Notes under the pieces: generated by a model
Seen by the model: the letters and a program-made list of their open reading frames with translations, nothing else
Database searches by the model: none
What the model was told of the DNA's origin: nothing
Part shown: positions 1 through 64,000 of the stretch, one piece after another
How positions within the stretch are numbered: the stretch's first letter is position 1
How the letters are laid out: each line of letters begins with the position of its first letter
Source of the DNA: a virus
Taxonomy: Duplodnaviria > Caudoviricetes
Length of the DNA stretch: 64,000 bases
Reading direction: 5' to 3' (one strand)
Virus record (IMG/VR): IMGVR_UViG_3300034161_000008
Location: 154,437 to 218,436 of that record
Program-made: the position numbers and the translations under genes

Positions 1-2
1 CT

Positions 3-692
3 CGCTCCCTCAACGACGGCCAGGGAACAGTTCGCTTGCCCACTGTTACGATGTTCGACAGTGAATACGAAGGTTACGCAACGTTCGAATACAAGCGTCT
101 CAACCTGAACAAGCTTTATTCCGGCCTCAAGCCTAAAATCGCATCGCTGGGTCAGCCTACGCTGCATCGTCTGCTGCCTTCACTGAACAAAGCTTTGGGG
201 TTGAACTTGACCCCTCGTGATGTGAATGACACTCAGTTGAACTGGGTGGGTGGTAACGAGCAGGTAAACATCCAGATCACAGCAACTGCTGCGTCTCTGG
301 GTTACGAAGGCGTGCTGGTGGTTCAATACACCCGAGTACGACCTACGCTGGCACTGGTGGTCAAAGACAAACAGCTGTTGCAACTTCGCCATCCTCAAGA
401 TAACCCAGTCAAACGTTCTGTCGACATGATGACCTGGGGTATGGACTTCACGGATGATCGTCCAAACATGCAAGTCCAGTACACCTACTGGTGGAAAGAC
501 CAAGCGGCTGTGAACGCAATTATGGCTGAGCGTGGGTTTGCCAACTGGCCTAACCCTATCCTTCGCCGCATCTTTACACTGGCTACCAAAGACGTACCGC
601 TCGCCAACCAGGCTTTCAAGTACGTGATCATCCAAGAGGCTGTCGTGGGTCCTGACTACGCCGGGACTGCGTACATTCACTTTAACCAGTAA
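3..692 (+). CDS. Virion structural / tail-fibre-associated protein, family A (5'-truncated by window edge)
   Basis: Frame is open from position 3. Carries the family motif F-E-Y-K-R-L-N-L and a C-terminal Y-I-H-F-N like the downstream paralogs. Confidence 0.65.
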   Translation, partial: RSLNDGQGTVRLPTVTMFDSEYEGYATFEYKRLNLNKLYSGLKPKIASLGQPTLHRLLPSLNKALGLNLTPRDVNDTQLNWVGGNEQVNIQITATAASLGYEGVLVVQYTRVRPTLALVVKDKQLLQLRHPQDNPVKRSVDMMTWGMDFTDDRPNMQVQYTYWWKDQAAVNAIMAERGFANWPNPILRRIFTLATKDVPLANQAFKYVIIQEAVVGPDYAGTAYIHFNQ

Positions 693-703
693 GAGGCTTC
701 GAT

Positions 704-1543
704 ATGTCTTTGTACAAAGACCCGCTATCGGTCATCCTCGCAGCGATCACCGAACAGAACCCTGGTGTGGTGCTGGTTGCTGCGGAATACGTGTTCGGAC
801 AGCCTGTTGCTGTTGCTGAAGACGCGAAACTGACCAACACCACGTTGCTGATCACTGCCAAGGACATCACCACTCCTTACGACGGCTTTGTCACCATTCG
901 TTACCGCCGTCTGCCTTTGTCTGATCTGGTTCAGTTGGTTCCTCTGACCCTTCGTGCAAATGCTTTGGCTACGACTCTGGATGTAGCGTTGCTGCTCAAC
1001 CAAGTCTATGGCATCAACTTCACTGCCGATGACATCGAGTCCACACCACTGGCTTTGGTCAATGGTGCTGGTACGGTGACGCTGACCGCTAAGGCCAACT
1101 CGTTGGGCTGGATCGGTACGGTAGACGCAACGATTGAGGCTGGTCGCTTCGATCTGAATGACTACGTGACGGTGACTGCTCTTGCAGGTTTGCCTTATCC
1201 AGACAACGATCTCACCAAGCCGTTTGCTTGGGGTTATTCGTACTGGCGTGATTGCTCCTCGATCTACCAGACGCTGCAAGCGGCGTTCACGGGCGACACC
1301 AACACCCAAACAGATCTTGCTGCTGCACTGGCAACTCTGACGGGCGATACGTGGACTGCAACTGCGGCTGGTCGTTACTCGCTATTGGGTGCCTCGATCG
1401 ATTATGCCGGTATCACTACTGGCCGTACCGATGTCAACACCGACTATAGTCACGTTGTGATTGTACAGTTGCTGGCTGCTAACTCGCTGGGACTCTCCGG
1501 CAAGCTCACCCTGCATTACCACCTGCCTGAAGATGAGGTCTAA
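704..1543 (+). CDS. Virion structural / tail-fibre-associated protein, family A
   Basis: 279 aa; RBS GAGG; motifs IRYRRLPL, YGINFTADDI, LTAKANSLGWIG; C-terminal LHYH. Confidence 0.7.
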   Translation: MSLYKDPLSVILAAITEQNPGVVLVAAEYVFGQPVAVAEDAKLTNTTLLITAKDITTPYDGFVTIRYRRLPLSDLVQLVPLTLRANALATTLDVALLLNQVYGINFTADDIESTPLALVNGAGTVTLTAKANSLGWIGTVDATIEAGRFDLNDYVTVTALAGLPYPDNDLTKPFAWGYSYWRDCSSIYQTLQAAFTGDTNTQTDLAAALATLTGDTWTATAAGRYSLLGASIDYAGITTGRTDVNTDYSHVVIVQLLAANSLGLSGKLTLHYHLPEDEV

Positions 1544-1560
1544 GCCTCAAGGAGTGCAAC

Positions 1561-2337
1561 ATGGCTAGCGCCAACTCTAAGCTTCTTGACCTTGTCAACG
1601 CTGAGAACTTGCCTGCTAAACTGCTGACTGATATCAACGTCACCTTTTCAGCACCTGCTCCAACCACAGAGGGTGGTGACACTGTCGTCACTATCACAGG
1701 GGTTCCAGGACGCGGCTACAGAGGTTCTGTTGACGTCACCTACCAACGAGTGCCCTTGACGCTCGTCGCTCCTACAGCGAGCTTGCGCAGCACCAATCAG
1801 TTTACCCAGGCAACTGTGGTAAGCATGCTTAACGCCATGTTTGGATTGTTCCTGACAGTGGACGACTTCGAAGACTTCACACCTCCGACGTTGGAGCTGG
1901 AAGAAAGCGAGACACTCACTTTGGTGGCTAAGGCTGAGTCGAAGAACTTCACAGGTTCGATCGAAGCTACGTTCTTCTTTGGACGGACGTTGCTGGACTC
2001 AGCGATTGGTGCTCGTATCCTGGGGGTACTTAAACACCCGATTCTCCCGACTGCGCGTTCAGCTCGAATGCAAACGTGGAACATTGACTTCACGTGCATC
2101 CGTGACGCTATCCTGCCCGTCAAAGGCAAGTACGGTGATTTCGAGATTGTTCAAGCGTGCTGTGCTTACTACGACATTCCTGCATGGGTAGAGGGTGGCA
2201 TTACCGATCAGGCAACATCTGCGGTAGCGGACAGCAATCAGGCGTTTGATCGCGTGGTCATCCAACGAAACGTTAACGGTGGTGGTGCAATCGTGGGCGA
2301 CATCTACCTGCACTACAACAATCTCGACGAGGTTTAA
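1561..2337 (+). CDS. Virion structural / tail-fibre-associated protein, family A
   Basis: 258 aa; RBS AGGAG; VTYQRVPL, FGLFLTVDDF, C-terminal LHYN. Confidence 0.7.
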   Translation: MASANSKLLDLVNAENLPAKLLTDINVTFSAPAPTTEGGDTVVTITGVPGRGYRGSVDVTYQRVPLTLVAPTASLRSTNQFTQATVVSMLNAMFGLFLTVDDFEDFTPPTLELEESETLTLVAKAESKNFTGSIEATFFFGRTLLDSAIGARILGVLKHPILPTARSARMQTWNIDFTCIRDAILPVKGKYGDFEIVQACCAYYDIPAWVEGGITDQATSAVADSNQAFDRVVIQRNVNGGGAIVGDIYLHYNNLDEV

Positions 2338-2339
2338 CC

Positions 2340-3257
2340 ATGCCTATTTTCAACAAGCCCTCGGCTGATTTGGTATACGACCTCATCAACCAGGCTAACC
2401 CACAGTTGGTGAAACCGGCAACGACCGTCAACACCAAGCTAGGGGTTCCTGCTGTTATTGCTACACCGGGCTTGAACAAGCTCAACACCAGCATCGTTCT
2501 GGCTGCCGTACCGGGTGGAGATTACATCGGTCGCAAGACTGTAAACTATCGCCGCATCGATCTGGCTGCGCTGACCCGTGGTGTGACGATTGCAATCGAT
2601 CGTTATTCCGCTACTCAAGCCTCTGCGGGGACGGTGGTGTTTACCATCTACCAGCTGCTGCCATTCATCAACCAGCGCTACGGTCTGAACCTGACCACCG
2701 ACGACATCAACGACGGTAACATCCTGCGTGGGTCGACTCTGGTTAATGGTCAGTACACCACCACCGTGACCGTAACCGCGAAGCCTGGTAGTCTGGGCTA
2801 TATCGGTTCGTTCGCTCTGAAGTGGACGGGCGCTGCTCAGGACATCGGGTTGATGCTGGCTGTCTCTGAACTCCCGGCTCGCCAGTTCCCAGGCGGCAAC
2901 GACTTCAGCAACGGTCACACGGTGCTGAACGCCCTGACCTACGGCTACGACTGGACTACGATCTTCACGGCGAACCCGTGGTATCAGTACCCAGCCGGAA
3001 ACCCGAACGCAAACATTGCGGTCAACACTACCATGGGTGCGGTGTTCCAGTACATCAACTCCACGTACGGTACGAACTTTGCACCGTCCTTCCGTTTCGA
3101 CAACGAATACAACTTCGAAGTCCTGACGCTGCCGTCGGCTAAGTACCCAGAGCTCAACTCTGATTACTACAACCGTTGCCTGGTGTTCACACCAACCTCG
3201 GACACGGCCAAAGCGCAACTGGGTGCTGGCGTCATGCAGATGCACTACAACGTCTAA
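2340..3257 (+). CDS. Virion structural / tail-fibre-associated protein, family A
   Basis: 305 aa; VNYRRIDL, YGLNLTTDDI, AKPGSLGYIG, ends MHYNV. Confidence 0.7.
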   Translation: MPIFNKPSADLVYDLINQANPQLVKPATTVNTKLGVPAVIATPGLNKLNTSIVLAAVPGGDYIGRKTVNYRRIDLAALTRGVTIAIDRYSATQASAGTVVFTIYQLLPFINQRYGLNLTTDDINDGNILRGSTLVNGQYTTTVTVTAKPGSLGYIGSFALKWTGAAQDIGLMLAVSELPARQFPGGNDFSNGHTVLNALTYGYDWTTIFTANPWYQYPAGNPNANIAVNTTMGAVFQYINSTYGTNFAPSFRFDNEYNFEVLTLPSAKYPELNSDYYNRCLVFTPTSDTAKAQLGAGVMQMHYNV

Positions 3258-3267
3258 GGAGTGAGTC

Positions 3268-4146
3268 ATGTCTTATCAAGCGATTTCCCTTCCTGACTTG
3301 CTCGTCGAACTGAACAAAGCAAACGGCACTACGTTCACCACGAACGACGTTGCCTTTGCTAACCCTCAGGTTGTTGCAGGTACGTGGAAGGCTAAAACCA
3401 CACTCAAGAACACGGGTGTGGTCGTGACTGCCAAAGCTGGTAGCGCGTATCAAGGTCGTGCAAACATTCTGTACGATCGTCTGCCGTTGTCGGCACTGGA
3501 CCCGGCGAAGTTGAAGGGTTTCCAATTGGCTGCGTACCAACCAGCAAAGATCTACGACTTGTTGCCGTGGCTCAAATACTGGAACGGTTTGCAGCTGACC
3601 AGCGACGACATCAATGATGGCGATCTGGTAGACAACGGTGACGGCACTAAAACTGCTGTGATCTCTGCCAAGCCTGGATCGTACGGTTGGGTTGGGTCTG
3701 TATCGATTCTGGTCAAGCCAGGCGGTGCTTCACTCAACAACGTGTTGACGGCTCCTGATCTGATGGGTCTGAACTACCCAACAGCTTCGGATACTGACAC
3801 GTACTCGCAGATCTACATGTACGGCTACGATTTCACCACGTACTTCAACGACATCGTTGGGTTGAACGTTGGTGCAATCCCTGCTGCTTCCATCACTAAG
3901 TTGGTGGCTGCGTTTACGGCAGTGGACGTTTCCAGCGGTAAAGCACTGTGGAACGAACAAGCCAGTTCGACTGCGTGGTCGTTGGCCGGAGCTACTGTGG
4001 TTTCCAACGGGCTGAACAACCCTGTGACGATGCCGACCAACCCGGCGTACAAATACGTTCTGGCAATCAATTTGCGCAGCGATGTGTTGACGCCTGCTGG
4101 TACGCTGTACCTGCACTACAACGATCCGTTCGATCCGAACGCCTAA
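3268..4146 (+). CDS. Virion structural / tail-fibre-associated protein, family A
   Basis: 292 aa; RBS AGGAG; LYDRLPL, GLQLTSDDI, AKPGSYGWVG, ends LHYNDPFDPNA. Confidence 0.7.
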   Translation: MSYQAISLPDLLVELNKANGTTFTTNDVAFANPQVVAGTWKAKTTLKNTGVVVTAKAGSAYQGRANILYDRLPLSALDPAKLKGFQLAAYQPAKIYDLLPWLKYWNGLQLTSDDINDGDLVDNGDGTKTAVISAKPGSYGWVGSVSILVKPGGASLNNVLTAPDLMGLNYPTASDTDTYSQIYMYGYDFTTYFNDIVGLNVGAIPAASITKLVAAFTAVDVSSGKALWNEQASSTAWSLAGATVVSNGLNNPVTMPTNPAYKYVLAINLRSDVLTPAGTLYLHYNDPFDPNA

Positions 4147-4153
4147 CTGGGCT

Positions 4154-4177
4154 GGGTGGGTTCGCCCACCCTTTTTT
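4154..4177 (+). terminator. Intrinsic terminator
   Basis: GGGTGGG-TTCG-CCCACCC followed by T6, just after the stop at 4146. Confidence 0.85.
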
Positions 4178-4197
4178 ACTGATTTAGGAGACTACCC

Positions 4198-5223
4198 ATG
4201 TTACGTTGCGTCTGGGGCTTCGACCACGTTTTGAAGAACGTGCAGGAATCATGGTTGGCTAACAGCGGCTACTCGTTGTTTCGCAAGAACGCCGTCGCCA
4301 ACAAAGGACTCATCATCAACGACGATGGAGCCATCACTACACTACCGGGTGTTTCTACCGGGAACAACACGCAGCTTTATATCGACTGCACACCCGTAGC
4401 CGTCGCTGGTGTTACAAGTCTTGTATTCGGCCTTCGTCTCAAGACTCTTGCGCTTGGTAACAGCGGCGCAATGCTCTACTTTACTGGTGACAGTGCCGGG
4501 TCGTCATACGTCCAGCTATTGACGTTTGCTCAGCTGACCAAAGCAAACGTGGGTGATGAAGTTTACATCGAGGTTGTTGCGGATTTGGTTGCAGCTACGT
4601 TCACTGTCTTTATGGATGGGGTTCTGATTGTATCTCCTACCGCGATCGGTGCAACGCTCAATGGTCAGCTGAAAGCGGGCTTGGTGTGGGTGGCGGTCAA
4701 CCTCACTGGCTCCGGTCAGTCTGGTTTGATTTCTCTGCGCGACATGTACTTCTTGGATAACGTGGGTGGCGACGGCTTTGTTGGTCGTCAGGGTCCGCGC
4801 CGTGTTCAGAAAGTTGACTTCGATTTGGCCACCGGTACGGGCTGGACTACTACCGACGGCTCCGATCTGCTGACCACTCTCAAAGTGGCTCCAGATACTG
4901 CTAACCCAGCATTTGGTGTGGCTCCTTCCACTAAAGCACCGCTGGCCCTGTCGATGAAGTCTACCTTCTCTGATTCGTTCATCGTAGACGCCGTCTATGT
5001 ACAGCTGGCGGGTAAAGTGGACGCAGCAGGGGGCATCACAAAGACTCAGGTTAAGGATGGCGCTAACAGCACCACAGCGTCCAGCTTGAAATCTGACTTC
5101 ACCACCACCCTCAAATACGGCGTACCGGCTGGTGTCTTTGCGCGTCACCCATCGGGTGTTCGCTGGAACAGCGCCAACCTCGATACTGCTTCCTTTGTGG
5201 TATTGCCTGACCAGGTGAGCTAA
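4198..5223 (+). CDS. Family B GFDH-domain beta-rich protein (putative lectin-like fibre head)
   Basis: 341 aa; RBS AGGAG; N-terminal WGFDH, boundary motif DMYFLD..GDGFVGRQGP, C-terminal P.G.RW...LD; paralog of 7131, 8201, 9414, 11025. Confidence 0.6.
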   Translation: MLRCVWGFDHVLKNVQESWLANSGYSLFRKNAVANKGLIINDDGAITTLPGVSTGNNTQLYIDCTPVAVAGVTSLVFGLRLKTLALGNSGAMLYFTGDSAGSSYVQLLTFAQLTKANVGDEVYIEVVADLVAATFTVFMDGVLIVSPTAIGATLNGQLKAGLVWVAVNLTGSGQSGLISLRDMYFLDNVGGDGFVGRQGPRRVQKVDFDLATGTGWTTTDGSDLLTTLKVAPDTANPAFGVAPSTKAPLALSMKSTFSDSFIVDAVYVQLAGKVDAAGGITKTQVKDGANSTTASSLKSDFTTTLKYGVPAGVFARHPSGVRWNSANLDTASFVVLPDQVS

Positions 5224-5225
5224 CC

Positions 5226-6248
5226 ATGACCACTTCGCTAAGAAATGCTGTGGCTTACGCATTGACGATTCCGCCTCATTCCACTTCTGTGCGAAGTGCT
5301 GTGGCGTATGCGTTGACTCGTGACCCAGGTGTCGCACCAGCACCGTCGTATGTTTCGTCGGATCTGCGTAAGGCGCAAGATCGTTTGCTCTACGATTTGA
5401 TCGAGGACAGCAACCCTGGCTTTCAGGCAGCATTCCCTCTGAATAAAATCCAGTTTGGTGCGCCTGCTGTCAAGACCATTGATCCGGCAGATCCTTACAA
5501 GCGAGACACTACTTGTATTGTTTCTCCAAAACAGGGCAGTGGCTTAGTTGGCAGTAAGACGATCTCGTATCGTCGGATTGACGTTGGGTCGTTGTTTCGC
5601 AACATGGTTGTGCAGATCCAAACCTACTACGCAAGCACTACATTGCCCAAAACTATTTGGCAGGCAGAAGTTAACAGTCGCTTTGGGATTGTGACGTTGC
5701 CTGCTGACTGGAACAACATCTCCAGTGGTATTGCCGCCAATACAGTTTACACAGGGACCACTCTGAGTGGCCTTTGTTACAAAGGCACCCTGACGTTGCA
5801 GTGGGTTCCTGGCAAACGCCCCGCCAGTGATTTGATTCCAGATGCCAAGGTGGCTTTGGTTGGGCGGACATACCCTGCGGGTAATGACTTCACTACACCG
5901 GGCCGCAAGCCCGTTGGTGAGTGGCAGGTCTACGGTGTTGATTTCTCGCCACAGGGCGCAGCAAACCTTGAGCCTAACTCAGCAGTTACTGCATTCGCAG
6001 CTGGTTTTACTTCGGCAGGCATGACGTCACTGTTGAACTTCCTCAATGCAAACACTGGTCGAACCAACTGGTCGAACAAAGATTCTACCATTGATGGCGG
6101 GATCTGCGGGCTGACGTGGTACAAATACACCATTCCATCTGCCTCTGTGCCTGAAGCAAACTCTGCACGCTTTAACCGCGTGATGGTAATTCAGGGGGTG
6201 GCCGGTAGCTGGTTCTCCGGCAAAATCCTTCTCCACTACAACGTGTAG
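5226..6248 (+). CDS. Family A protein with tandem N-terminal motif
   Basis: 340 aa; N-terminal SLRNAVAYALT / SVRSAVAYALT; ISYRRIDV; ends LHYNV like 2340. Confidence 0.7.
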   Translation: MTTSLRNAVAYALTIPPHSTSVRSAVAYALTRDPGVAPAPSYVSSDLRKAQDRLLYDLIEDSNPGFQAAFPLNKIQFGAPAVKTIDPADPYKRDTTCIVSPKQGSGLVGSKTISYRRIDVGSLFRNMVVQIQTYYASTTLPKTIWQAEVNSRFGIVTLPADWNNISSGIAANTVYTGTTLSGLCYKGTLTLQWVPGKRPASDLIPDAKVALVGRTYPAGNDFTTPGRKPVGEWQVYGVDFSPQGAANLEPNSAVTAFAAGFTSAGMTSLLNFLNANTGRTNWSNKDSTIDGGICGLTWYKYTIPSASVPEANSARFNRVMVIQGVAGSWFSGKILLHYNV

Positions 6249-6256
6249 GAAACGCC

Positions 6257-6757
6257 ATGTCTATTTACGTAAGCAGCCAGGCTGATCTGGCAGCGATGGT
6301 CAGCGTGGCGGCGGGAGTAGTGGTTGCGGTGTCGGACCTTGTGTTCGGGACTCCACACCCAACCACGACTGCTGAGAAAGCACAGTACGGTCGCAACACC
6401 AAGATCGCTGTGAACTTTGCCCCTGCCTCTACGGTGGGTACAGGATCGCGCACGCTTTATTACGATCGTCTGGATCTTGCTCCGTTGCAATTGGCTGTTC
6501 TGTTTGGGGCTAAGGCCTCGGGTGGTGCGAACCTTGCTGCGATGATTCCGGTGATCAAGAACTATACGGGTGCTGTTGTTAGTGCAAGCGACTTGGTTGA
6601 AACATCCAGCACAGTGAACCCAGACACTGGGGGAGTTGAGTTTGTGATGACAGCTCAGACAAACAGCTTGGGCTGGCTTGGTACAGGCACGCTTAAGTTT
6701 GATCCGCCTGCGCCTATCGCCACTGCGTTTACTGACGATAAACTCCCAGGTTTCTAA
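6257..6757 (+). CDS. Family A protein, N-terminal domain only
   Basis: 166 aa; LYYDRLDL, AQTNSLGWLG, ends DKLPGF. Confidence 0.7.
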   Translation: MSIYVSSQADLAAMVSVAAGVVVAVSDLVFGTPHPTTTAEKAQYGRNTKIAVNFAPASTVGTGSRTLYYDRLDLAPLQLAVLFGAKASGGANLAAMIPVIKNYTGAVVSASDLVETSSTVNPDTGGVEFVMTAQTNSLGWLGTGTLKFDPPAPIATAFTDDKLPGF

Positions 6758-6779
6758 CCTTTTTCAAAGAGATTAAAAA

Positions 6780-7127
6780 ATGGACATCGATTGGCGCAAT
6801 TTCATGCTTAGATGTGACTTCACCGAATACGCCGATCAGTTGTCGGTTATTCCTGTAGGTCCTCTGGACGAAGGCAGTCAGCGCACTGTTGCTGCTGCCT
6901 TGGACGCAACCGGTCCTTACGATGCTCGCGGTAAGTGGTCGTTCGGCCAGATGACTTCTGAGTGGTCTCTGTACGGCGCTGAGGTGACGTACGTCGGTGA
7001 TAACCATCGCGACTACCCAACCATCAGCATCTTTAAGCACTGTCTTGCCTTGAGCTTCCCAGAGTGGTCTACCGCTCCTGTGGGTGTGTTGTACATGTGC
7101 TGGAACGACCCGGTGGTCGAGGAGTAA
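6780..7127 (+). CDS. Stand-alone C-terminal module of family A
   Basis: 115 aa; DFTEY..., WSLYGAEV, FKHCLAL, GVLYMCWNDP align with the C-terminal half of 3268..4146 (DFTTY, WSLAGATV, YKYVLAI, GTLYLHYNDP). Confidence 0.65.
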   Translation: MDIDWRNFMLRCDFTEYADQLSVIPVGPLDEGSQRTVAAALDATGPYDARGKWSFGQMTSEWSLYGAEVTYVGDNHRDYPTISIFKHCLALSFPEWSTAPVGVLYMCWNDPVVEE

Positions 7128-7130
7128 GTC

Positions 7131-8189
7131 ATGCTTCGTAAAACCTATGCCTTTGATCACTGCATCAAAGTAGATGCTCTGGCCGCCTCTGTAATCGCCG
7201 CTTACAACTGGGTTAGCAGTAGTGGCTTTAACATCACGCAAAGCGCCAATGCCAGTAATGGTTCTAACTCCGTGATCTCTTTGGACGGCTGGTTGGCTTT
7301 TGGGCTGACCAGCTCCTGGTACGGCAGTGCGACACTGGTCACTACCCTGCTCCCTGGTGCTCCGGCTTCCGCAGCCACCAAGGTTTTCTTTGGTGTTCGC
7401 ATCCGCGCATTCAGTACGTATGCAACGAACGATGAAGTGGTTTGGTTCGGGCCGTCGTCAGGAGCTCAAGCCATCCTCACCTTTGCCGATTTGGCTCCTT
7501 TGCGCGGTAGTACACCTGCCGGTACAGGTATCGATCTTTACTTGGAGTTCGCTATCGATGCGGCCACCGGCAACGTCGATATCTACAACAACGGCACGTT
7601 CTACAAAACCAAAGCTGCTCTGCTTACGGCTGGTAACAAAGCCCTGATTGCTAGCGGCTACTACACCTTTTCGCTGCGTCAGACTATCTGGGCAGGTCCA
7701 GTTACTACCAACTGGTTCCGTGACATCTACGTGATTGATGACGTTCCTGGTGATGGTTTCGTAGGTCGTCAGGGTCCTCAGCGCATGTTTCCAGTTTACT
7801 TGGATAGCGCAGTGGGTCCGTGGGTTGGTGATGATGGGGCTACCGACATCAAGGCCACGCTTAATGCTCCGTACCCGGCTTCTGCACAAGTGGTCTCTCC
7901 AACGGATAAAACGCCGTTGGTGCTGAGTTTGGCTGCCGCAATCCCTGACGGTTACAAAGTCAATGCGCTGACGCTGACGCTGGATGGCAAATCGCTGGGT
8001 GACGTGCCAACCCTCAGCAAAGTCGAAATCAAGCAAGGTGGTGTGACTGTGCCTGCTGTGAACTTGACCACGCCCCGGACATTGACGTATTCGCAACCTC
8101 TTGGGGTGTTTCCGCTAGCCCCCGATGGTGGTGTGTGGGATATCAACAAAATTGATGCCACCACAGTTACCATCACTCCCGATCAATAA
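7131..8189 (+). CDS. Family B GFDH-domain protein (putative lectin-like fibre head)
   Basis: 352 aa; YAFDH, DIYVIDD.PGDGFVGRQGP, C-terminal PDGGVWDINKID. Confidence 0.6.
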   Translation: MLRKTYAFDHCIKVDALAASVIAAYNWVSSSGFNITQSANASNGSNSVISLDGWLAFGLTSSWYGSATLVTTLLPGAPASAATKVFFGVRIRAFSTYATNDEVVWFGPSSGAQAILTFADLAPLRGSTPAGTGIDLYLEFAIDAATGNVDIYNNGTFYKTKAALLTAGNKALIASGYYTFSLRQTIWAGPVTTNWFRDIYVIDDVPGDGFVGRQGPQRMFPVYLDSAVGPWVGDDGATDIKATLNAPYPASAQVVSPTDKTPLVLSLAAAIPDGYKVNALTLTLDGKSLGDVPTLSKVEIKQGGVTVPAVNLTTPRTLTYSQPLGVFPLAPDGGVWDINKIDATTVTITPDQ

Positions 8190-8200
8190 GGGGTTAACCA

Positions 8201-9397
8201 ATGGCTATTAAGGCGCTTTATGGCTTTGACCATTACGCACAGAACGACCCCACTTGGGTTACCAAAGCCCCAGCGGGACTTACGCGATATGAGGTTGCAA
8301 GCACTGGGTACATCGATACTGTAGTTAGTGGCTGGGTGCGTACTCTGGCCGCTGGCAGCGTCAGCACATTCGACCGCATTCAGTTTGCCTTGGCTAGCTT
8401 TTTCACTGCACCTGCGGATACCATCAGCTTCGGTATGCGGATTCGTTGTGACGTTCCTGCTGGTACGACTCGTGTGATTTACACGAACTGGGGCAGTAAC
8501 GTCGACTTCACGACAGCCGATATTCCAGGCGGGGCAGTCGCTGGTAAAGTTTCATACGTCGAGTTCATCTACAAGTTCAGCACAAACACGTACACATGGA
8601 AGTGTGACGGGGTGGTTATCCGTAGTGCTGTTGCTCCTACGGGAGCAACTCGAGCGGTAGTCCTTGGTGTTCGAACAATCGCCGCCACTGCGGAGCGTTG
8701 GGCGTTTAAAGACGTCGTCGTTAGTGATGACCAAGATAGTCCAGTTGGTCCGATGGGTCCAGGCGTATTGGTTTTGCAAGATGCTGCGACGGGTACTTAT
8801 ACGTTTCAGAAATCGCCTAGCCAGCTGAGCTTGCGTCGACTGGGTGGCTACGCAATGGCCAAGCAACCTGCGCAGTTAAGCGCCCGGCAGATTCGTGGTT
8901 ATGCAATGTGCACACCATTCACTCCGCTTCCGGCTGGGTTGACTGGACAGCAAGCTGTTCTTGCGATGATCGTAGCAAAGTCTAAAACCATCCGACCGAC
9001 TACGGATTTCACCATCGACGCCTCCACCGTGTTGACTGGCGATCCATTGTTTAACAGTCGTGTCAAAGCAACCGCTACGTCGGCATCGGGACTGTTTGGG
9101 AGTTACACGTTCCGTTACAACCGTGTGGCGTTGTCGCGCATGGGGTTGACCTCGTCGTCGTTTGATCTGGGTACAGCTACAACGATCTATGGCTTGCTGC
9201 CTGCGATCAGTGCTGCGGCTGGGATTACTTTGACCACAGACGATGTCGAAGATGGCGTCATCGGTGCTGGTGACCTCACGGTTACGCTGAAAGCAAAAGC
9301 ATCCAGCTGGTGGTTCATCCCCGGCAACACACTGGTGATCGGTAAAACGCTCCCGTCTATCAATGTTCCTATCTCGTCCGATACCATCGACTGGTAG
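8201..9397 (+). CDS. Chimeric family B N-domain / tandem motif / family A domain protein
   Basis: 398 aa; YGFDH to DDQDSPVGPMGP, then SLRRLGGYAM / SARQIRGYAM, then FRYNRVAL, GITLTTDDV, KAKASSWWFIPG. Confidence 0.7.
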   Translation: MAIKALYGFDHYAQNDPTWVTKAPAGLTRYEVASTGYIDTVVSGWVRTLAAGSVSTFDRIQFALASFFTAPADTISFGMRIRCDVPAGTTRVIYTNWGSNVDFTTADIPGGAVAGKVSYVEFIYKFSTNTYTWKCDGVVIRSAVAPTGATRAVVLGVRTIAATAERWAFKDVVVSDDQDSPVGPMGPGVLVLQDAATGTYTFQKSPSQLSLRRLGGYAMAKQPAQLSARQIRGYAMCTPFTPLPAGLTGQQAVLAMIVAKSKTIRPTTDFTIDASTVLTGDPLFNSRVKATATSASGLFGSYTFRYNRVALSRMGLTSSSFDLGTATTIYGLLPAISAAAGITLTTDDVEDGVIGAGDLTVTLKAKASSWWFIPGNTLVIGKTLPSINVPISSDTIDW

Positions 9398-9413
9398 GGC
9401 GTGGAGTTAAAGA

Positions 9414-10397
9414 ATGGCTATTAAAGCAGTTATTGGTTTTGAGCACTTGCCTCAGAACGACGTCACCTGGGCTAACTTTGCAACGCATGGTCTGACGCGA
9501 GCAGCGGACAGTTCGCTCAAGAGCGTAATTGTTAATGGTTGGATCGTTGACAAGGATACTGGTGGCTCGGCGTGCCGTTACAGCATCCCCCTGACCCAGT
9601 ACATTCAAGCACCAGTTAACAAAATCTGGTTCAGCGTGCGCCTGCGTGTCAACCAGAACCCTAACGGAGCGGCAGGTATTATCTACCTGAACAATTCGTA
9701 TTTGGTGATCATCAACGAACTCCTCCCATTTGCACTGGGTACGGCGTATCACTTGGAGTTCAGTTACGATGTGACTACTGGTGTGATTGAGCGCTGGCTG
9801 AATGGCACCAAGATGTCGAACTCGACGTACAGTCCAGGCCCTGGCATTCGCGCCCTGACCTTTGGGTTGGAAGGGAAAGGCAGTGTGGCGGCCATGATCG
9901 ACTGGCGCGATATCAACGTCGTCGATGACCAAGGTGTCTCGCTGGGCTTCCCAGTTGGTCCACTGGGGCCTCGTGAAGTTGTTCCAGTGACGTTTGATAC
10001 CGTAGATGGTAGCGATTGGACCACCACCCCAAATGGCACTTCGTTGTTGACTGCGGTGAGCGAACCCGGTAGTGACCCTACTGCCAAGTACGCAACATCC
10101 AACATCAATAGCAAAGGTCCTCTGACGGCCAGCATGATCGCTACTATCCCGGCTGGCAAGAACGTCGCAGCAATCGAAATGATTGCCACCGTTCAATCCA
10201 ACGGCTCCGCTGCGGTCAACAACGCCACCAAGCTGAAGAAAGGTACAGATGAAGTGGCTGGCAGCTTTCTCAGTGCGCCATCGGGGTCGTGGAACTTCAA
10301 CGCATCATTGGGTGTTTTCCATAAAGCACCCGGTGGTCAGAACTGGACCAACGCAACAATCGACGCTACTAGCGTTGTATTGACGCCTGACGTCTAA
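9414..10397 (+). CDS. Family B GFEH-domain protein (putative lectin-like fibre head)
   Basis: 327 aa; IGFEH, DINVVDD...PVGPLGP, C-terminal PGGQNWTNATID. Confidence 0.6.
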   Translation: MAIKAVIGFEHLPQNDVTWANFATHGLTRAADSSLKSVIVNGWIVDKDTGGSACRYSIPLTQYIQAPVNKIWFSVRLRVNQNPNGAAGIIYLNNSYLVIINELLPFALGTAYHLEFSYDVTTGVIERWLNGTKMSNSTYSPGPGIRALTFGLEGKGSVAAMIDWRDINVVDDQGVSLGFPVGPLGPREVVPVTFDTVDGSDWTTTPNGTSLLTAVSEPGSDPTAKYATSNINSKGPLTASMIATIPAGKNVAAIEMIATVQSNGSAAVNNATKLKKGTDEVAGSFLSAPSGSWNFNASLGVFHKAPGGQNWTNATIDATSVVLTPDV

Positions 10398-10408
10398 GGA
10401 GTAAAAGC

Positions 10409-10999
10409 ATGCCTACTCCAGTTAAATTAGGGTCGATTCAAGGTTACGCCTTGACTTCGTCTGCTGTTGCAATGCGGGTAGGAGCTATACAGGGGTACGC
10501 CTTGGTGCGTACTCCTAACCTCCCCAACTTCGCGCTGACTCTGTCTGCTGCGTTGCTTGCTGCGTTGAATAAACAATATCTGACAAGCTTTACAGCCACT
10601 CAGATTTCGTTTGGTCCACCAGTTGCATTGGTTAATGACCCGGACTACAACACCACCAGCTTGCTGACCACCAATCGTACGTCTGGCTACACTGGCAACA
10701 AGACCATGCGTTACAATCGCGTGGACTTCTCGCTGGCGTTGCAAGGTAAAGACCCTGCACTACCCACCACCGGTATGGGGTCTACGATTTGGACTTCGTT
10801 GGCAGCTATCAATACCAAATTTGGCTGGAGTCTGACGACGGCTGATGTTGTGGACAAACCCATCACTGGGTTGACAGGTTTCAGTCTCGTTGCGACCGAT
10901 ACCAATCCGTTCATGATCCCTGGTTCGTTTGTGCGTATCGGCAATCAGATCCCAACCATGGCAACGGCTTTCCCACAGGTCGAGATCTTCGCCTTCTAA
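10409..10999 (+). CDS. Family A protein with tandem N-terminal motif
   Basis: 196 aa; VKLGSIQGYAL / MRVGAIQGYAL; MRYNRVDF, FGWSLTTADV. Confidence 0.7.
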   Translation: MPTPVKLGSIQGYALTSSAVAMRVGAIQGYALVRTPNLPNFALTLSAALLAALNKQYLTSFTATQISFGPPVALVNDPDYNTTSLLTTNRTSGYTGNKTMRYNRVDFSLALQGKDPALPTTGMGSTIWTSLAAINTKFGWSLTTADVVDKPITGLTGFSLVATDTNPFMIPGSFVRIGNQIPTMATAFPQVEIFAF

Positions 11000-11024
11000 G
11001 TGCCGCGTGCACGGAGACATCACA

Positions 11025-11996
11025 ATGAGTATGCGCCACATTTTTGGCTTTGATCACATCCCGTTGGGGGCTGTCGATCTCTCCCAGTATTTCGATACAC
11101 GTTTGGTTAACTACCTAGGTAACGGTGCCACTGCTGGCAGCACGGCATTGGCTGGTGGTTGGGTGTCCGGTGCAGGGACTTCTACCTTTCAATCCCTTGT
11201 GTTGCCAGTCTACAACGACACACCCACCCACATCGTGATTGGGTTTCGCGCTCGTTTGGCAAACGCATTCAGCGCTACGTTGTCGACCCCGATGCAAATG
11301 GTGAATGGTTCCACGTTTACCTCCGTCGGTACGCAAGCTGAATTGGATGCCAGTCAGGTTAAAACCTCGGCAGGGGATTACTTCAGTTACGATATCAACC
11401 TAGTCAGTGGCGTGATGCGCCGCTGGATTGGTAAATTGGAACTGCCGTCGATCACCTACACCCCGGCTAACTTGAAGGCTGCGATTTACCTCCTTTCAAG
11501 TCAAGCCTACAATAGCACCTACGCGGCCTATCAATTCCGCGACATCTACATCGGCGATAACTTCGACGGTATTGATGTCAACGTACTGGGTGATCGTGTG
11601 GTTAACTCGCTGCCGGTTAAATCTGCGGTCGGTGCTAACTGGGCTGCAACTGATGCAGGTCCGTTGGTCACTGCGCTGAACAAGGCATGGGTTACTGGTG
11701 CGACTGATGTTACTGCCAGTAACCTGGTGGATAATGGCGGGATTCGCGTTCAGTTCAACCAGCTCGGCGCTACCAGCGATATCGATGCCGTTCAAGTCGA
11801 AGCTGCTGGTGCTGTTGGTACGCCTACTACGGGCATCAAGATCGCTCGTGAGAACGACGCTACCGGCAAAACCTTTACGGCGGCGGCTGCTGTGAAGTGG
11901 GGTGCTCGCAGTCCTATCTACCAATTGAAATCTGATGGTTCGAAGATCACTGCTGTGGACTTCGCGTCGATGAATTTCGATATCTCTGGCGTTTAA
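11025..11996 (+). CDS. Family B GFDH-domain protein (putative lectin-like fibre head)
   Basis: Start moved to the ATG at 11025 (GGAG upstream), giving MSMRHIFGFDH; FRDIYIGD...LGDRVV boundary motif. Confidence 0.6.
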   Translation: MSMRHIFGFDHIPLGAVDLSQYFDTRLVNYLGNGATAGSTALAGGWVSGAGTSTFQSLVLPVYNDTPTHIVIGFRARLANAFSATLSTPMQMVNGSTFTSVGTQAELDASQVKTSAGDYFSYDINLVSGVMRRWIGKLELPSITYTPANLKAAIYLLSSQAYNSTYAAYQFRDIYIGDNFDGIDVNVLGDRVVNSLPVKSAVGANWAATDAGPLVTALNKAWVTGATDVTASNLVDNGGIRVQFNQLGATSDIDAVQVEAAGAVGTPTTGIKIARENDATGKTFTAAAAVKWGARSPIYQLKSDGSKITAVDFASMNFDISGV

Positions 11997-12006
11997 GGGG
12001 TAGACC

Positions 12007-12618
12007 ATGTCCCAAAAACTCAGGCAAGTCCATGCCCTAGTGTTGCGAGCACCACCACCGGGTGTCAGGTTGCGTCAAGTACATGCTCTGACTTTGGCAG
12101 GTCCTAACTCGTTGGGGATTGCTGCGGGTAAGAAAGCATCTGACGCATTGAAGGCTGCGATCATGGCGACAGCGTCGACTGCCGGTAAGGCTATCCTCGC
12201 TACTGACTTCACAATGGAAGACCCGGTAGCTATTACCGGCGTCAAGAACACCAGCGTGAAGATCAACACCGCTAACATTGATGCAGTCACTGGTTCTCAG
12301 ACGCTGCGTTACAACCGGAAGTCGTTAACGTCTGCTGCTTATCTCTTCACTACTGCTATTGAAGTGGGCACCACTGCCACCTCGGTACTGGCTGTGCTGA
12401 GTCAGATCAATGCCCTCACAGGCGTTGTGTTTGAAGCACGCGACTTTGAGGATACTGCGATTGGGGTTGGTGCTACTCAGGTCGCTCTGAAGGCAGCCAC
12501 AACCTCGTACATCTTTATCCCAGGCACCACGCTTGTTATTCAGACTCACGCAACTTTCCCATCGCTGTCCGATCTGATTACACAACCACACCTCAGTGGT
12601 TTTACTCCTGCATCCTAA
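12007..12618 (+). CDS. Family A protein with tandem N-terminal motif
   Basis: 203 aa; KLRQVHALVL / RLRQVHALTL; LRYNRKSL; ends HLSGFTPAS. Confidence 0.7.
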   Translation: MSQKLRQVHALVLRAPPPGVRLRQVHALTLAGPNSLGIAAGKKASDALKAAIMATASTAGKAILATDFTMEDPVAITGVKNTSVKINTANIDAVTGSQTLRYNRKSLTSAAYLFTTAIEVGTTATSVLAVLSQINALTGVVFEARDFEDTAIGVGATQVALKAATTSYIFIPGTTLVIQTHATFPSLSDLITQPHLSGFTPAS

Positions 12619-12623
12619 AGATG

Positions 12624-12660
12624 CGGCATAAAGCCGGGCCCGAAGCCCGGCCTTATGCTG
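12624..12660. terminator. Bidirectional hairpin between convergent genes (TATGCCG family)
   Basis: CGGCATAAAGCCGGG ... CCCGGCCTTATGCTG inverted repeat between stops at 12618 (+) and 12668 (-). Confidence 0.8.
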
Positions 12661-12667
12661 TCAACGA

Positions 12668-13192
12668 TTACTGAGCTGGGGTGAAGCCAGTCAGTTGGTC
12701 GTTGGCCACTGCGGTTTCCAACGGAACGTCGGTGTCAGCCAAGGTCAGAACGACCGAGTCATTGCCCACGTACAGCAGGGAGCCAGCAACGGCAGCCAGA
12801 GTGATCGAACCAGGGGTGGCTTCGTCAGCTGGCAGAACCAGATCAGAAACTTCCACGTCCGAAGCAACCAGGCCGAACAGTGCAACCAGCTGTGCTTTAA
12901 CTTCAGCAGCGGTTGCAGCAGGATCAACAACAACACCAGCAGCGGCAGCAGCGGCGGCCGAAGCAGTACCGGTCAACACGCCCAGACGGGTGTAGTCAAC
13001 GGTTTTGGTGCCGCTGAAGCCAGCGTTGGCAACAGCAGTGATCACGACTTGGGTGTTACGGCCGTTGGCGCCCGCGAAGACGCTTGGCACGCCAAAGGTA
13101 ACTTTGGCAGGGGTCAGCGCGAGACCGTTGTTGTCGGCAATGATCTGGTCGACAAGGTTTTGGACGGCGCTGTTTGCGGCATTGATAAGCAT
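12668..13192 (-). CDS. Minimal single-domain family A virion protein
   Basis: Start moved to the ATG at 13192 (GGAG 6 nt upstream); VDYTRLGV, FGLVASDV, AGSLLYVG, ends QLTGFTPAQ. Confidence 0.7.
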   Translation of the reverse strand: MLINAANSAVQNLVDQIIADNNGLALTPAKVTFGVPSVFAGANGRNTQVVITAVANAGFSGTKTVDYTRLGVLTGTASAAAAAAAGVVVDPAATAAEVKAQLVALFGLVASDVEVSDLVLPADEATPGSITLAAVAGSLLYVGNDSVVLTLADTDVPLETAVANDQLTGFTPAQ

Positions 13193-13230
13193 GATAAGCT
13201 CCATGGGCCATATAGACTTGCGACGGCAAG

Positions 13231-13237
13231 CCTCATA
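13231..13237 (-). promoter_or_regulatory. Putative late (nvRNAP) promoter, TATG
   Basis: Minus strand TTTCTATGAGG about 40 nt upstream of the 13192 start; TATG is the known phiKZ late consensus. Confidence 0.5.
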
Positions 13238-13274
13238 GAAATAGTAAAAACTTACTACTCTACCCCATAGAACC

Positions 13275-13300
13275 AAAAAAAAAAAGAGTGGGGACTCTTT
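13275..13300 (-). terminator. Intrinsic terminator
   Basis: Minus strand AAAGAGT-CCCC-ACTCTTT running into T11, downstream of the 13325 ORF. Confidence 0.7.
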
Positions 13301-13324
13301 CAAGCCCCCGTACCACCAAGATCG

Positions 13325-13999
13325 TTAGATCTTAGTAGTCTTTGATTCTTCATGCTCGCTGCGATGCAATGCCAGACGGAATTCGATACCAGCCTTCCAG
13401 GTTAGTGTCGCACGAGCGCCGACCAAGAACGTAGTACCCAGCCAAGCCAGATACAGATCTTGTTCTTTGTCCGAGCCGTCTTTGGCTTTGGATTCTTCAC
13501 GACCGGTGTTCACCCAGCTCCAGGTGCCACCAACCAATTCCAGCAGGTGCATGCGCTTGGCATGGTCTGCTCCGTTGCGACCGGCCAATACAAACAGGGC
13601 CAGCTCCAGGGACATCGACGAGTGGTCGACGGTCATTGCTTTGTAGCCTTCGGACTTCTTGATCAGACGTTCGTAAGCTTCGAGGTTGTATTCGTGGGCC
13701 AGGTCAGTCAGGCGCAGTGGTTGGCCTTCGTGCTGGGTTGCCAATGCTGGCGGGATGTCGACAGGTGTGTTGATCACGAGGTTAGGCTCCACTGGAAGGT
13801 AATGTTTAGTGGAAGAATCTACAACGTGTTCGCTGTGCTGGTATTCGTTGTCGTGTGCCAGCTTATCGAGGGAGCCTTCTGCAAAGACTTTCGGTTGATC
13901 AGCATGGACGTGGTGAACGCCACCGGCTGCTGCTGCATCAAGTGCTTTAGCATTGTCGACGATAGTGCGTTTCTTGCGTTTGTACGATACAGCTACCAT
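13325..13999 (-). CDS. Hypothetical early protein with basic N-terminus (YKRKKR)
   Basis: 224 aa; RBS GAGG; early-type promoter about 60 nt upstream; no family recognised. Confidence 0.65.
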   Translation of the reverse strand: MVAVSYKRKKRTIVDNAKALDAAAAGGVHHVHADQPKVFAEGSLDKLAHDNEYQHSEHVVDSSTKHYLPVEPNLVINTPVDIPPALATQHEGQPLRLTDLAHEYNLEAYERLIKKSEGYKAMTVDHSSMSLELALFVLAGRNGADHAKRMHLLELVGGTWSWVNTGREESKAKDGSDKEQDLYLAWLGTTFLVGARATLTWKAGIEFRLALHRSEHEESKTTKI

Positions 14000-14057
14000 T
14001 CTTGAATTCCTCTAAGAGCGCAATTTAATCATGGTCTTAAATAACAAGGACCACCTT

Positions 14058-14067
14058 GGTGATATGT
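14058..14067 (-). promoter_or_regulatory. Putative early (vRNAP) promoter
   Basis: ACATATCACC on the minus strand, a variant of the phiKZ early TATATTAC; related motifs at 18283, 54663, 59456. Confidence 0.5.
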
Positions 14068-14186
14068 GGCTATAGGATTTTTTGATCCGATACAAAACGT
14101 ATACTATGAACTTACCTTACCGTCGGTTCTCCTTCTTGCAACAGACGACTGACGACTGCTCTGGCCAGTGGTTGAATGTCATTTAT

Positions 14187-14260
14187 AGAGAGTCCATTGG
14201 GCTCTCTTTTTTATGCCGCAAAATAAAAGAGGCTGCCTTTTTAGGGGCAGCCTCTATGCC
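14187..14260. terminator. Twin hairpins, each followed by TATGCC
   Basis: AGAGAGTCC-ATT-GGGCTCTCT-T5-ATGCCGC and AGAGGCTGCC...GGCAGCCTCT-ATGCC; the second can terminate the minus-strand 14262 ORF. Confidence 0.7.
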
Positions 14261-14261
14261 A

Positions 14262-15641
14262 TTAGGCCTGTGCGGTTTTGTGAGCCATGTCCACATGAAC
14301 TGCTTGACCAGAAGTCCCGGACTCGCGCTGTTCTTCAGCAGGAGCTGGGGTTTCTTTCGGCAGGCCGTATTCGTTGTTGAACGATACGAACACCCACTTG
14401 TCGTCTTGCAGTTCGCTCAGCGGGATTTCCGCCGTGGTGGTTGCAAAGCCCAGATCGACATCAACGATCACGGACTCATCACCCACTTCGCTGACGATAA
14501 CCTGAGTACCGATGTGTTCCAGTTGCAGGCGAACGCCTTTAGTGACTTTCGGAAGACGACGGAACAACGTTTCGAACAGACTGACAGAAATCACAGCCAG
14601 CTCGCTTTCACCGGTAGGTACGAAGCCACCGTACACCAGACCGCCTTTGCACTCGTTGGCTTCGAAGTAGCGCGAGTCAGCACCCAGGAGACGATAAGTA
14701 CCCAGCTGAACCGACAGATCAGGAAGACCGCTGATACGCAGTTCAGGATCGAAGGTTGAACGCAGCTCTACATCAGCACGAGCAACGTTGCTGTGGTGGT
14801 CAGCAATGTCGCTATCGGCCAGTTGCTGGTCGTCACCGGCCGGTGCACCCAGTTGACCAGTAACCATGAAGTTCGGTACGGCAATAGCCGACAGAGGTTT
14901 GGCTTCGCGTTGACTGATTGGTCCTGCAATCAGGCGCTGGTTGATGCTGAACTCGGCGTTGTCCAGTTCTTTGCCATCGACGTGTACGAACAGACGGATG
15001 TCTTCACGATTGATGCTGATCAGCAGGGAGGCGTCCTCGCCATCTACTTGAAAGCCAGCATCGGCGATCGGGATTTCGATACGTACGAAATTGTCGTTCG
15101 CACGCAGACGTTCTTGCAGCGGGGAACACAGCTTGATGATTTCTTCTTGGTTCGTGATGTTCATGTCGGGCTCGTCCGTCGTTGGTGGAGTCAGTTCCGC
15201 CGCAGGTGCATGCTCATTAACCCATTCAGCCATCTGCATCAGGGTAATGGTCGGTTCGCTGGCCATCACATTTCCGCGTTCGTCGCGGAATTGGAAGGTC
15301 AACTTTTGGGTGCCGGTGTCAAAGAACGCCAGATCAACTGCTTCGATCTGATTGTAGTGCGTGAGCACCGTGCCGAGAGGCAGGCCTTCCAGCTTGCGCA
15401 GGAGACCAGCCACCTTTGCCGCTGGCGTCGGGCCGGGGGCAGAGATAGCATCAACAGCAACCCAGTCAGGACTGTAAGCCAGCTCGTAAGTTGGCACCCA
15501 TTCCTTGTCGACCAGGTTTTCGTTGGTGTAGTAGTGCAGGGTATCGTTTTCACCCTTCTTGATGTACGTGCCTTCAGGCCAGCTTTCCAGCCGATAGGAG
15601 TGTCCACGTTCCAGGCCGTGCAGCGCTTGATTAAGATTCAT
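14262..15641 (-). CDS. Multidomain protein with N-terminal DUF2829/Tad2-like domain
   Basis: 459 aa; MNLNQALHGLERGHSYRLESW...YI...WVPT......DW matches the DUF2829 pattern by eye; the remaining ~400 aa are unrecognised. Confidence 0.55.
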   Translation of the reverse strand: MNLNQALHGLERGHSYRLESWPEGTYIKKGENDTLHYYTNENLVDKEWVPTYELAYSPDWVAVDAISAPGPTPAAKVAGLLRKLEGLPLGTVLTHYNQIEAVDLAFFDTGTQKLTFQFRDERGNVMASEPTITLMQMAEWVNEHAPAAELTPPTTDEPDMNITNQEEIIKLCSPLQERLRANDNFVRIEIPIADAGFQVDGEDASLLISINREDIRLFVHVDGKELDNAEFSINQRLIAGPISQREAKPLSAIAVPNFMVTGQLGAPAGDDQQLADSDIADHHSNVARADVELRSTFDPELRISGLPDLSVQLGTYRLLGADSRYFEANECKGGLVYGGFVPTGESELAVISVSLFETLFRRLPKVTKGVRLQLEHIGTQVIVSEVGDESVIVDVDLGFATTTAEIPLSELQDDKWVFVSFNNEYGLPKETPAPAEEQRESGTSGQAVHVDMAHKTAQA

Positions 15642-16390
15642 TATTGCTCTCCATGTACTTGAGTGGCTTTAACTTTAGCTTGCGCAGTGAATTGTTTGTC
15701 AGCAGGCGCCAGTTCGTAACGCACGCTGTTGACGCGGGAGAAGGTAACTTCGCCATCGCGAGGGTCAATAACCATTACGGTCAGGTCGGTGAGTTCGCCG
15801 CCTTCGGTGTAGTCATCGCCTGGATTATCGGTAGCCACAATTGCCCAGTCATCGCCATGGCTCATTGCGCTCGCCGAGTAGAAGCCTTTGCGGACTTGCA
15901 ATACTTCACCTGGGAAGAACGCACGTTGCTGCGATTGCAGTGGACCGAAGAAAGCTTTGAAGGCTTTCTCTGGAGTCAGTTGCTCGCTATCGTCGCCATG
16001 ACCTTGGCCTTCTTTCTCAGGTAGCGACTGGCGGTAAAGCTCCAGTTGTTCGTCGCTGATGTAGAACTGGTTAGGCTTGTCTTGCGTCGGGGATTGCTTT
16101 TTGCTACGACCCAACACTCCGACGAAACGAACGCCTTCGTCATCAACGGTGCACCACGACTCGCCGCCTTGCTGGCCGGTGAGTACGTAGTCTTTGTCTT
16201 CGGTCAGGGTGCCGGGAATGGATGCAACAGCCTTGGCGGTGATTTCGCCGTCACGTACAATGATCTGGCGAATCACGCAGCCTGGGTTATCACAGCGGTG
16301 CAACGATGCAAGTACATCCTCGCGGGTACGTGGCTTACCCACACCCATCAGACCGTCGAGGAGTTCCATGATACGTGGTTGGTTAGTCAT
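15641..16390 (-). CDS. Hypothetical protein
   Basis: 249 aa; RBS AAGGA; stop overlaps the next start; C-terminal FPGEVLQVRKG resembles an SH3/KOW-like barrel. Confidence 0.65.
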   Translation of the reverse strand: MTNQPRIMELLDGLMGVGKPRTREDVLASLHRCDNPGCVIRQIIVRDGEITAKAVASIPGTLTEDKDYVLTGQQGGESWCTVDDEGVRFVGVLGRSKKQSPTQDKPNQFYISDEQLELYRQSLPEKEGQGHGDDSEQLTPEKAFKAFFGPLQSQQRAFFPGEVLQVRKGFYSASAMSHGDDWAIVATDNPGDDYTEGGELTDLTVMVIDPRDGEVTFSRVNSVRYELAPADKQFTAQAKVKATQVHGEQ

Positions 16391-16413
16391 TCTACTGCTT
16401 CCTTCTATCGGTA

Positions 16414-16449
16414 GGGCATAGGAAGAGAGGCCATCCAGCCTCTCTCCTA
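16414..16449 (-). terminator. Hairpin followed by TATGCCC
   Basis: GGAAGAGAGGC...GCCTCTCTCC; on the minus strand it is followed by CTATGCCC. Confidence 0.55.
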
Positions 16450-16456
16450 AGTTTGA

Positions 16457-16753
16457 TTATTGGTTGTCTTGATCGATTTTTGTTTCTTGAACGATGCGCG
16501 CTGCTTCATCCAGAAGCTTAAACGAATCATCCGCAGGGTTTTCGTACTCGATGTAGATACCATCTTTCCCGCCTTCGTAATCAGGGCGCTTGATGGTGGG
16601 GTTGAAACGGTCGAAGCACAAATTGTTGGCGCACTCAATGATCGTAGCACCATCCTTGTGGGCCTGGTAAATCACGTCATAGAGATTTGAAGGTGCTGCA
16701 TTAGCTGCCGAAGAAACGAGAGCCATTGCAACGAACAACGATTTGATTTTCAT
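16457..16753 (-). CDS. Small secreted/periplasmic protein
   Basis: 98 aa; Sec-type signal MKIKSLFVAMALVSSAANA. Confidence 0.65.
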   Translation of the reverse strand: MKIKSLFVAMALVSSAANAAPSNLYDVIYQAHKDGATIIECANNLCFDRFNPTIKRPDYEGGKDGIYIEYENPADDSFKLLDEAARIVQETKIDQDNQ

Positions 16754-16771
16754 GAAGCAGGTCCTTAGCCA

Positions 16772-17416
16772 TCAGGGCTTGGGAGGTATGTTAAAGTAGG
16801 CGTCCGCCCACTCCTTGAGTTGTTTCCGTACACTCTCCACATCACCGGTAGCGTCAATACGCACCATGCGGTGAGGATTCTTTCTGAATCGTTCTTCGTA
16901 ACCACGCTGTACGCGTCTGAAGAAATCCAACGATTCTTGGTCAAGTCTGTCAGCCTTACCACTACGACCCGCTAAACGTTTCATGCGAAGCTTTAGCGGA
17001 GCAGCAAAGTACAACGTGACGTCAGGTTCGAACCCGTTCAACACGATGCGCTCTAACAGTCTTACTTCCTTACGAAACCCACGACCCACGGCTTGATACG
17101 CCCACGACGAATCGGAGAAGCGATCGCACAAGACAGTGTTGCCTTGTTGCATGTGTGGTTCGATCACGCCTTTTACATGTTGCGAGCGAGCTGCCCACAT
17201 CAGTAAGAGTTCAGTGTGTTCTGTAAGTTGTTCTTGCGTACTTGGACGTGGCATCAACAGCTGCTCTCGAAACTGCTCAGCGATTGGTGTACCGCCAGGC
17301 TCACGAGTTCGGATACACGGCACCCCATTTTCCTTGAGGTAGTCAAATAGCCAATACAAGCCAGTGGTTTTGCCAGCCCCGTCGGGACCTTCAACTGTAA
17401 TGAATTTACCCGACAT
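16772..17416 (-). CDS. tmk: Thymidylate kinase
   Basis: ITVEGPDGAGKTT P-loop, TREPGGT, LCDRFSDSSWAYQ, DRLDQESLDFF. Confidence 0.95.
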   Translation of the reverse strand: MSGKFITVEGPDGAGKTTGLYWLFDYLKENGVPCIRTREPGGTPIAEQFREQLLMPRPSTQEQLTEHTELLLMWAARSQHVKGVIEPHMQQGNTVLCDRFSDSSWAYQAVGRGFRKEVRLLERIVLNGFEPDVTLYFAAPLKLRMKRLAGRSGKADRLDQESLDFFRRVQRGYEERFRKNPHRMVRIDATGDVESVRKQLKEWADAYFNIPPKP

Positions 17417-17427
17417 GACGCTTTACC

Positions 17428-17841
17428 TTAGTACGATTGGTACTCGGTACTAAAGCCCGAGTCTCTGTCAAAGAACATGCCTTCGATACGAAAGTAATCA
17501 ATCAAACCTTCGCACTTCGATTGCATGAAGACTGGATACAGACAACGCATCAGTCTGGAACTGAATGCTCGTATCCCGAGACACTTCAGTGCCTCTTGTG
17601 ACCAGCTGGTGACTAACTTGAAAGCTATCTTGCACAAGTTACCACCGATCTGCATTGAGATCCAACCCCAGCGATGCTCAGGACGAATCACAAAGTTTTT
17701 AGCTTCGAGCACAATCCCAACTCCGGGGACTACCTCGATTCTGCGAAGGAAGGGCGCGTATCCGAATCGCGCTTCTATCGCATTATGACGACGGTTGGCG
17801 GCAGTGGTCCTCACTTTTCGCCGTTCCTTTATCTCGTCCAT
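17428..17841 (-). CDS. Hypothetical protein
   Basis: 137 aa ORF in operon, 10 nt after the upstream stop. Confidence 0.6.
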   Translation of the reverse strand: MDEIKERRKVRTTAANRRHNAIEARFGYAPFLRRIEVVPGVGIVLEAKNFVIRPEHRWGWISMQIGGNLCKIAFKLVTSWSQEALKCLGIRAFSSRLMRCLYPVFMQSKCEGLIDYFRIEGMFFDRDSGFSTEYQSY

Positions 17842-17851
17842 TGCTTATTCC

Positions 17852-18217
17852 CTACAGCTCGTCTGGTTTTATGTTCAATGGCTGACGAGGCAACCACATC
17901 ACACGCCCATTTTCTTCAATGTGTTTGTACAGCTTCCCGTTAGAGCGTTCACGGATGATCAAGAACGTTGGTGTCTCTGGTAGCGTCACCTCCTCGCTGC
18001 TGATACCGTCAGGACGACCTACTGGTGCGCAGATGCGCGTCAGATCAGGATCATCCAGCTTAGGCAAAGCGTTAGCTCGCCAGCCTTCGACGTTATACAG
18101 TGTTCGGCTATTGTCTAGTCCCAAGAAGCAGACCATAGGTTGCTTTGGATCAAACCAGTCAGTGACTAGTTTCTTGGGCTTGAGTGGAGCCCGACCCGGC
18201 AACGTTAGTGTAGACAT
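17852..18217 (-). CDS. Hypothetical protein
   Basis: 121 aa; RBS AAGGA; first gene after the early-type promoter. Confidence 0.6.
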   Translation of the reverse strand: MSTLTLPGRAPLKPKKLVTDWFDPKQPMVCFLGLDNSRTLYNVEGWRANALPKLDDPDLTRICAPVGRPDGISSEEVTLPETPTFLIIRERSNGKLYKHIEENGRVMWLPRQPLNIKPDEL

Positions 18218-18282
18218 TGTTACGTCCTTATTTCAAAGCAGAATAAAACCCCCGAACACTAGATTAGTCTAATGCTCGGGTT

Positions 18283-18292
18283 GGTAATATGT
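18283..18292 (-). promoter_or_regulatory. Putative early (vRNAP) promoter
   Basis: ACATATTACC on the minus strand, one mismatch to TATATTAC; a CCCGA...TCGGG hairpin lies in the leader. Confidence 0.6.
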
Positions 18293-18299
18293 GCTCAAA

Positions 18300-19643
18300 T
18301 TAATTTAGTTTACGCTCTACGAGCAGCGTAAGCTTGGTGTTTGTGCGGTGCCGGGTACTGAGCAAGCCAGGCCCAACTGTCTCCACGAAGGAGTTAGCCA
18401 GCGAACCCACCCCATCCAACTGCTTGATCTCGTCCCCATCCAGATACAACACGCGAGTAGGGATACCAGGATACAGCAGAGATGGATCAGAGTTCTCCCA
18501 CACAACTTCAACGTGTGAAACCAAACGACGAGCCACTACAGACGACAGCGCGTAACTGTTTGCTGTAATCGGAGTGTCTGCCATTTGCACGTTGTTGTTC
18601 CCGTTGTCACGAAGCTGTCCAACAAACTCGTTGTTGTTAGCCCCACGAGCTGCGACTGCTTTGTTCCCAGATACCGTCGCCCAGTCTCCCATGAACTTGG
18701 AAGCATCGGCAGCACGGATACCATTACCCTCGTTCAGCTGCATCGCCTCAGAGTCGTCACGGAACTTAACGTCTCCTGTAGCCAGGATCACAAGGTTGCG
18801 ACCATTCTGACGGTAGGTACGTTCACCACCCGGCAGCTTGTTCTTCGGGATGTTGATAATGGTCAGCGTACGGTCAGCCTTATCAAAACGGGTGACATCG
18901 AACGCAGGCCAAAGATACCAACCTTCCTTCCTCAAGTAATAACCCAACCCAGTAGAATAAATACCGCCGAGTTCGTTCTGAACATAGTGAGGCACATCCA
19001 CAAGCTTCATGGGTGGGATCACGTAGTGTTCACGCTCAGAGGTATTCGACGCTTCTACCATCTGGACAGCACTAGGCATGGCCAGATCATCCACCACGAT
19101 CTCCTGAGTTTTAACTTTCAGGAACGGGCGAATGAAATCAGTCACCGTAGACTTACGGAAGTTACCACCCACCGTACGCATGCGAATCTGTTCGATGGCT
19201 TTGGACACGATCTGGAAGTCCAGTGTTTCAATGTTCACCAGATCCATCGTCTCCTCATCCGCAACGTTACGCATACCGCCGTCAACGATCGGAGAGCCAC
19301 GGTCAAACAGAGTCGCAGTGTAGCGTTCAGACTGACGGACTTCGTTCTCCAGCGTCCCTGAGGAAACTTCACCGATAGGGTTCTTGTACAGAGTGATCTC
19401 AAGCTGTGACTTCTTTGGATAAACACGCTTGGCGTACTTACCCATCGACATTGTCACACGCAGAACGATCATGTCCGCATAGTTACCCAACCAGTCCTCA
19501 AGGATGTCCACAGACAACACTTTCAACGTGGGGAGAGTTTCATCCGGTGTGTGAATCTCAGCACTCCAATAGAAGTGCACCGGATTAGGCGTGGCAATAA
19601 TCGCCTCGACTTCTCGCCACAGAGAACTCTTTTCGATTTCCAT
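18300..19643 (-). CDS. Virion structural protein, probable baseplate hub (phiKZ gp101 position)
   Basis: Start MEIEKSSLW at 19643; last gene of the structural run; hub-like C-terminus (VVWENSDPSLLYPGIPTRV); assigned by synteny. Confidence 0.55.
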   Translation of the reverse strand: MEIEKSSLWREVEAIIATPNPVHFYWSAEIHTPDETLPTLKVLSVDILEDWLGNYADMIVLRVTMSMGKYAKRVYPKKSQLEITLYKNPIGEVSSGTLENEVRQSERYTATLFDRGSPIVDGGMRNVADEETMDLVNIETLDFQIVSKAIEQIRMRTVGGNFRKSTVTDFIRPFLKVKTQEIVVDDLAMPSAVQMVEASNTSEREHYVIPPMKLVDVPHYVQNELGGIYSTGLGYYLRKEGWYLWPAFDVTRFDKADRTLTIINIPKNKLPGGERTYRQNGRNLVILATGDVKFRDDSEAMQLNEGNGIRAADASKFMGDWATVSGNKAVAARGANNNEFVGQLRDNGNNNVQMADTPITANSYALSSVVARRLVSHVEVVWENSDPSLLYPGIPTRVLYLDGDEIKQLDGVGSLANSFVETVGPGLLSTRHRTNTKLTLLVERKLN

Positions 19644-19645
19644 TA

Positions 19646-20233
19646 CTACCACCGTTTACGGTTGGAGAACATCTTCTCTGCAACAGTCGCACGAGGCTGC
19701 ACAGGACCTTGCGAATCATCCTGGTACACAACGCCAGTTGGAGGAGGATCGCCACGCAGAGTGAGCGTACGGCTGCCGAGTGTAGTGATACGCTTGCTGA
19801 GCCACGACTCAACGTTCGCTGTACTGAGCTGATCGACTGCGTGTGGATAAATGACTTGTACAAAGGCATTCATCGCAATCAAATCGTCGTAGGGGGCGAT
19901 AGGGTTGTGGACCAGTGTGGTTTCCAGAAAGCGTTTCCACTGACTGAGATACTCACACACCATCTCGTAGATGGTTTTAGCGTCACGAATCTTCAACAGA
20001 CGTACAGACACACCCTCGTGGTGATAGATCACCATCTGAGCAATCGAGAGGTACGTATCCAACAGTTCGTTGGCAGTTTGACGATCCTTAAACGAATCGC
20101 CACACGTAGGGCTCCCAAAGAGCTTGATGTGATCTTTGGAACGAGTCTGGATGTTTGGAACTTGTGCAAGGAACTTCTGATTCCAGATCTTCCATTTCAA
20201 GTCTTGCTTTTCTTCAGGAACCCACGTGGCCAT
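19646..20233 (-). CDS. Conserved jumbo-phage protein (phiKZ gp100 position)
   Basis: Start MATWVPEE with RBS GGAGGA; coupled to neighbours. Confidence 0.6.
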   Translation of the reverse strand: MATWVPEEKQDLKWKIWNQKFLAQVPNIQTRSKDHIKLFGSPTCGDSFKDRQTANELLDTYLSIAQMVIYHHEGVSVRLLKIRDAKTIYEMVCEYLSQWKRFLETTLVHNPIAPYDDLIAMNAFVQVIYPHAVDQLSTANVESWLSKRITTLGSRTLTLRGDPPPTGVVYQDDSQGPVQPRATVAEKMFSNRKRW

Positions 20234-20235
20234 TG

Positions 20236-21597
20236 TTAAATCCTCCGAATGCTGGCACGCATCAGTATCAGCAGAATAGGAACGTAGTAGAACAGCTCCA
20301 GTCCTCCCCACGACTTGTACGCCTCACAGAACTCCATGAGCAGTCGATTACTCAACGGTTTGTTCTTCAGGTAGTCACTCACCGCAAGTTCCAGTTGGGA
20401 CTGGCCCTCGCTCTCTTGATAGAAGGCTTCACTGAAAACGTAATAGCTATCCACTAAGACTGGATGGATGAGGGATGTGGATGTGTGGGGTGTTGGGAGA
20501 CCTGGAAGGTTGGTGTTTGGGATGGTATCTCGCAATCTGCGGGTTCGACCGGGGGCCGACAGTATTTCTACTGGGGCCAAAGCTTTCGTCGGTGGACGCA
20601 GCTCATAATCTACAGTGAGTACAGGATTTTTTGGATAGACAACGTAATCCACACCCGAGTGGTACACACCTTCGAGCATTGGGTCACGGATAAACTGTTT
20701 AGCCAACACCAAACCCATCTCATCAGACACCAGAGGCATCTGATCGTAGTCGCAGTTGAAGATCATCGAGAACAGGTTACGACACTTCATGTTGTCATCA
20801 CCGTCCACGTTGAGCATTCGCATCTGACGCAGCTCAGGAGCATCCCACGTTGTGAACGAACGCACCAACATCTCTTGCAGGAACGGATCATAGATGCGCT
20901 TTCCTTGGCCTGGCATCATGATGATCTTGAACTCGTTGCTGAAGAAGCTTTTGAAGTAATCTTTGGTGATCACCTCAACACGCTCGCTCAGTTTCGCGAA
21001 CAGGTCGTACTCTTCCTCATGCAGTAGAGGATTCTGACCGTGTTGCAGGAAGTTGCCGATGAAGACAACAGTCTCTACAACTTTGGACAGCAGATCCTGC
21101 CAGCGTTCCTTGGTGTCGTAGTCGTTGAGTTGATACTCGATCTCGAAGCACGCTTCTTTGTAGATCGACTTCATCTCCGAACGAGTTACTTGGAAGATAC
21201 CCAAGCGACCATCACCAATGTTCGCACGGAACATGTCACCAACGTTTGGTTTCAGGAACGGATAAACGTTCGCAGTACCAACGACGGTGAAACCTTTGTT
21301 CTCATCATCCTGAGTCTGAACCAAAGGCGAAATCACTTTCAACTCCATGCCCTTGATCATCACGTACTGCTGATAGATGCCGGAGGAGTTTACACGTTGA
21401 CCGGCTACGGCGTTGTCTACGTCCAGTTTCTGACTGAAGTAGTCTACCGCCCACGCAGCGCCTTCGATGTGCGTCAGCAACGCGCTGGAGGGCACGTAGC
21501 GTGTGTCAACCGTCACACCGCGATACTGAGGTGCTGTGATCTTCACCGCAATCGGTGCTGGCGTCACCGGAGCATCCGGGGAGTCTGTAACAATCAT
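20236..21597 (-). CDS. Virion structural protein (phiKZ gp99 position)
   Basis: 453 aa; ATGA overlap with the upstream gene; synteny. Confidence 0.6.
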   Translation of the reverse strand: MIVTDSPDAPVTPAPIAVKITAPQYRGVTVDTRYVPSSALLTHIEGAAWAVDYFSQKLDVDNAVAGQRVNSSGIYQQYVMIKGMELKVISPLVQTQDDENKGFTVVGTANVYPFLKPNVGDMFRANIGDGRLGIFQVTRSEMKSIYKEACFEIEYQLNDYDTKERWQDLLSKVVETVVFIGNFLQHGQNPLLHEEEYDLFAKLSERVEVITKDYFKSFFSNEFKIIMMPGQGKRIYDPFLQEMLVRSFTTWDAPELRQMRMLNVDGDDNMKCRNLFSMIFNCDYDQMPLVSDEMGLVLAKQFIRDPMLEGVYHSGVDYVVYPKNPVLTVDYELRPPTKALAPVEILSAPGRTRRLRDTIPNTNLPGLPTPHTSTSLIHPVLVDSYYVFSEAFYQESEGQSQLELAVSDYLKNKPLSNRLLMEFCEAYKSWGGLELFYYVPILLILMRASIRRI

Positions 21598-23147
21598 TTC
21601 TGCACCGCCTTGTGTGCTTCGATAAAGAAGGTCTGTTGGAAGTTGAACTGAACTGTCTGCGATTGAGTCAGTGGATCACTTGGGTTGCCCTTGGTGACTT
21701 CATCAACCGCTTCATCCAACTCGTCCTTGGGAATGTAGTCCGTACCCGGCAGAGGCACTGGCAGCAAGCCTTTGTCCGCCAACGTACAGTCAGTAGACTT
21801 CAGAATCTCGATGCAAGCCTTTGCATGCTCACGCAAGCGTGTCCTAGCAGCCTCTGTGAGCGTCTTCCAGTCGATTGTGAAGCCAAGCCTCACGTGATAT
21901 CCCTGACGGAGGTCTAACGGCTCTACGGAGCGCACAGTGAGGTCTGCGTCCATTACCACAGCGCCTTGAGGCATGGGAATCATCCCACGGTACAAAGTCA
22001 GCACGAAAACGGACTGACCGACCTTGTGCATGAAGGGAGCTTCACCTGGAAGGAACTTCAGAATCTCAGGGTGGAGCATCTTCTGGCCGAGCTGTGTCAT
22101 CTTGAACAGAGTTTGCAGGTCTGAGTCAGGCTGTAAGGCCACCATAGCCGTGAACGCACGATACGTACCCCATGGGATAGTAGCAGGCAAGAACTCGTCC
22201 CACGATGGAATAGCGATGCCTGAGTGACGGCAAGCATTCTTGGTCAACTGATCACGCTCAAACACCGCAAAGTGTTTGCGCGAGTTACCGTACGAACGTT
22301 GGATGTTCTCTGGACGGTAAATTGGTTCCGTCGGGCGCCAGCGACTGGACAGCACTTGGTTGTGGATCAACAACGGATACGTCATCACACACTCAAGCGG
22401 CTTGTCGTACGAGAACTTGTACGAGAACGCAATCTCCCACGTCTCAGCCTCACCGACTTTGTCACCCTTCTCAGGACCACCCTCGAAGTCGAACCACCCA
22501 ACGATCTCCTGTTGAGTCTCACCGACTACCCACGTTTCGTAACGACCAGCCATGTTAGTGGCGATGGACGCTTTCTCAGTCAGGTGTTTGGTGAAGTACG
22601 TGTTCCAGTCCTCACCGTAGCCTGCAACGTTCTCACGCAGGCGATGGATCTCCTTCAGGATGGCAAGGAAGGCCTCTGGGATGATGTAGTGGTAGGTTGC
22701 CGACAGCAACTTAACCTCACGGTTCATCGACACGCGCGTGCGAATCTCGTCACGCCACCGGCCCGCTGAGACTTTGTCTTCAAAGCGTGCGCGGAAGTTA
22801 ATGCTGACCTTCGTAGACGAGTAGACAGGCTTGATGCCTACCTCCAATGCATCGTCACGAAAGATATTCAAGTTCTCTGCTGTGAACACAGCAGTGGCCA
22901 ACACGGCCTCAGGATCAAAGTCTTCTTCGACATCGATGAAGATCTTATCGCCTTGGTTGAAGTTCACACCGGTCTGTTGACCGATGGTGGAGTTGGGTTG
23001 ATAACTAACAGCAGACTGGTCCGGATAGAAGATCGGAGTTTCTTCCGGCAAGCCTGTGTATTTGAACAACTGTCGTGTGATATCAAAGATAACGGGGCGG
23101 GTAACGCTCTCGTTTGTCTCTGGAATCGTGCGTAGGACTTTAGGCAT
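21594..23147 (-). CDS. Virion structural protein (phiKZ gp98 position)
   Basis: 517 aa; TTTTATGA late-type motif upstream (~23171); synteny. Confidence 0.6.
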   Translation of the reverse strand: MPKVLRTIPETNESVTRPVIFDITRQLFKYTGLPEETPIFYPDQSAVSYQPNSTIGQQTGVNFNQGDKIFIDVEEDFDPEAVLATAVFTAENLNIFRDDALEVGIKPVYSSTKVSINFRARFEDKVSAGRWRDEIRTRVSMNREVKLLSATYHYIIPEAFLAILKEIHRLRENVAGYGEDWNTYFTKHLTEKASIATNMAGRYETWVVGETQQEIVGWFDFEGGPEKGDKVGEAETWEIAFSYKFSYDKPLECVMTYPLLIHNQVLSSRWRPTEPIYRPENIQRSYGNSRKHFAVFERDQLTKNACRHSGIAIPSWDEFLPATIPWGTYRAFTAMVALQPDSDLQTLFKMTQLGQKMLHPEILKFLPGEAPFMHKVGQSVFVLTLYRGMIPMPQGAVVMDADLTVRSVEPLDLRQGYHVRLGFTIDWKTLTEAARTRLREHAKACIEILKSTDCTLADKGLLPVPLPGTDYIPKDELDEAVDEVTKGNPSDPLTQSQTVQFNFQQTFFIEAHKAVQK

Positions 23148-23188
23148 AGCAGGAAGTTCCAGTAAGGTTAGTCATAAAATTCAACTGA

Positions 23189-23222
23189 CGGCATAAAAAG
23201 CCCGACCGAAGCCGGGCTTTTT
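23189..23222 (-). terminator. Intrinsic terminator followed by TATGCCG
   Basis: AAAAAGCCCG...CGGGCTTTTT; on the minus strand it is followed by ATGCCGTC. Confidence 0.8.
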
Positions 23223-23241
23223 ACTCACGCCGCAGAGAACG

Positions 23242-24564
23242 TTAGGCCTTGTAAGCGCCCAGCGATTTCTGGATGACGTTCATGGTCGAACGAATGGTCG
23301 TCAGAGCATTCGAAGCCAATGGCATTGCTGGCGACTGAGCCCAACGCGCGTAGCTGGCGTTGAAGTTCAGGACGGCGCGGTAGTACGGAACGCAATGTTT
23401 CGCGTCTTCGTCGTTGGCAGCCTTTTCGACAGCGCTGGTGGCTTTCTTCGAAGCGTTCTCGACTTTGGTCTTGGCCGCTTTCACGTCCGTCGACTTCTTG
23501 CCGCGCTGGAAGTCTTCCATGTGGTCCAGGATCTTCTCGCAGATCTTGATCGCTTCTTCCATGGAGCTGTTGCTCATGGTCTGGAAGTCGCTCGACGCAG
23601 GGGCGTCTTTATGCTTCTCACCAGTAGCGGCCAGTTCAACGCCGGAACGACGCTGACGATCCAGAGTAGCCAGGGTGCCGGTTTCAGTCGAGCTGTTGAA
23701 TTCTTTCTTCAACAGGCTGACGTTACCGAGCAGAGCCGAGCCCTGAGTAACTTTGAAGCCAGGGAAGCGCGAACCGCCCGAAGCTTTGGAACCAGGCAGA
23801 GCACCAGGGCTGTGCTTGGAAACGGCGCTTTGAACTTTCTTGGCGCTTTCTTCGGCCTTTTCAGGATCGAAGTCGCTGATGGCGTCAGCAATGGAGTTAC
23901 CCATCTTGGCCAGTTCAGCTTGGTTGTCGCCGTAGACCCAGGCGGTAGCCTTTTCCAGATCGCCCAGAGCAGATTTCAGCTCAGCTTCGTTCTTGACGAC
24001 TTTGTAGTCGACGGACAGAGCGCCGAGGCCGCTGTTCAGGGTGACTTTCTTGTCTTCGATGGCCGAACCGGATTTCGCTTCAACGCGACCTTTCAGCTCT
24101 TTCAGGCGCTTACGCAGGGCCGGAATGGTGCCGAAGATTTTGTAGAAGAAGCCTTCGATTTTCTTCCAGATGTTCTTCAGGAAGTCCTGGATGGCGCGCC
24201 AGATCTGCTGAGCAGTCTCGCGGATGCCTTCAGTGGCGATACGCTTGCCACGATACGATTCCATTGCTGGAACCAGATCAGCAGGCTCAACGTCGGAACC
24301 GGCAACAGCCATGTCACCAGCGTTTTCGATCAGAGCGATTTCAGCCGGGGTGGCTTCTTCGATGCCGTCAGCGATGACAGCGAGGTCTTCGAGAGCGTCG
24401 GAGACTTCGATGATGCGCTCAGCTTCGCCCAGGTCGGTGTCGACGCTGGCAGAATCCTGCGCAGCTTCGTCGAGCAGGATCTGCTCTTCTTCCATGGAGA
24501 TGTTTTCGCCGAAGGCTTGTGCTTCGAGGGCCATAGATTGGCCGTGTTCCAGAAATTTACGCAT
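23242..24564 (-). CDS. phiKZ-like internal head protein
   Basis: 440 aa; acidic propeptide with ALE/AME/ATE protease sites followed by the amphipathic IWRAIQDFLKNIWKKIEGFF helix; strongly biased codons. Confidence 0.75.
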   Translation of the reverse strand: MRKFLEHGQSMALEAQAFGENISMEEEQILLDEAAQDSASVDTDLGEAERIIEVSDALEDLAVIADGIEEATPAEIALIENAGDMAVAGSDVEPADLVPAMESYRGKRIATEGIRETAQQIWRAIQDFLKNIWKKIEGFFYKIFGTIPALRKRLKELKGRVEAKSGSAIEDKKVTLNSGLGALSVDYKVVKNEAELKSALGDLEKATAWVYGDNQAELAKMGNSIADAISDFDPEKAEESAKKVQSAVSKHSPGALPGSKASGGSRFPGFKVTQGSALLGNVSLLKKEFNSSTETGTLATLDRQRRSGVELAATGEKHKDAPASSDFQTMSNSSMEEAIKICEKILDHMEDFQRGKKSTDVKAAKTKVENASKKATSAVEKAANDEDAKHCVPYYRAVLNFNASYARWAQSPAMPLASNALTTIRSTMNVIQKSLGAYKA

Positions 24565-24603
24565 GTCGGTGTTACCCTTACAAATAGGGGAAGAGAGTGG
24601 TGA

Positions 24604-24639
24604 AATCAGAACGCCTCATATAAATGGGGCGCTCTGATT
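24604..24639 (-). promoter_or_regulatory. Hairpin with late-promoter TATG at its apex
   Basis: AATCAGAACGCC-TCATATAAATGG-GGCGCTCTGATT; minus strand reads TTTATATGAGG, ~50 nt upstream of 24564. Confidence 0.55.
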
Positions 24640-24655
24640 GCGTAAGGGCGTGACC

Positions 24656-25975
24656 TTACTTGCTGCCGTACTGCTTCAGCGACAGCTCAACGTAGTCGAG
24701 CAGTGCTTTACCGGTGTTCAGAGCGTAAGCGCTGAAGCCGGTGGCCGGTTGGTCGATCAACTTCGGAACGGACATGCCCAGTTTGGCCAGAGCCTTACCG
24801 TTGGTGCGCGCGCCTTTGTCTTCGTCCGACGCGTTGTCGGCGTCTTTACCAGCTTTCTCGGCAGCCTTGACAATCTTGTCTTTGGTGGCCGACAGCTTTT
24901 CCAGGTTGCGCTTGTAGCTCTGCACTTCCTGGGCCAGGGACTCAACAGCACCGGCAACTTTCTCGGCTTCCGAAGGAGCCAGAGTGGTCAGGGTGTTCTT
25001 GGTCGGTTCCTTGGCTTTCGGGTTGAACTTGCCGATGTTGTAGCCCGAACGGGAAACAGCATCAACAGCAGCAGCGCCTTTCAGGCCGCCGTCAGCAGGG
25101 AAGCGAGCGATGATCGCTTGGCCGCCTGGCAGTTCGTGGGAGATCATGAAGACCATGCCGTTGCCAGCGTCACCGTGATCAGCGCCACCTTTGGTCAGAG
25201 CCAGGGTGCCGTCGGTACGAGCAGGCAGGCTGAAGCTGTCCAGCTTGGACGGATCGCCCAGCAGTTCAACGATAGCGTCGCCGACTTCGCCGTTCCAGGT
25301 GGTAACGCCACCGAAGATACCGTTGGCCAGCTTGTTCAGCTCTTGGGCTTGGGTGCCGATGGAAGCAGGAACAGCGCCGCTGATTTCCAGGGCTTTAACC
25401 AGACGATCGGATTCGAAGGTCTTTTCTTTCGGAGTGCCGGTAGTGGCACCAGCGCGCTCGACCAGGGCTTTCGCACGGGCTTCGAGTTTGTTGGCAGCGC
25501 CGAACACTTTGACGAAGCGCTCTTTGACCCAGGCGATGGCGTCTTTGATTGCTTTGACGATGCGTTCCCAGATCTTCTTGATCGAGTCCTTGATGTCTTC
25601 CAGAGCCACGGTGGTGGACTTCTGGCGAGTGCTGGTGCCGCCGAAGGATTCCAGGGCAGGAACCGATTGACGCTTCAGGCCAACACGGCCATACAGGGAC
25701 TTGACGTGCAGGTCGAGGATGTGGGCACCGTGGGTGTCCAGACCGCCAGCCTGTACAGCGCTTTCCAGAGCCAGTACGGCCTGTTCCAGAGCTTCGACGG
25801 TTTCAACAGCGTCGTCGGTTGCGGCTTCTTCGACATCAGCTTCTTCGGCTTCGTCGTTTACTTCCAGCAAGTCGGTCTCGAGGGACTCGGGCGCGTCACC
25901 GAGTTCCAGATCGCCGTCTTGTGGTTCCAGGTTTTCGTTTTCAAGGGCCATGAGGCCGGTACGGTTGCGACGCAT
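24656..25975 (-). CDS. phiKZ-like internal head protein (paralog)
   Basis: 439 aa; ALE, SLE, ALE, ALE, ALE, ALE sites, then IKKIWERIVKAIKDAIAWVKERF. Confidence 0.75.
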   Translation of the reverse strand: MRRNRTGLMALENENLEPQDGDLELGDAPESLETDLLEVNDEAEEADVEEAATDDAVETVEALEQAVLALESAVQAGGLDTHGAHILDLHVKSLYGRVGLKRQSVPALESFGGTSTRQKSTTVALEDIKDSIKKIWERIVKAIKDAIAWVKERFVKVFGAANKLEARAKALVERAGATTGTPKEKTFESDRLVKALEISGAVPASIGTQAQELNKLANGIFGGVTTWNGEVGDAIVELLGDPSKLDSFSLPARTDGTLALTKGGADHGDAGNGMVFMISHELPGGQAIIARFPADGGLKGAAAVDAVSRSGYNIGKFNPKAKEPTKNTLTTLAPSEAEKVAGAVESLAQEVQSYKRNLEKLSATKDKIVKAAEKAGKDADNASDEDKGARTNGKALAKLGMSVPKLIDQPATGFSAYALNTGKALLDYVELSLKQYGSK

Positions 25976-26559
25976 TATGATGTTGCTCCCATTGCAATGG
26001 TTTTAGGTGCGATGTTGCCGAAAAGTACATGCATTGTACATAACATGTCTTCGATGCCGCTGCTATGGCTGCACCAGGACTGTATTACGTCAACCATGTT
26101 CCGATTTTGTGGCTGTCGATAATGAAAGCCAGGCTCTTGAATACCGAAGAACTCACGGGCTCGCGGAGTGTGTTCATGCATCCGCTCACCTTGGTCAGCC
26201 AACTCAATGAGTGGCAGCCAGTTCTCGATAGCAAGATCTCGCTTCCCCTCCATAATAAACTGGAGGGTATCGTCGATGAAGCCGTTGTGGTTGTCGCCAG
26301 CCACAGGGGACTGACGTTGGCTCGAGATCCAAACTTCAAAATCTCGAGTGCCGAAAGCTTTGAGGGCTACGGTCAAGACCTTGCGACGAAACTCAACTGT
26401 GGTCGTGTTGCACGCACGGTTGATGTACTGCACGTAGAGCGCTTCCACGGATGGATTAGCCACGCTACGGAACTGGCCTTGACCCATACGGGACGCAGCA
26501 GCACCAGTGATCACCTCGCCCAAGAACCCACGAGGGTACAGTTGGAGGAGGTTACTCAT
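25975..26559 (-). CDS. Conserved virion-associated protein (phiKZ gp91 position)
   Basis: 194 aa; overlaps both neighbours; synteny. Confidence 0.55.
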   Translation of the reverse strand: MSNLLQLYPRGFLGEVITGAAASRMGQGQFRSVANPSVEALYVQYINRACNTTTVEFRRKVLTVALKAFGTRDFEVWISSQRQSPVAGDNHNGFIDDTLQFIMEGKRDLAIENWLPLIELADQGERMHEHTPRAREFFGIQEPGFHYRQPQNRNMVDVIQSWCSHSSGIEDMLCTMHVLFGNIAPKTIAMGATS

Positions 26560-27449
26560 TGCGTTTTCTCCATCTTCTGGAGTTTGTAGTTGATCTTGGA
26601 CAGGCGGGACTCGCTGTACTCGATCTCCTTTTGCGTTGCAGCATCGGGCTTGCCGTTCTGCACGCGCTTGAGGTTGAGCACACGAAGCTCAATCAGCTTC
26701 TTCTCTTCCTTCGACGCGACATAACGTTCTGCCTGCCACTCGGAGATGATCATCCGAACGTGGTAGATCGGGTTCAGCCAGATGGGAATCAACCCAACGG
26801 CAAACGGATCGATCTTGGACTCACCCATGGTAGCTTTCAGGGTGCCGATGTTTTCCTTGGTGATCGCGATGTCCGGGATCAACGAGACAGCAGCCTTCAG
26901 TTTCTCTTTAGGCTGGCCTACCACGTTGACGGCCGTGCAGAAGTGAACAAAGTTAACTTTGATCCACTCGATCTCAGCAGGTTCCAGCGATTCACTGATC
27001 GTGGTGCCCGAGTCAGGGTACATCGAAGTCTCGAGGATCAAAATATAGATCAGGAGTTTTCGGCTGTAACGCGATTCGAAGCTGGTCCACTCAGTGAACT
27101 GGAGCAGGTTGGCTTTCAGGTACGACAGCCCAGCACCCGCCACGTCGTCGTTGTAGACCTGATCGATCAACCCAACGATCTCGTCGAGGTTCTCAACAGT
27201 ATCTTGCAACGCCGACTGGATGCCTTCGAGCAAACCACCTTTGTGACCTTTGACCATACGGCCGAAGATCTCTTGGTAGTTCTGCAACTCTTCGTTCTTG
27301 AACTTGTAGCCCTTGAACGCATTGAGCGCAGTTTTGTACAGAGGCAACGAAACGTCAACAATCTCTGCACGCGTCAAACGGCAATCTTCCAACACCCGCT
27401 CCTTGGAGAAGGTCGGCAGAAGACTGGCCAAGTAATGGTCATTTTTCAT
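26556..27449 (-). CDS. Head/inner-body protein (phiKZ gp90 position)
   Basis: 297 aa; C-terminal coiled coil; synteny. Confidence 0.6.
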   Translation of the reverse strand: MKNDHYLASLLPTFSKERVLEDCRLTRAEIVDVSLPLYKTALNAFKGYKFKNEELQNYQEIFGRMVKGHKGGLLEGIQSALQDTVENLDEIVGLIDQVYNDDVAGAGLSYLKANLLQFTEWTSFESRYSRKLLIYILILETSMYPDSGTTISESLEPAEIEWIKVNFVHFCTAVNVVGQPKEKLKAAVSLIPDIAITKENIGTLKATMGESKIDPFAVGLIPIWLNPIYHVRMIISEWQAERYVASKEEKKLIELRVLNLKRVQNGKPDAATQKEIEYSESRLSKINYKLQKMEKTQ

Positions 27450-27466
27450 GTTGTAAGCCTTTTGAC

Positions 27467-28570
27467 TCAGAGTGACGGAGCGTTACCAAGACGGTAGGCC
27501 TTGAGGATTTCACCAACGTCAGGACCGGAGCCCTTGTTGGCGGACTTCAGATCACGCACGCTCAGCTGCGAAGGCTGAGGAATGCCGCGATGGTAGAACG
27601 TAACCATGCCCCACTCTTTGTCGACGACCGCCATGATCATCAGGTAGGTGGCTTCGAAGATCTTCTGGCGAGTTTTGAAGTTCGACAGCTTGCCGTTCAC
27701 TTTCAGTTCCAGCGCTTCAGCCGAACCAGAGGAGATCACAGCGATGTTCGATGCAGTGGCTACCGACGGGTTGCCCGACACCAGAGTCGACAGGCGGTTG
27801 CCCTTACGACGCTTGAGCATGTTGGCGTAAACCTGGTCAGCAGACATCAGGTTGCTGGTGTGAGCATCGATCAGATCTTGGCACAACACCAAGTCACGGA
27901 TGAACTCCAGACGACCAGCACGCCATGCGTGATAGCGCTCTTTCATCGAAGTATCTTGGTTGCCCACAGATAAAATATGAACGAGGCTCTCACTCGCCAG
28001 TGCTGTGGCGATCAGACGAATCGATACCGGAATGCTGGCGCTGTTCTTGCCGTCAGTGATTTCGACAGACAGCATTTTGCCGACGCTGAGGTTGCTCAGC
28101 TCTTTGGTAGTGGAGATCGCATCACGACCCAGACCAACGCTGTGATCAGCTTTGTCTTTGTCAGTGTCGACGCCCAACACCATTGCTTCCAGAGCCGGAG
28201 TGATCTGGCTATAAGAAGGCAGCTTGTGTTTGTACGCTTCGGTTGCCATTACCCAGCCGAGGCTGTTGGTGGCAGAGTCGATCACGCTACGCGACGGGTT
28301 GAGCTTGTCGAGATGACGCATGGTCTCGATGTTGCCAACGTTAGCCGAGATAGCAATGGCTTGCAGGTAGTAGCCCGAGAAGATCGCGAGCAATGACTGC
28401 GAGACTTCAGACAGCTCTTCGTAGAACATCAAATCGTTGTCGACCAGCATGATGGGCTCGACGCGAGCTGCTCGAGTGTAATCGATCAACGAGTCGGAAC
28501 GTGCGCCGTTCCACAGGTCCGTAATTTTACGGAATACAGATAGGCCCGCGTCAGCGGCATCTTTAAACAT
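27467..28570 (-). CDS. Head/inner-body protein (phiKZ gp89 position)
   Basis: 367 aa; internal ATE/ALE sites; divergent from the baseplate pair; synteny. Confidence 0.6.
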   Translation of the reverse strand: MFKDAADAGLSVFRKITDLWNGARSDSLIDYTRAARVEPIMLVDNDLMFYEELSEVSQSLLAIFSGYYLQAIAISANVGNIETMRHLDKLNPSRSVIDSATNSLGWVMATEAYKHKLPSYSQITPALEAMVLGVDTDKDKADHSVGLGRDAISTTKELSNLSVGKMLSVEITDGKNSASIPVSIRLIATALASESLVHILSVGNQDTSMKERYHAWRAGRLEFIRDLVLCQDLIDAHTSNLMSADQVYANMLKRRKGNRLSTLVSGNPSVATASNIAVISSGSAEALELKVNGKLSNFKTRQKIFEATYLMIMAVVDKEWGMVTFYHRGIPQPSQLSVRDLKSANKGSGPDVGEILKAYRLGNAPSL

Positions 28571-28600
28571 GGTGAGATCCTTTACAGGTAGAGGTTATAA

Positions 28601-29707
28601 ATGGCTGACAACAAGTCACCGACCGTTGAGGAAATCCTAGCGGCTAAGTCGCTGGGTACTCCGGGAGACAACATCGACAAGGCCGGACAACCCGAAGTAG
28701 GGCTGGATGCCAACGGGCCATACAAGTCAGGCAGCGGGAACGGCGTAGGCAATATCTCTACCGCGATCGGTGATAACTTTTTCGGCATAAACCATCGCCA
28801 ACAACCCAACCCGATCTCCATCAACAGAGACCTGTTCGGGTTAACGTTCTTCACTCGACCAGCACTGAACTTGCAAGCGGAAAACATCCGTAACCACCGC
28901 AAGCTCAACCCACTGTTGTCCACACAGCCTGACAGTATTCCAAGGATCATTCGCTGCCTACTAGACAGACGTTTGGATGGCGCTGGAATCACCAGTCCTT
29001 TCGTGGATAACTCACAAGCGTTCATACCTGTACTGACAAACAACCTGCTCTCAATGAGTGGTTGGCCTGATATGAACACTCCGGTTTTCCAATCCCCCGA
29101 CGGTGTCTATAAAGAAACCTTCGGCATGGTCGATGGCATTGTCGATAATTACTCGTCATACGATATATCCGCCAACTTCCGGAACATGCCCGGCGACCCC
29201 ATCACAGCGATGATGATGTACTGGTTGCGTTATATGTCCGCAGTGTTCGAAGGCATCCTCGTACCGTACCCTGAGTTCATCATTGAGAACGAAATCGACT
29301 ACCAAACTCGGATCTACCGACTGGTGCTCGACTACACTCGAACCAAGGTGCAAAAGATCGGTGCATGTGGTGCAGCCATCCCAATGGTAGCGCCTACTGG
29401 TGCAGCACTGAACTTCGAAGCAGACCGTCCAATCAACAACTCAGCTGACCAGATCAGTCTGAGCTTTCGTTGCTATGGCGCGATGTACGGGGACGACGTA
29501 CTGATCGAGGAGTTCAACGACACCGTAGTCCTCTTCAACGACCTGATGAGTGATGCGAACCGTAAGTCCGAGATGCAACAAGTCCCGATGGCTTACCTCG
29601 AAATCTTCAACCACAAAGGTTATCCTCGCATCAACCCAGCCAACTACAACTTGGAATGGTACGTGATGAAAGACGAGTATAAACTCATGGCTCCGAAACT
29701 TACCTAA
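28601..29707 (+). CDS. Tube-fold baseplate protein (phiKZ gp88 position; T4 gp48/54-like)
   Basis: 368 aa; FGLTFFTRP, NEIDYQTRIYRLVLD, ISLSFRC; synteny. Confidence 0.55.
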   Translation: MADNKSPTVEEILAAKSLGTPGDNIDKAGQPEVGLDANGPYKSGSGNGVGNISTAIGDNFFGINHRQQPNPISINRDLFGLTFFTRPALNLQAENIRNHRKLNPLLSTQPDSIPRIIRCLLDRRLDGAGITSPFVDNSQAFIPVLTNNLLSMSGWPDMNTPVFQSPDGVYKETFGMVDGIVDNYSSYDISANFRNMPGDPITAMMMYWLRYMSAVFEGILVPYPEFIIENEIDYQTRIYRLVLDYTRTKVQKIGACGAAIPMVAPTGAALNFEADRPINNSADQISLSFRCYGAMYGDDVLIEEFNDTVVLFNDLMSDANRKSEMQQVPMAYLEIFNHKGYPRINPANYNLEWYVMKDEYKLMAPKLT

Positions 29708-29720
29708 GGCGACCTTTACA

Positions 29721-32636
29721 ATGGCTACCACAGTTGCCCAGCTGCTCCAGAACCTTGATGCAGTACGCTACAACCCCTCCAGCATTCAGCGCGGCGTTTA
29801 CGCGACTCTGGACAGCATCAACGACGGTTCTAAAGTCGTAGTCGATGCCACCAACCCACTGGCATTCGGATTGGACGCAGCAGCGTGCATGACCGCAGCA
29901 TTCTGCATCGAGAACGCCACCAACAACCGTGCACAATATCCATCAGTCGCACAGACGTGGGACGATCTCTATCGTCACGCTTCCGACAAAGATTACCTCA
30001 ACCGTTTCTCTGGCCCATCACGCACCACAATGTCTTTGCTCCTCAGCAAGGACGAAGTGATCTCCCGTGCCATCCAGACAGACAACCCAAACATCAAGAA
30101 GCTGGTGATCCCACGCAACACGGTATTCACCGTAGCGGACACAGACTTCTCGATGCAGTATCCAATCGAGCTGCGAGTGATGTCACACGGAGGCCTACAG
30201 ATCGTTTACGACGGTGACGTAACCTCCCCACTCCAAGCACTGGTCAGCAACGTAGTGCCCGTCACGGAAGTCTCCAACTCCGGGATGCAATGGCTCAAGC
30301 TCGACATCGCCGTCAACCAGTTCAACGTCCTCTCCCGCCAAGGAGCACTGAACGCTGCAACCGGTTACAAAGCCACGATCGTATTGCAAGATCTCTACTA
30401 CTACACACGAGTCTATATCGAGGATTCCAAAGGCAACTGGAACGAGATCCGAACCACCCATTCCGACCAGATATACGACATCCTAACCCCCACCGCAGTC
30501 CTCAAAGTAGTAGACCAAACACTCACCGTTGAGATCCCGCAAATCTACACCACCACCCTCAGTCTTAATGCAGGCATTCGTATCGATGCTTACCAGACTA
30601 AGGGACCGTTAGACATGATCCTCAACGACTATGACTTCGATCGCTTCAAGGCAACGTTCCTTGCCATAGACTCAGCCGATGACAACCAGTACGTCGCTCC
30701 ACTCAAAACGTTCCACAACATCGCAGTGTTCTCTCGTGATGTAGTAACGGGTGGTAACCTCGGTCTGACCTTTGAACAGTTCCGCGATCGCATCATGAAG
30801 AACGCAACTGGTTCAGTCACCATTCCAATCACCAACGCACAGATCGAAGCTGAGTTAGTAGACGCTGGTTACAGTGTGGTTAAGAACATCGACAACATTA
30901 CTAACCGCGTGTTCCTCGCCACTCGCTCACTCCCTCCACCCACCGTAGTAGATACAAACGTGGTGACAGGAGCTGCATGCTCAATCGAAACTCTGTCACT
31001 TAACTTCAACGACGTAACACTCCTAGACTCGGTGATTGACAACGGGGAGCGGATCACGATCACTCCTGACACGTTGTACCGAAACCAAGGAGGCGTGATC
31101 AAATTCCTCTCTAACCAAGAGACGGATCAGATCCTCGCACAACCGATTGACACACGTGCACAGACGGTGACTAACGGATCGTTTTTGTACACTCCCCTCC
31201 ACTATGTGCTTGATACTACAGGAGATACCTTCGACTCCCGGCCGTACTACCTTGATTCGCCCGTAGTAGACGCCAAGAGTTTCGTAGGTGAGAACGATAC
31301 TACCCTCCTGCAAGTCGGCACAGACTCCTACAGCCTCGATCGTGTTCCAACCGGATACCGCCTAAGGGTTGTCACTGTGTCCAACACAGACTTCCAGGCG
31401 CTGTCTGACAGCGAGGTGTTTGCACAAATGTCTTTCATCCCACCAGGAGAAAAAGACTACGCTTACCTGTTGGGTTCCTACTACGGGAAGACTGACAGTG
31501 GTGAACGAGTGTTCGACTTTATGTTGGACACACGCTTCGATGTGGATTCGTTGGATCAGTTGGTGTTCAACTCTTTCCTGATGTACGGGGACGAACCGAA
31601 GAAGACTCCGACGCAACTCTCGACAACCTTCAACATCCTTTGGGCAACCTCTGCTGTGATGCCTGATGGTTACGTTGCAGGTCAAGGTGGTGTGGATGAA
31701 TTGCTCGGTGCTTTCCAATTGCCTGCTCGTATCGCTGGGGTGACGCATGAGACAATGTCTGTTACTTTTGGTAGTGCTCTGGATACTCTGTGGGCCCGTA
31801 GTCGTTCGGTGATTGACTCCGTTCCTTACAAGCGTTGGGAAGTGGATGTTCCATGGACGTACGACGCTGACGTGTATCTGCCATTCCCTGATGGCAGTAC
31901 GGTACAGATTGTTGATGGGGTTGCTACCTACAACAAGGTTCACTCTGCTGGTGACTTTGTGTTGGACGACAATGGTGACAAGACGTACCAGTATCGTATC
32001 GGCGACACCATGACAGATGCCAGTGGTCAACCGATCCCTGCCTCTACTCGTGGCATGACTCGTCAGTGCGATATGTTGTTCATCGAAGGCGCTTACTGGT
32101 TTGCAACTGAGGCCAGTACACTCACTTACCGTAAAGCGATTACCACTCTGTTGGTGTCGTGGTTGGTGAATGACTTTGAGACAATGAACGAGAAACTCCT
32201 AGAGCAGACTCGACTGTATTTCTACCCTAACTCGACTATGGGCAACATTGATGTCATGATCTTGGATGGGCTGGTAACTACCATTGAGGCTGGTCAGCGT
32301 TTCACTCTGACTCTCTCTGTCTCTGAGACGGTTGACCGTAACGATGAGCTTAAAGCCAAGCTTGAGCGCACTGCTATTAAAACCATTCAGGAACAACTGA
32401 GCCAACCTCTCGTTGCTCACTCTCTGATCGTAGATGCCCTCCAGGACATTCTGGGGAGTGACATCAAAGGGCTGACTCTGACGATGCTGGGTGACGCTCA
32501 GAACATCGCTGTGGCCACCGTAATGGACGACACTACTCGTCTGGGTATCCGCAAGCGTCTGGCAGCATTGCCTGACGATACACTCGTCGTGCAAGACGAC
32601 GTGACTGTTGATTTCATCCGACACGAAATCAAGTAA
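29721..32636 (+). CDS. Baseplate wedge protein (phiKZ gp87 position; T4 gp6-like)
   Basis: 971 aa; GG...TFEQFRDRI...PITN resembles the gp6/gpJ signature; synteny. Confidence 0.6.
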   Translation: MATTVAQLLQNLDAVRYNPSSIQRGVYATLDSINDGSKVVVDATNPLAFGLDAAACMTAAFCIENATNNRAQYPSVAQTWDDLYRHASDKDYLNRFSGPSRTTMSLLLSKDEVISRAIQTDNPNIKKLVIPRNTVFTVADTDFSMQYPIELRVMSHGGLQIVYDGDVTSPLQALVSNVVPVTEVSNSGMQWLKLDIAVNQFNVLSRQGALNAATGYKATIVLQDLYYYTRVYIEDSKGNWNEIRTTHSDQIYDILTPTAVLKVVDQTLTVEIPQIYTTTLSLNAGIRIDAYQTKGPLDMILNDYDFDRFKATFLAIDSADDNQYVAPLKTFHNIAVFSRDVVTGGNLGLTFEQFRDRIMKNATGSVTIPITNAQIEAELVDAGYSVVKNIDNITNRVFLATRSLPPPTVVDTNVVTGAACSIETLSLNFNDVTLLDSVIDNGERITITPDTLYRNQGGVIKFLSNQETDQILAQPIDTRAQTVTNGSFLYTPLHYVLDTTGDTFDSRPYYLDSPVVDAKSFVGENDTTLLQVGTDSYSLDRVPTGYRLRVVTVSNTDFQALSDSEVFAQMSFIPPGEKDYAYLLGSYYGKTDSGERVFDFMLDTRFDVDSLDQLVFNSFLMYGDEPKKTPTQLSTTFNILWATSAVMPDGYVAGQGGVDELLGAFQLPARIAGVTHETMSVTFGSALDTLWARSRSVIDSVPYKRWEVDVPWTYDADVYLPFPDGSTVQIVDGVATYNKVHSAGDFVLDDNGDKTYQYRIGDTMTDASGQPIPASTRGMTRQCDMLFIEGAYWFATEASTLTYRKAITTLLVSWLVNDFETMNEKLLEQTRLYFYPNSTMGNIDVMILDGLVTTIEAGQRFTLTLSVSETVDRNDELKAKLERTAIKTIQEQLSQPLVAHSLIVDALQDILGSDIKGLTLTMLGDAQNIAVATVMDDTTRLGIRKRLAALPDDTLVVQDDVTVDFIRHEIK

Positions 32637-32697
32637 CAGCATAGAACCCTCCTACCCCTTGACTAACGTCTTGGAGTGGGAGGGTTCTTTATGCCGC
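32637..32697. terminator. Bidirectional hairpin (TATGCCG family)
   Basis: CAGCATAGAACCCTCC...GGAGGGTTCTTTATGCCGC between convergent stops. Confidence 0.8.
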
Positions 32698-32701
32698 AGT
32701 G

Positions 32702-34030
32702 TTACTTCTTCTTTTTGAGCTCTTTGAGTTTGTCTTTAAGCTTCTTGACAGACTCAGGCAACTCCGTCCCAGCGTTCTTGCAACGTGACTCCATCTCACG
32801 CACCAAGTCTTCCTGCACCAACACAGCTTCGGTGACCAGTTTCTGCATCATGGTAGAAGCCCCCATGATGATCTTGTACACACGAACCAACGCAGTGACC
32901 TCCTGCATCATGAACGCCATGCACTGACGGATCTCCTTACCACGCTCCAGAGACAAACCACCAATCTTGTCATCGTGGTCACCCGAGTACAGCTTCTCTT
33001 TGGCAGCCAAGGACGTATGCAGTGCGTCCATGTTGTCATCAAGCTCACTACGGTCTTTCAAGGTCTTCACCAAACCTTGGTTGTCCATAGCACGAGACAA
33101 CTCAGTCAGAGCACGGTCCCAGTTGTCACCCAGCTTGTGGGGTTGAGCAGCTTTGATCGTGAAGTGGTCATCCAACTCCTTAGCCACATCCACAATGTTG
33201 CCTTTAAGCTTCTCACTCCACACCACAGCAATAGGAATCATGATCTGGCGAGTGTTCATCGACGTACGGTTATCCGTAGTGATGTCATCCGACCCAGTAT
33301 CATTGCTGATGGTCTGGTTCAGCAGCATGACCTTGTTCTTGAACATGCCATTGGCCTTGTCAATACCACGACAGACCTTCTCAAGCTCACGAGCCAATGC
33401 CCCATGGTTGAGCAAGTCACTGACCAGCTCATTCTGGTTACGCAAGAAGTCGTAGATCTTGGTATCACGACGAATAGCCATGTCACGAGCCACGGTATCG
33501 AGCGTATCGCCATCACTGGTCTTGTCATGCTGCACGTCTTCCATGATGCGCTTGACTTGATCGATGGTCTCACTCGAAGACTCGTGCTTAGTAGCGATGT
33601 CACCACCACTGCCAGCACTGCCATCAGCATCATCACCACCACGACCACGGAACCAACTGATCAACTTCCACAGCAAAGCCAGTGCAGCAGCAATGCCCGC
33701 AGCAATCAGAGCCCACATGCCCTTAGAGACTTCCTCCAACGCTACCTTCAAGCGAGTAGCACTGATGTCCTTGGAGTAATAGCCCAATGGCACGCGATCA
33801 GTAATCAGATAGCCAGGCACAATCGCCTCAGCTTCCAATGCAAAGCGCTGACACATGCCCCCAGCACGTTCAATGTCCTCTGCTACACGAGTGAGGTCCA
33901 ACACCTGCTCTTCGAATGCCACGACAATCTTAATGTCGGCATCCAACTCAGGCAACTCACCAGCAATGATAGGCTCCTCGAAGACCTGTTCATTCTCCAG
34001 CTCGTACCCGTCATTCAGACTGACGTCCAT
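32702..34030 (-). CDS. Processed head/ejection protein with post-cleavage hydrophobic helix, paralog 1
   Basis: 442 aa; VALE-EVSKGMWALIAAGIAAALALLWKLISWF followed by a Gly/Ser linker. Confidence 0.65.
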   Translation of the reverse strand: MDVSLNDGYELENEQVFEEPIIAGELPELDADIKIVVAFEEQVLDLTRVAEDIERAGGMCQRFALEAEAIVPGYLITDRVPLGYYSKDISATRLKVALEEVSKGMWALIAAGIAAALALLWKLISWFRGRGGDDADGSAGSGGDIATKHESSSETIDQVKRIMEDVQHDKTSDGDTLDTVARDMAIRRDTKIYDFLRNQNELVSDLLNHGALARELEKVCRGIDKANGMFKNKVMLLNQTISNDTGSDDITTDNRTSMNTRQIMIPIAVVWSEKLKGNIVDVAKELDDHFTIKAAQPHKLGDNWDRALTELSRAMDNQGLVKTLKDRSELDDNMDALHTSLAAKEKLYSGDHDDKIGGLSLERGKEIRQCMAFMMQEVTALVRVYKIIMGASTMMQKLVTEAVLVQEDLVREMESRCKNAGTELPESVKKLKDKLKELKKKK

Positions 34031-34343
34031 AGATGTTCCTTAAGAAGTTTTTCCAGAGAGTTGAAATATCGAGTCTTGGGTTTTAGGTCTAAAAGGGTGT
34101 TTTAGCACCTCCCTCTTTTACCCCACCCCCCTTGTTGGCCGGGACCCAAAACAGGCTTTGACAACCTATGAGTTTTTTTCAGAAAAAGGTCTTTATCGCC
34201 CCACTAAGCAAAAGCTCTTGACTTATGCCCGCCCGTGCTTCGCGTCAGCATTAGGCCCCATTAAGAAACTGTTTAGAAAAAAACCCTTAAAAGCGTAGGG
34301 GAGCACGCTCCCCATCGCATTCGCTACAGTAGACAGTGCCCCC

Positions 34344-35729
34344 TTACTTACGACCCGGCTTGGTGTTGTCGATAGCCTTCTTCAAAGCTTCCGATACTTC
34401 CTTGCCATCCTTCTTCAAAGCAGCAGCAGAGGCACGCAGTACAGCGTGGGTGTGTACCACACCTTGCTGGAGCACTGTGGCCATCTCGTTGAAGTTGGAG
34501 ATGATCAAGGCGTTCAGTCGCAGGAACGAAGTCATCCACGCCAGATACTCTTTGTAAGCTGTACGGGTGGCAGTCTCTGCGTTGTGGCGTGCCGCCAGAT
34601 AGGCGCTGTCTGGGGCCTTACCGATGCCTAGGAGCGACTTAGCGCCTGCGGCTTTGCCAGCGTCAGACTTGTCGGTCAAATCGGCGTGTGGGCTCTTGGA
34701 GGCTTCACGGTCGATGAAGGGCTGGACTTTCTCACGCAGCATCTTGTCGGCAGACTTCGCTGCCTCCAACCCCTCAGACATGTCTCCGATCATTGCGAAC
34801 AAAGGTTCGATAGTCCCTTCGTTGGAATAGATTCGAGCGATGTTCTTGTGGTGGGTGCGCAGGTCAGACTTGCTGAAGGTGCGGTGTGAGTTTTTCCAGC
34901 CGTCGGTCTCGGCGTAGAAACGTTCGATGAACTGCTTGAGGGTGTAACTGTTGACTACGGCTTTAGTGCCTTTGAGTCCGCCAATCACCACCGAGAGTTT
35001 ACCGATTTCTTCAAAGCCTTCTTTGGAGATGAACTTGCCTTCGGCTTCCCCGGCGTCAATGGTTTCCCATGCCCCGACCAAACTCCCCACAGCTTCCGCT
35101 ACAGTGCCAGAGTTTTGGTGGACCATGCCCAAGTGATCCATGGCCTCTTCCATCAGCTTGCCGAATTCGGATTTCTCCATGCAGCACTGGAATTGGAATT
35201 CGGTCAGACCTTTGATTTGGGCTTCGACGACTTCTTTGACTTCTGCGGAGTTCTCAACGTCACGGATCTCGACGGAAGGATTGTTGATAGTCTCCTCCAC
35301 GGTATCGGCAGATTGAGCGATCGTAGCTTTTACAGCTTCGACCTTCTTCTCCACTTTCTCGATCGGACTACCACCTCCGCCACCACCGCCCCCGCCTCCG
35401 GAACCACCACCATCAAACCAACCGAGCATCTTGCCGATCAGTGCGATTGCAGCAGCCACTGCCAGTGCGAGCAAAGCCCAGAAGCCGTCAGAGACTTCTT
35501 CCAGTGCTACGCTTGCAGCAGCGGTTTCTACCGCACGGTGACGACGAGAGAATGGACGATGCGACTCCATTGCAGTCACGACGCGGGAGACTTGAAACTC
35601 GAAGCCGTCTTCAGCAGCCAGAGCCGCCGTTTCGATTTCTTCGAACGGATACTCGAGGTCGACTTCTTTTACGATGCCCTCCCCCCGGTACTCGTGATCA
35701 TGCTCCAATGCAAGTTGTAGGTTGATCAT
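34344..35729 (-). CDS. Processed head/ejection protein, paralog 2
   Basis: 461 aa; VALE-EVSDGFWALLALAVAAAIALIGKMLGWF followed by poly-Gly. Confidence 0.65.
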   Translation of the reverse strand: MINLQLALEHDHEYRGEGIVKEVDLEYPFEEIETAALAAEDGFEFQVSRVVTAMESHRPFSRRHRAVETAAASVALEEVSDGFWALLALAVAAAIALIGKMLGWFDGGGSGGGGGGGGGGSPIEKVEKKVEAVKATIAQSADTVEETINNPSVEIRDVENSAEVKEVVEAQIKGLTEFQFQCCMEKSEFGKLMEEAMDHLGMVHQNSGTVAEAVGSLVGAWETIDAGEAEGKFISKEGFEEIGKLSVVIGGLKGTKAVVNSYTLKQFIERFYAETDGWKNSHRTFSKSDLRTHHKNIARIYSNEGTIEPLFAMIGDMSEGLEAAKSADKMLREKVQPFIDREASKSPHADLTDKSDAGKAAGAKSLLGIGKAPDSAYLAARHNAETATRTAYKEYLAWMTSFLRLNALIISNFNEMATVLQQGVVHTHAVLRASAAALKKDGKEVSEALKKAIDNTKPGRK

Positions 35730-37021
35730 TTTTTCTTTTCCAGAGACTTGATAGCGTCATTGAAATACTCAGGTACTTCATGACCCTTCGACTTGAGGAG
35801 GGTGCGGGCTTCGATCAAGATCTGACGCAGAGACGTCGAGAGGAACATCACGAACTTCGCATGCCGTTGAGCGGACCAGATGGTCAGGTGTACGTAACTG
35901 CCCAGAGCACGCAGAGACTTACATGTCTGCATGATGAACTTCTGCGATTCCTGTACCAACGCTTTGGAGTCTTCTTCAGTGCCGGGACCACTCACGCCAT
36001 GACGTACGGTGTCGTGGCGTTTAGCCAGAGTCTTGGCATCGTGTGCCAAGTTCTCGAGGATGTCCCCGTTACGCTTGAGCAACTCTTTGAAGAAATCGCA
36101 AGACTTCTCGCCATGCTGCACGAACGCACGAGACATTGCTGTAAAGTCACTGAGACGTTTAATCTCCAGCGGCTTGTCAGCGTTGGCTTCGCGATGGTTC
36201 ACCAACATCTGCACGTATTCGGTAAACGGCAGACCCTCGTCCCAATCCTGACCCACTACGCGGTTCTCGCGCAGTCGAACGATTGCAGAAGCAACGCTCT
36301 TGTAGTCTGGAGTGGAGCGGTCAAACTCGTCGGCGATACGGTTGGAGTCAGCCAATGCAATCTTGAGCATTGTGTTGGCAGTTGGTGCAAGGTTCTCGTC
36401 AGACTTCAGGAAGGCATAAAGACCATGCTGGTTAAGCATGTCGACGTCGAGCTGGGAGAAGTGAGCCAAACCTGTGTGAGCGTGAGACGCCATGTCTTCT
36501 TGAGCAACGTGCGTGCCGGAGAAATGTGCGGTGAGAGCTTCTTCCAACGCCTTGAGTTCTTCACCCGAGGCCTTAGCGATTGCGTCGGTGCTCGACGAGG
36601 CAGCCACGTGCGCTTTAAGGGCGTCATCGTTCGCTTTGAGGGCTTTCTCTAGGCCAGGCAAATCTGCGCCTCCAGAGCGCCCTGAGGAGCTTGAGGAGTC
36701 ACCACCGACGAGGGCAAAGATCAAAGTAATCACTGCGGCAAAAGCAGCAGCAATAGCAACAGCGATCGCAGCCCACATCCCACGGGAGATCTCCTCCAGC
36801 GAAACGCGGTACTGTGATTTAGAAGGTGTAGCACTGAAGTAGCCGATTGGACGAGACGGTTTCAGAAAGCCGGGCATCAACTGCTCGGCTTCCAGTGCCA
36901 TACCTTGAGAAACCCCACGCACCGAAGTGATCCGGCGCGAGAGGCGATTCAAGTTGTCCAAACTCTCTTCGAGTGCGATAGCTACCGACTCAAGACCAAG
37001 GTCTTCTAAGAGAGTTCGCAT
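35726..37021 (-). CDS. Processed head/ejection protein, paralog 3 (phiKZ gp86 position)
   Basis: 431 aa; VSLE-EISRGMWAAIAVAIAAAFAAVITLIF followed by a Ser/Gly linker. Confidence 0.65.
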   Translation of the reverse strand: MRTLLEDLGLESVAIALEESLDNLNRLSRRITSVRGVSQGMALEAEQLMPGFLKPSRPIGYFSATPSKSQYRVSLEEISRGMWAAIAVAIAAAFAAVITLIFALVGGDSSSSSGRSGGADLPGLEKALKANDDALKAHVAASSSTDAIAKASGEELKALEEALTAHFSGTHVAQEDMASHAHTGLAHFSQLDVDMLNQHGLYAFLKSDENLAPTANTMLKIALADSNRIADEFDRSTPDYKSVASAIVRLRENRVVGQDWDEGLPFTEYVQMLVNHREANADKPLEIKRLSDFTAMSRAFVQHGEKSCDFFKELLKRNGDILENLAHDAKTLAKRHDTVRHGVSGPGTEEDSKALVQESQKFIMQTCKSLRALGSYVHLTIWSAQRHAKFVMFLSTSLRQILIEARTLLKSKGHEVPEYFNDAIKSLEKKK

Positions 37022-37024
37022 GAC

Positions 37025-37498
37025 TTAGTACCCCGGTGGTGTGTTGCGGGATACTTCGGCAGTCATCGAGGCAGTCACTTCCAGAGAAAGGATTGCCAGT
37101 GCCACGCGGTTGCCTTCGAGCAGTGCACGGCCGTCGCTGGAGATCAGCGTCGAGGCGTTGAAGTAGCTTTCGAAGAACGTACCGGTGTCGCCGCCGTAGT
37201 AGGCGTGTGGTTGTGGATGCGCAGCGTAGTAGCGAACCAGCCACAGGTTGCGAGTCCATTCCAGCGCGTCCTTGCAGTCCAGGACGATGTTCTCGTTGAT
37301 GTTGCCTACCGCGTCACGTACACCAGCAAGGTTCTGCATGTTGTAGAAGTTGGTAGGGTCTTCAACCACCGAGCTCGGCAGGGCGATTTCGCGGGACAAA
37401 GCAATGCCCACGGCAGCAGCCAATACACGGGCACGGGAGGTCACGTCAGGCAAGGCTTCCTGAATGCGGGCAGACAGCGAGAGGAACGAGGTATTCAT
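37025..37498 (-). CDS. Conserved virion protein (phiKZ gp85 position)
   Basis: 157 aa; coupled to neighbours; synteny. Confidence 0.55.
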   Translation of the reverse strand: MNTSFLSLSARIQEALPDVTSRARVLAAAVGIALSREIALPSSVVEDPTNFYNMQNLAGVRDAVGNINENIVLDCKDALEWTRNLWLVRYYAAHPQPHAYYGGDTGTFFESYFNASTLISSDGRALLEGNRVALAILSLEVTASMTAEVSRNTPPGY

Positions 37499-38766
37499 TT
37501 CAAGAAATCCTTGAGTTGGTTGGCTTTGTCGAAGAGCTCACTGGCTGCGATGGCTTCGAGGTCTTTTTGGAGCTGTTCCTGCTTCCACTGATTGCGGAAA
37601 CGCGGCGACATGGTGTGCCACAACAGCGTGAAGAAATCACGACGGTCGTTGACGTGGGTGGTGATGGCGTCGATGGTGCGCAAGTCAGCGGCCAGACGGT
37701 CGCGATCTTCCTGGCTGGTCAACTTGTCCTTCTGCGCTTCAACGATCTGGTTACGCACACGCAAGAAGCGAGCTTCTGGTTTGTCGTAGGTGTCGTTGCC
37801 TGGCATGGTAGCCAGCATGATGCCGATCAGTGGGAACGGGTTCAGCGTCATCAGGCTGGAGACAGTGGCGAGGATCTTGAAAGCTTCGATCGCCATGAAC
37901 ACTGGAGTGGAGCGGAACGACGGCGTAAACACCGAGTTCATCACTTTGTCCAGCGCAGTCACCAAATGACGACCAGCGCCGTGGCGAGTAGCAAATTGGT
38001 CAGACAGGTACTCCCACGACGTCATGTCGTAGATGTTCGAGCCCAGTTCCGATTCGGACTTGCGCATGATGTTGGACAACACCACCGCTTCGACCACTTT
38101 GGCATTGCTGGATTTGGCCAGCTCTTTAATGCCTTCGCTGCCCAGACCCACTGCTTTGTGTACAGACAGCAGGATGGTCTCACGCTCAGGCAGAGTCAGG
38201 TCTGCTTTATAAGCCTGCGACAAACCGGCCAGCGCTTGGTTGGTGGTCAGACTGCGAGTCATGTACTCGTAGTAGGTGAAGATATGGCCGTCTTCATGCA
38301 GAACGATAGAAGCCAGCTCTTCGTTGGTGAACTTCGAACCGATCACGTAAGCAATCGGGAACTCGATGATGTGGGGAATCTTGGTGAAGATCCCTGTCAG
38401 TCGCGAGGTCTTGAGGTTCACGCCACCACGGCAGACAGAGCTGGCCGAGTTGATCAGTGACAACCCATTACCGGAGGACACCATGTTGCGATGGATATCG
38501 ACTACCAGCGGGTGGTTTTTGTTGACGTTAGGGACCTGTACAGCCGGACCCTGCTCGCCAAACGACATCTGAACTTCCATGTCGCAATGGTTACGGAAGA
38601 TGGTGGTGAACATCCGCGCTTCGTCGGAATCTGGCAGGGTCTTTTTCGAGACTTTGCGCAGTTGTTCAAAAGCCATGGTCAGTTCTTGAAACAAGACCTG
38701 CCCTGCTTGGAAATCGATCGACTCTAGAGAGAGCACGTTACCGCTGTTATCAAATAGGGCGCGCAT
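37495..38766 (-). CDS. Virion head protein with zincin-like HExxH motif (phiKZ gp83/84 position)
   Basis: 423 aa; N-terminal SLE site; IVLHEDGH, EYLSDQFA, hydrophobic segment near residues 290-315. Confidence 0.6.
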   Translation of the reverse strand: MRALFDNSGNVLSLESIDFQAGQVLFQELTMAFEQLRKVSKKTLPDSDEARMFTTIFRNHCDMEVQMSFGEQGPAVQVPNVNKNHPLVVDIHRNMVSSGNGLSLINSASSVCRGGVNLKTSRLTGIFTKIPHIIEFPIAYVIGSKFTNEELASIVLHEDGHIFTYYEYMTRSLTTNQALAGLSQAYKADLTLPERETILLSVHKAVGLGSEGIKELAKSSNAKVVEAVVLSNIMRKSESELGSNIYDMTSWEYLSDQFATRHGAGRHLVTALDKVMNSVFTPSFRSTPVFMAIEAFKILATVSSLMTLNPFPLIGIMLATMPGNDTYDKPEARFLRVRNQIVEAQKDKLTSQEDRDRLAADLRTIDAITTHVNDRRDFFTLLWHTMSPRFRNQWKQEQLQKDLEAIAASELFDKANQLKDFLK

Positions 38767-38795
38767 CAGAAATGACCTTTTGTGTGGAATTTACA

Positions 38796-38802
38796 CCTCA
38801 TA
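38796..38802 (-). promoter_or_regulatory. Putative late promoter TATGAGG
   Basis: 30 nt upstream of the 38766 start; same TATGAGG as at 13231 and 24614. Confidence 0.5.
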
Positions 38803-38841
38803 CTGATAGTATAGACTCCCGGAAACAACGCAGGAAAGACC

Positions 38842-40578
38842 ATGTCCAAGCCGTACCGTAAGGACCAAATCATCGGTTTTGAATGCCGACATGCAGTGCA
38901 TATGCCAGCCTTGGAACCAGGCGGGACAGATTTGCACTTCGTAAAAGAAGCTGTCCACATTCGTAACGATGATGGCACCACTTCGATCGTTCCAAACAAG
39001 CGCTTCATTAAGGACTATAAGCGCCCGTACTACGTCACCAAGAAAGGTCGTCAGAACCACAAAGACAAAAAAGAATGGGAGAAGGTCGACAGTCTCGATC
39101 GCTTCGAGTGTACGCAGTCTGAGTTGACTGACCGTATCGCTCAAACCCTGCAAGACTACAAATCTCGTGGACAGTTACGCAAGTTAGCATTGTCCCCCTA
39201 TTTATACGGTGCTGACATTCTTTCAACGGCATGCATCAAGCGTGCTTACCAAGACAAGTATCCAGACCTGATCTCCAAGTCCTCGGTAGCGGCATTCGAT
39301 ACTGAGACCGACGTACTGCACGGTACTGGTGAGATCATCATTGCTTCGCTGACCTTTCGGGACAAGGCTATCGTTGCAGTCAAGCGTTCTTTCTTGCAAG
39401 GTCTGGCCGATGTAGAAGCGACCTTTGATCGCCTCTCCAAGAAGTACCTGGGTGATGTGTACGCTGAGCGCAAGATTCAGATGGAGTTCGTGATCGTTGA
39501 AAACGAGATCGACATCATCCGTCGTGTGTTCGAACGTGCTCACCAGTGGCAGCCTGACTTCATCACCATCTGGAACATCGAGTTCGACATGGGTAAGATC
39601 TTGGCTGCGTGCAAACGCGCTAACGTCGACCCTAAAGACATCTTCTCCGATCCGTCGATTCCAAAACACGCACGCTTCTTCAACTATGTTCCGGGCAGCA
39701 AGAAAAAGAAAACAGCGTCCGGTAAAGAAACTGCTATTCCGCCTCCGATGCAGTGGCACACGGCATTCTGCCCTGCCTCGTTTTATTTCATCGACGGCAT
39801 GTGTGCGTACAAGCAAATCCGAATGGGTGAAGCTGAAGAGCCGAACTACAAGCTGGACACTATGCTTGACAAGCATTTGAAGAAACGCAAGCTGTCTTTT
39901 GAAGCACAGGGCAACCTGTCCGGCATCGACTTGCACATCTTCATGCAGTCCACGCACCCGATCGAATACATCATCTACAACTGTTGGGACTCGATCTCAA
40001 TGGAGTGTCTGGATGAGGCTACTCAAGACCTTGCACTTACGTTGGGCATGTTCTCGGGTTGTTCTGACTATACCTCGTTCCGATCACAACCACGACGGCG
40101 TGTAGATGACCTGCACTTCTTCTGCTTGCAGAATGGTTACGTGATTGCAACAACGTCCTCGGACATGGTGCATGAGTTTGATGCAATGACTCTGGGCCTT
40201 GAAGGCTGGATCATTACGTTGCCTGCGCATCTGGTGATGGACAACGGCTTACGAGTCATTAAGGAGATTCCTTCTTTACGTACAAACATTCGAGCACACG
40301 TAGGAGACTTAGACGTTTCTGCATCGTATCCGAATGGCGGGGCTGTGTTTAACATCTCCAAAGCTACGACACTGCGCGAAATCCACAAGATCGTAAACGT
40401 GGAAGAAGAAGTTGCGAAGATGGCAGGTATCAACTTGTCTGGCGGCGCATCCAACGCAGTAGAGTTCTGCACGACTATGTTTGCATTGCCTACCCTGCAA
40501 GAACTGACCCTCGAGTTCAAACAAGAAATCGGTTACGTAGAACCACTCTTGATCGAAGAGTACCGTCACGCAGCTTAA
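38842..40578 (+). CDS. Split family-B DNA polymerase, N-terminal 3'-5' exonuclease plus motif-A part (phiKZ gp82-like)
   Basis: ExoI AFDTETD, ExoII WNIEFD, ExoIII YNCWD, polymerase motif A DLDVSASYP; ends before motifs B and C. Confidence 0.8.
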   Translation: MSKPYRKDQIIGFECRHAVHMPALEPGGTDLHFVKEAVHIRNDDGTTSIVPNKRFIKDYKRPYYVTKKGRQNHKDKKEWEKVDSLDRFECTQSELTDRIAQTLQDYKSRGQLRKLALSPYLYGADILSTACIKRAYQDKYPDLISKSSVAAFDTETDVLHGTGEIIIASLTFRDKAIVAVKRSFLQGLADVEATFDRLSKKYLGDVYAERKIQMEFVIVENEIDIIRRVFERAHQWQPDFITIWNIEFDMGKILAACKRANVDPKDIFSDPSIPKHARFFNYVPGSKKKKTASGKETAIPPPMQWHTAFCPASFYFIDGMCAYKQIRMGEAEEPNYKLDTMLDKHLKKRKLSFEAQGNLSGIDLHIFMQSTHPIEYIIYNCWDSISMECLDEATQDLALTLGMFSGCSDYTSFRSQPRRRVDDLHFFCLQNGYVIATTSSDMVHEFDAMTLGLEGWIITLPAHLVMDNGLRVIKEIPSLRTNIRAHVGDLDVSASYPNGGAVFNISKATTLREIHKIVNVEEEVAKMAGINLSGGASNAVEFCTTMFALPTLQELTLEFKQEIGYVEPLLIEEYRHAA

Positions 40579-40587
40579 GGCTCATGA

Positions 40588-40653
40588 CGGCATAAACCCC
40601 ACAACCGCTTCCGGGCGTTAACCTCGGTCGACGGTTGTGGGGGACTTATGCCG
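40588..40653. terminator. Bidirectional hairpin (TATGCCG family)
   Basis: CGGCATAAACCCCACAACCG...CGGTTGTGGGGGACTTATGCCG. Confidence 0.8.
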
Positions 40654-40658
40654 CAGTG

Positions 40659-41756
40659 TTATACGTTGAAGTACGAGAACACTTTCTGACGACCGGCTTC
40701 AGTGATGTTGCCACTGAGGGTTTTGTGCAGGTCAACTTGCTTGAACGCGTTCGAACGGCCATCAGGATCAGCCAGCAGGCCGAACATGTTGACCAGGCGC
40801 TGGAACAGACGGCGATCTTCAGGAACCAGTGCAATCAGGTCGGCACCGCGATTCACTTTGACAGGGTGGAACACACCGTCTTTGTGTTCGTGGAACTTGG
40901 CCAGGATGTGGCTGAACACTGCCTGGAAGTCGTCGCCGTCGAGGTTGTTGATCACGCCGGTGAAGGTACGAGCCAACACTGCTTGGTTGCGAGCAACGTC
41001 GTCGTCAGTCACAGGCAGGCGCGGACGCATGTTGTGCATGTAGTCGTCGAACGTTTGCTTGAGGGCTTGGCCGGTAGGAGTCAAGGTGTAGAACCACTCT
41101 GGTTGGGTGTAGCCGGTTTCAGGATCGCTGTACAGCGAAGTGGTAGGACGAACCAGACCTTTCGGAACTGGAGCGGTGGCCAGCGGAACTTCAGCAGCAG
41201 GCGCAGGAGCATCGCCTTCGGCAGGAGTCGGTTCAACGAACTCGGCAGGAGCGTCAGCAGTGTCGTTCACGTTGGTGCCAGCAACACCGGCGTCAGCGAT
41301 AGCGGCAGGGGTTTCTGGCGCTTCGTTGTTCGGGTTGTTGTCGATCGCTTCTTGCAGCGCAGGGTCCAATGGCTGACCGCCGTTGATTTTGACCGAGGAG
41401 GCTTCAGGCGATTGTTGGACGTTGGCAGGTGCGGCTGGAGCATCGGCCGCAGGGGTTGCTGGAGCGGCAGGAGCAGGAGCAGCAACCTTGGCCAGGGTAG
41501 CGGCGTTAGAAGCGCGCTGTGCGTCAGTCAGGCCGTCGTCGCCTACAGCAGGCTTGCTGGCAGTCGAATCGTCTTTCACGTCGACAGCTTTGTCAGCATC
41601 AGTAGGCTCACGATCAACATCATCAGCAGGTGGTTCGATGGCGGCAGCGGCAATCTGGCTGGTAAGAGCCGAATCCGGGGCACTGGCGGCAGCGGCTTGC
41701 AGAGCCTGAGCGAGAGCGCCTTGTTGTGGGGCGTCGCTGTTGGTTTTGTCCGACAT
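40659..41756 (-). CDS. Conserved protein with long Ala/Pro/Asp-rich N-terminus (phiKZ gp81 position)
   Basis: 365 aa; RBS GGAG; TTTTATG at ~41797; helical C-terminal domain. Confidence 0.65.
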   Translation of the reverse strand: MSDKTNSDAPQQGALAQALQAAAASAPDSALTSQIAAAAIEPPADDVDREPTDADKAVDVKDDSTASKPAVGDDGLTDAQRASNAATLAKVAAPAPAAPATPAADAPAAPANVQQSPEASSVKINGGQPLDPALQEAIDNNPNNEAPETPAAIADAGVAGTNVNDTADAPAEFVEPTPAEGDAPAPAAEVPLATAPVPKGLVRPTTSLYSDPETGYTQPEWFYTLTPTGQALKQTFDDYMHNMRPRLPVTDDDVARNQAVLARTFTGVINNLDGDDFQAVFSHILAKFHEHKDGVFHPVKVNRGADLIALVPEDRRLFQRLVNMFGLLADPDGRSNAFKQVDLHKTLSGNITEAGRQKVFSYFNV

Positions 41757-41808
41757 GGGGATAACTCTCCGAGCTTAATGTTTGGGAAGAAACTTACATA
41801 AAATAGCT

Positions 41809-43143
41809 TCAGGTAATACATTTTCGCCAATCCATCTTAGCGAGCAGCAATGCCTTACCGTGAGCCAACGCCAAGAACATACCGAGGAACGCAGAGCCGT
41901 ATTCAGCAATTGCAATCGACAGACCGTTAGGGTTAGTCGCCAAGAGCTTACCAACGCAGTGCGCACAGAAGTCGGTCTTCTCGAACTTGCAGTACATGGG
42001 GCTACGGATCAAAACGTGCTTATTGGCAAACGACATGGCGTTCTCTTCGGTAACTTCTACAGAGCCTTTGCCCTGTACCACCCAGTAGCCAATAAGCTTC
42101 GTGTAGTTTGCACCATCTGCCTCGAAAGGCATGCCCAGCACAGAACCACAGTCTTCTCCAGTCACCGACATGTTGACCGAAGCACGCAACAACCACTTAA
42201 CGGACTCCCCTCCGAGCATGGTTTGGTGACCCCGGTTAAACGAACCCGCACGAAGCGAGTCGTTCATCTCAGGGAATTTGGAAATGTCCCAGCCTTCTAC
42301 TAAGGCGTTCTGGATCAGAGATACTTCAACGTTCTCCTCCAGACCGACTTCAGCACCGTGCATCAAGTACATCTTAGCACGAGCGATGTTGTAAAGCTTA
42401 CCAGGCTTCACTGCGTAGAAGTCCGCACCCATGTCGCCCTTGAGCCACTCTTTATCCATCGCTACAAGTTCCGCCATGATCTTGGCCACAACAGCCGGGT
42501 CATGCAGACGGTCTTTGTTTTCTTCGAGGAGTTTGGCTTTCAGAGCAGGGATGCGTGGATCGCTGGTCATTGTTTTGGCTGTAGCCGACGGCACGCAGAG
42601 CTGAGTAAAGCCCGGCAGGAAGAATGCGGCATCGCAAAACTTCAGGTACTCATCGACGTACAGGAAAGATGGATCGCGACCGACCCCAGAAGGTGCCAGA
42701 CCGGTGAGCTCTTCAACTGGCGTGTCCTGTAGCAGTGGACGAACAATGTTCTCCAGAAGCTTCGGTGTGATCTTGCCAGTCAGGAACTCAACCTTGTCAC
42801 CGAAAGGCCACACCAGACACAGCCAGTTTACGATCACGTTACCGAGCGGACAGTTCACTGGCTTTTTCAAGTTAGCGATTTGTCCCGGCAGCAGATCGAT
42901 GCGGTCTTTCATCGTGTACAGTGGTTCACCTACTTTGCCATCGCTGACTTGGGTGAGTTCCAGTCCTTTCTCTGGATCGACAAAGAAGTGACCGGTGTTG
43001 GTTTGGACGATGCGATAAGCGTAGGGGTCTTTACGCCATTCGTTCTCGTCTTCCTTAATAAGCGCAAAGCCTGAGACTACCCAGGCCGTACGACGGAACT
43101 CCCCTGCCTCCATGGCCTTGAGGAACAGTTCAAGCTTTTTCAT
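41809..43143 (-). CDS. rpoC: Virion RNA polymerase beta' subunit, C-terminal part (phiKZ gp80-like)
   Basis: RAGSFNRG.QT..GG...K, DCGS, RSPMYC...CAHCVG zinc site, IAEYGS...A.H. Confidence 0.85.
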   Translation of the reverse strand: MKKLELFLKAMEAGEFRRTAWVVSGFALIKEDENEWRKDPYAYRIVQTNTGHFFVDPEKGLELTQVSDGKVGEPLYTMKDRIDLLPGQIANLKKPVNCPLGNVIVNWLCLVWPFGDKVEFLTGKITPKLLENIVRPLLQDTPVEELTGLAPSGVGRDPSFLYVDEYLKFCDAAFFLPGFTQLCVPSATAKTMTSDPRIPALKAKLLEENKDRLHDPAVVAKIMAELVAMDKEWLKGDMGADFYAVKPGKLYNIARAKMYLMHGAEVGLEENVEVSLIQNALVEGWDISKFPEMNDSLRAGSFNRGHQTMLGGESVKWLLRASVNMSVTGEDCGSVLGMPFEADGANYTKLIGYWVVQGKGSVEVTEENAMSFANKHVLIRSPMYCKFEKTDFCAHCVGKLLATNPNGLSIAIAEYGSAFLGMFLALAHGKALLLAKMDWRKCIT

Positions 43144-43978
43144 AGCGAGAGAACCTTAGCAAGATGTCTTTGATAGCTGCGTCAATCAGCGTGATGCGAT
43201 CCAACGAAGCCACGAAGTCATCAACGATCTCGCGAATGGATTCACGAGGGTTGGATTGAGAGTCGCCGGAGATCAGGCACATCGCGATGAGTTCTTCCGC
43301 CGCACGCTTGGGGTCGAGGGAGTCGAGATCATCGCCGTAGGTACGAAGGTACACTTGCAGCGGATAACCCACACGCAAACCACCTTCAACCAACTCCATC
43401 ACGATCAGTTGTTTGTTTTCCAAGAACCCAACGAAGTTACGCAGGTTCACCACAGCGTCACGCACTTGAGTAGGTGGTTCCTGTTCCATGGCTACACCGT
43501 TGCGGTCACGTTCGTTGAAGAAGTCACGGATGCGATCAATGCAGCTGGAAGCCACAGTGTCGAACATCTCGAGGTAGCGCTCAGCAAACCACGGAGACAC
43601 CAACTCCAACATCTCGGCCAACTGTTCTTCTGGCTGTACGCCGTCTTGAATGCAGTCGAGGATGTCAGTTGGAATTTCGTACTCCTGAATGTCCATGATT
43701 GCGTTGACCAGCATCACCAACTCTTCAAGAAGTACGTCGAACTGAGGGATGATCCCGTGCTCAGTGACGATGTCAATCAGGAAGCCCCGTGTGAGCTCGA
43801 CTATCGCTCCCAGCGTAGCTCCATGCTCAACCGTATCGTCGAGATTAAGCAGCTCTGTAAAGCGTGCTTCAGTGCCTTGTAGCCCGATTCGCTCCATGGC
43901 CTTGTGTGCGTCTTCCAACACATCAAAAAGCTCTGAAGTAGTCGCGCCGACCAAGTAATCTCTGAGTTCTGGTAGCAT
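43130..43978 (-). CDS. Conserved acidic helical protein (phiKZ gp79 position)
   Basis: Likely start MLPELRDYL at 43978; overlaps the RNAP gene; synteny. Confidence 0.55.
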   Translation of the reverse strand: MLPELRDYLVGATTSELFDVLEDAHKAMERIGLQGTEARFTELLNLDDTVEHGATLGAIVELTRGFLIDIVTEHGIIPQFDVLLEELVMLVNAIMDIQEYEIPTDILDCIQDGVQPEEQLAEMLELVSPWFAERYLEMFDTVASSCIDRIRDFFNERDRNGVAMEQEPPTQVRDAVVNLRNFVGFLENKQLIVMELVEGGLRVGYPLQVYLRTYGDDLDSLDPKRAAEELIAMCLISGDSQSNPRESIREIVDDFVASLDRITLIDAAIKDILLRFSRYEKA

Positions 43979-44013
43979 TGCGATGATCCCCAAAAGTTAT
44001 TAAATACGACAAG

Positions 44014-44037
44014 GTGCCCTTTATATGAATTGGGCAC
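44014..44037 (+). promoter_or_regulatory. Hairpin with late-promoter TATG in its loop
   Basis: GTGCCC-TTTATATGAATT-GGGCAC, 40 nt upstream of 44078. Confidence 0.55.
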
Positions 44038-44077
44038 AATCCGCCACCTTTATTTCTAAGTCACAAGGAACACAGTA

Positions 44078-44671
44078 ATGACTCGCATGAGCGCCAATCG
44101 TTTCGAACGTAAGATCCGCGAAAAGAAAGCCCAAGAGGCACTCAAGAGCAACACCTGCTGGGACGATCTTAACCAGATCTCCGGTGCTGCTAACGAACTG
44201 ATGCAGCGTCACCTCGTGATTGCCGGGATGATGCGCAACAAAGAACTGTGCGCGTTCTTGGTGGATGCCAAGTCCGTAGCATCCAACGGCAAGCTGTTGG
44301 CCAAAGACATCACCACTCTGGCGCACGAACTGGCTGCGTTGCAATCTCTGCACGTTGAGAAAAGCGGCGGCACCGATGACCCGGACGTCGTGATGCACAC
44401 CATCAGCATCTACGAACAGTACCAGCTGTTCCTGGAGCGTCACGAAGCTGTCGTGATGCCAACCATCGGCGCACTGCTGGAACAATTCCACATCGCCGAA
44501 GAACGCCTGAACGTCGCCTACAAGGCCGGTCTGGAACAAGCTGCCGAAATGGCTGCTGACCAAGAAGCCGGTATCGAAGAAGGCGTCTTCACCGAAGTCG
44601 TTGAACCTGCTCGTGGCCAAACCGCCGAGCTGGTACACATCGACGAAAGCCCACTTCAGGAAGTCAAGTAA
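44078..44671 (+). CDS. Conserved hypothetical protein
   Basis: 197 aa; RBS AAGGA; TAATG overlap with the next gene. Confidence 0.65.
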   Translation: MTRMSANRFERKIREKKAQEALKSNTCWDDLNQISGAANELMQRHLVIAGMMRNKELCAFLVDAKSVASNGKLLAKDITTLAHELAALQSLHVEKSGGTDDPDVVMHTISIYEQYQLFLERHEAVVMPTIGALLEQFHIAEERLNVAYKAGLEQAAEMAADQEAGIEEGVFTEVVEPARGQTAELVHIDESPLQEVK

Positions 44672-46266
44672 TGACCGATGAAAAGAATCCTATCGACAGC
44701 GAAGCCAATGACCTGTCGCCGGAACCAGTTGCCCCTGCTGCCACACCCTCCGGTATCGTCGACGACGAAGACGCCGGTCAGCTCTACCTTGACGAGCCTG
44801 ACGACGAGCCGCAGGGCGTTCCTGTCCCAGCACCTAAAGCAGCAGACGAAGAAGAGGCTCCTAAACCTCCTCGACCTGATGCTCTGAACGTCAAGCAACA
44901 GCACGAAGTTTACCGTGCGATCCTGCCGACTGATGACGTTGACGAACTGATCATGTTGCCTGCGGGCACCAACGACGAAATCAACGTTGCTCTGGCCGCC
45001 ACGCCAAACGTGCGCCTGGACGACACCGAACAAACTCGTGAATGGGCATTCGTGTTGAACGAAGGCACCAAGATCACGCAGATCGGTTCGGCGTTCGAAG
45101 CGTCGGTACGTCGTGAAGATTCGATGTGGGTTCAAGAAATCCCATCTGAACTCGGTGTGCTGGCTGGTGCTGCTCCACAGTTCAAAGACAAACCGGGCGT
45201 GTTGCTGACTGGTGAGCGCGCTGTGTTGCGTCTGCGTCACCTGACTGGCCAAGGTTCGGTTTACCAAGTGCCGCTGTGGCACTCTGGTTTCTGGGTCACG
45301 TTCAAAGCGCCGTCCGACGGGGCGATCCTCGAACTGCAACGTCGCATCATGCAGGAAAAGATCGACCTCGGTCGTCACGTCCACGGCCTGGCTTTCTCCA
45401 ACCACTCGGTGTATACCGCTGGCTGGATGACCGACTTTGCCCTGAACCACATCTACGACACCAACATCAAGGACATCGCTCCTGAGCAGTTGCGTGAACT
45501 GATCGTGTCTCTGGACTTGCCGTCCGTGTTCTGGGGCATCGCCTGCGTCCAATGGCCGAACGGCTTCAAGTACGCTCAGGCGTGTGCGAACGATCCGTCC
45601 AAGTGCCAAGAAGTGGTGCGTGAGCTGATCGACGTCACCAAGCTTCAGTGGTGCGACCAACGCGTGCTGACTCCTTGGCAGGTTTCGCACATGGCCTCCC
45701 GTAACAAGAAGGTCACGCTGGATCAGATCGAGAAATACCGTTCCGAGTTCGTGGTCGGTAAACCTCGCGTCGTTGAATTGGCTCCAGGCGTTAAAGCAAC
45801 GCTGAAGGTGCCTACTGTTGCTGATTACCTGACCTCCGGTAACAAGTGGGTCGGTGCAATCGTACAGATGATCGACAAGGCATTCTCGCTGTCTCCTGAA
45901 GACGGCCAGCGTAACCAGTTCATTACCGAGCAAGGTCAAGCTTCGACCATGCGTCAGTTCGGTCACTGGTTGCAAGAACTGGAACTGCCGGGCGATCAGA
46001 AGATCACCGATCAGGAAACTCTCGAGATGTCGCTGGACTCCCTGTCCGGTAAAGAGAAGATCGTTGATAACTTCCTCAACGCCGTTGGCAAGTTCATGGA
46101 CGAAGCAACTTCGTGCGTGATTGCGATCCCAACCCACGACTGCCCGAAGTGCGGCCACAAGCGCGGTTCCAACCTGCCTCGCTACCCGCACCTGTTGCCG
46201 CTTGATGTGATGGCAACTTTTTTTATCCTTCTCGGGCAGAAGGCAACGTCAATCCGCAATCGTTAG
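44671..46266 (+). CDS. Conserved core protein, putative tail/baseplate assembly chaperone, short form
   Basis: 531 aa; acidic disordered N-terminus; LKVPT and CPKCG motifs reminiscent of T4 gp26-type chaperones; slippery heptamer 13 codons before the stop. Confidence 0.55.
   Translation: MTDEKNPIDSEANDLSPEPVAPAATPSGIVDDEDAGQLYLDEPDDEPQGVPVPAPKAADEEEAPKPPRPDALNVKQQHEVYRAILPTDDVDELIMLPAGTNDEINVALAATPNVRLDDTEQTREWAFVLNEGTKITQIGSAFEASVRREDSMWVQEIPSELGVLAGAAPQFKDKPGVLLTGERAVLRLRHLTGQGSVYQVPLWHSGFWVTFKAPSDGAILELQRRIMQEKIDLGRHVHGLAFSNHSVYTAGWMTDFALNHIYDTNIKDIAPEQLRELIVSLDLPSVFWGIACVQWPNGFKYAQACANDPSKCQEVVRELIDVTKLQWCDQRVLTPWQVSHMASRNKKVTLDQIEKYRSEFVVGKPRVVELAPGVKATLKVPTVADYLTSGNKWVGAIVQMIDKAFSLSPEDGQRNQFITEQGQASTMRQFGHWLQELELPGDQKITDQETLEMSLDSLSGKEKIVDNFLNAVGKFMDEATSCVIAIPTHDCPKCGHKRGSNLPRYPHLLPLDVMATFFILLGQKATSIRNR
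46218..46224 (+). promoter_or_regulatory. Putative -1 programmed ribosomal frameshift site T TTT TTT
   Basis: ACT TTT TTT ATC is in X XXY YYZ phase; the -1 frame is open 46206-46724; hairpin CCTTCT-CGGGC-AGAAGG at 46227-46243. Confidence 0.7.
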
Positions 46267-46724
46267 AACGTGGCAGGCAGCAGGTCCACTTGACTGCTTC
46301 CGGCTTCGGTGAAGGGATGGTTCGCCATAACTACATTAACGAGCTGATTGAGAAGGCTCCGCCAGTGGTGTCAACCGACGCCCAGCTTATGTTGCTCGAT
46401 GCCTACGAAACAACGTTTGGCATCGAGAACCATGAACAACCGCAGAAGGCTCGTCCTTTATTGTTGGTTGCTCAACAGTGGTCAGAAGACACTGGCAAAG
46501 GGAGCCATCTGTTCGAGCGGCAACAGCAATACTACGATTGTGGGATTCTCAAGTTCTTTGGGATACCTTACGACCGTTGGCTGGAACAGCCTACTGAAAT
46601 TGTTGAGGAGCAGATGCGCCGAGGCAAGGTCTGGGGTACGGCTGAGAATGCTCAGGCTGAAGCTTTAAAGCTCAGGCTTGAAGCACTGAAGAACGGTAAC
46701 GGCCAAGGCAAACTGGGGGTATAG
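46224..46724 (+). CDS. -1 frame extension of the upstream protein (fusion ~684 aa)
   Basis: Open from the slip site (YPSRAEG...); the called start is a TTG with no clear RBS; FFGIPYDRWLEQP resembles the C-terminal part of G/GT or gp51-type chaperones. Confidence 0.6.
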   Translation, partial: YPSRAEGNVNPQSLERGRQQVHLTASGFGEGMVRHNYINELIEKAPPVVSTDAQLMLLDAYETTFGIENHEQPQKARPLLLVAQQWSEDTGKGSHLFERQQQYYDCGILKFFGIPYDRWLEQPTEIVEEQMRRGKVWGTAENAQAEALKLRLEALKNGNGQGKLGV

Positions 46725-47167
46725 TGACGATCGTATTCGAAGGTGATGGTGACTTGTTCACCTCGAGTTGTGAGACACTAGTTTGTCCTGTCAATACCGT
46801 GGGTACTTTGGGGAACGGGTTAGCTGCTGCTTTTAAGTGGCGCTTTCCCGGTTTGCTGGAGGCGTATAAGGGAGCGTGTCAACGCAGTGTCTTCTCCGGA
46901 CGGGGGTTGTATTTGTGGGAATACCTGCCCGACAGGAAGATCTTATGTCTACCAACAAAAAGGCACTTCGCTAATCCTTCCAAGTTAATCTGGATCGAGA
47001 AGGCCTTAGAGATCCTGGCGGAAGACTGGGAAGAGCTTGGCATAACCTCACTGGGTATACCGATGATTGGCTGCGGAAAGGGGCAGTTAATGTGGGCCGA
47101 TGTGAGACCATTGATTTGGCAATACCTCGATCCCATTGACTTAGAGGTCAGCATCTTCCTGAAATAA
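46724..47167 (+). CDS. Macro domain protein (DarG/Appr-1''-p processing type)
   Basis: GDLF, CPVNTVGTLGNGLAAAFK, LPTK, IPMIGCGKGQL.W..V. Confidence 0.85.
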   Translation: MTIVFEGDGDLFTSSCETLVCPVNTVGTLGNGLAAAFKWRFPGLLEAYKGACQRSVFSGRGLYLWEYLPDRKILCLPTKRHFANPSKLIWIEKALEILAEDWEELGITSLGIPMIGCGKGQLMWADVRPLIWQYLDPIDLEVSIFLK

Positions 47168-47246
47168 CCGGCGGAGACAAAAAATGAAGAACAAGTCCTG
47201 TGGTACGACCACCTCACCCAAAGCTCGAGAGCTTTGAGGAGGTCTA

Positions 47247-47798
47247 ATGTTACTCGGTCTACGTGCATTCGGAATGAATGCCAGTCCAACAAGCCTGGTC
47301 GATGAAATTCTCAAAGCGATAAACCGCAAGTCAGGGTCATCTCTGAACCGGGATACGCTCAGCGATATTCAGAAGGATGTGGTCGAGATCTTCGATCGCT
47401 CTTTAAACGACCGGGGCGAGCGCTGGATACTGTTTGATGGTCTCGAAGTTACTGGGGCCACCATTCAAGTCATCGACGGAGTGGTTTCCTTTAAGTGGGA
47501 AACTCGGTTTTCACCGAGACAACGCCACGATAATCAATACGGTCGAGCCCAACCTCTTGGATACTACGACCGATATGACCTTTGGGTTGTTCGCTACGGC
47601 ACAATCCCACCGGTGTTGTTAGCGCGTTACGGTGAGGAGATCCAGGACTACTACGCAAGCGTTCCCGGACAGGAATTGGTAGATAGTACCGGAGATCCGT
47701 TAGAGCCTCTCCTGGAGGCTTACAAGCGCGCTCAGGCATTAGGGCTGTACGGTCCGGAACTTCCAGAAGAACCGGTCAAGACTCAGCTGCCTGAATAA
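47247..47798 (+). CDS. Hypothetical protein
   Basis: 183 aa; strong RBS GAGGAGG. Confidence 0.65.
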   Translation: MLLGLRAFGMNASPTSLVDEILKAINRKSGSSLNRDTLSDIQKDVVEIFDRSLNDRGERWILFDGLEVTGATIQVIDGVVSFKWETRFSPRQRHDNQYGRAQPLGYYDRYDLWVVRYGTIPPVLLARYGEEIQDYYASVPGQELVDSTGDPLEPLLEAYKRAQALGLYGPELPEEPVKTQLPE

Positions 47799-47818
47799 AG
47801 AAAAAAAGAAAGAGGATG

Positions 47819-47860
47819 CGGTCATAGCCCCCTGCCCCGAAGGGCAGGGGGTATATGCCG
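47819..47860. terminator. Bidirectional hairpin (TATGCCG family)
   Basis: CATAGCCCCCTGCCC-CGAA-GGGCAGGGGGTATATGCCG between convergent stops. Confidence 0.8.
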
Positions 47861-47862
47861 TC

Positions 47863-48429
47863 TTACGCTACAGCGCTGTTGTAACCGGGTGGACTTTTCA
47901 AGCGCTCCGCAAAGATCTGAGCAGCGTGTGCTTCGAGCAAAGACTCAAGCTCTGGCAACACTACCATACCTTCTGGAGACGTTTTGTAGGTATCACCCAA
48001 GTAGGTGTTGGTCATGATGAAGTTCATGGCCTCGCCCTGTACCGCCTTTTCGATTGCGTGTTCGTCAGCATCAACGATCGTAGCAATGGTCAGGAGGATT
48101 GGGCGACCGTAGTACCAGCCTGCGGTGTTAGTGACGTCCGCCTGGATACCGCGAGTCGAGAGGTGGTTTCGGGTGGAGAGAGTCGACTTAAACAAACGGT
48201 CGCTGATCTCCTCACCTTTATTTGGCCTGCCTACGAGTTCGCTGAATGGACGGGTCTGGCGATGTTCAATCACCATCGTGTTCGGGTACTTCTCCACCAG
48301 TGGGCCTGAAAGAACGCGCGACAGGATTATGTCCTTCGGACTCAGGGGCGCGTTCTTGGGTAACGACTGGCGAATCAGATAGTCCAAATAGATGGCTACT
48401 GGGTCAAGCTGTATCAGCTCTGGTTTCAT
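47863..48429 (-). CDS. Hypothetical protein
   Basis: 188 aa ORF overlapping the upstream gene. Confidence 0.6.
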   Translation of the reverse strand: MKPELIQLDPVAIYLDYLIRQSLPKNAPLSPKDIILSRVLSGPLVEKYPNTMVIEHRQTRPFSELVGRPNKGEEISDRLFKSTLSTRNHLSTRGIQADVTNTAGWYYGRPILLTIATIVDADEHAIEKAVQGEAMNFIMTNTYLGDTYKTSPEGMVVLPELESLLEAHAAQIFAERLKSPPGYNSAVA

Positions 48430-48847
48430 AACTCGGTTCCGACGTCAAACGGTAGTCGTCGAAGCCTCCGGGTGTCAGTGACTTCAGGATGATCCTGGGA
48501 GGGGAGGACGATTTATCTACCGCGATCGTTAGTTTAAACGTCATGTACGGCCTCAGAGGTACGCTGAAGATTCGCTGTCGCAAATCCTCTAGCTTCTTGT
48601 CACGGCACTCAAGCCACAGAATGGCTTCGACGTCTGTTAAAGGTATTTCGATTTTGCTACGCGCCACACTGGTGTTTTCAGCCCGAAGGTAGAAAGACAG
48701 GCGATACGTGTCCTTTGTTTCCTGCTCAAGTAAGGTCCAATACTGCGAGAAGGAATTAAGCTGCTCATAACGCTCGAACAGCTTTGACGTAGCCCCATTG
48801 AGAAACGCTAGCAGTGATGCATCCGTTGATCGAATTTTTTTAGTCAT
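48404..48847 (-). CDS. Hypothetical protein
   Basis: 147 aa ORF downstream of the helicase. Confidence 0.55.
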   Translation of the reverse strand: MTKKIRSTDASLLAFLNGATSKLFERYEQLNSFSQYWTLLEQETKDTYRLSFYLRAENTSVARSKIEIPLTDVEAILWLECRDKKLEDLRQRIFSVPLRPYMTFKLTIAVDKSSSPPRIILKSLTPGGFDDYRLTSEPSYETRADTA

Positions 48848-48858
48848 ATGGCCAGAAA

Positions 48859-48886
48859 CGCGGACTCCCCCCTCCGAGAGTCCGCG
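48859..48886 (-). terminator. Hairpin after helicase
   Basis: CGCGGACTC...GAGTCCGCG, followed by TTTCT on the minus strand. Confidence 0.55.
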
Positions 48887-48900
48887 AATGCTCCTGTTGG

Positions 48901-50424
48901 TTAGATCGGGTCTGGGATGTGAATGCTGCCGTATTCCAGCGCACGCTCGTCCAAGATGCCTGATTTCTGCTGATGGTATTCCATCTGCTTGGGACTGTCT
49001 TGACAGACCAAATAGCCGAAGCGTGTGGTTCTGCCTGGGATGTCTCGAAGCCGACCGAAACCTTGAATGTTACCGGAGGATGTCTTCAGACTGATTTCCA
49101 TAATTACGGTAGTCAGCATGGAGATATCGTGACCAGTTCCGCCTGAGCCCATGGTCGTGACACAGATGTCACTTTCCATTAGGTTCTCATACGGATCATC
49201 CTCAACGAAGCGACCTACCTTCAGCGTGGGATACTTCTTACGAAGGAAATCCGTCAGCGTCGAGCAGAAGTCGATCGAGGCGCAGAGTATCAAACAGCGA
49301 TCCCCTGGTTGGTAGTCGACCTTATACAGATCTTCCACCACCTTGTGCATCATGTTTAAATAATTGGAGCCAAGGATGTCTTGCTTCAGGAGGGCACGCT
49401 CGTAGTAATTGTGCGAGTATCGTCCTGTAGCCGGGTCCGTCATTCGCACCCGATCTGGGTAACGCAACGAATAGAACACCGCGTACGCTTTGATGTACTT
49501 GTGGTACGCCAAGCCCGAGAACCGAGTGTTTGGAGGATACGTCATCTCGTACATCTTAGCGAGGAACGGATCATCCGCGATCAGGGTTGCGGACAGCGAC
49601 AAAGACTTCCTGAGATGGGTGTAGAGGTCCATCTTGAAGTTCAGGTGGAAATCCATGTGTACTTCGTCGATCAGCCTGAAGCCCGCTTCCAGAGTCTCGT
49701 ACATATCCCCTGGTACACAGTCGTAGCCCATCCCCAACGTATCGCCACGAAAGCGCTCGTAGAGCTTGAGCCAGTTCTGTATGGTCTTGTTGCTGATCAA
49801 CACGATCTTGGATTCGAGCTCACCTGCCTTGGCCATCATCAGCAGTGCTTGGAGCTGGGAAGAACCCCGGATGACCATCAAGTCTTCGACGGCTAAGCCT
49901 TCGTAAGTCTTGTGGACATCATCTACCCATTTGTCCATGAACTGAGCTTTTACGACAATTACCATCCGGACACCAAGGATCGAAGCAATGCGCATCGCGC
50001 AGTAGCTCTTACCTTTGCCGGTCTGGATCTCCACTAACTTCTGGAAATAGTCGTCAACGCCGTACTCAATAACCGGCTCCTGATAGTCCCGCGTTTGCCA
50101 CTTCTCTTTTACGACAAGTTCAACTTCGCGGGGCGTCGGGATTGGGTTGTGAACAGTTTTAACCAAGTCCTCCTTTAGATAGTTGAGTTCAAGATGCTCC
50201 TGAAATTCTTTATATTGGTGGATGTGGAACCGGAACTCCTGCCGGTCTTGTGTCGCCGTGGCAAAGACTTTAAGGGCAGCGCGCACGTAACGCCCGCCAC
50301 TGCCCTTATTAAAGCCGTACTGCACAAAGCGCCTAGCGAAACTTTCGACCACCGCACGACCACGTGGAGTCATTCGTGTGACGACGAAGTTGTGGGAGTT
50401 GATCCCCACGCTAAGCTCTGCCAT
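48901..50424 (-). CDS. Superfamily 2 DExH helicase (phiKZ gp75-like)
   Basis: IQTGKGKS (motif I), LIDEVH (II), SAT (III), QGFGRLR (VI). Confidence 0.9.
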   Translation of the reverse strand: MAELSVGINSHNFVVTRMTPRGRAVVESFARRFVQYGFNKGSGGRYVRAALKVFATATQDRQEFRFHIHQYKEFQEHLELNYLKEDLVKTVHNPIPTPREVELVVKEKWQTRDYQEPVIEYGVDDYFQKLVEIQTGKGKSYCAMRIASILGVRMVIVVKAQFMDKWVDDVHKTYEGLAVEDLMVIRGSSQLQALLMMAKAGELESKIVLISNKTIQNWLKLYERFRGDTLGMGYDCVPGDMYETLEAGFRLIDEVHMDFHLNFKMDLYTHLRKSLSLSATLIADDPFLAKMYEMTYPPNTRFSGLAYHKYIKAYAVFYSLRYPDRVRMTDPATGRYSHNYYERALLKQDILGSNYLNMMHKVVEDLYKVDYQPGDRCLILCASIDFCSTLTDFLRKKYPTLKVGRFVEDDPYENLMESDICVTTMGSGGTGHDISMLTTVIMEISLKTSSGNIQGFGRLRDIPGRTTRFGYLVCQDSPKQMEYHQQKSGILDERALEYGSIHIPDPI

Positions 50425-50425
50425 G

Positions 50426-52468
50426 TTAAGCCCTCATTAAGGTCCGCTCTCCTCCAAACAGCGCTTCGGGTAGAAGGATGCCGTCCATCGGGTGATCGGG
50501 TCTGTTGCGCAGAATGTAGCTCATTGGACTCACGATCAAATCGCGATGCCCCTCATAAGCCATAGCGGCAGCCAGACTGCGGTTTGCCATCGAAAGCGAC
50601 ATGACGCCGACGCCTTGTTTGGTCCACGGCTTAGGAAGCCCGTAGTCGCGATCGTCTGCACTGCGAATCATCGCAGCGTATAGAACCACTTCGAGGACCG
50701 CGATGTTCACCGACAACTTACTGTTCACAAGATCATTCAACTCAGCCAAAAGTGCCTGAGGCGATACAACCTTGTCCCGCTCGTGCATCTGCGAAACCGA
50801 AGACTCCAACATTGTCGAGATGTCCTTCGAGTGATCCGACATGTTGATGTGTTTCAGTGGCAGGGTTAGGAACGGTTGTGCCCAGTCGTAACCTTCGAGA
50901 TCGATCAAGTAGTCACCCTTCGCGTCGACTGCCCAGGATTTCGCCCGGATGTGTCGCAGCATTGGGTAGGTCATGGAAGCTTGGCGTCGGCCGATGTTTA
51001 CTTCGATCGACAGGTCTTCAATGAGGTCGCCGTTGTCAATACGGATGCCGATTGTATCTAGCTCGGACACACGCATGATGTTCAGGTCTTCTACATTCTT
51101 CACTCGCAGGATGTCAGTGATGTTCTGCGCAAAGTCAGCAGGGATTACCAGCTTGACGTTCTTGCCTCGTAGTGCTTCCCCAAGCATGTACGAGTTATTG
51201 TCAGGCGCTACTTTCAGATAACGCCGTTCGAACGTATCCAGCACAATGCCTTCTACCACCGAAGAGCCGTCGATGTGTTTAACCGACAGTACGGATTGAG
51301 AGGACTTCTGAGTCATCGAAGTACCGGTCATGTGACCGATGTTCGTTTCCGCTGGCACCGACAGGCTCAGCTCGCCGAAGCAAGTTGTGCAGATGCCGTA
51401 CGGATCTGGATGACCGCAACCGAGTACCGAACGCATTTTCAGCGTACGACCGATCAGATGCTTGTCGCCCTTCTTGATGACTTTCAGCTTGCTATCGGTA
51501 TCGAGGAAGTATTTGCCCTCGATCGTTTTCAGATCGCCGTCGAAGATCACGTTGCCGCGTTCGTCTTTGCGTGGGCCACGTACGTGCCAATGCGTGTACT
51601 CGGTCGTGCCGCAATCGCCTTCGTGCAGATTCTTTACAATCTGACACATCAGCTGCAAACGACGACTGAAGTATTCGGCATCTTGCAACGGCGCCTTCGA
51701 GAAGATCAGCGACTTGGCCGCAGAACGAGACTCGATGATGCTGTCGTGGAACGAACGGATACCACGGGCGTAGCCAGTCAACACAGGCTTGTCGAAGATG
51801 TGGGAGTCGATGTCGGTCAAGAAGCCCCGCGGACCCACACACTGGTTGACTTGGTTCATGTCGACCAGCTTACTACGGACAGCCAATGCGATCGGGTTCA
51901 GACTCAACGCCGGATCTTCCATCAGCGCTGATTTGATCTCACGATACGTTGTATCGATTGCTGTCTGGACTTCCTCACGCGTCGAGTTATCGTTGGTGCC
52001 GATCTCGATTACGTCAGCGTTAGCTTTCGCCACACGCTTGTTCTTGAGGATTGCCATGAAGTCAGTGATGTCGATAGACACCACGTATTCTTCCAGCTTG
52101 TACGTGAGCTCGTTGTAGATCAGGTTGGTCAGCTCGTAGGTTTGCTTACGCAGCAAGTCCATCGAAACGCCAATACCCATTTCCTTGTACGCATCGTACA
52201 CCGAGAACATACAGTTCCCGAGCAGCTGCAAATGCGTGTTGCTGCTAAGTCGACCATCACCAATGATGCTGTCGATGTGGTGACTCATCAGCATTGGCGT
52301 ATGCGGATACTTGCGGTGGAAGTCCCACGCGTAAGCACTGTACAGAGTCGCACGCCAGTTGGTTTCTATTTCCCCGTCGTCAAAGATCAGTGTGAATTTA
52401 CCTTGCAGGATTTCCCACAAGGTATCCATGGATAGTCGCGCTAGATCGCGCGCCATGATCCGACTCAT
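50426..52468 (-). CDS. rpoC: Non-virion RNA polymerase beta' subunit, C-terminal part (phiKZ gp74-like)
   Basis: Start MSRIMARD at 52468 (ATGA overlap); GPRGF, GYARG...ESRSAAK, YFSRRL, DCGT, RSVLGC...CTTCFG, TQ...SVKH. Confidence 0.85.
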   Translation of the reverse strand: MSRIMARDLARLSMDTLWEILQGKFTLIFDDGEIETNWRATLYSAYAWDFHRKYPHTPMLMSHHIDSIIGDGRLSSNTHLQLLGNCMFSVYDAYKEMGIGVSMDLLRKQTYELTNLIYNELTYKLEEYVVSIDITDFMAILKNKRVAKANADVIEIGTNDNSTREEVQTAIDTTYREIKSALMEDPALSLNPIALAVRSKLVDMNQVNQCVGPRGFLTDIDSHIFDKPVLTGYARGIRSFHDSIIESRSAAKSLIFSKAPLQDAEYFSRRLQLMCQIVKNLHEGDCGTTEYTHWHVRGPRKDERGNVIFDGDLKTIEGKYFLDTDSKLKVIKKGDKHLIGRTLKMRSVLGCGHPDPYGICTTCFGELSLSVPAETNIGHMTGTSMTQKSSQSVLSVKHIDGSSVVEGIVLDTFERRYLKVAPDNNSYMLGEALRGKNVKLVIPADFAQNITDILRVKNVEDLNIMRVSELDTIGIRIDNGDLIEDLSIEVNIGRRQASMTYPMLRHIRAKSWAVDAKGDYLIDLEGYDWAQPFLTLPLKHINMSDHSKDISTMLESSVSQMHERDKVVSPQALLAELNDLVNSKLSVNIAVLEVVLYAAMIRSADDRDYGLPKPWTKQGVGVMSLSMANRSLAAAMAYEGHRDLIVSPMSYILRNRPDHPMDGILLPEALFGGERTLMRA

Positions 52469-54633
52469 TGCAAAGTCCCCAGATGTGTCATTGGGCCCGG
52501 ATCGTACGGTTCGTAGTGGAACTCCCACCCCGCACATTCCGCAATGTGCTTGACCAGCTGCTGTGGTTTGGCACCGCCGAAAGGAATCTCGTCTCGGTCC
52601 ACTGCGCACTGGATATCAGTTGGCTTCTCAGCCCGCATGATGTTGTAGCAAATGTGCTCGTGAGTTTTGGGGTTGTTGTTTCGGTCCATCTGCTCGGCAG
52701 TAATCCACGTACCGGCGTAAGACGTGTAGATGCGCAGCTCCGCTTCACCCAAGGCACGAATGGCCTGCTGGCGAGTTGGTTGGCTGTACTTATCGGAGTT
52801 GGTGACCTGAGCCAACACACCGAAGTGTTGCGTTTTACCGGAAGACACTGCTGTCCAATCGTCGCCGATTTTCTCAAGCAGCATGAAGTAGCATTCAGCG
52901 ATACGCACCGAAGAGCGAGTTGTAACTGTGCGACCACTGCGACCGACGTACGTAACCGGGCCGTAGCAGGATGGGTAGTGTTCATTAACGAACTCAACCA
53001 TCTCTTCAGCTTCAGCAGGGTTGTCCGGCGGAGTGTACAGGTAGATGCCTTCGCGACAGATTGCATCGACGTGCTGAGCCCGTGTAAGCGTGTAACGACC
53101 CGAGGTGAACATCGCATGCATCTTCGGCGTAACGGCCTTGTAGTAGCCCATCAGGTAATCCCACGCCTGATCGACTTTGGCTAGATCGAAGTCCTTGGTG
53201 TTAGGATTCCAACCCACCATTTGACGTACACGTTTGCTGGTGTCGCGAGACGAACCATTGATGAACATCTCTAGTGGACCGCCCAAGTTCATCCGGGAGA
53301 TACGAGAGTTCGGGTCCATGATCAGATCCGCGCGATTGCCTTCTGCGTCCACCGGCATTTGCCATGGTTCCCAGATTTCGCAGATAACACCTTTACCGCC
53401 GTGGAAGTCAGTGAGCTTAAAGCCGTCCGTAGGAACGAAGTCGTACTCGATGGTGAACTCCAGACGGAAGTCGTCCAGAGGAGCCTGACGATAAAGCATG
53501 AAGACTTTCTGACCGTCATCCTTACCAACGACAGAGATAGCTTCACGAACCAACTGGTGGAACTGTGGGCTGAGTTTCAGCTCACGGCCTGATTGTTTGT
53601 GCTCACGACGCAGGCGATCGTGCTCGTCCAAGATCTCCTTGTAGAAGTGACGACGTGCATTGTCGTAACGCAACGATTGGGTTTCCATGCCGACCGGGGT
53701 AGGCGATGGGTTGACGGTGTTGTCGTGATGGATTTTGATGTCCACTACGCGACCACCTGCTCCGACGTAGACTGGCTTGTCGTACGTGAAGTCGATCTGT
53801 TGCAGGCCTCGTACCGATTGTTCCACAACGGCGAGGTTCTTATCGTAAGTACGCAGGTTCATCAGCATGCCGCGACCATCACCATCGTCGAGGATTCGCT
53901 CGCCGATATCTGGATAGCCTTTGAACTTCTCAGCGTTCCCGTACAGGTTGGTTGGGAACATTCTGGAACCAAACTCCACCACGCGGGTTTCGTAGGTCTT
54001 AAAGCTCAGACGTGGTAGCACGTCTCGGCAGATGATAATCCCGTCCTCAGACGCCGCTGGACACGACATAAGTGCCATGTTCAGGTTGATCCCCAGCTTA
54101 TACGCCCCAGTCTTTGGGTCGACTGCCGGAGAGTCTGCGAACACTGTGTCCTTCTTGAAATACTTGGCGGCCCGAAGGTCGTGTATCACAGGACGGAACA
54201 CGTACTTGTAACCGAAGTATTGGTGCTGGGATTGATGTCCTTCAATCCGCATGATATCGAAACGGCCGTTATCCAAGTCCTCGATGATAACGATTGTTTC
54301 AGGGTTCATCTCGATGGCATCTGCACCGTGCGTCTTGCGATAACGCTCGATCACTTTAACGACCTGCCCCGTACATGGGAATCGGACCGCTGTGGTGTAT
54401 TTGCCAAACTCATCTTCCATACCCGTCTGGGTACGGCGTTCATCTGCTCCCGAAATTGTCAGTCGCTGGCCAAGGTGAGAGGACATCATTTGTTTACGAC
54501 CACTGGAATCGTGACCATCCCATGGGTTGAGCCCACAGATACTCAACAAACGCAAGTCCAACTCGTTAGGTTGTACAACTCTTTGTATAGCGGCTGCTAT
54601 AGGTTGCTTTTGATAGTTTGCTTCTTGCGACAT
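52465..54633 (-). CDS. rpoB: Non-virion RNA polymerase beta subunit, C-terminal part (phiKZ gp71-73-like), uninterrupted
   Basis: GINLNMA...SEDGII, GFKLTDFHGGKGV, DLIMDPNSRISRMNLG, LEKIGD, RALGEAE. Confidence 0.9.
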   Translation of the reverse strand: MSQEANYQKQPIAAAIQRVVQPNELDLRLLSICGLNPWDGHDSSGRKQMMSSHLGQRLTISGADERRTQTGMEDEFGKYTTAVRFPCTGQVVKVIERYRKTHGADAIEMNPETIVIIEDLDNGRFDIMRIEGHQSQHQYFGYKYVFRPVIHDLRAAKYFKKDTVFADSPAVDPKTGAYKLGINLNMALMSCPAASEDGIIICRDVLPRLSFKTYETRVVEFGSRMFPTNLYGNAEKFKGYPDIGERILDDGDGRGMLMNLRTYDKNLAVVEQSVRGLQQIDFTYDKPVYVGAGGRVVDIKIHHDNTVNPSPTPVGMETQSLRYDNARRHFYKEILDEHDRLRREHKQSGRELKLSPQFHQLVREAISVVGKDDGQKVFMLYRQAPLDDFRLEFTIEYDFVPTDGFKLTDFHGGKGVICEIWEPWQMPVDAEGNRADLIMDPNSRISRMNLGGPLEMFINGSSRDTSKRVRQMVGWNPNTKDFDLAKVDQAWDYLMGYYKAVTPKMHAMFTSGRYTLTRAQHVDAICREGIYLYTPPDNPAEAEEMVEFVNEHYPSCYGPVTYVGRSGRTVTTRSSVRIAECYFMLLEKIGDDWTAVSSGKTQHFGVLAQVTNSDKYSQPTRQQAIRALGEAELRIYTSYAGTWITAEQMDRNNNPKTHEHICYNIMRAEKPTDIQCAVDRDEIPFGGAKPQQLVKHIAECAGWEFHYEPYDPGPMTHLGTLQ

Positions 54634-54662
54634 TGCGGCTACCTTCTTTTACAACTCAACCT

Positions 54663-54672
54663 GATGATATGT
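54663..54672 (-). promoter_or_regulatory. Putative early-type promoter
   Basis: ACATATCATC on the minus strand, 30 nt upstream of the beta gene. Confidence 0.45.
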
Positions 54673-54700
54673 AACTGAAGCTTTCTATAGGACTTTTCCG

Positions 54701-55045
54701 ATGGTAATGCCAATTGTCAACCTGCTTCAAGACGCAGGCCCGTCTGTGGATTACGATGCGTCGTTTCGTGCGGTATTGGAAGACCACATGACGTACTTAC
54801 GTAACCACCCAGGCACTGAGACTATCCAGATCGTTGCAGGTGACGCCTACAAATACGAGTTCGACTTGTTCGGTCTACTCGCGGCTTACCAGATCCCGCC
54901 TAACCTGCACTTTGTCACGATGCGGATGAATGGGTTCACCTCACCCCAACAAGCCACGGCTGAAATCGAAACATTGATTGTCCCTTCTGGCGACGTGATC
55001 GGTCAAATCCGACAAACCCACCAGACTGTACACAAGCTCAGCTAA
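54701..55045 (+). CDS. Small LysM/T4 gp53-like baseplate protein
   Basis: 114 aa; YKYEFDLFGLL..YQIPPNLHFVTMRMNG resembles the gp53/gpX core. Confidence 0.5.
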   Translation: MVMPIVNLLQDAGPSVDYDASFRAVLEDHMTYLRNHPGTETIQIVAGDAYKYEFDLFGLLAAYQIPPNLHFVTMRMNGFTSPQQATAEIETLIVPSGDVIGQIRQTHQTVHKLS

Positions 55046-55070
55046 CAAACAAAAAAGAAAGTTCAGTAAG

Positions 55071-55106
55071 CCAGAGGGGTCCGAAGACCCCTCTGGTTTT
55101 ATGCCG
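55071..55106 (+). terminator. Hairpin followed by TATGCCG
   Basis: CCAGAGGGGTC-CGAA-GACCCCTCTGG-TTTT-ATGCCG. Confidence 0.85.
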
Positions 55107-56453
55107 TCAGATGCGACCGAAGCCATTTGGCTGTTGGTAGCTGTTCTGCGGGAAGCCATTGTTGACGAAGCTGGTGCCACCTACAGCCACACCCGAACCT
55201 GGCATTACACCCGGTGGCGAGTTAGGAACCATGCCGTAGTTGTTCTGTGGGAACATTGACTGCTGCTGGTGTTGTGGGTGGTAGCCTGCGTTGTAGCCGC
55301 CCATGTTGGTTTGTGGCATTGCCATGAGACCGCCGCCAACAGTTGGGTTCACACGTGCGATGTCAGCGAAACTGATCCCACCCCCTTTGTTGGCACCCAC
55401 GACAGGAGCATGCATTGGTGCCTGATTGATTTGCGGCCATTGGTTCTGCAATCCATTGACCGGCGCCAGTTGCTGCTGTTGGGCTTTGTTGATGTCGGCC
55501 ATAGTCAGGTTGCCTGTTGGGGCTGGCGCCTGACCAGGAGCCTTCGGGGCTTCAGGAGCGGCAGTTTCAGAGCCGTCCTTGATCACCGCACCTTCGTTGC
55601 CCTTGAGCTTGACAGAAAGCATGCTGAGTTTGTCCAGATCGTCAATCGCATCCACGAAATCCGATTCCAGTAGCAGCGCATCAGGATCTTCCAGCACGTC
55701 GCGGAATAACTCAATGATGTCGTTCAGGGGTTGCGCTACTGCGATATACGCACGCATCAGCGAATCCAAGAACGGCGCCACACGGGAGTCCGAGCCACGG
55801 TTGTACGCTTCGGCCACGCCTTGATTCGGGATGATGTAATCCAACAGCGCGATTACGTTCTCACGAACCTTGACGCTCGATGGCTTGACGCCAAAGACCT
55901 TAGGCGTACCGGCAGTCAGCTCGGCGTACAGCGGGAAGCTTACGACACCTACACGAGCGTGACGCTTGCCACCAACCGAACCACCGCGTTTCAGATAGAA
56001 CGAACAGATGGACTGCGACGGCTTGTCGAACGGCATCTCTTTAAGCAACGCCTTAAAGAATGCTACGTCCTTCTCACCGGGCTCGTTCATCTTGGTCAGG
56101 AACTCAGCCTGATCTGGAGACAGCGACGCATGCTTCGATTGCGACGCAGCCAGAACCAACAGCTCGAACGCAAGCGCCGATGCTTTCAGGTTGACCGTGA
56201 TGTTCATTGCTTTACGCAAAGCCTCCAATACTGGAGACTCCGCACGCAGGATGTTCTCACCCAATGGACCGAACGCAACGCGCTCGCTCCAATCCGGATT
56301 GGCAAGTTGTTCCTTGTTAGGGAACACCAGACGTTTACCGTCGATCAACTTGGGCTTACGCTGCTCGCCCTGTACTGCGTCGACCATGCCTTCTGCATCG
56401 GGTGCCATCGAGCCTGCACGAAGCAGACTCAAGTGGAAATTATCAATGTCCAT
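55107..56453 (-). CDS. Conserved core protein with Q/N/G/P-rich C-terminal tail (phiKZ gp70 position)
   Basis: 448 aa; lies between the PicA-position gene and beta. Confidence 0.65.
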   Translation of the reverse strand: MDIDNFHLSLLRAGSMAPDAEGMVDAVQGEQRKPKLIDGKRLVFPNKEQLANPDWSERVAFGPLGENILRAESPVLEALRKAMNITVNLKASALAFELLVLAASQSKHASLSPDQAEFLTKMNEPGEKDVAFFKALLKEMPFDKPSQSICSFYLKRGGSVGGKRHARVGVVSFPLYAELTAGTPKVFGVKPSSVKVRENVIALLDYIIPNQGVAEAYNRGSDSRVAPFLDSLMRAYIAVAQPLNDIIELFRDVLEDPDALLLESDFVDAIDDLDKLSMLSVKLKGNEGAVIKDGSETAAPEAPKAPGQAPAPTGNLTMADINKAQQQQLAPVNGLQNQWPQINQAPMHAPVVGANKGGGISFADIARVNPTVGGGLMAMPQTNMGGYNAGYHPQHQQQSMFPQNNYGMVPNSPPGVMPGSGVAVGGTSFVNNGFPQNSYQQPNGFGRI

Positions 56454-56462
56454 CAGTATTCC

Positions 56463-57893
56463 TTAAATCGAGCCGAAGATCGTGCCGCTGGTTTCAGTGC
56501 CGGAGCAATCGATGTGCAATGCCGACAACAGCGAATCGAAGTCTTCAGCGATGGTCAGCGCATTCTGCGCCTGGTTAGTGACGACCGGTACAGTCAATGC
56601 ATCCGCAAAGCTTGGCACGCAGTAGTCAGTGAAAGGTGCATTGTTCAGCGAGATCTTGATCCACGACTCGCCGTACAAATCCATCTTCATTTCCAGATCG
56701 AAGGCAATCTGGTTGTTGTAGGTCAGGTCCATCAGAATCTCGTGCTTGAGACGAATCTCAAACTGATCCACGATCGGCTGAACTGGCAGCGATGTGAAGC
56801 TACGCGCATGGAACGGCACGAATGCCAGACCAGAGCCCATCACGTTGTTCGTAACCTTGAACACCAGCTCAGTCAGGTCCATGTCCATCATCAGGCTAGG
56901 AACAGACTGACTCAGAATGGTGGATGCCAGAGTGGTTGGGTCAGCGGAACCCCAGTCAGCAGTTTGACCAGCCCAGTGAGTTTCTGCTTTCTCAGCGATA
57001 CCCATTTGGATGAAGGTGGTTACGTGCGTGGTGTTTGGGTCCAGACGCTCGAGATCGCCCCAACGGAAAGTGTTACCCAGTGGAGTACCGCGGATCTGCG
57101 AGATCGCTGCCAAGAACGGGTCTTTACCGACTTGGTTGTCTGCCGCGTAGCCACGAGCCTGACTCAGGATTTGTTGCTCACCCTGACCGAACTCTTCAGA
57201 CTCTTTAGCATTGCGGTAGTTTTCCAACACGTTGGCCATGAACACTGGAGCCAGGTTGTTGGAGCGCGCCGACTTCACAGCCACGTTGGACATGGTGCTA
57301 CGGCCGTCGATTACCGTGGTGCCTGCTGGCAGGTGTGTACGAGACATCGCTGCGAACACGTCCTCTGGACGCATGCGTTGTTCGTTCATCCCGTTGCCGA
57401 TACCGCCCCAGTTGTTGTCAACCAGGATGTGCGAGTTGTCCGCTACGTTGAACATCGGCATGATGCCCATCGGAGTCATTTCTTGCGATTCGCGAACCAT
57501 CAACGTGGAGTTGACGTAGAACTCCATGTCTGGAGCGAACCCGCCGTTGTGACCAATCCCAGGGAAGTTGGTGTAGCCACTGATGTGCTCAGTGATCCAG
57601 CCACCCATGCGGAAGTTGTGACGCACTTTCGCGTGGAAGCGATAGCGCTGAGTGCCCCAGCCTTCTGGGATAAACAGTTGGGTTTCAGGTTGACTGCTCG
57701 GCATGATGAACTGGTTGGCGATACCGTTCAACATAGCAGGGGCGTAAGCACCGGCACCTTGCAGCTTGTCCTTGAACATGATCAACCCGTTGCCGTCGAG
57801 GTGGGTTTCGAATGGTCGGCGGAACTGATTGTTGTGTGTGCCGATTTCGAGGATGGTCATCTCGGTGACTTGGGTGCTGGCAACTGCGTGCAT
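56463..57893 (-). CDS. picA: Phage-nucleus protein import factor PicA/Imp1 (phiKZ gp69 position)
   Basis: 476 aa; directly follows the sigma-like subunit in the conserved block; GW..QRYRF...ISGYTN..G...DMEFYVN. Called mainly from synteny. Confidence 0.65.
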   Translation of the reverse strand: MHAVASTQVTEMTILEIGTHNNQFRRPFETHLDGNGLIMFKDKLQGAGAYAPAMLNGIANQFIMPSSQPETQLFIPEGWGTQRYRFHAKVRHNFRMGGWITEHISGYTNFPGIGHNGGFAPDMEFYVNSTLMVRESQEMTPMGIMPMFNVADNSHILVDNNWGGIGNGMNEQRMRPEDVFAAMSRTHLPAGTTVIDGRSTMSNVAVKSARSNNLAPVFMANVLENYRNAKESEEFGQGEQQILSQARGYAADNQVGKDPFLAAISQIRGTPLGNTFRWGDLERLDPNTTHVTTFIQMGIAEKAETHWAGQTADWGSADPTTLASTILSQSVPSLMMDMDLTELVFKVTNNVMGSGLAFVPFHARSFTSLPVQPIVDQFEIRLKHEILMDLTYNNQIAFDLEMKMDLYGESWIKISLNNAPFTDYCVPSFADALTVPVVTNQAQNALTIAEDFDSLLSALHIDCSGTETSGTIFGSI

Positions 57894-59413
57894 TAAATTG
57901 GTTCCTTCGATGCAATGGCTATAATGAGTTCAGCAAGCTTCTGCTTCATGTCGTACGGAGTAGCGTATCGACGATCGCGACGACCAGTAACGCGCTCCAA
58001 CCACTCTATCGGTAGTGTAAGCTTCCAGTCGAACTCGCTGAACAAATCGTTTACGTTTTCCAATGCTGTGATCGCCGCATTAGGTTGGCGTGTAGTCTTG
58101 CTCCGACCACCAGTACGTCTGTGGTGCGGATACAGCCGGTTCAGCACTTCGACCTGATCCTTAGTCAGTCGAGCTTTGGATTCGCCTCCAGAGACGAATT
58201 GCTCACCGTCGTTATCTTGAGCGATTGCACTCACCAGCGCAGCCAACTCCAGATAACCTTGATGCCACAGGATGGCCTGAGTCGCAGCCATGACCCGCAG
58301 GATCGCTTCTTTATTAAGCCGCAACAGTCCGCGAGGAGAAAGGGCGTCCGCCATAACCCACTGCATCAATGTTGTTTGGCATTCGTGGATCTGTGCATTT
58401 GCCAGCAGTTTTGTGGACTGAATGGATTTGTTCAGAATCCGTAGGTCCAGACTCGGATCTACTTTGAGTGCCATGCGCTCGATGTCTTCGGTGTACCAGC
58501 TTTGTACGACAATGTCGCCAGCGGCCGTTTGCTCTTTGATCTTGTAGCCTTCTGCAACCGAGATATTGTTTTCGCCTTCCGAGCGATCATCTACCGTTGG
58601 TTTGTCTTTAACCACCCCTTCGAAGTTGGAGTCATGTCCTTTGACTTTCTGCTGGATGTACTTGAACGTGAAGGTCACCAGATGCGATACGGGATCGAGA
58701 CCCCGGACGTCACCTACCGACAAACGACGAACCAACACCAAGCCCATTAACCACTCAGGGAATTTCTGACTGCCGATACCGCCGAGAATAGCCGAGGAGA
58801 TCGACTTGTCTTGAGGGATCGAGAACTCAACAAACTTCTTCAAACGACCGTACGCTTCGGAGTGCACGATGTTCGACAACCGCAGCAGTTGTGCTGCGTA
58901 CAACTCCTTGAAGACAGAGCCGTGTTCTTTACGAGTCATGAAAATGAACTCGCCCCAGATCGGCAGCATTGGACGCAGGCTGATTGCCAGGGTCACCAAC
59001 TGACGATAATCGTTTTGCAGATACGTGCGTTCCGGTGGCAGATCCGGAGAACTTTCGTTTTTGATTGACGACGGGATTCGAAGGTCAGCGTGGAAGCTGG
59101 CCCAATGATGCAGATCATCCTGATTGTGGAACCGATACAGCTCCGCGATAGGTCCACGAAGTTGCGCTGTCAGGGACTCGGAATCACCAGCTTCATCGAA
59201 CACAGAACGGATGCGTTGATAAATGCTGAAGATCATGTCTTGAGTAGCTTCGGGCAGATACGCCCAGTAGCCATTGATCTGTTCGAAGATGTCGTAGTCG
59301 CCAGAGAAACTGGTCTTATCGAACTGCGAGGTGTTCCAGTAGATGTCAATTCCTTTGTGGGAAGTGATCGCTACAGACCCGGAGTTAAGACTATCACTCA
59401 TCTTTATTTGCAC
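57893..59413 (-). CDS. nvRNAP sigma-like promoter-specificity subunit (phiKZ gp68 position)
   Basis: 506 aa; GTG start with RBS GGAGG; TATATTAC upstream; synteny. Confidence 0.7.
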   Translation of the reverse strand: MQIKMSDSLNSGSVAITSHKGIDIYWNTSQFDKTSFSGDYDIFEQINGYWAYLPEATQDMIFSIYQRIRSVFDEAGDSESLTAQLRGPIAELYRFHNQDDLHHWASFHADLRIPSSIKNESSPDLPPERTYLQNDYRQLVTLAISLRPMLPIWGEFIFMTRKEHGSVFKELYAAQLLRLSNIVHSEAYGRLKKFVEFSIPQDKSISSAILGGIGSQKFPEWLMGLVLVRRLSVGDVRGLDPVSHLVTFTFKYIQQKVKGHDSNFEGVVKDKPTVDDRSEGENNISVAEGYKIKEQTAAGDIVVQSWYTEDIERMALKVDPSLDLRILNKSIQSTKLLANAQIHECQTTLMQWVMADALSPRGLLRLNKEAILRVMAATQAILWHQGYLELAALVSAIAQDNDGEQFVSGGESKARLTKDQVEVLNRLYPHHRRTGGRSKTTRQPNAAITALENVNDLFSEFDWKLTLPIEWLERVTGRRDRRYATPYDMKQKLAELIIAIASKEPI

Positions 59414-59455
59414 GATACCTCCTGTTGAACATTACTACTACACTAGACCAATAGT

Positions 59456-59463
59456 GTAATATA
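59456..59463 (-). promoter_or_regulatory. Early (vRNAP) promoter TATATTAC
   Basis: Exact match to the phiKZ early consensus, 43 nt upstream of the gp68-like start. Confidence 0.75.
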
Positions 59464-59470
59464 TGGGCAA

Positions 59471-59524
59471 AAAAGATTAGACCCCGCTATCAAAGCCGGA
59501 GTCTAATCTTAGATGCTTTTATGC
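59471..59524. terminator. Hairpin AAGATTAGAC...GTCTAATCTT
   Basis: Perfect 10-bp stem; TTTTATGC lies 3' on the plus strand. Confidence 0.55.
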
Positions 59525-59612
59525 TTTTGTTACTCCCCCTTTGATTTAGCAATGGCTATGCCAAGTAACCCACGCAAACAGCCGTCTGCATGAGGTTCTT
59601 TATTTAAATCTT

Positions 59613-59652
59613 TTCTACAGCCCGGCTGGTGACAAACGTCGGGTTTGTAGAA
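59613..59652 (-). terminator. Imperfect hairpin after the lipoprotein gene
   Basis: TTCTACAGCCCG...CGGGTTTGTAGAA. Confidence 0.45.
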
Positions 59653-59688
59653 GAATGACTTAAGCCACTTAATCATCGGAGTTACCCC

Positions 59689-60009
59689 TTAACAGACGGT
59701 GTGGCCAATCTCGCCATTTTCAAGGACGCGATGGTATTTGAAAGACTCGCCTTGGTAGGTGCGTTCGATCAGCCAGAAGTGCGTGCCGATCTTGAGCGAC
59801 TCCCAACCACTGCAACGTTTGGACACGCTAACATCTTTAAAGAGTTCGCCAGTCTTTACGTCACGCAGATCAACGCGCATGTGCTTCGGCGGCTTGATAC
59901 CAACCACCTCGTATTCGCGTTGCTCGCTGTGGATCTCTTTATCACACCCCGACAGCATTACTGCTGCCAGGGCTACACCTACCAAAAGCGTCTTGCTCAG
60001 TTTCATCAC
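59689..60009 (-). CDS. Small lipoprotein
   Basis: MMKLSKTLLVGVALAAVMLSG-C lipobox; RBS AAGGA. Confidence 0.75.
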   Translation of the reverse strand: MMKLSKTLLVGVALAAVMLSGCDKEIHSEQREYEVVGIKPPKHMRVDLRDVKTGELFKDVSVSKRCSGWESLKIGTHFWLIERTYQGESFKYHRVLENGEIGHTVC

Positions 60010-60015
60010 TCGTCC

Positions 60016-60690
60016 TTAGAAAGGAATGTCGTCGTCGAAGGTATCGCCAGCCGGAGCCTGTTGAGGGCGCGGAGCTTGCTGTTGTTGTGGGCGACCGTTG
60101 CCGTCTTTCGGCTCAGGCTCTTTGTACTCGGTGACGATGATCTGTTCCATAACGGCCTGGATCAGAGTCATGTAGCCTTTGGCGTAGATCTTGGAGATCT
60201 CGCCTTTGCTGTATTCGGTGCCGTCTTCCTTGAACCAGTTGGCGAAGTCGCCAGGACCGATTGGGAATTTGATCTTCGGACGTTCGGCTTGTGGGGAGCA
60301 CAGGCTCAGCCAGATCACGCCTTCGTCGTCTTGACCGATCCAGAGCTCAGCAACAATCACTGGCTTCTCGGAACGACGGCCACCAGGGAAGATGAAGTTC
60401 TTCAGCTGGACTTTGTTACGGCACTTGCCCGGTGCGTCGATCGCAACTTGCAGGAAGTGCATGATGGCGAACAGGTCAGGCGAACCCATTGGGCCAGTGA
60501 TACGACCGTTGTCGTTCTTGCTGTCGTTCGGGTCGTTGGTGTAAACGGTGATGCGCGGGTTGTTGCCGGTGATGCCCCAACCGAACGTAGACCACTTGCC
60601 TTGGGCCGAAGGGCATGGCGTGGAGAGTTTCAGCTTTGCATGATCCAAAGCATTCTTTTTACGTTGTGGGAACTGCTGGTTGCCTGCCAT
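60016..60690 (-). CDS. chmC: Nucleic-acid-binding protein ChmC/Imp6 (phiKZ gp67 position) with SSB-like tail
   Basis: 224 aa beta-rich core, Q/P linker, ends DTFDDDIPF; position upstream of the gp68-like gene. Name inferred from synteny. Confidence 0.55.
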   Translation of the reverse strand: MAGNQQFPQRKKNALDHAKLKLSTPCPSAQGKWSTFGWGITGNNPRITVYTNDPNDSKNDNGRITGPMGSPDLFAIMHFLQVAIDAPGKCRNKVQLKNFIFPGGRRSEKPVIVAELWIGQDDEGVIWLSLCSPQAERPKIKFPIGPGDFANWFKEDGTEYSKGEISKIYAKGYMTLIQAVMEQIIVTEYKEPEPKDGNGRPQQQQAPRPQQAPAGDTFDDDIPF

Positions 60691-60741
60691 GTTTCAAGTC
60701 CTTCAAAGGTGCTGTTCAAATGATGGAGGAGGTGAGTATTT

Positions 60742-61581
60742 TTAGTTGATAATCTTGCGCAACACCTCTTTGTAGTACGGGTTCTGAAGCTGCCCAATAC
60801 CGTACATCATCTTGTCATGTGTTGTGACCGCCGACCATTTGTACTTCTCCGCGATCTCAAGGATTGCCCTTCGAAAGCGAATGTCCATTGGACGAAACGT
60901 TTCAGAATCCCCGAAGACTTGCAAGAAGCCCTCGTTAAAAGGAATCTGTACCAAATCCTTTCCGTTAAGGTATTTGGTGTACCACTGAGCACGTTCCTTG
61001 ATTTTGCCGGTGTGGGACTCCAGGAGTACCAACTCGGAGAATTGCTTAGCCGAGCATAGATCAAACGCGTAATGCGTCAGGATCATAGCTTTAGGCTGGT
61101 GGTCCAGTTTGAGTTTCAGATCAAAGATCTTCACTCGCCCGTTCTTACCCTCAGACGTCAACAAGTGCTCGATTGTCTGTTTCTGTAGCAGGGTGTACTC
61201 TTTCTGCTTTGTCGTGTTGTCTGGTCGGATCACGGCCATCTTGTAGCGACTGTCAATGTCCTTATAGTTGCTGACATAATAAATGATAGCGGTGGTCGGT
61301 GAAGCTTGTTTGACCGTAGACTCCAACTGATCCATTTCCTGCTGGATCGTTGCGGCAGCAGCTTGGGGCGAGATGCTGTTGGCATCCTGGTTATCCAACG
61401 CCCCATGAAAGTTGCGAAACAGAGTGCGGATATTAACCCACAACTCAGCGTACTCCAGGATCGGGGCGGTCTTCACCTCGATCTCTGGGTGTATGCCCAA
61501 CGCCGACTCAATAGCCAGCGAGGTTGCAATGGACAGTGGGAGTTGGCCCACCGCCCGGTCTGAGAAGTATTGGTCGCTCAT
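60742..61581 (-). CDS. Conserved core protein (phiKZ gp66 position)
   Basis: 279 aa; ATGA overlap with the SbcD-like gene. Confidence 0.6.
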   Translation of the reverse strand: MSDQYFSDRAVGQLPLSIATSLAIESALGIHPEIEVKTAPILEYAELWVNIRTLFRNFHGALDNQDANSISPQAAAATIQQEMDQLESTVKQASPTTAIIYYVSNYKDIDSRYKMAVIRPDNTTKQKEYTLLQKQTIEHLLTSEGKNGRVKIFDLKLKLDHQPKAMILTHYAFDLCSAKQFSELVLLESHTGKIKERAQWYTKYLNGKDLVQIPFNEGFLQVFGDSETFRPMDIRFRRAILEIAEKYKWSAVTTHDKMMYGIGQLQNPYYKEVLRKIIN

Positions 61582-62789
61582 TGCTGGATGATCCTTTGGA
61601 GGATTCTTTCAGAGCGCGAGAACAAAGCATCCGTAGCCCCATTACTGGCCAAACGCTCCATCAACAACGGAACGATGTTGTCGCGGGTGATGGTGATTGG
61701 CACGAACAGGGTTTGATCCTCAATCAAAGCCTTCTCTGACTCGGCGTCTTCACGACTGAGTTTTGAGAACTGGATAAACGGATAGTTTCGTATCAGCAGA
61801 TCCATGTTGGCAAAGATTGGGTTAGTGGACTCGCTCTCAACACGTACAAAGGATTCGTCAGGCAGAGTTAAAACTACCTTGTCAACCTCCTCCAGTGTCT
61901 GCTCCAAATCCATCCCCAAACACTTGATGGTGATGAACCGCATCGCATTGAAGTTTTCGTGGAACTGAACCTGCATGTCACCATTGGTTTGTTTGAAGAA
62001 CCGTAGGTGGCCTTTAGGTGCTTCCTCTCCATGTGCCAAGCGATCGAAACTGCCCTGAGCCAGAATCCGTTTGTAACGGGAGTACGTGTGGACGTGACCG
62101 ATAAAGATCAGTTCCTTCACGATACTCAAGTACGCTTCGGAGTCATGGCTCTGAGCTTTAACGTGGTCTGGTAACTGATGGGCAAACTGGCCATGCATAA
62201 TCGCATAGTCAACCTTATCCAATCCCTTCGCACGCAAAAGCTCATGGACCTGTCCCAGCGTCTTCTCAGTTGTGAGTTCCCACTCGTCCGGCACGTAAAG
62301 CACGTTGATACCCAAGTGCTCGATGTACTCGATCGAAAGAGTTGTCACATACTTCAGATCAGCCCCGATCTGCGCTGCTTCATTCATTGTCACAAACCGC
62401 TGTGACTGTTTCCAGTCATGCGATGGCGTGCCTTCCAGCACTCGCACCGAGATATTCCACTTCTTGCAAATACGCAGGAAGTCAGCAATCCAGAAGTCGA
62501 TGTCAGCAAGGTCTTCATCAGACAGTTGCAGCAGGTCATCGAACACGTCACCAGCCAACCAGATAATATCCAGTTCGCCAGTTTGAGCGTTGTCAGGGAA
62601 AGCATCGCGCAGGTTGATAACAATCCCGCGCGTGCCGTTACGGCGGTGGCCCAGATGGATATCTGAAACCACAGCTCCAGCCAAAGGCTTTTGAGTAGGC
62701 CCTAGCTGGAAATCTTTCCCTGCTGAAATCGCTCGCGCCAACGGGGCTAGTTGGAAGTTAGGCGAAGGAGAAGTCGTCGTCATCGTCAT
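61578..62789 (-). CDS. SbcD/Mre11-like metallophosphoesterase nuclease
   Basis: VSDIHLG, AGDVFD, EGTPSHD, HGQF, IGHVH; start uncertain (62789 or 62783). Confidence 0.85.
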   Translation of the reverse strand: MTMTTTSPSPNFQLAPLARAISAGKDFQLGPTQKPLAGAVVSDIHLGHRRNGTRGIVINLRDAFPDNAQTGELDIIWLAGDVFDDLLQLSDEDLADIDFWIADFLRICKKWNISVRVLEGTPSHDWKQSQRFVTMNEAAQIGADLKYVTTLSIEYIEHLGINVLYVPDEWELTTEKTLGQVHELLRAKGLDKVDYAIMHGQFAHQLPDHVKAQSHDSEAYLSIVKELIFIGHVHTYSRYKRILAQGSFDRLAHGEEAPKGHLRFFKQTNGDMQVQFHENFNAMRFITIKCLGMDLEQTLEEVDKVVLTLPDESFVRVESESTNPIFANMDLLIRNYPFIQFSKLSREDAESEKALIEDQTLFVPITITRDNIVPLLMERLASNGATDALFSRSERILQRIIQQ

Positions 62790-63339
62790 CGGTAGCGCCT
62801 TGTGCCGTAGCAGCAGGAGCTGCCGCTTTGAGCTTCTCGCGACCGTAACGTACCAGGATTTCATTCCAGCGTTGCAGGAATGCCGCGCGGTGTTCGCTTT
62901 CCTTATCGGTCAGCTTGAACGCCTCGAAGTGATCCATCATGAAGTTCATCCCAGCGATGGGAGACTGCATGGCGTACTGTTCAGCCGAACGCATGATGTG
63001 GCCCAAAGGCACACGGCGCTCACCCTTGTACATCACGGAGCGGTCCCAGATGGCCGGGACTTTGAACAGAGGTTGGCGGGTAGTGTCATTGAAAATGATC
63101 ACTTCGTGGAACGAGTTGCCAGCAACAGACAACCACTTTTCCAACCGCAGACGGCGATCGGACTCTTCCTTCAACTCGTTGTTGAAGAACGGCAAGAAGT
63201 AATCGCGGAAGATGCTTTCAGGCAGCCTCGGCAAGTCTTCGTCAGCCACTACCTGCAAGGCTTCTTGCACGGCAGTAATGGTTTTGTGCGAGCGCTCGTG
63301 ATACGCCTTCGTCAGGCGGTCGTTAGGAGCATCAGCCAT
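62758..63339 (-). CDS. Conserved core protein with acidic tail DDDDDDFSFA
   Basis: 193 aa; overlaps both neighbours. Confidence 0.6.
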   Translation of the reverse strand: MADAPNDRLTKAYHERSHKTITAVQEALQVVADEDLPRLPESIFRDYFLPFFNNELKEESDRRLRLEKWLSVAGNSFHEVIIFNDTTRQPLFKVPAIWDRSVMYKGERRVPLGHIMRSAEQYAMQSPIAGMNFMMDHFEAFKLTDKESEHRAAFLQRWNEILVRYGREKLKAAAPAATAQGATDDDDDDFSFA

Positions 63340-63916
63340 CTTTGAGCACCAACTTGGTCAGGTAGTACCACTTAACGCCGCGAACGCCCAGAGTGTTGAG
63401 CTGACGCAGCACTTCTTCTTGCTCGTCTTCGTGCATCGTGACGATGTGGTTATCGGTGGCCACGCCCGGATGATCCTTGTAAGTGATCGTCGAGTAGTTC
63501 TGCCATTGAGCCATGTGCGGGTCGTGCGCAGGCGCGTCGACGTCAGTTGGACCACCCACTTCGGTAGGGCCGTTACGCAGACCTACTGGGTGTTCGTGTT
63601 CTTCTTGCTGCTGTTCTGCGTCTGGCAGCACCATCAGCGTGTAGCTGGTAGGTACGTCGATCGGGAACATGGAGAGGATCACCACCGAACCGTCAGCCAA
63701 AGGCAGTGGCGGGACCAGGAAATCGGTAGTGGTCAACAGCGATACTGGACGGCGACTGAAACCACCAGGGTTGGTTGCAGCCTCACGGATCAACGAACGA
63801 GCCAGCGCTTCCATGTACTGTGGCGATTGCACCGCAGCTTGAGCGGCAGCACCCGCAGCTTCCACGACCTTGCTCAGAAGACGCGGGTCGATATTTGGCT
63901 GATGTTTATTACCCAT
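63332..63916 (-). CDS. Hypothetical protein
   Basis: 194 aa; overlaps the next gene by 8 nt. Confidence 0.6.
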   Translation of the reverse strand: MGNKHQPNIDPRLLSKVVEAAGAAAQAAVQSPQYMEALARSLIREAATNPGGFSRRPVSLLTTTDFLVPPLPLADGSVVILSMFPIDVPTSYTLMVLPDAEQQQEEHEHPVGLRNGPTEVGGPTDVDAPAHDPHMAQWQNYSTITYKDHPGVATDNHIVTMHEDEQEEVLRQLNTLGVRGVKWYYLTKLVLKDG

Positions 63917-64000
63917 TGTTAAGCACCGTTGTTAATGGACATGATGTTTTTGACCTTGGAACCGGCCGTTTCAATTAATGAGGCGAGTGAGTATTCTTTT

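Follow-up and report, generated by a model that had tools for sequence, protein, structure and literature searches.

The locus analysed here raises the question of why a short tandem peptide motif is found in those A proteins whose genes directly follow a B gene, and what this peptide might do. The window is the whole stretch of 64,000 nucleotides that we analysed, part of a 218-kb phage genome, and all positions refer to it. Translation confirmed that each of the four B genes is followed by an A protein with a motif pair, at the very sites reported by an earlier sequence-only reading. The peptides most likely peg lectin heads onto the host-sensing fibres of a giant phiKZ-like phage. In the literature we found no description of peg-bearing DUF7941 adaptors following lectin-head genes.

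The A proteins belong to the Pfam family DUF7941 (PF25613, curated gathering cut-off 27 bits), with scores of 90.6 bits for 5226, 55.4 for 8201, 53.0 for 10409, 51.6 for 12007, 165.4 for 3268 and 64.0 for 6257; the 218-kb genome contains 15 matches above the cut-off. In 5226, the match covers aa 46-339 (E 1.6e-25), and AlphaFold2 confidently predicted an N-terminal domain (NTD, 45-205) and a C-terminal domain (CTD, 225-340), joined by a disordered linker (206-221) with pLDDT below 50. When this protein was modelled alone, residues 1-40 stayed below pLDDT 45, and the motif region, at 33-43, appeared disordered. The proteins 10409, 12007, 6257 and the minus-strand 12668 have the NTD only. The sole Foldseek match of the A NTD with E <0.001 was 9xqd_0, a chain from the outer peripheral baseplate of phiKZ (150 aa, target-normalised TM-score 0.66, E 7.5e-5; compare the NTD of phiKZ gp127). 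The A proteins conform to the DUF7941 architecture of Goslar gp22/gp23, that is NTD, disordered linker and CTD, or NTD and linker only. According to the Goslar preprint, DUF7941 proteins (Goslar gp22/gp23, phiKZ gp126/gp127) make up the 'fibre cloud' of chimalliviruses and are proposed to form filaments on the baseplate (bioRxiv 10.64898/2026.04.21.720040). Their virion location is disputed, as the same family, called 'paralog family B' in SPN3US, was detected in a tailless mutant and termed head proteins (PMC5694885).

All features of the array lie on the plus strand unless stated otherwise. The first pair consists of the ORF B4198 (4198..5223, 341 aa), a predicted two-domain lectin-like head of clade B-I and a paralog of the other B genes, and the adaptor A5226 (5226..6248, 340 aa), in which a motif pair (5235..5318; aa 4-14 and 21-31; scoring-matrix values of 22.1 and 20.8 bits) precedes the NTD, linker and CTD. 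B4198 weakly matches phrog_2448, and its ortholog L007_8378 likewise precedes a two-motif A protein. This first pair is followed by a split A gene without the motif and with no B gene directly before it (6257..7127), whose N-domain ORF (6257-6757) and C-domain ORF (6780-7127) carry the HMM domains AN and AC; all relatives have the same split. The second pair is B7131 (7131..8189, 352 aa), loosely grouped with clade B-II, and the chimera 8201 (8201..9397, 398 aa), composed of a B-type N-domain (aa 1-199), a GYAM-type motif pair (8828..8911; aa 210-220 and 227-237; 20.6 and 22.9 bits) and a DUF7941 NTD. B9414 of clade B-III (9414..10397, 327 aa), which has 40 close homologs and was the B protein used for modelling, is followed by the adaptor 10409 (10409..10999, 196 aa) with an IQGYAL-type pair (10424..10507; aa 6-16 and 23-33; 23.3 and 19.0 bits). 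The last B gene, the long-branch paralog B11025 (11025..11996, 323 aa), precedes the adaptor 12007 (12007..12618, 203 aa) with its motif pair (12016..12099; aa 4-14 and 21-31; 16.5 and 16.8 bits). The gaps between B and adaptor genes are 2-11 nt. The array ends with the motif-free gene 12668 on the minus strand (12668..13192), recognised by its HMM domain, whose start is likely set by a 174-aa gene call in L012 and L013.

In the window's own array, the motif is present in 4/4 A proteins directly after B vs 0/8 other A proteins, being absent from 704, 1561, 2340, 3268, 6257, 12668 and two A proteins upstream of the window. The earlier statement that the motif is absent from complete A proteins without a preceding B gene holds for the motif, but the word complete does not fit 6257, which is an N-domain half, or 12668, which has the N-domain only.

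Each motif copy comprises 11 residues with the consensus hydrophobic-R-x-hydrophobic-x-(G/A)-(Y/L/F)-x-(L/M/W), and the translations of all four window adaptors contain two copies with a period of always 17 residues. A position-specific scoring matrix made from the motifs was run on every ORF of 80 aa or more across the 218-kb genome (127,048 positions). Only the eight window copies reached 13 bits or more (16.5-23.3), with the next best site at 12.4, and the scan is partly circular because these copies are among the seeds of the matrix; the arrays L012-L020, outside the seed set, show the same motif pattern. No further motif-bearing A protein was found elsewhere in the genome. Such a repeat could in principle be a nucleic-acid feature (translational coupling, RNA structure), a recent slippage duplication or chance, and its position at the extreme 5′ end of the post-B gene in three of the four window genes would suit this view. 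However, the motif of 8201 is internal (aa 210-237), and the copies within a gene differ by many synonymous changes while their amino acids are conserved (different codons at 6 of 9 identical residues in 5226). Tandem Repeats Finder also reported no DNA repeat at the motif pairs, which points to an old duplication that is maintained as protein sequence. Both the residue pattern and the period persist in relatives with B proteins less than 30 % identical, and no other site in the genome scores comparably with the matrix, which leaves this explanation close to refuted.

We compared 14 arrays (the window, L007 and L009-L020), with Burkholderia phage FLC9 in addition. A periodic N-terminal array was present in 32/32 DUF7941-NTD proteins directly after B and in 0/120 others, so the proposed check of co-occurrence in relatives had a positive outcome; the rule also holds in FLC9. 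The pairing, which had been described as strict, is so in the window but not in the relatives, where blocks of 1-6 B genes precede one adaptor with 1-8 copies, and the rule therefore works by B blocks rather than one-to-one. One B goes with 1-3 copies, two with 3-4, three with 3 and six with 8. A single B with two motifs is found four times in the window and also in L007, L012, L014, L016 and L017, with three motifs in L019, and with one motif for the B-IV clade in L007, L009-L011 and L015. Two B genes are combined with four motifs in L007, L010, L013-L016 and L020 (three times) and with three motifs in L009, L011 and L014; L018 has three of each, and FLC9 gp310 has eight motifs for six B genes. 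The observed ratios span 1 to 3 pegs per B. SPN3US, although it has DUF7941 arrays, lacks both B and the motif.

B genes and motifs are also lost together. Orthologs of A5226 in L009-L013 and L015 have neither B gene nor motif, and in the ortholog tree the window, with both, is sister to L012, with neither (support 99/99). The two differ by a 1.2-kb indel that corresponds exactly to the B gene and the motif codons: blastn homology with L012, the closest relative, stops near 4159 and resumes at 5358, and the unit in between (4160..5357) holds the ribosome-binding site, B4198 and codons 1-44 of 5226, which encode the motif pair and a Pro-rich linker. The suggested plug-in cassette fits this, as B and the 5′ part of A that encodes the motif form a single indel unit. 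B and motif were thus gained or lost together, and the A5226 case needs at least two independent changes. L013 lacks both B11025 and the corresponding motif pair; there, an NTD orthologous to 12007 is fused behind a 10409-type adaptor and is accompanied by neither a B gene nor a motif pair. In L016, the B-IV gene is missing and its motif has decayed. Because gene neighbours are co-inherited, co-occurrence among orthologs is not independent evidence, and we count only about 3-4 independent gain or loss events.

The chimera 8201 offers another view of the same relationship. It has HMM matches to B at aa 1-209 and to AN at aa 243-396, and its residues 200-398 are 68 % identical to aa 29-227 of L013_A9300. 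This alignment puts the join just after the expected place of motif 2 in a four-motif adaptor, and in the alignment the motif pair of 8201 corresponds to motifs 3 and 4 in the relatives' four-motif adaptors. A fusion of this type is present in L012 too. The natural fusion has a covalent join where the B C-domain and two pegs would otherwise be, which argues for docking.

A complex was modelled for one cognate pair, that of B9414 and aa 1-45 of 10409, using shallow alignments of 52 and 11 rows. The ipSAE, which is the model's own confidence, was 0.85, 0.83 and 0.84 in three runs vs 0.00 for the best of 3 controls, and it fell to 0.00 when B9414 was replaced; in the benchmark, the mark was reached by 58/80 solved complexes and 2/110 mismatched pairs. 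The three runs had at least 94 % of contacts in common, with a partner pLDDT of at least 62. The structure prediction that had been suggested for cognate pairs thus came out in favour of binding for this one. Together with co-occurrence, joint loss, dose and disorder, the ipSAE of 0.84 supports the view that the motif is a docking peptide for B. In the model, only the second motif copy of 10409 is docked (interface at partner aa 19-36), so the predicted beta-strand docking applies to one copy of the pair and not to the other on a single B. The site had been placed in the B C-domain, and a C-domain strand (aa 250-260) is indeed part of it, but the N-terminal strand (aa 3-11), the RD segment and the linker between the domains also contribute to the modelled cleft. 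The segments of B that make contact coincide with the signature segments of the family, with weak conservation enrichment (Mann-Whitney p = 0.014).

The array might instead bind a partner other than B, such as the groove of another DUF7941 NTD or a baseplate protein, or stack on itself, with B merely travelling along. DUF7941 proteins have already been proposed to dock a disordered peptide on the NTD of a neighbour, the NTD-only proteins of the window end in a hydrophobic-x-G-F tail faintly like the motif core x-G-Y-A-L, a sheet that assembles by itself could account for the strict 17-residue period, and the peg to B ratios are not constant. We nevertheless regard this as unlikely, as it leaves unexplained the copy number following the B number and the joint loss of B and motif, the single-copy array of the B-IV adaptors cannot make a sheet by itself, and the complex model places the motif on B with a high confidence that vanishes once B is replaced. 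Binding to an NTD groove would mimic the linker peptide of the family, and a self-stacked beta-sheet would oligomerise the adaptor.

Regarding the B proteins, the four from the window align over their full length and share a signature of an N-terminal GF(D/E)H strand, an RDxYxxD(D/N) segment, a GP-rich interdomain linker and a C-domain with W...TPD at its end. B9414 alone was predicted by AlphaFold2 as two beta-sandwich domains (pLDDT 91.4), and Foldseek related it to ConA-like lectins, PL7 lyases, a CBM22 tandem and the TM4 gp23 receptor-binding domain. The N-domain gave 154 PDB matches at E <=0.001, mostly legume lectins, PL7 alginate lyases, CBM22 and the TM4 gp23 receptor-binding domain (probability 1.0), with TM-scores of only 0.3-0.45 and identities of 8-16 %. 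No Pfam lectin family matched the B proteins. The predicted fold is probably that of a two-domain ConA-like lectin or carbohydrate-binding module. The family, which appears to be undescribed and weakly matches phrog_2448, comprises 1320 cluster representatives at E <=0.001 and was found among GenBank phages only in FLC9. There, proteins of 560-1156 aa combine B modules with further LamG-like domains and DUF7941-like segments in one chain.

These features bear on the idea that B is a dedicated assembly chaperone, acting outside the virion and only transiently on the disordered N-terminus of the next protein, in functional likeness to tail-fibre assembly proteins. Tight gene pairing with gaps of a few nucleotides and a disordered peptide as partner would be expected, and a transient complex would fit the binding model just as well. 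A predicted fold of lectin or carbohydrate-binding-module type, however, is not what this idea predicts, nor are the fused modules of FLC9, the permanent fusion of a B N-domain to an adaptor in 8201, and a large family that diversifies fast like receptor binders; chaperones also rarely need 1-3 sites per client. We find this role quite improbable.

Our best reading, which we hold to be likely, is that the motifs are non-covalent pegs that hang free-standing lectin-like B heads on DUF7941 adaptors. The A genes encode members of a chimallivirus family proposed to chain head-to-tail as peripheral-baseplate filaments, and the B genes encode two-domain lectin-like proteins that lack an anchor. The first A protein after each B or B block has an N-terminal array, predicted to be disordered, in which the 11-residue strand motifs recur at the 17-residue period. 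Each copy would serve as a peg, perhaps for one B each, although two pegs may share a B, forming a beta-strand in the cleft between the two B domains, antiparallel to C-domain strand 250-260, and its G-Y-A-L end would pack on the GF(D/E)H strand, the RD segment, the GP-rich linker and W311. With its DUF7941 domain inserted in the filament or baseplate, a single adaptor could display one to several heads. B would be part of the virion and take part in host recognition. As the B gene and the peg-coding 5′ end move as one unit, heads could be added, lost or, in 8201, covalently fused.

The published fibre cloud resembles this arrangement in its DUF7941 members, tandem paralog arrays and sugar-binding modules in some family members. 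It differs in that the published members carry their binding domains in cis, fused after the NTD, whereas here the lectin-like heads are separate genes and the peg array of the adaptor precedes the NTD. The searched text of the Goslar preprint makes no mention of the B family or the peg motif.

Anchor-branch systems are comparable, including K1-5/SP6 gp37 adaptors, G7C gp66-gp63.1 and CBA120 tailspikes. Branched 'anchor-branch' receptor-binding proteins with a conserved N-terminal docking peptide are described for Klebsiella phages KP32, K11 and KP34 (PMC6872550, PMC13352976). There, too, a short conserved N-terminal peptide non-covalently joins host-recognition proteins encoded by adjacent partner genes, with modular exchange of specificity. 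In the KP32 type, however, the peptide sits on the secondary, recruited receptor binder, usually as a single copy in trimeric spikes, and enters the T4gp10-like branching domain of the primary one, whereas here the pegs lie on the DUF7941 scaffold or adaptor, repeated 1-8 times, and their receptor would be the lectin head itself. Pfam and PHROGs revealed no T4gp10-like or other known branching domain in the A and B proteins.

In cellulosomes, the tandem cohesins of scaffoldins bind dockerin-tagged enzymes, and type-specific pairs exist. The analogy is functional, with one scaffold, tandem docking sites and several separately encoded carbohydrate-active modules, but there is no relation in sequence or fold: the sites here are 11-residue strands and not folded domains, and Pfam found no cohesin or dockerin in the A and B proteins. 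A mechanistic analogy is donor-strand complementation, or beta-strand augmentation, of chaperone-usher pili, since a disordered N-terminal strand is modelled against the edge strand of another protein's beta-sandwich. Here there is no chaperone or usher, and unlike in the donor-strand case, the B fold is not obviously incomplete, given its pLDDT of 91 without the strand.

We further considered, as a tentative extension that we would not bet on, that pegs and B clefts form orthogonal sequence-coded pairs, with peg order and number programming the heads displayed per fibre subunit. If so, the system would be a natural scaffold for multivalent host recognition, peptide-addressed and evolvable, and would spread when 'B plus peg' cassettes are inserted. 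The motif types do track the B clades, namely AYAL with B-I, R/NGY(A/V)M with B-II, IQGYAL with B-III, LRSLDxFAM with B-IV and LRQVHAL with B11025. This is consistent with such codes, and linked inheritance would explain it equally well. The B11025 orthologs in L012 and L017 are likewise followed by adaptors with an LRQxHAL-type motif.

An A-type gene, encoding a protein of the DUF7941 family, starts 2–11 nt after each of the four plus-strand B genes of the window (4198, 7131, 9414 and 11025, named by window start), and its product carries two copies of an 11-residue motif. In all four partner proteins the copies are spaced by exactly 17 residues. The motif pair precedes the DUF7941 domain in 5226, 10409 and 12007; 8201 has, in addition, a B-type N-domain ahead of the pair. 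Scanning the 127,048 ORF positions of the genome with a motif scoring matrix resulted in eight sites of at least 13 bits, all in the four B-following genes, and the runner-up site scored 12.4 bits. The motif is absent from the array's eight other A-N proteins, as had been noted for A proteins without an upstream B gene. Since no DNA tandem repeat was detected at the motif pairs and the synonymous positions differ between the two copies, the duplication is, judging from the sequences, old and maintained through selection on the peptide. Three observations together, namely this synonymous divergence, the location of the motif inside 8201 and the conservation of the pattern where B identity is below 30 %, nearly exclude that the repeat is a nucleic-acid feature or a product of chance, an explanation which we regard as hardly tenable.

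For comparison we used thirteen further arrays beside the window. These were four distinct IMG/VR loci (L007, of which L008 is a near copy, L009, L010 and L011), five contigs with B9414 homologs of 48–77 % identity (L012–L016) and four contigs with distant B-family members (L017–L020). The scoring matrix was built without L012–L020. Across the window and these arrays, an N-terminal motif array was found in 32 out of 32 proteins with a DUF7941 N-terminal domain (NTD) encoded directly after a B gene, and in 0 out of 120 NTD proteins not preceded by a B gene; the co-occurrence held in all 14 arrays. In the motif-bearing A proteins, here called adaptors, the motifs start at positions 4, 21, 38, 55 and onward. 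Scores in L020, the most distant locus, were lower (10–12.6 bits), with the 17-residue period and the residue pattern plain. SPN3US has a DUF7941 array, in which neither a B gene nor the motif was found.

The motif copy number tracks the count of B genes in the preceding block. A single B gene is followed by two copies in the window (four times), L007, L012, L014, L016 and L017, by three copies in L019, and by one copy where the gene belongs to the B-IV clade (L007, L009–L011 and L015). Blocks of two B genes go with four copies in L007, L010, L013–L016 and L020 (three times) or with three copies in L009, L011 and L014, and the three B genes of L018 go with three copies. In Burkholderia phage FLC9, six B genes (gp316–gp311) are accompanied by eight copies in one protein, gp310, with a perfect 17-residue period. 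The sequence-only reading had formulated a strict rule in which each full-length B gene is followed by a partner with a duplicated motif. The association itself is real and holds generally. It does not, however, tie every B gene to a two-copy partner of its own; the rule operates by blocks of B genes.

Several candidate exceptions were dismissed. The B gene L009_11602 fell under the first HMM threshold, but manual translation shows that it is present. The apparent exceptions at the 13-bit level (L015_12748, the second copies in L012 and the first copy in L013_9300) are genuine weaker copies with the 17-residue spacing. L016_11709 has an N-terminal extension and no upstream B gene; its motif is decayed (no site of at least 6 bits) and the extension can be read as a relic.

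The history of individual genes shows that the B gene and the motif come and go together. The 5226 ortholog has both of them in the window, L007, L014 and L016, and neither in L009–L013 and L015. In the tree of these orthologs the window is sister to L012 (support 99/99), and the well-supported branches require two or more changes in the presence of B plus motif. The DNA of the window and L012 differs by a 1.2-kb indel (~4160–5357) whose content is precisely a ribosome-binding site, B4198 and codons 1–44 of 5226, which fits the earlier idea of a plug-in cassette. In L013, B11025 is absent together with the motif pair of the 12007-type domain, which is fused behind a 10409-type adaptor, and in L016 the B-IV gene is absent and the matching motif decayed. 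This joint gain and loss indicates that the B gene and the 5′ end coding for the motif copies, or pegs, form one evolutionary unit.

The adaptor 8201 represents a fusion. Its residues 1–199 are a B-type N-domain with 32 % identity to B-III members, and its residues 200–398 show 68 % identity to residues 29–227 of the four-motif adaptor L013_A9300, so at the join a peptide bond takes the place of the C-domain of B together with pegs 1 and 2. The fusion was one event and is also found in L012. In agreement with the L013 comparison, it supports a role of C-domain and peg as a putative coupling device with the N-domain as payload.

Two further features were noticed in these regions. Window 4147–4197, after A3268 and immediately ahead of the B4198 cassette, contains a terminator-like GC-rich hairpin followed by a T-run. 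This element is conserved in L012, and the point of cassette insertion is directly 3′ of it. The adaptor at L013:10993–12081 consists of a motif pair and tandem DUF7941 N-domains (10409-type, then 12007-type); between these two domains, its relatives carry a further motif pair together with a B gene.

The four B proteins are paralogs of 323–352 aa with a mutual identity of 23–31 % and only a weak match to phrog_2448; the family comprises 1320 cluster representatives. Neither A nor B had a significant match among PDB sequences by HMM or phmmer search. The predicted structure of B9414 (pLDDT 91.4, pTM 0.88) consists of two beta-sandwich domains, and Foldseek returned, with modest TM-scores, ConA-like lectins, PL7 alginate lyases, a CBM22 tandem and the receptor-binding domain of mycobacteriophage TM4 gp23. 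The A proteins belong to DUF7941 and phrog_1037 (‘virion structural protein’) and have an N-domain of ~165 aa and an optional C-domain of ~110 aa. In the model of 5226 both domains are folded, and residues 1–40, containing the pegs, and the linker 206–221 are disordered. For 5226 the sole significant match among PDB structures was 9xqd_0, a chain of 150 residues from the phiKZ outer peripheral baseplate.

According to the Goslar preprint of April 2026, DUF7941 is chimallivirus-specific, has an NTD joined to a CTD by a disordered linker, makes head-to-tail filaments in vitro and is probably anchored on the peripheral baseplate via phiKZ gp126/gp127 (bioRxiv 10.64898/2026.04.21.720040). The predicted fold and the baseplate match of 5226 fit this picture. 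A caveat to the baseplate placement is that the SPN3US ‘paralog family B’, which is the DUF7941 family, was observed in a mutant lacking tails and placed in the head (PMC5694885). NTD-only DUF7941 proteins have a short conserved C-terminal tail, hydrophobic-x-G-F or W, seen at window 6757, 9397, 10999, 12618 and 12668 (minus strand), and the long SPN3US paralogs end in N-G-E-L-(D/N)-G-F. The tail may be the linker peptide of the Goslar preprint, predicted to dock on the NTD of the next subunit.

We modelled the cognate pair of B9414 (52-row alignment) and residues 1–45 of 10409 (11-row alignment) as a complex. The ipSAE was 0.85, 0.83 and 0.84 in three runs, against 0.00 in the best of three controls. 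The benchmark mark was reached in 58 of 80 solved complexes and 2 of 110 mismatched pairs, which is a rough guide here as our own alignments were used. At least 94 % of the contacts were common to the three runs, with a partner pLDDT of at least 62. The confident predicted interface on 10409 comprises residues 19–36, the second motif copy. On B9414 it involves residues 3–11 (N-terminal strand), 168 (RD segment) and 184–194 (interdomain linker), the C-domain strand 249–268 with antiparallel pairing, and W311, I316 and 321–325. These are signature segments of the B family, although the predicted contact residues are only weakly enriched for conservation (Mann-Whitney p = 0.014; top-40 overlap p = 0.11), and we place no weight on this enrichment. 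The first motif copy was left unplaced, which suggests one B protein per peg.

The complex model thus supports B–peg binding, short of demonstration. The motif had been proposed as a docking peptide for the B C-domain; binding of one copy is predicted (ipSAE 0.84 vs 0.00), but the site extends beyond the C-domain alone. Beside this predicted interface, it seems unlikely that the pegs bind another fibre component or self-assemble, and we would give a poor chance to the idea that B is a transient assembly chaperone. As the most likely arrangement we propose that adaptor subunits of a DUF7941 filament would bear 1–8 disordered pegs. Each peg would capture a lectin-like B head by adding a beta-strand within the cleft that the two domains of B form. 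The adaptor NTD and the C-terminal tail (hydrophobic-x-G-F type) would integrate into the filament or baseplate, as in family relatives, and the phage would display several different heads in several copies each. The motif types follow the B clades across genomes, which is compatible with coded B–peg pairs, and linked inheritance would yield the same picture.

Full-text literature searches on DUF7941, chimallivirus fibres and adaptors, FLC9 and the SPN3US paralogs yielded no description of the B family or the peg array, and the Goslar preprint discusses only cis-fused binding domains (bioRxiv 10.64898/2026.04.21.720040). Among known principles, the anchor-branch receptor-binding-protein system of Klebsiella podophages comes closest; there, a branching domain receives a conserved N-terminal peptide (PMC6872550, PMC13352976). 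Here, in contrast, the peptide is on the scaffold and tandemly repeated, and the lectin head is the predicted peptide receptor. Host recognition in nucleus-forming giant phages is little understood, and the idea of DUF7941 filaments is months old and limited to cis-fused binding domains. If true, the peg-and-head arrangement would explain how receptor-binding modules are added, removed or multiplied without re-engineering the fibre subunit, and would assign a function to the B family, which is large and unannotated (1320 cluster representatives). A very small natural docking tag (11–17 residues), possibly with orthogonal variants, would be a further gain, of interest for displaying modules on phage particles. 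Recombinant proteins and the cultivable FLC9 make the idea directly testable.

The window covers the final 64 kb of an IMG/VR virus record that is 218,436 bp long and has direct terminal repeats. The genome has 15 DUF7941 (Pfam) matches above the cut-off and two PF12699 (phiKZ inner-body) genes, by which the phage, known from metagenomes only, is classified from sequence as a phiKZ-like (chimallivirus-type) jumbo phage. The PF12699 paralogs form an adjacent pair on the minus strand (window 23272–25861, whole record 177708–180297; E 5e-57 and 2e-36), which supports this affiliation. DUF7941 paralogs beyond the main array, at 86056–86634 and 90181–93603 of the whole record, have neither the motif nor an adjoining B gene. 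The nearest cultured relative for the gene array is FLC9 (48 % identity for A3268). Searches of GenBank phages gave no match for the region (megablast) or B4198 (tblastn), and FLC9 gp311 as tblastn query matched only FLC9 itself, so at tblastn sensitivity the B family is essentially absent from the cultured phages there.

The A gene 6257 is present as separate N-domain and C-domain ORFs (window 6257–6757 and 6780–7127). The split is kept in every relative examined, and in L018 the halves are separated by two B genes, so this is probably a functional arrangement of two genes rather than a pseudogene. In FLC9, B-type modules or DUF7941 NTDs are fused to at least one LamG/ConA-like domain in gp316, gp315, gp314, gp310, gp308 and gp307. 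These domains end in a common segment, L-D-E-(V/L)-R-(I/V)-S...Y...F-T-P-P, and in gp314 they alternate with short DUF7941-like segments. The annotated starts of gp311–gp313 appear to omit the conserved N-terminal strand. Downstream of the fibre array, precomputed Pfam matches were present to Acb2/Tad1-hairpin in L015 (16273–17046) and to a Macro domain in L016 (15714–16202), which are possible counter-defence genes beside the array.

Follow-up and report, generated by a model that had tools for sequence, protein, structure and literature searches.

The question raised by this locus is whether a long protein that begins like Tad2 (DUF2829), which ranks among the most widely distributed counter-defence folds of phages, still acts as an immune-signal sponge. 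Surveys of Tad2 have centred on short stand-alone forms: one study restricted its binding-site analysis to versions of 120-170 aa, and another dropped proteins of more than 500 aa. The window analyzed here is a stretch of 64,000 nucleotides from a viral record of 218,436 bp with terminal repeats, and the gene under study (the target) is a 459-aa ORF whose first 63 codons occupy positions 15453-15641, as an earlier note on this DNA had correctly placed them. The same note had seen a Tad2-like motif in these codons by eye and had proposed either a multidomain anti-defence protein or a sensor of a host immune signal coupled to an effector.

The start codon of the target shares 1 nt with the stop codon of the partner gene upstream (TAATG) and is preceded by GGAG 8 nt 5' of it; the encoded protein is acidic (pI 4.6, net charge -36). 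Judged from the alignment and the structure model, it is predicted to be a modular 'beads-on-a-string' protein in which flexible linkers tie the N-terminal domain D1 to four further small modules (Table 1). Both alignment and pLDDT show that the suspected Pro/Ala linker (aa 65-76) behind the Tad2-like part is real, as are the additional domains.

Table 1. Features of the target protein and its locus (positions in the window)
Feature	Position	Strand	Basis
Target gene, 459 aa (P0001)	14262..15641	-	ORF list and translation
D1, aa 1-64, minimal Tad2/DUF2829 core	15450..15641	-	
Linker 1, aa 65-76, Pro/Ala-rich	15414..15449	-	Sequence; pLDDT < 50 at 71-76; P+A+T+E fraction 0.67
D2, aa 77-145, predicted alpha/beta module	15207..15413	-	Alignment; pLDDT about 80
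Linker 2, aa 146-160, Pro/Thr/Glu-rich	15162..15206	-	pLDDT < 50; composition
D3, aa 161-262, predicted long helix and beta-sheet	14856..15161	-	Alignment; pLDDT about 70-80
Disordered variable linker, aa 263-305	14727..14855	-	Weak conservation, indels; pLDDT 25-35
D4a, aa 306-352, predicted small beta-barrel, Tudor/SH3-like	14586..14726	-	
D4b, aa 353-429, predicted helix and SH3/KOW/Tudor-like barrel	14355..14585	-	
C-terminal tail, aa 430-459, acidic, low-complexity, variable	14265..14354	-	Alignment; pLDDT about 30
Partner gene, 249 aa, co-translated, invariant C-x4-C	15641..16390	-	Synteny; alignment
Hairpin (16421-16447) followed by TATG (16417-16420), 27 nt 5' of partner ATG	16417..16447	-	Sequence
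Intrinsic terminator, 10-bp stem, 7 GC pairs, T-run, directly after target stop	14228..14255	-	Scan; sequence
Downstream gene, 224 aa, syntenic, fast-evolving	13325..13999	-	Synteny; 29-48 % identity

D1 shares both ancestry and fold with Tad2, and the match is far beyond chance. The motif reads M1-x-L3-x-x-A6-L7-x-x-L10-x-x-G13 ... W21 ... W48-V-P50 ... D59-W60. In the DUF2829 HMM search that had been suggested as a check, the target scores 15.2 bits against Pfam PF11195 (E 0.032; residues 1-62 on model positions 1-72 of 73), and even the best score in the family (P0007, 23.8 bits, E 6.7e-5) stays below the gathering cut-off of 25 bits, as does that of every other member, whereas canonical DUF2829 controls reach 62-95 bits. 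Sub-threshold matches to this model were found for four of six close and three of four distant relatives. Homology becomes clear at the profile-profile level: hhalign aligns the D1 family with 12 canonical phage DUF2829 proteins end to end over 63 columns (probability 95.9 %, E 6.5e-9), compared with E 0.18-0.38 for D2, D3 and D4b as control domains. When the PDB was searched with a profile of ten family N-termini, the top seven matches were all Tad2/AcrIIA7 chains, which bears out the resemblance first seen by eye. Solved Tad2 structures include SPO1 gp34.65 (8SME/8SMF/8SMG), ModTad2 (9EIB, 8V3E), HgmTad2/AcrIIA7 (8KBI-8KBM) and SptTad2 (8WJD); D1 is 18-27 % identical to solved Tad2 proteins and aligns to 63 of the 85 SPO1 residues and 64 of the 103 HgmTad2 residues. 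Its predicted order of alpha1, four strands, a short helix and a last strand corresponds to the N-terminal helix on an antiparallel sheet and the C-terminal short helix and strand of Tad2. In a first AF2 model (6 sequences), in which D1 alone was usable, the Foldseek matches for D1 pointed to Tad2. The sub-threshold Pfam scores throughout the family and the low identity to solved Tad2 are what chance, or convergence on a common small alpha/beta fold, might produce, an explanation that is hardly credible in view of the end-to-end hhalign match, the three control domains and the uniform PDB result. Net charge does not discriminate between D1 and canonical Tad2.

The binding pocket has fared unevenly. 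Eleven residues are invariant in all 12 canonical DUF2829 proteins, namely G17, R22, G24, W25, N26, G27, W73, S76, D79, D84 and W85 in SPO1 numbering; their equivalents in the target, according to hhalign, are G13, L18, S20, W21, P22, E23, W48, T51, L54, D59 and W60, in the same order. Of the 11, 5 are lost. The family-invariant arginine aligns to L18 because R17 of the target lies four residues, not three, before W21; the elements of the by-eye motif are otherwise present. Both stacking tryptophans (SPO1 W25 and W73) are retained, W21 being invariant and W48 giving way to Tyr in P0010 alone of the 10 relatives. In contrast, SPO1 N26/G27 (HgmTad2 N22/G23) are replaced in all ten family members, by P22-E23 in the target (WNG to WPE), and Asn is found at the N26 position in none of them. 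In the target, T51, E53 and L54 stand where Tad2 has its Ser-x-Thr-Asp helix (SPO1 S76/T78/D79, HgmTad2 S90/T92/D93). The D79 position is occupied by Leu in P0001-3, Gln in P0004, Glu in P0005/6, Asp in P0007-9 and Ser in P0010, and nine of the ten relatives have an acidic residue at 53 or 54. In SPO1 Tad2, N26 and D79 touch phosphates and hydroxyls, and the HgmTad2 mutants W21A/N22A and S90A/T92A/D93A show markedly lower gcADPR binding. The D1 pocket has kept its tryptophans, and the Asn-Gly and Asp that contact the diphosphate and ribose hydroxyls in solved Tad2 complexes have been replaced. Absence of the pocket residues had been named in the earlier note as evidence against its reading, and half of this is what we find: W21 and W48 are kept, the N-G and D79 contacts are gone.

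D1 also lacks the insertion between β2 and β3, where a five-residue turn (aa 30-34) takes the place of SPO1 36-59 and HgmTad2 32-72 and hhalign opens a gap of about 24 residues. In solved Tad2 this insertion holds α2, which forms the V-shaped dimer interface, and in some members a second pocket for cyclic dinucleotides or cUMP; HgmTad2-type binding of c-di-GMP or cGAMP is therefore not expected of D1. There are precedents for a short core in DUF2829: gp4 of Mycobacterium phage Curiosium (72 aa) and an 81-aa protein of the Serratia jumbo phage Yubaba likewise have little or no insertion. Unlike D1, these two proteins are stand-alone, keep WNG and S-x-x-D, and score 62-91 bits. Tad2 is a homotetramer whose ligand pocket is formed between two protomers. 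A four-copy complex prediction for D1 gave a score of 0.00, without controls, and has no bearing either way on oligomerisation.

The target belongs to a family of about 10 proteins, all from one uncultured chimallivirus clade, and only 5 clusters were recovered when 1.84 billion representatives were searched exhaustively with a profile. No homologues were found in cultured phages (DNA and protein searches of a phage collection), a pattern scan of IMG/VR for relatives returned nothing, and no short stand-alone relatives of D1 were found. The closest cultured relative, FLC9, is without a counterpart; gp323 and gp324, the candidates by position, are unrelated. Chimallivirus markers in the same genome include PF12699 (phiKZ internal head, twice), PF24214/PF24215 (head-tail) and DUF7941, a family reported to be exclusive to chimalliviruses. 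D1 identity across the family falls to about 20-25 % with both pocket Trp positions conserved. Between phages, neighbouring genes show 46-72 % identity, compared with 23-54 % for the target and, in near-full-length alignments, 23-26 % for its partner gene. Partner, target and downstream gene (171-224 aa in relatives) diverge at two to three times the rate of the neighbours, and D3 has been gained or lost.

The position of the target is strictly syntenic in six phages, and the partner (238-269 aa across phages) lies directly upstream in all six examined. The partner has no Pfam, PHROG, NCBIfam or PDB match, and no relation to the target was found with hhalign, Pfam or PDB searches. A hairpin followed by TATG(C) precedes the partner gene in the six phages with differing stem sequences and, in the window, also precedes the head-tail block (at 23195). 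Late promoters of phiKZ have the consensus TATG, in which transcription starts at the G (PMC4666361), and the unit upstream of the partner is read, from its sequence, as a putative terminator combined with a late-type promoter. Hairpins 3' of the target-family gene are present in L004, L011, L005 and L009 as well.

Location points to another possibility, that of a virion-associated protein, either a baseplate or fibre component or accessory or a protein that is packaged and then leaves the virion along with the DNA, in which D1 and the barrels would be structural or adhesion modules. The gene is flanked by the head-tail joining block (PF24214/PF24215) on one side and the DUF7941 fibre genes on the other and shares its strand with the late structural operon, DUF7941 proteins form a virion fibre cloud in Goslar, the hairpin-TATG unit is shared with a structural block, and rapid divergence would also fit host recognition. 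Strings of small barrels joined by Pro/Ala linkers are common in adhesins and cell-wall binders. We consider this unlikely, since the protein lacks a homologue in any cultured phage, FLC9 included, its gene block also holds non-structural genes (thymidylate kinase and a secreted 98-aa protein), the target contains no DUF7941 module or docking repeat, and the Goslar virion paper does not use the terms Tad2, SH3 or sponge.

To regard Tad2 proteins as stand-alone sponges, as the earlier note did, is incomplete. Fusions of Tad2 to Acb4 (Pasteurella phage Pm86) and to Sequestin (PF21825) have been published and inhibit two systems (PMC12265669); in a 208-aa protein of Bacteroides phage BS162P1, used as a positive control, both PF21825 and PF11195 were detected. 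The target resembles these fusions in that a DUF2829 module is joined by a linker to other modules in a phage protein. In the published fusions, however, Tad2 is usually C-terminal and joined to a known sponge, whereas D1 is N-terminal and degenerate and the extra modules match neither Acb4 nor Sequestin; the Tad2 part of BS162P1 is canonical (70.6 bits), with WNG and S..D kept.

It is nevertheless possible, if doubtful, that the target is a sponge of altered specificity, in which the inter-protomer pocket of D1 (W21, W48) sequesters a nucleotide signal, possibly none of those known, and the other modules add binding sites or a tether as in Tad2-Acb4 and Tad2-Sequestin. Signalling defences work in the cytoplasm, where a phage nucleus offers no shelter. 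The homology itself, a tryptophan pair conserved despite the low D1 identity, the Asp of P0007-P0009 at the D79 position, the functional plasticity of the Tad2 family, the existence of dual-inhibitor fusions, and a fast evolution with domain gain and loss that fits an arms race are all consistent with such a sponge. On the opposite side stand the replacement of the diphosphate-contacting Asn-Gly throughout the family, Leu at the D79 position of the target, the missing α2 interface and second-pocket insertion, and the dissimilarity of D2, D3 and D4 to Tad2, Acb4 (PF13876) and Sequestin (PF21825). A 459-aa chain per half pocket would also be expensive, compared with the roughly 70-100 aa of canonical Tad2, and the gene sits in a chimallivirus genome behind a late-type promoter motif in a fixed rather than patchy synteny. 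Strict synteny and a late-type TATG are atypical of a small early sponge. Of the anti-defence proposal, the multidomain build and Tad2 homology hold, and the function is less secure than had been stated.

Beyond D1, the modules offer few clues to an activity. D2 occurs in all ten relatives (invariant L80, L84, D103, L114 and W140) and shows no trace of Tad2, with hhalign at E 0.18-0.3, no Pfam match and no Tad2 chain among the PDB profile matches, while D3, which has no family or PDB sequence match, is limited to the long forms P0001-P0007 and missing from the 303-347-aa forms. The best-conserved part of the family is D4b, with the motif LFE-x-LF-x-x-LPK-x-TKGVRL and invariant L355, F356, G369, L372, G378, V383 and W416. 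In the model, the barrels of D4a and D4b (aa 306-352 and 363-429) look SH3/Tudor/KOW-like; their fold matches score within the range of common arrangements, without a sequence relationship. They can be likened to the tandem barrels of Spt5/DSIF KOW6-KOW7 (5OHQ), CarD and the C-terminal Tudor-like domains of UvrD/PcrA, but sequence kinship is lacking and function is not transferable. No catalytic or effector family was found in residues 65-459 with Pfam, PHROGs, NCBIfam, PDB profiles or a fold search. A second sponge domain is likewise absent from Pfam results, PF11195 being the only model at E <= 1 across the whole target; at E <= 10 Pfam gave nothing in four target sub-domains, and D2 or D4b of four relatives returned nothing except one weak Ham1-like match in P0008. 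The proposed sensor coupled to an effector, in which D1 would sense a host immune nucleotide and switch an enzymatic or toxic C-terminal part, draws only on the architecture, a ligand-binding-type N-terminal fold followed by further domains. With nothing like an effector or catalytic domain found in the other 390 residues, predicted small SH3/Tudor/KOW-like barrels as the modules identified, and degenerate ligand contacts in D1, it is very unlikely.

We favour, with a probability of about 0.4, the reading that an uncultured phiKZ-like (chimallivirus) jumbo phage has exapted a Tad2 core for a modular adaptor made late. D1 is probably a re-used Tad2 fold and no classic sponge, because the signal-gripping residues are lost and D1 is followed by a chain of small, predicted barrel domains. 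D1 would descend from a Tad2/DUF2829 sponge, cut to its core and deprived of the canonical signal-binding chemistry, and the target would be made late, together with its partner, from a promoter of the phage nvRNAP type. D1 would then no longer soak up gcADPR and may serve as a docking or self-association head or as a binder of something besides the known signals, and the conserved C-terminal barrels may recognise a host or virion macromolecule. The whole would act as a multi-armed adaptor in phage-host interaction, not as a small early stoichiometric sponge. There is also the matter of cost, in that each chain has 459 aa while a Tad2 pocket needs two protomers. Several observations speak against an adaptor: every DUF2829 protein characterised by experiment is a sponge for immune signals, with specificity shifts known (His-ADPR, N7-cADPR, cUMP); a Trp pair kept over deep divergence could mean a surviving ligand site; and an acidic residue at 53/54 in nine of ten proteins, with Asp at the D79 position in P0007-P0009, points the same way. 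A combination of readings, in which a late-made and possibly virion-borne protein still binds a host immune nucleotide through the Trp cradle, as a preloaded counter-defence that enters the cell along with the DNA or a reader of the host's alarm signal with a ligand chemistry unlike that of every solved Tad2, appears improbable.

Here a Tad2 fold heads a long modular protein of a nucleus-forming jumbo phage, with its aromatic cradle kept and its polar contacts lost. If D1 binds a ligand, the chemistry of sponge pockets is broader and this phage group would have its first Tad2-type activity. If it binds none, it would be a clean case of a sponge fold turned into a structural or docking module, and a caution against calling every DUF2829-like match an anti-Thoeris sponge. 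For phage-host interaction in chimalliviruses, the partner gene and the double barrel at the C-terminus provide new candidates that evolve fast.

D2 and D4b were also considered as degenerate Tad2 repeats. hhalign comparisons of D1 with D2, D4b and D3 gave E 0.3, 0.09 and 0.67, D2 against D4b gave E 0.044 over 59 columns, and neither a Pfam match nor a Tad2 chain in the PDB profile searches was obtained; a distant structural repeat of Tad2 in D2 or D4b is unsupported. D1 and D2 have a similar predicted order of secondary structure (H-E-E-E-E-H-E), to which D4b adds one strand. Feature searches of the ESM Atlas with aa 285-432 and aa 74-262 gave no usable match, and BFVD contains matches with long alignments, e.g. 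A0A977KMI9 (1017 aa).

The earlier note had read the first 63 codons (15453-15641) of the target gene (14262-15641, minus strand, 459 codons) as a Tad2/DUF2829-like domain, and profile comparison bears this out. A profile (A2) of the N-terminal modules (D1) of the ten family members, P0001 (the window protein) to P0010, was aligned by hhalign with 12 canonical DUF2829 proteins of cultured phages, SPO1 Tad2 included, end to end over 63 columns (95.9% probability, E 6.5e-9), and its top seven matches among all PDB sequences were Tad2, ModTad2, HgmTad2/AcrIIA7 and SptTad2 (E 0.04-0.55). Control profiles of modules D2, D3 and D4b gave E 0.18-0.38 against the canonical set, and none of these Tad2 proteins was among their matches to all PDB sequences. 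The DUF2829 HMM gave a divided result: PF11195 aligns over nearly the whole model (residues 1-62 on positions 1-72 of 73), yet its score of 15.2 bits (E 0.032) is below the Pfam cut-off of 25 bits. Sub-threshold matches were found in seven of nine relatives (top P0007, 23.8 bits, E 6.7e-5), and the six canonical controls (of 12) rescanned against Pfam scored 62-95 bits. For practical purposes, a chance resemblance of D1 to Tad2 is excluded.

The family is very small, with five close relatives from a word-indexed search and P0007-P0010 added by an exhaustive profile search (1.84 billion representatives; five clusters found). D1 also weakly matches phrog_6670 and phrog_1048 (P0009 and P0010 aa 1-65, P0001 and P0007 aa 1-64), both annotated without a function, which may represent further DUF2829-like families that carry additional modules. 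Six-frame PF11195 matching revealed no canonical stand-alone Tad2 in the window phage; matches at 60448-60537 (+) and 46874-47035 (+) (E ~0.07, 11.7 bits, partial model coverage each) are probably due to chance.

SPO1 Tad2 is a tetramer that binds gcADPR in a pocket between two protomers: W25 and W73 line it, N26 and D79 make polar contacts, and S76, T78, D67 and H71 have further roles. Its two V-shaped dimers pack via helix alpha2 and strand beta2 and interlock with each other along alpha1 (bioRxiv 10.1101/2023.05.01.538930). The HgmTad2 equivalents are W21, N22, G23, W87, S90, T92 and D93, binding is markedly reduced in the W21A/N22A and S90A/T92A/D93A mutants, and a beta2-beta5 insertion (residues 32-72; 36-59 in SPO1) forms a separate cyclic-dinucleotide pocket (bioRxiv 10.1101/2023.11.15.567273), an interface whose use for cUMP has been predicted in MoTad2 (bioRxiv 10.1101/2025.08.24.671296). 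Eleven positions are invariant in all 12 canonical proteins (G17, R22, G24, W25, N26, G27, W73, S76, D79, D84, W85); their target equivalents in the hhalign register are G13, L18, S20, W21, P22, E23, W48, T51, L54, D59 and W60. Five of these are unchanged, one is conservatively substituted and five are lost, and precisely the residues that contact phosphates and hydroxyls are among those lost. None of the ten members has Asn after the first Trp (Pro, His or Ala instead), and the D79 position holds Leu in P0001-P0003, Gln in P0004, Glu in P0005 and P0006, Asp in P0007-P0009 and Ser in P0010. By alignment and predicted structure, a five-residue turn stands in for the whole Tad2 insertion. Canonical Curiosium gp4 (72 aa) and Yubaba (81 aa) also have very short insertions, yet unlike D1 they keep WNG and S-x-x-D. 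Because the tryptophans are kept, the polar contacts replaced and the insertion reduced to a turn, alignment and model indicate that D1 is a true Tad2 homologue with its aromatic cradle intact, its polar chemistry changed and its second pocket gone. A sponge of altered specificity, to which the conserved tryptophans, the plasticity of Tad2 specificity and the fast evolution of the gene all lend weight, is the main rival to the reading preferred below, although unlikely.

The virus record is 218,436 bp long with terminal repeats, the window being its final 64 kb, which contains phiKZ internal-head-protein genes (PF12699, twice), head-tail joining domains (PF24214/PF24215) and DUF7941 genes; DUF7941 is reportedly exclusive to chimalliviruses and forms the virion 'fibre cloud' (bioRxiv 10.64898/2026.04.21.720040). 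The closest cultured phages are Burkholderia phage FLC9 (head-tail protein 46% identical) and Ralstonia RP12/RP31/RSL2, in which no relatives of the target protein were found. In transcriptional direction, all six syntenic phages share the gene order head-tail genes, usually thymidylate kinase (five of six loci; L008 lacks it), a ~100-aa protein whose N-terminus resembles a signal peptide, the partner, the target, a 171-224-aa protein and DUF7941 fibre genes. The 98-aa window protein (syntenic in 6/6 phages, 46-57% identity) looks, from its sequence, like a secreted or periplasmic phage protein within the late block. The partner family has an invariant C-x4-C close to the N-terminus and a conserved beta-rich C-terminal region, and gave no match to Pfam, PHROGs, NCBIfam or PDB sequences. 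The target ATG overlaps the partner stop (TAATG), with GGAG upstream. A virion-associated role would fit this gene location, but is rather improbable. Between phages, identity is 46-72% for neighbouring genes, 23-54% for the target, 29-48% for the downstream gene and 23-26% for the partner over near-full-length alignments (20-27% across the partner family); judged by these values, the last three are evolving two to three times faster than their neighbours.

A GC-rich hairpin, constant in position and variable in stem sequence, lies upstream of the partner gene in 6/6 phages and is followed after 0-4 nt by TATG(C), 22-34 nt ahead of the partner ATG. GC-rich hairpin, short T-run and TATGCC(G/C) form a recurrent unit in the window, also found before the head-tail block, and some copies are two-faced, with CGGCATA ahead of the hairpin on the opposite strand. 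The phiKZ late-promoter consensus is TATG, with G as the start site (PMC4666361). The unit reads like a terminator combined with a late (nvRNAP-type) promoter and, since it matches this consensus, partner and target would be co-expressed late. A strong terminator lies directly past the target gene. The 262-bp gap there carries back-to-back terminator hairpins on both strands (14187-14255), the plus-strand one having no plus-strand gene to terminate.

Features of the target gene and its surroundings (window coordinates unless a locus, residues or model positions are named)
Feature	Position	Strand	Remarks
D2	aa 77-145		AF2 model and alignment
D3	aa 161-262		AF2 model and alignment
D4a	aa 306-352		AF2 model and alignment
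D4b	aa 353-429		AF2 model and alignment
C-terminal tail			variable, acidic; AF2 model and alignment
phrog_6670 (120 positions)	D1 on 1-60		E 2.5e-4 to 5e-4
phrog_1048 (211 positions)	D1 on 110-195		E 0.0045-0.03
Partner gene	15641-16390	-	family 238-269 aa
Partner copies	L004:5189-5998, L011:5207-5998, L005:5196-5996, L008:5201-5974, L009:1916-2632		
Hairpin-TATG before partner	16417-16447	-	same arrangement upstream of partner in L004, L005, L006, L008, L009, L011
98-aa protein	16457-16753	-	signal-peptide-like N-terminus, two Cys
Thymidylate kinase	16772-17416	-	PF02223, E 6.6e-44; embedded among structural genes
Hairpin, T-run and TATGCC before head-tail block	23195	-	
Further hairpin-TATGCC(G/C) copies	12630 (-), 12654 (+), 14212 (+), 14255 (+), 47826 (-), 47854 (+), 55100 (+)		

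All structural statements on the target come from one AlphaFold2 (AF2) model of the ten-sequence family alignment, made with neither templates nor Tad2 sequences (mean pLDDT 68 overall, 85-92 in D1). It predicts folded modules joined by low-confidence linkers rich in Pro, Ala, Thr and Glu; the 303-347-aa forms (P0008-P0010) lack D3. The most conserved part of the family is D4b, with the motif LFE-x-LF-x-x-LPK-x-TKGVRL; here the most distant members are 29-41% identical, against 20-26% in D1. In predicted helix/strand order D1 is similar to D2, and D4b has one additional strand; sequence tests did not support D2 and D4b as degenerate Tad2 repeats. The isolated D2 (aa 74-142) of P0008 (L005:6001-7044) weakly matches Ham1/ITPase (PF01725, E 0.007) and NCBIfam XTP/dITP diphosphatase (E 0.13); seen in one relative only, this resemblance is probably due to chance. 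No effector domain was found in the target, which makes the earlier suggestion of a sensor coupling an immune signal to an effector very improbable.

Tad2 fusions have already been described (Acb4-Tad2, Sequestin-Tad2; PMC12265669), the BS162P1 control protein being of the Sequestin-Tad2 type, and a fused Tad2 is therefore not new in itself. New are a degenerate minimal Tad2 core placed N-terminally in a long series of small, unrelated modules, a Tad2-type core in a chimallivirus, and the fixed slot that the gene occupies, next to a co-evolving partner, in an operon of late type. The best reading, at a probability of about 0.4, is exaptation: D1 might act as a head for docking or self-association, or bind something besides the known signals, the barrels predicted in the conserved C-terminal part would bind a macromolecular target, and the partner-target pair would act in phage-host interaction. 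In BFVD the whole model also matched several large viral proteins that are uncharacterised, among them A0A977KMI9 (1017 aa), UPI001E7F1430 (1038 aa) and Bacillus phage G gp579, over 300-500 columns (E 1e-6 to 3e-4, low TM); these may be comparable strings of small barrels.

Follow-up and report, generated by a model that had tools for sequence, protein, structure and literature searches.

The gp77-like gene and its overlapping frame

The window analysed here, a 64-kb stretch of viral DNA, carries on its plus strand an open reading frame (ORF1, 44671–46266) whose zero-frame product of 531 aa is orthologous to phiKZ gp77, PhiPA3 gp074, 201phi2-1 gp136 and EL gp47 (phrog_4585). The ATG start codon of ORF1 overlaps the stop codon of an upstream gp78-like gene (TAATG), and the neighborhood consists of gp78-like, gp79-like, virion RNA polymerase beta-subunit, macrodomain and helicase genes. 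ORF1 itself is placed between the virion RNA polymerase subunit gene and the helicase gene, outside any tail module and with no adjoining tape-measure gene, in agreement with a preliminary description of this DNA that had located it far from any tape measure. All phiKZ-like (nucleus-forming) jumbo phages that we examined have a member of the gp77 family, as do some relatives beyond the well-known hosts. A megablast search of the region against phage records returned no match.

Close to the 3′ end of ORF1, codons 516–518, counted from the start at 44671, read ACT TTT TTT. The seven T's stand in X_XXY_YYZ phase (T_TTT_TTT, 46218–46224, plus strand) and form the proposed −1 shift site. Beyond the run, the zero frame continues for 13 aa (ILLGQKATSIRNR, 46225–46263, plus strand) to the stop codon TAG at 46264–46266. 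The −1 frame has its last stop, TGA, at 46203–46205 and is open from 46206 until TAG at 46722–46724; both frames are open on the plus strand over 46206–46266. The preliminary description had reported the heptamer in slippery phase, the opening of the −1 frame just before it and products of 531 and about 684 aa, and our re-reading of the frames reproduces all three. A slip on the second TTT would lead to ...VMATFF/YPSR..., and the −1-frame extension (46224–46724, plus strand; 166 aa and a stop codon) would complete a predicted transframe product of 518 + 166 = 684 aa. The tryptic peptides predicted for the window are YPHLLPLDVMATFFYPSR for the long form and YPHLLPLDVMATFFILLGQK for the short form.

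In the structural model of ORF1 generated with AF2 (pLDDT 83, pTM 0.80), the slippery run falls within the predicted C-terminal helix, residues 513–530. The zero-frame tail that follows the run is kept in relatives as FF[TI]LLxQ[KR] and would be replaced in the long product.

The slippery site exceeds chance. There are only three runs of at least seven T's in the 64 kb, the slippery run included. Phe is encoded by TTT in 15% of cases elsewhere in ORF1 and in 32% of cases elsewhere across 35 orthologs, yet a TTT codon is present at the slip site in all 35 (log10 P about −20). By these codon counts, TTT appears as a minority Phe codon in gp77-family genes that is nonetheless fixed at the slip site. 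Some of the conservation of the two Phe residues may be due to a constraint on the zero-frame protein.

Conservation of the two-frame layout

We compared 85 related loci, made up of the window, 26 GenBank phages, 8 metagenome relatives and 49 IMG/VR loci, plus RTH11. The first set of 34 relatives comprises the 26 GenBank phages and the 8 metagenome relatives at 22–69% identity. It turned out that in 84 of the 85 loci aligned FF/FL codons carry a T5–T8 run, the downstream ORF lies in the −1 frame and the extension is homologous. This bears on the conservation of the heptamer and of the −1 overlap in orthologs, which the preliminary description had named as a check. Among these 84 loci, the run is T5 in 6, T6 in 13, T7 in 53 and T8 in 12. 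The heptamer T_TTT_TTN is in phase in 72 loci, the canonical X position being missing in the other 12, and G_TTT_TTY and A_TTT_TTC variants also occur. All 84 have an in-frame TTN codon with TTT as its −1 triplet, and in all of them the −1 frame is open across the run. In several phages it opens just 0–12 nt 5′ of the run, which pins the shift to the run itself. The sole exception is RTH11, where the run is one T shorter than in a sister phage; this deviation is probably a homopolymer error.

The RTH11 case illustrates a rival explanation for the locus as a whole, namely that a sequencing error in the homopolymer, or gene decay, has split what is one continuous 684-aa gene, or that the gene is simply broken. 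Homopolymer miscounts are indeed common. However, contigs from four runs of four different studies, 97–98.6% identical, span 45700–46750 without an indel. These four independent assemblies confirm T7, contain zero substitutions in 46180–46273 and dispel the concern about a miscounted run that had been raised at the outset. Moreover, 84 loci from many laboratories and metagenomes keep the two-frame layout, and the protein sequence of the zero-frame tail is conserved in its own right. We searched 51 ORF1 homologs, the longest of 930 aa, and the best 150 of the 850 matches to the extension domain for a natural single-frame fusion and found none. The probability of error or decay is, in our view, negligible. 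Within the extension, 14 of 15 strain substitutions are at third positions of the −1 frame, a pattern which indicates that the extension is under purifying selection in that frame.

The two ORFs might also be independent genes, the downstream one being translated from TTG 46290 or ATG 46317 or coupled to ORF1 termination, while the run merely encodes Phe-Phe. All 27 GenBank records (27/27) annotate the extension as a separate small gene, and some start codon exists in the −1 frame in most loci. In the window, TTG 46290 and ATG 46317 are the only candidates in the −1 frame, and neither is accompanied by an SD-like sequence, just as weak starts had originally been noted. SD-like sequences are nearly absent before −1-frame starts in the 35 tabulated loci as well. 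In four phages, namely PA_ZH1 (phiKZ-like), AH06, RAY and AgentSmith, the first 55 or so codons past the run contain no ATG, GTG or TTG. Where a start has been annotated, its position is unconserved and lies inside the conserved domain: in 29 of the 35 tabulated loci the annotated start comes only after the PH[VI]xxxxFG motif, and among 150 cluster representatives the called N-terminus ranges from profile position −30 to +59. Annotated start sites of the extension are placed almost at random by gene callers.

The relation between the frames is equally hard to reconcile with two genes. The −1 relation holds in 84/84 loci despite a variable linker (12–32 aa) and a variable overlap (55–259 nt across the first 35 loci). 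In every case the −1 frame extends without a stop back to the run, where the minority codon TTT is fixed. Reinitiation after the ORF1 stop codon is excluded in PCH45, FBKp24 and Moabite, since the conserved extension there overlaps ORF1 by 37–44 codons. As judged from these alignments, the downstream ORF lacks a conserved start. The existence of two separate genes, with an independent start of the second ORF as initially weighed against frameshifting, appears already contradicted by the comparative data; we regard it as very improbable.

Ribosomal and transcriptional slippage

The comparative evidence is very strong and supports a programmed −1 recoding event joining the two ORFs; very probably, the reading frame slips back one base at the seven-T run. 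Our preferred reading, to which we assign a probability of roughly 0.7, is that the gp77-family gene is decoded in two ways by a −1 ribosomal slip, giving 531-aa and 684-aa products. Most ribosomes would read ORF1 to its stop codon, producing the 531-aa protein with a short conserved helix at its C-terminus. A fraction of ribosomes would slip back one base on T_TTT_TTT, with tRNA-Phe re-pairing on TTT, and would read the −1 frame to 46724, producing the 684-aa protein. In the latter, the last 13 residues of the short form would give way to a variable linker followed by a largely helical, conserved domain of ~145 aa. If the gene is decoded in these two ways, the downstream 'gene' would be the C-terminal part of the long isoform and not a separate gene.

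Sites of −1 frameshifting usually, though not necessarily, have a stimulator, either a structure 5–9 nt downstream or an SD-like sequence upstream. A 6-bp hairpin (CCUUCU/AGAAGG, 46227–46243, plus strand) had been put forward in this connection. The hairpin exists and is close to the run, beginning 2 nt past it, but it is unconserved and missing even from the closest relatives, which leaves a role as stimulator unsupported. It is probably a by-product of the Leu-Leu-Gly-Gln-Lys codons. Among the relatives, we found neither a conserved downstream RNA structure (MFE z-scores near 0) nor an upstream SD-like element (mean −3.1 versus background −3.3 kcal). Since no stimulator was found, slippage may be inefficient, or it may be the polymerase that slips.

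Were the polymerase to slip, the phage multisubunit or the host RNA polymerase would add one U, and the same 684-aa protein would result. The site has several properties expected for this mechanism. A pure homopolymer run is a classic substrate for polymerase slippage, the run is often extended 5′ to T8 through NTT codons, and neither a hairpin nor an SD-like element that could stimulate the ribosome was found. Some viral polymerases, as in the cases of Ebola GP and potyvirus P3N-PIPO, slip on runs of 6–7. On the other hand, known bacterial examples need about 8–9 or more, whereas six of our loci have only T5 and thirteen have T6; T5 is short for polymerase slippage and sufficient for tRNA-Phe re-pairing. 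Moreover, the second codon is still TTC in 22 of the 84 loci, where a change to TTT would give a longer run. The threshold of about 8–9 or more is that of bacterial polymerases and may not hold for phiKZ-type enzymes. On balance, we consider transcriptional slippage unlikely and favor ribosomal slippage; that is, we infer the ribosome rather than RNA polymerase as the slipping machine, as well as the ratio of the two products. The gp77 site is a natural place to test whether short T runs cause phiKZ-type RNA polymerases to slip.

A ribosomal slip at such a run would have a close parallel in phage T7 gene 10A/10B, for which Condron, Atkins and Gesteland reportedly described, in 1991, a −1 frameshift at G_GUU_UUC. 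In both systems tRNA-Phe would slip from UUY to UUU near the end of a late structural-type gene, and a short C-terminus would be swapped for a longer one. The imperfect P-site pairing after the slip in T7 also has its equivalent in the G_TTT_TTY and A_TTT_TTC variants. However, the T7 extension is 53 aa long and belongs to the capsid protein 10B, whereas the gp77 family is non-capsid and would acquire a conserved domain of ~165 aa. E. coli dnaX (tau/gamma) and the OrfAB proteins of IS elements are similar in their bacterial-type tandem slippage, homopolymer-rich heptamer and two isoforms at a set ratio. In contrast to the gp77 family, in which no stimulator is detectable, they have clear ones (upstream SD-like sequence, downstream stem-loop).

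Relation to tail assembly chaperones

In the literature (PMC3004832), T4 gp26 and gp51 are counted among the chaperones of hub assembly. A fold search against BFVD matched ~20 models named baseplate hub subunit or hub assembly protein, with E-values from 2e-4 to 1e-2 and TM-scores by target of 0.5–0.57, predicted models being compared on both sides. A cluster in the ESM Atlas, 14% of whose members have PF12322, was matched at TM 0.46, again with predicted models on both sides. Among 49 relatives, PF12322 (T4_baseplate) gave weak matches in 4 (best E 0.0057) and phrog_150 gave matches in 11 (best 2.8e-6). Moreover, the IAIP..CPxCG motif of ORF1 aligns with the C-terminal CPECG of T4 gp26. The window ORF1 itself had no Pfam match and reached neither the PF12322 cut-off nor that of any other family. 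Searches with PF12322 and phrog_150 in the window's own genome yielded no candidates, the controls being likewise unmatched. Foldseek detected nothing significant for the ORF1 model in PDB, and a wide VIA-align search retrieved helical-hairpin matches only (Z 5–6). A remote resemblance of ORF1 to the T4 gp26/gp51 hub-assembly chaperones is therefore partly supported by predicted folds and weak profile hits, and such likeness to the T4 family would imply a chaperone role.

ORF1 would then be a distant relative of T4 gp26/gp51, and the two isoforms would act in tail or baseplate-hub assembly. T4 gene 26 also yields two products, 26 and the internal 26′, but the second one results from internal initiation rather than frameshifting. 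ORF1 is 2–2.5 times longer than gp26/gp51, and the extension domain has no counterpart in either of them.

The extension belongs to the same family as PhiPA3 gp073 and 201phi2-1 gp135; the corresponding PHROGs (phrog_12109, 7580, 13274 and 34704) are all of unknown function. It carries the conserved motifs PH[VI]xxxxFG and AY[ED]xxYGI together with a long C-terminal helix. Counted from the run, extensions comprise 149–192 aa, while annotated ORF2s range from 68 to 182 aa, and every extension matches one single profile. The AF2 model of the extension (pLDDT 54), based on a shallow 10-row alignment, was not good enough to be searched for similar folds. Neither ORF1 nor the extension had a match in profile searches of PDB sequences, a search against NCBIfam was equally empty, and hhalign revealed no relation of the extension to T4 gp26 or gp51. 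The original suggestion of a gp26/gp51-like chaperone pair thus holds for ORF1, as remote similarity only, whereas the downstream part is unlike either protein, leaving the 'pair' unsupported.

Tail assembly chaperone genes with a −1 frameshift include those of lambda (gpG/gpGT), P2 (E/E+E′), Mu and HK97, and the frameshift is reportedly conserved, as described by Levin, Hendrix and Casjens in 1993 and by Xu, Hendrix and Duda in 2004. Two products with a common N-terminus, arising via a −1 shift near the 3′ end of ORF1, are also what the sequence predicts here. The likeness to lambda G/GT includes the position of the −1 slip, towards the 3′ end of a morphogenesis gene, a common N-terminal body, a downstream ORF without its own start and a layout kept lineage-wide despite sequence divergence. 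However, lambda G/GT show no sequence homology and no clear fold homology to the gp77 family, whose proteins (531 and 684 aa) are about five times larger and whose slippery sequence is a T run, unlike that of lambda-type genes. The HK97 chaperone (2ob9_A) was only a weak match to the ORF1 model (E 1.4, probability 0.23) and was absent from the wide VIA-align search. Lambda G/GT lie between the tail tube and tape-measure genes. Because the gp77-like gene lies instead between RNA polymerase subunit and helicase genes, the label 'G/GT-like' given to the locus at first stands for an analogy in the logic of two products sharing an N-terminus, and not for homology or synteny. A feature search of the ESM Atlas listed a P2 GpE family cluster at rank 92 (score 0.84), below any useful threshold; the search otherwise returned unnamed viral clusters only.

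As with lambda G and GT, a common chaperone body might bear the added domain on a minority of molecules. It is conceivable, though on balance doubtful, that the long isoform does for the T4/phiKZ-type contractile tail what lambda gpGT does in its own system; a gp26-like hub chaperone would then use the frameshift-added domain, present on a minority, to recruit a tail or hub component. In a variant of this proposal, it is the non-canonical RNA polymerase of the phage that slips, inside the phage nucleus. If the proposal is true, a conserved frameshift of tail assembly genes would reach a lineage thought to lack one, and would do so in a non-homologous protein outside the tail gene module.

The frameshift had been considered unreported for phiKZ-like phages, and this agrees with our findings: none of the 27 GenBank records describes the recoding, and no description was found in the searchable literature on phiKZ-like/Chimalliviridae phages and gp77. 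Recognition of the recoding event would correct the annotation of a core gene of phiKZ-like phages, a much-studied family whose proteome would gain a 684-aa protein. It would further suggest that dual-isoform assembly chaperones occur more widely than in the lambda-type G/GT family alone. Short-only and long-only mutants would provide a concrete handle on an uncharacterised assembly factor. In the text of a phage Tn-seq preprint, the PCH45 orthologs are not mentioned under their presumed gene numbers. The one hint that both products may be missing from virions, as expected of lambda G/GT-type chaperones, comes from the 201phi2-1 record, where gp136 and gp135 are not flagged and gp138 is flagged as detected by virion mass spectrometry.

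The slippery run and its gene

The window derives from an uncultivated virus whose 218,436-bp genome has terminal repeats. On its + strand, the zero-frame gene (ORF1) runs from ATG 44671 to TAG 46264–46266 and encodes 531 aa. Codons 516–518 read ACT TTT TTT, placing a T7 run (46218–46224, + strand) in the X_XXY_YYZ phase. The −1 frame of the same strand has a TGA at 46203–46205 and is then open to TAG 46722–46724. A slip on the second TTT would produce the junction ...VMATFF/YPSR... and a predicted transframe protein of 518 + 166 = 684 aa. Possible starts in the −1 frame are limited to TTG 46290 and ATG 46317, neither with an SD-like sequence, and a 6-bp hairpin is present at 46227–46243 (+ strand). 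All these elements were found where the preliminary description had placed them. The 64-kb window contains only three runs of at least seven T, 46218–46224 among them. Further long homopolymers are A11 at 13275, T7 at 34173 and 48835, and A7 at 34277 and 47801.

ORF1 is orthologous to phiKZ gp77, PhiPA3 gp074, 201phi2-1 gp136 and EL gp47. It matches phrog_4585, a family without assigned function, and nothing in Pfam or NCBIfam. Counterparts of the −1 ORF are PhiPA3 gp073 and 201phi2-1 gp135 (phrog_12109). The neighbours of ORF1 are those of the phiKZ gp75–gp80 block: a gp78-like gene, its stop overlapping the start of ORF1, a gp79-like gene, and genes for a virion RNA polymerase beta subunit, a macrodomain protein and a helicase. 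The macrodomain gene (46724–47167; phrog_335, with PF01661 in relatives L028–L033) is found only in closer relatives. Its GTG start overlaps the stop of the extension (TAGTG), so its translation may be coupled to frame-shifted ribosomes or to ribosomes coming by another route.

The T run of the window is not a sequencing artefact. Four different studies supplied contigs, from four sequencing runs in all, that span 45700–46750; they are 97–98.6% identical to the window and mutually distinct, but contain no indel across this interval, contrary to the concern that reads might show another run length, and no substitution in 46180–46273. Of the 15 listed strain differences in the downstream ORF, 14 are at third positions of the −1 frame, and the sole difference in the stretch preceding TTG 46290 alters a Gly codon of that frame synonymously.

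Conservation of the site and the missing start codon

Our comparison covered 27 GenBank phages, including PA_ZH1 (phiKZ-like), PhiPA3, 201phi2-1, RAY, SPN3US and PCH45, Ralstonia, Burkholderia, Xanthomonas and Vibrio phages, Bacillus phage AgentSmith and Halocynthia phage JM-2012, together with 8 metagenome relatives (22–69% identity) and 49 IMG/VR loci. Apart from the single exception, RTH11, the window and 83 relatives form a consistent set of 84 loci, a few of which represent one phage present in two collections. All 84 carry a T5–T8 run on aligned Phe-Phe (or Phe-Leu, Leu-Phe, Val-Phe) codons (T5 in 6, T6 in 13, T7 in 53 and T8 in 12), and in every one the downstream ORF is the −1 frame, open across the run. 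In 72 loci the heptamer in phase is the canonical T_TTT_TTN, the remaining 12 having G_TTT_TTT, G_TTT_TTC, A_TTT_TTC or NTT_TTT_A; an in-frame TTN codon with TTT as its −1 triplet is universal. Orthologs had been proposed as the check, and this conservation of run, phase and open frame supports the −1 recoding mechanism first suggested. Counted from the run, the extension measures 149–192 aa, and annotated downstream genes 68–182 aa. All 49 IMG/VR extensions match a profile built on the remaining 35 extensions (E 1e-11 to 1e-51), 33 of which match phrog_12109.

At this site Xanthomonas phage RTH11 (OQ790161.1; L012:3813–3819) has T7, one T fewer than the T8 of its sister phage LucasX. Because of the shorter run, the annotated ORF1 (627 aa) enters a non-homologous frame for its last 68 codons, and the extension lies at +1 rather than −1 relative to it. 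Both the normal tail frame and the extension frame nevertheless remain intact, one base apart. A miscounted homopolymer in the record as deposited is probably the cause, this being the simplest reading.

Independent initiation of the second ORF, which the preliminary description had set against its own proposal, fits these loci poorly, as no start is conserved. The conserved extension motif PH[VI]xxxxFG, 12–32 residues past the run, lies upstream of the annotated downstream-gene start in 29 of 35 tabulated loci, and SD-like sequences accompany just a handful of the candidate −1-frame starts in these loci. A second conserved motif, AY[ED]xxYGI, follows about 40 residues beyond the first; in PA_ZH1, AH06, RAY and AgentSmith there is no ATG, GTG or TTG between the run and this motif. 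In PCH45, FBKp24 and Moabite, ORF1 extends 37–44 codons beyond the run and overlaps conserved parts of the extension; therefore, reinitiation past the ORF1 stop cannot yield the domain. Moreover, the −1 frame opens just 0–12 nt ahead of the run in several loci, so that the shift falls on the run itself. A search of 1.84 billion proteins with the extension profile returned 850 cluster representatives. The best 150 are all 97–180 aa long, with called N-termini at profile positions −30 to +59 and, in 116 of the 150, beyond PH[VI]xxxxFG. Such scatter is what gene callers yield for an ORF without a real start. Their handling of an absent start is illustrated by Erwinia phage RAY gp266 (L014:2556–3104), annotated in the −1 frame with a start 80 nt ahead of the run, wholly within gp267. 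As these alignments read, the downstream ORF is without a start of its own.

That phiKZ-like phages carry a real, conserved site of programmed −1 recoding in one of their core genes is thus well supported by comparative sequence evidence. No frameshift is annotated in the 27 GenBank records, and a full-text literature search of limited coverage found no published description for the gp77 family, in line with the earlier impression that it was unreported for phiKZ-like phages. AgentSmith (L013, a 200-kb Bacillus phage) and JM-2012 (L025, a 167-kb marine phage) have this gene pair and T run as well, and the feature may accordingly reach past the nucleus-forming family.

Ribosome or polymerase

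All 35 tabulated loci have a TTT codon at the slip site, while TTT accounts for 32% of Phe codons elsewhere in these genes (266/843) and 15% in the window gene. This gives log10 P of about −20 with loci treated as independent, which is reasonable for synonymous sites at 22–69% protein identity, if not strictly correct. Conserved stimulators were not detected: MFE z-scores for the 70 nt past the run scatter about zero, and no upstream SD-like element was found (mean −3.1 kcal vs background −3.3). The hairpin of the window, noted earlier as lying closer than the usual spacing, probably stems from Leu-Leu-Gly-Gln-Lys codons and is missing from the closest relatives; it is no conserved stimulator.

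A bare homopolymer is also a substrate for polymerase slippage, and transcriptional slippage on the T run would give an identical protein. Six loci have only T5, and 22 of 84 retain TTC as second codon, where TTT would make for a longer run. Both observations favour the ribosome, neither decisively, and we consider transcriptional slippage rather unlikely. We estimate a probability of about 0.7 that ribosomal frameshifting makes the predicted long product. The nearest case in mechanism is T7 gene 10A/10B, in which a slip moves tRNA-Phe from UUC to UUU.

The two predicted products and their counterparts

The confident AF2 model of ORF1 (pLDDT 83, pTM 0.80) places the slip site within the last helix (residues 513–530), which the long isoform would therefore lose. 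The model matched no solved structure. Among predicted viral structures it matched orthologs first, followed by about twenty ~250-aa proteins named baseplate hub subunit, hub assembly protein or hub assembly chaperone (E 2e-4 to 1e-2; TM by target 0.5–0.57). An ESM Atlas cluster with PF12322 in 14% of members gave TM 0.46. PF12322 (T4_baseplate) was matched by 4 of 49 ORF1 relatives (best E 0.0057) and phrog_150 'baseplate hub' by 11 of 49 (best 2.8e-6); ORF1 did not reach the T4_baseplate family's own threshold. With hhalign, IAIP..CPKCG of ORF1 aligned to the C-terminal LAVP.KCPECG of T4 gp26 (28 columns, probability 46%), and with T4 gp51 the CPKC motif alone. Both T4 proteins are listed as hub assembly chaperones, gp51 being absent from the particle (PMC3004832). 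Fold, profile matches and motif suggest that ORF1 is plausibly a large, distant relative of the gp26/gp51 family, below its threshold. The extension has no detected relative outside its own phrog_12109, 7580, 13274 and 34704 and no relation to gp26 or gp51; its poor model (pLDDT 54) shows chiefly helices, a long one at the C-terminus. The idea of a gp26/gp51-like pair thus survives, remotely, for ORF1 and not for the extension.

Likewise, 'G/GT-like' holds as an analogy. Lambda G/GT and its many counterparts follow the same logic: the −1 shift comes late in an assembly gene, the products have a common body, one gains a C-terminal domain, and the second ORF is startless. By gene position and protein size, however, ORF1 falls outside that family, and fold comparison gives no support for membership. 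T4 gene 26, the plausible distant relative of ORF1, also has two products, but by internal initiation: the record annotates 26 and an internally initiated 26' sharing its C-terminus (L036:2303–2929).
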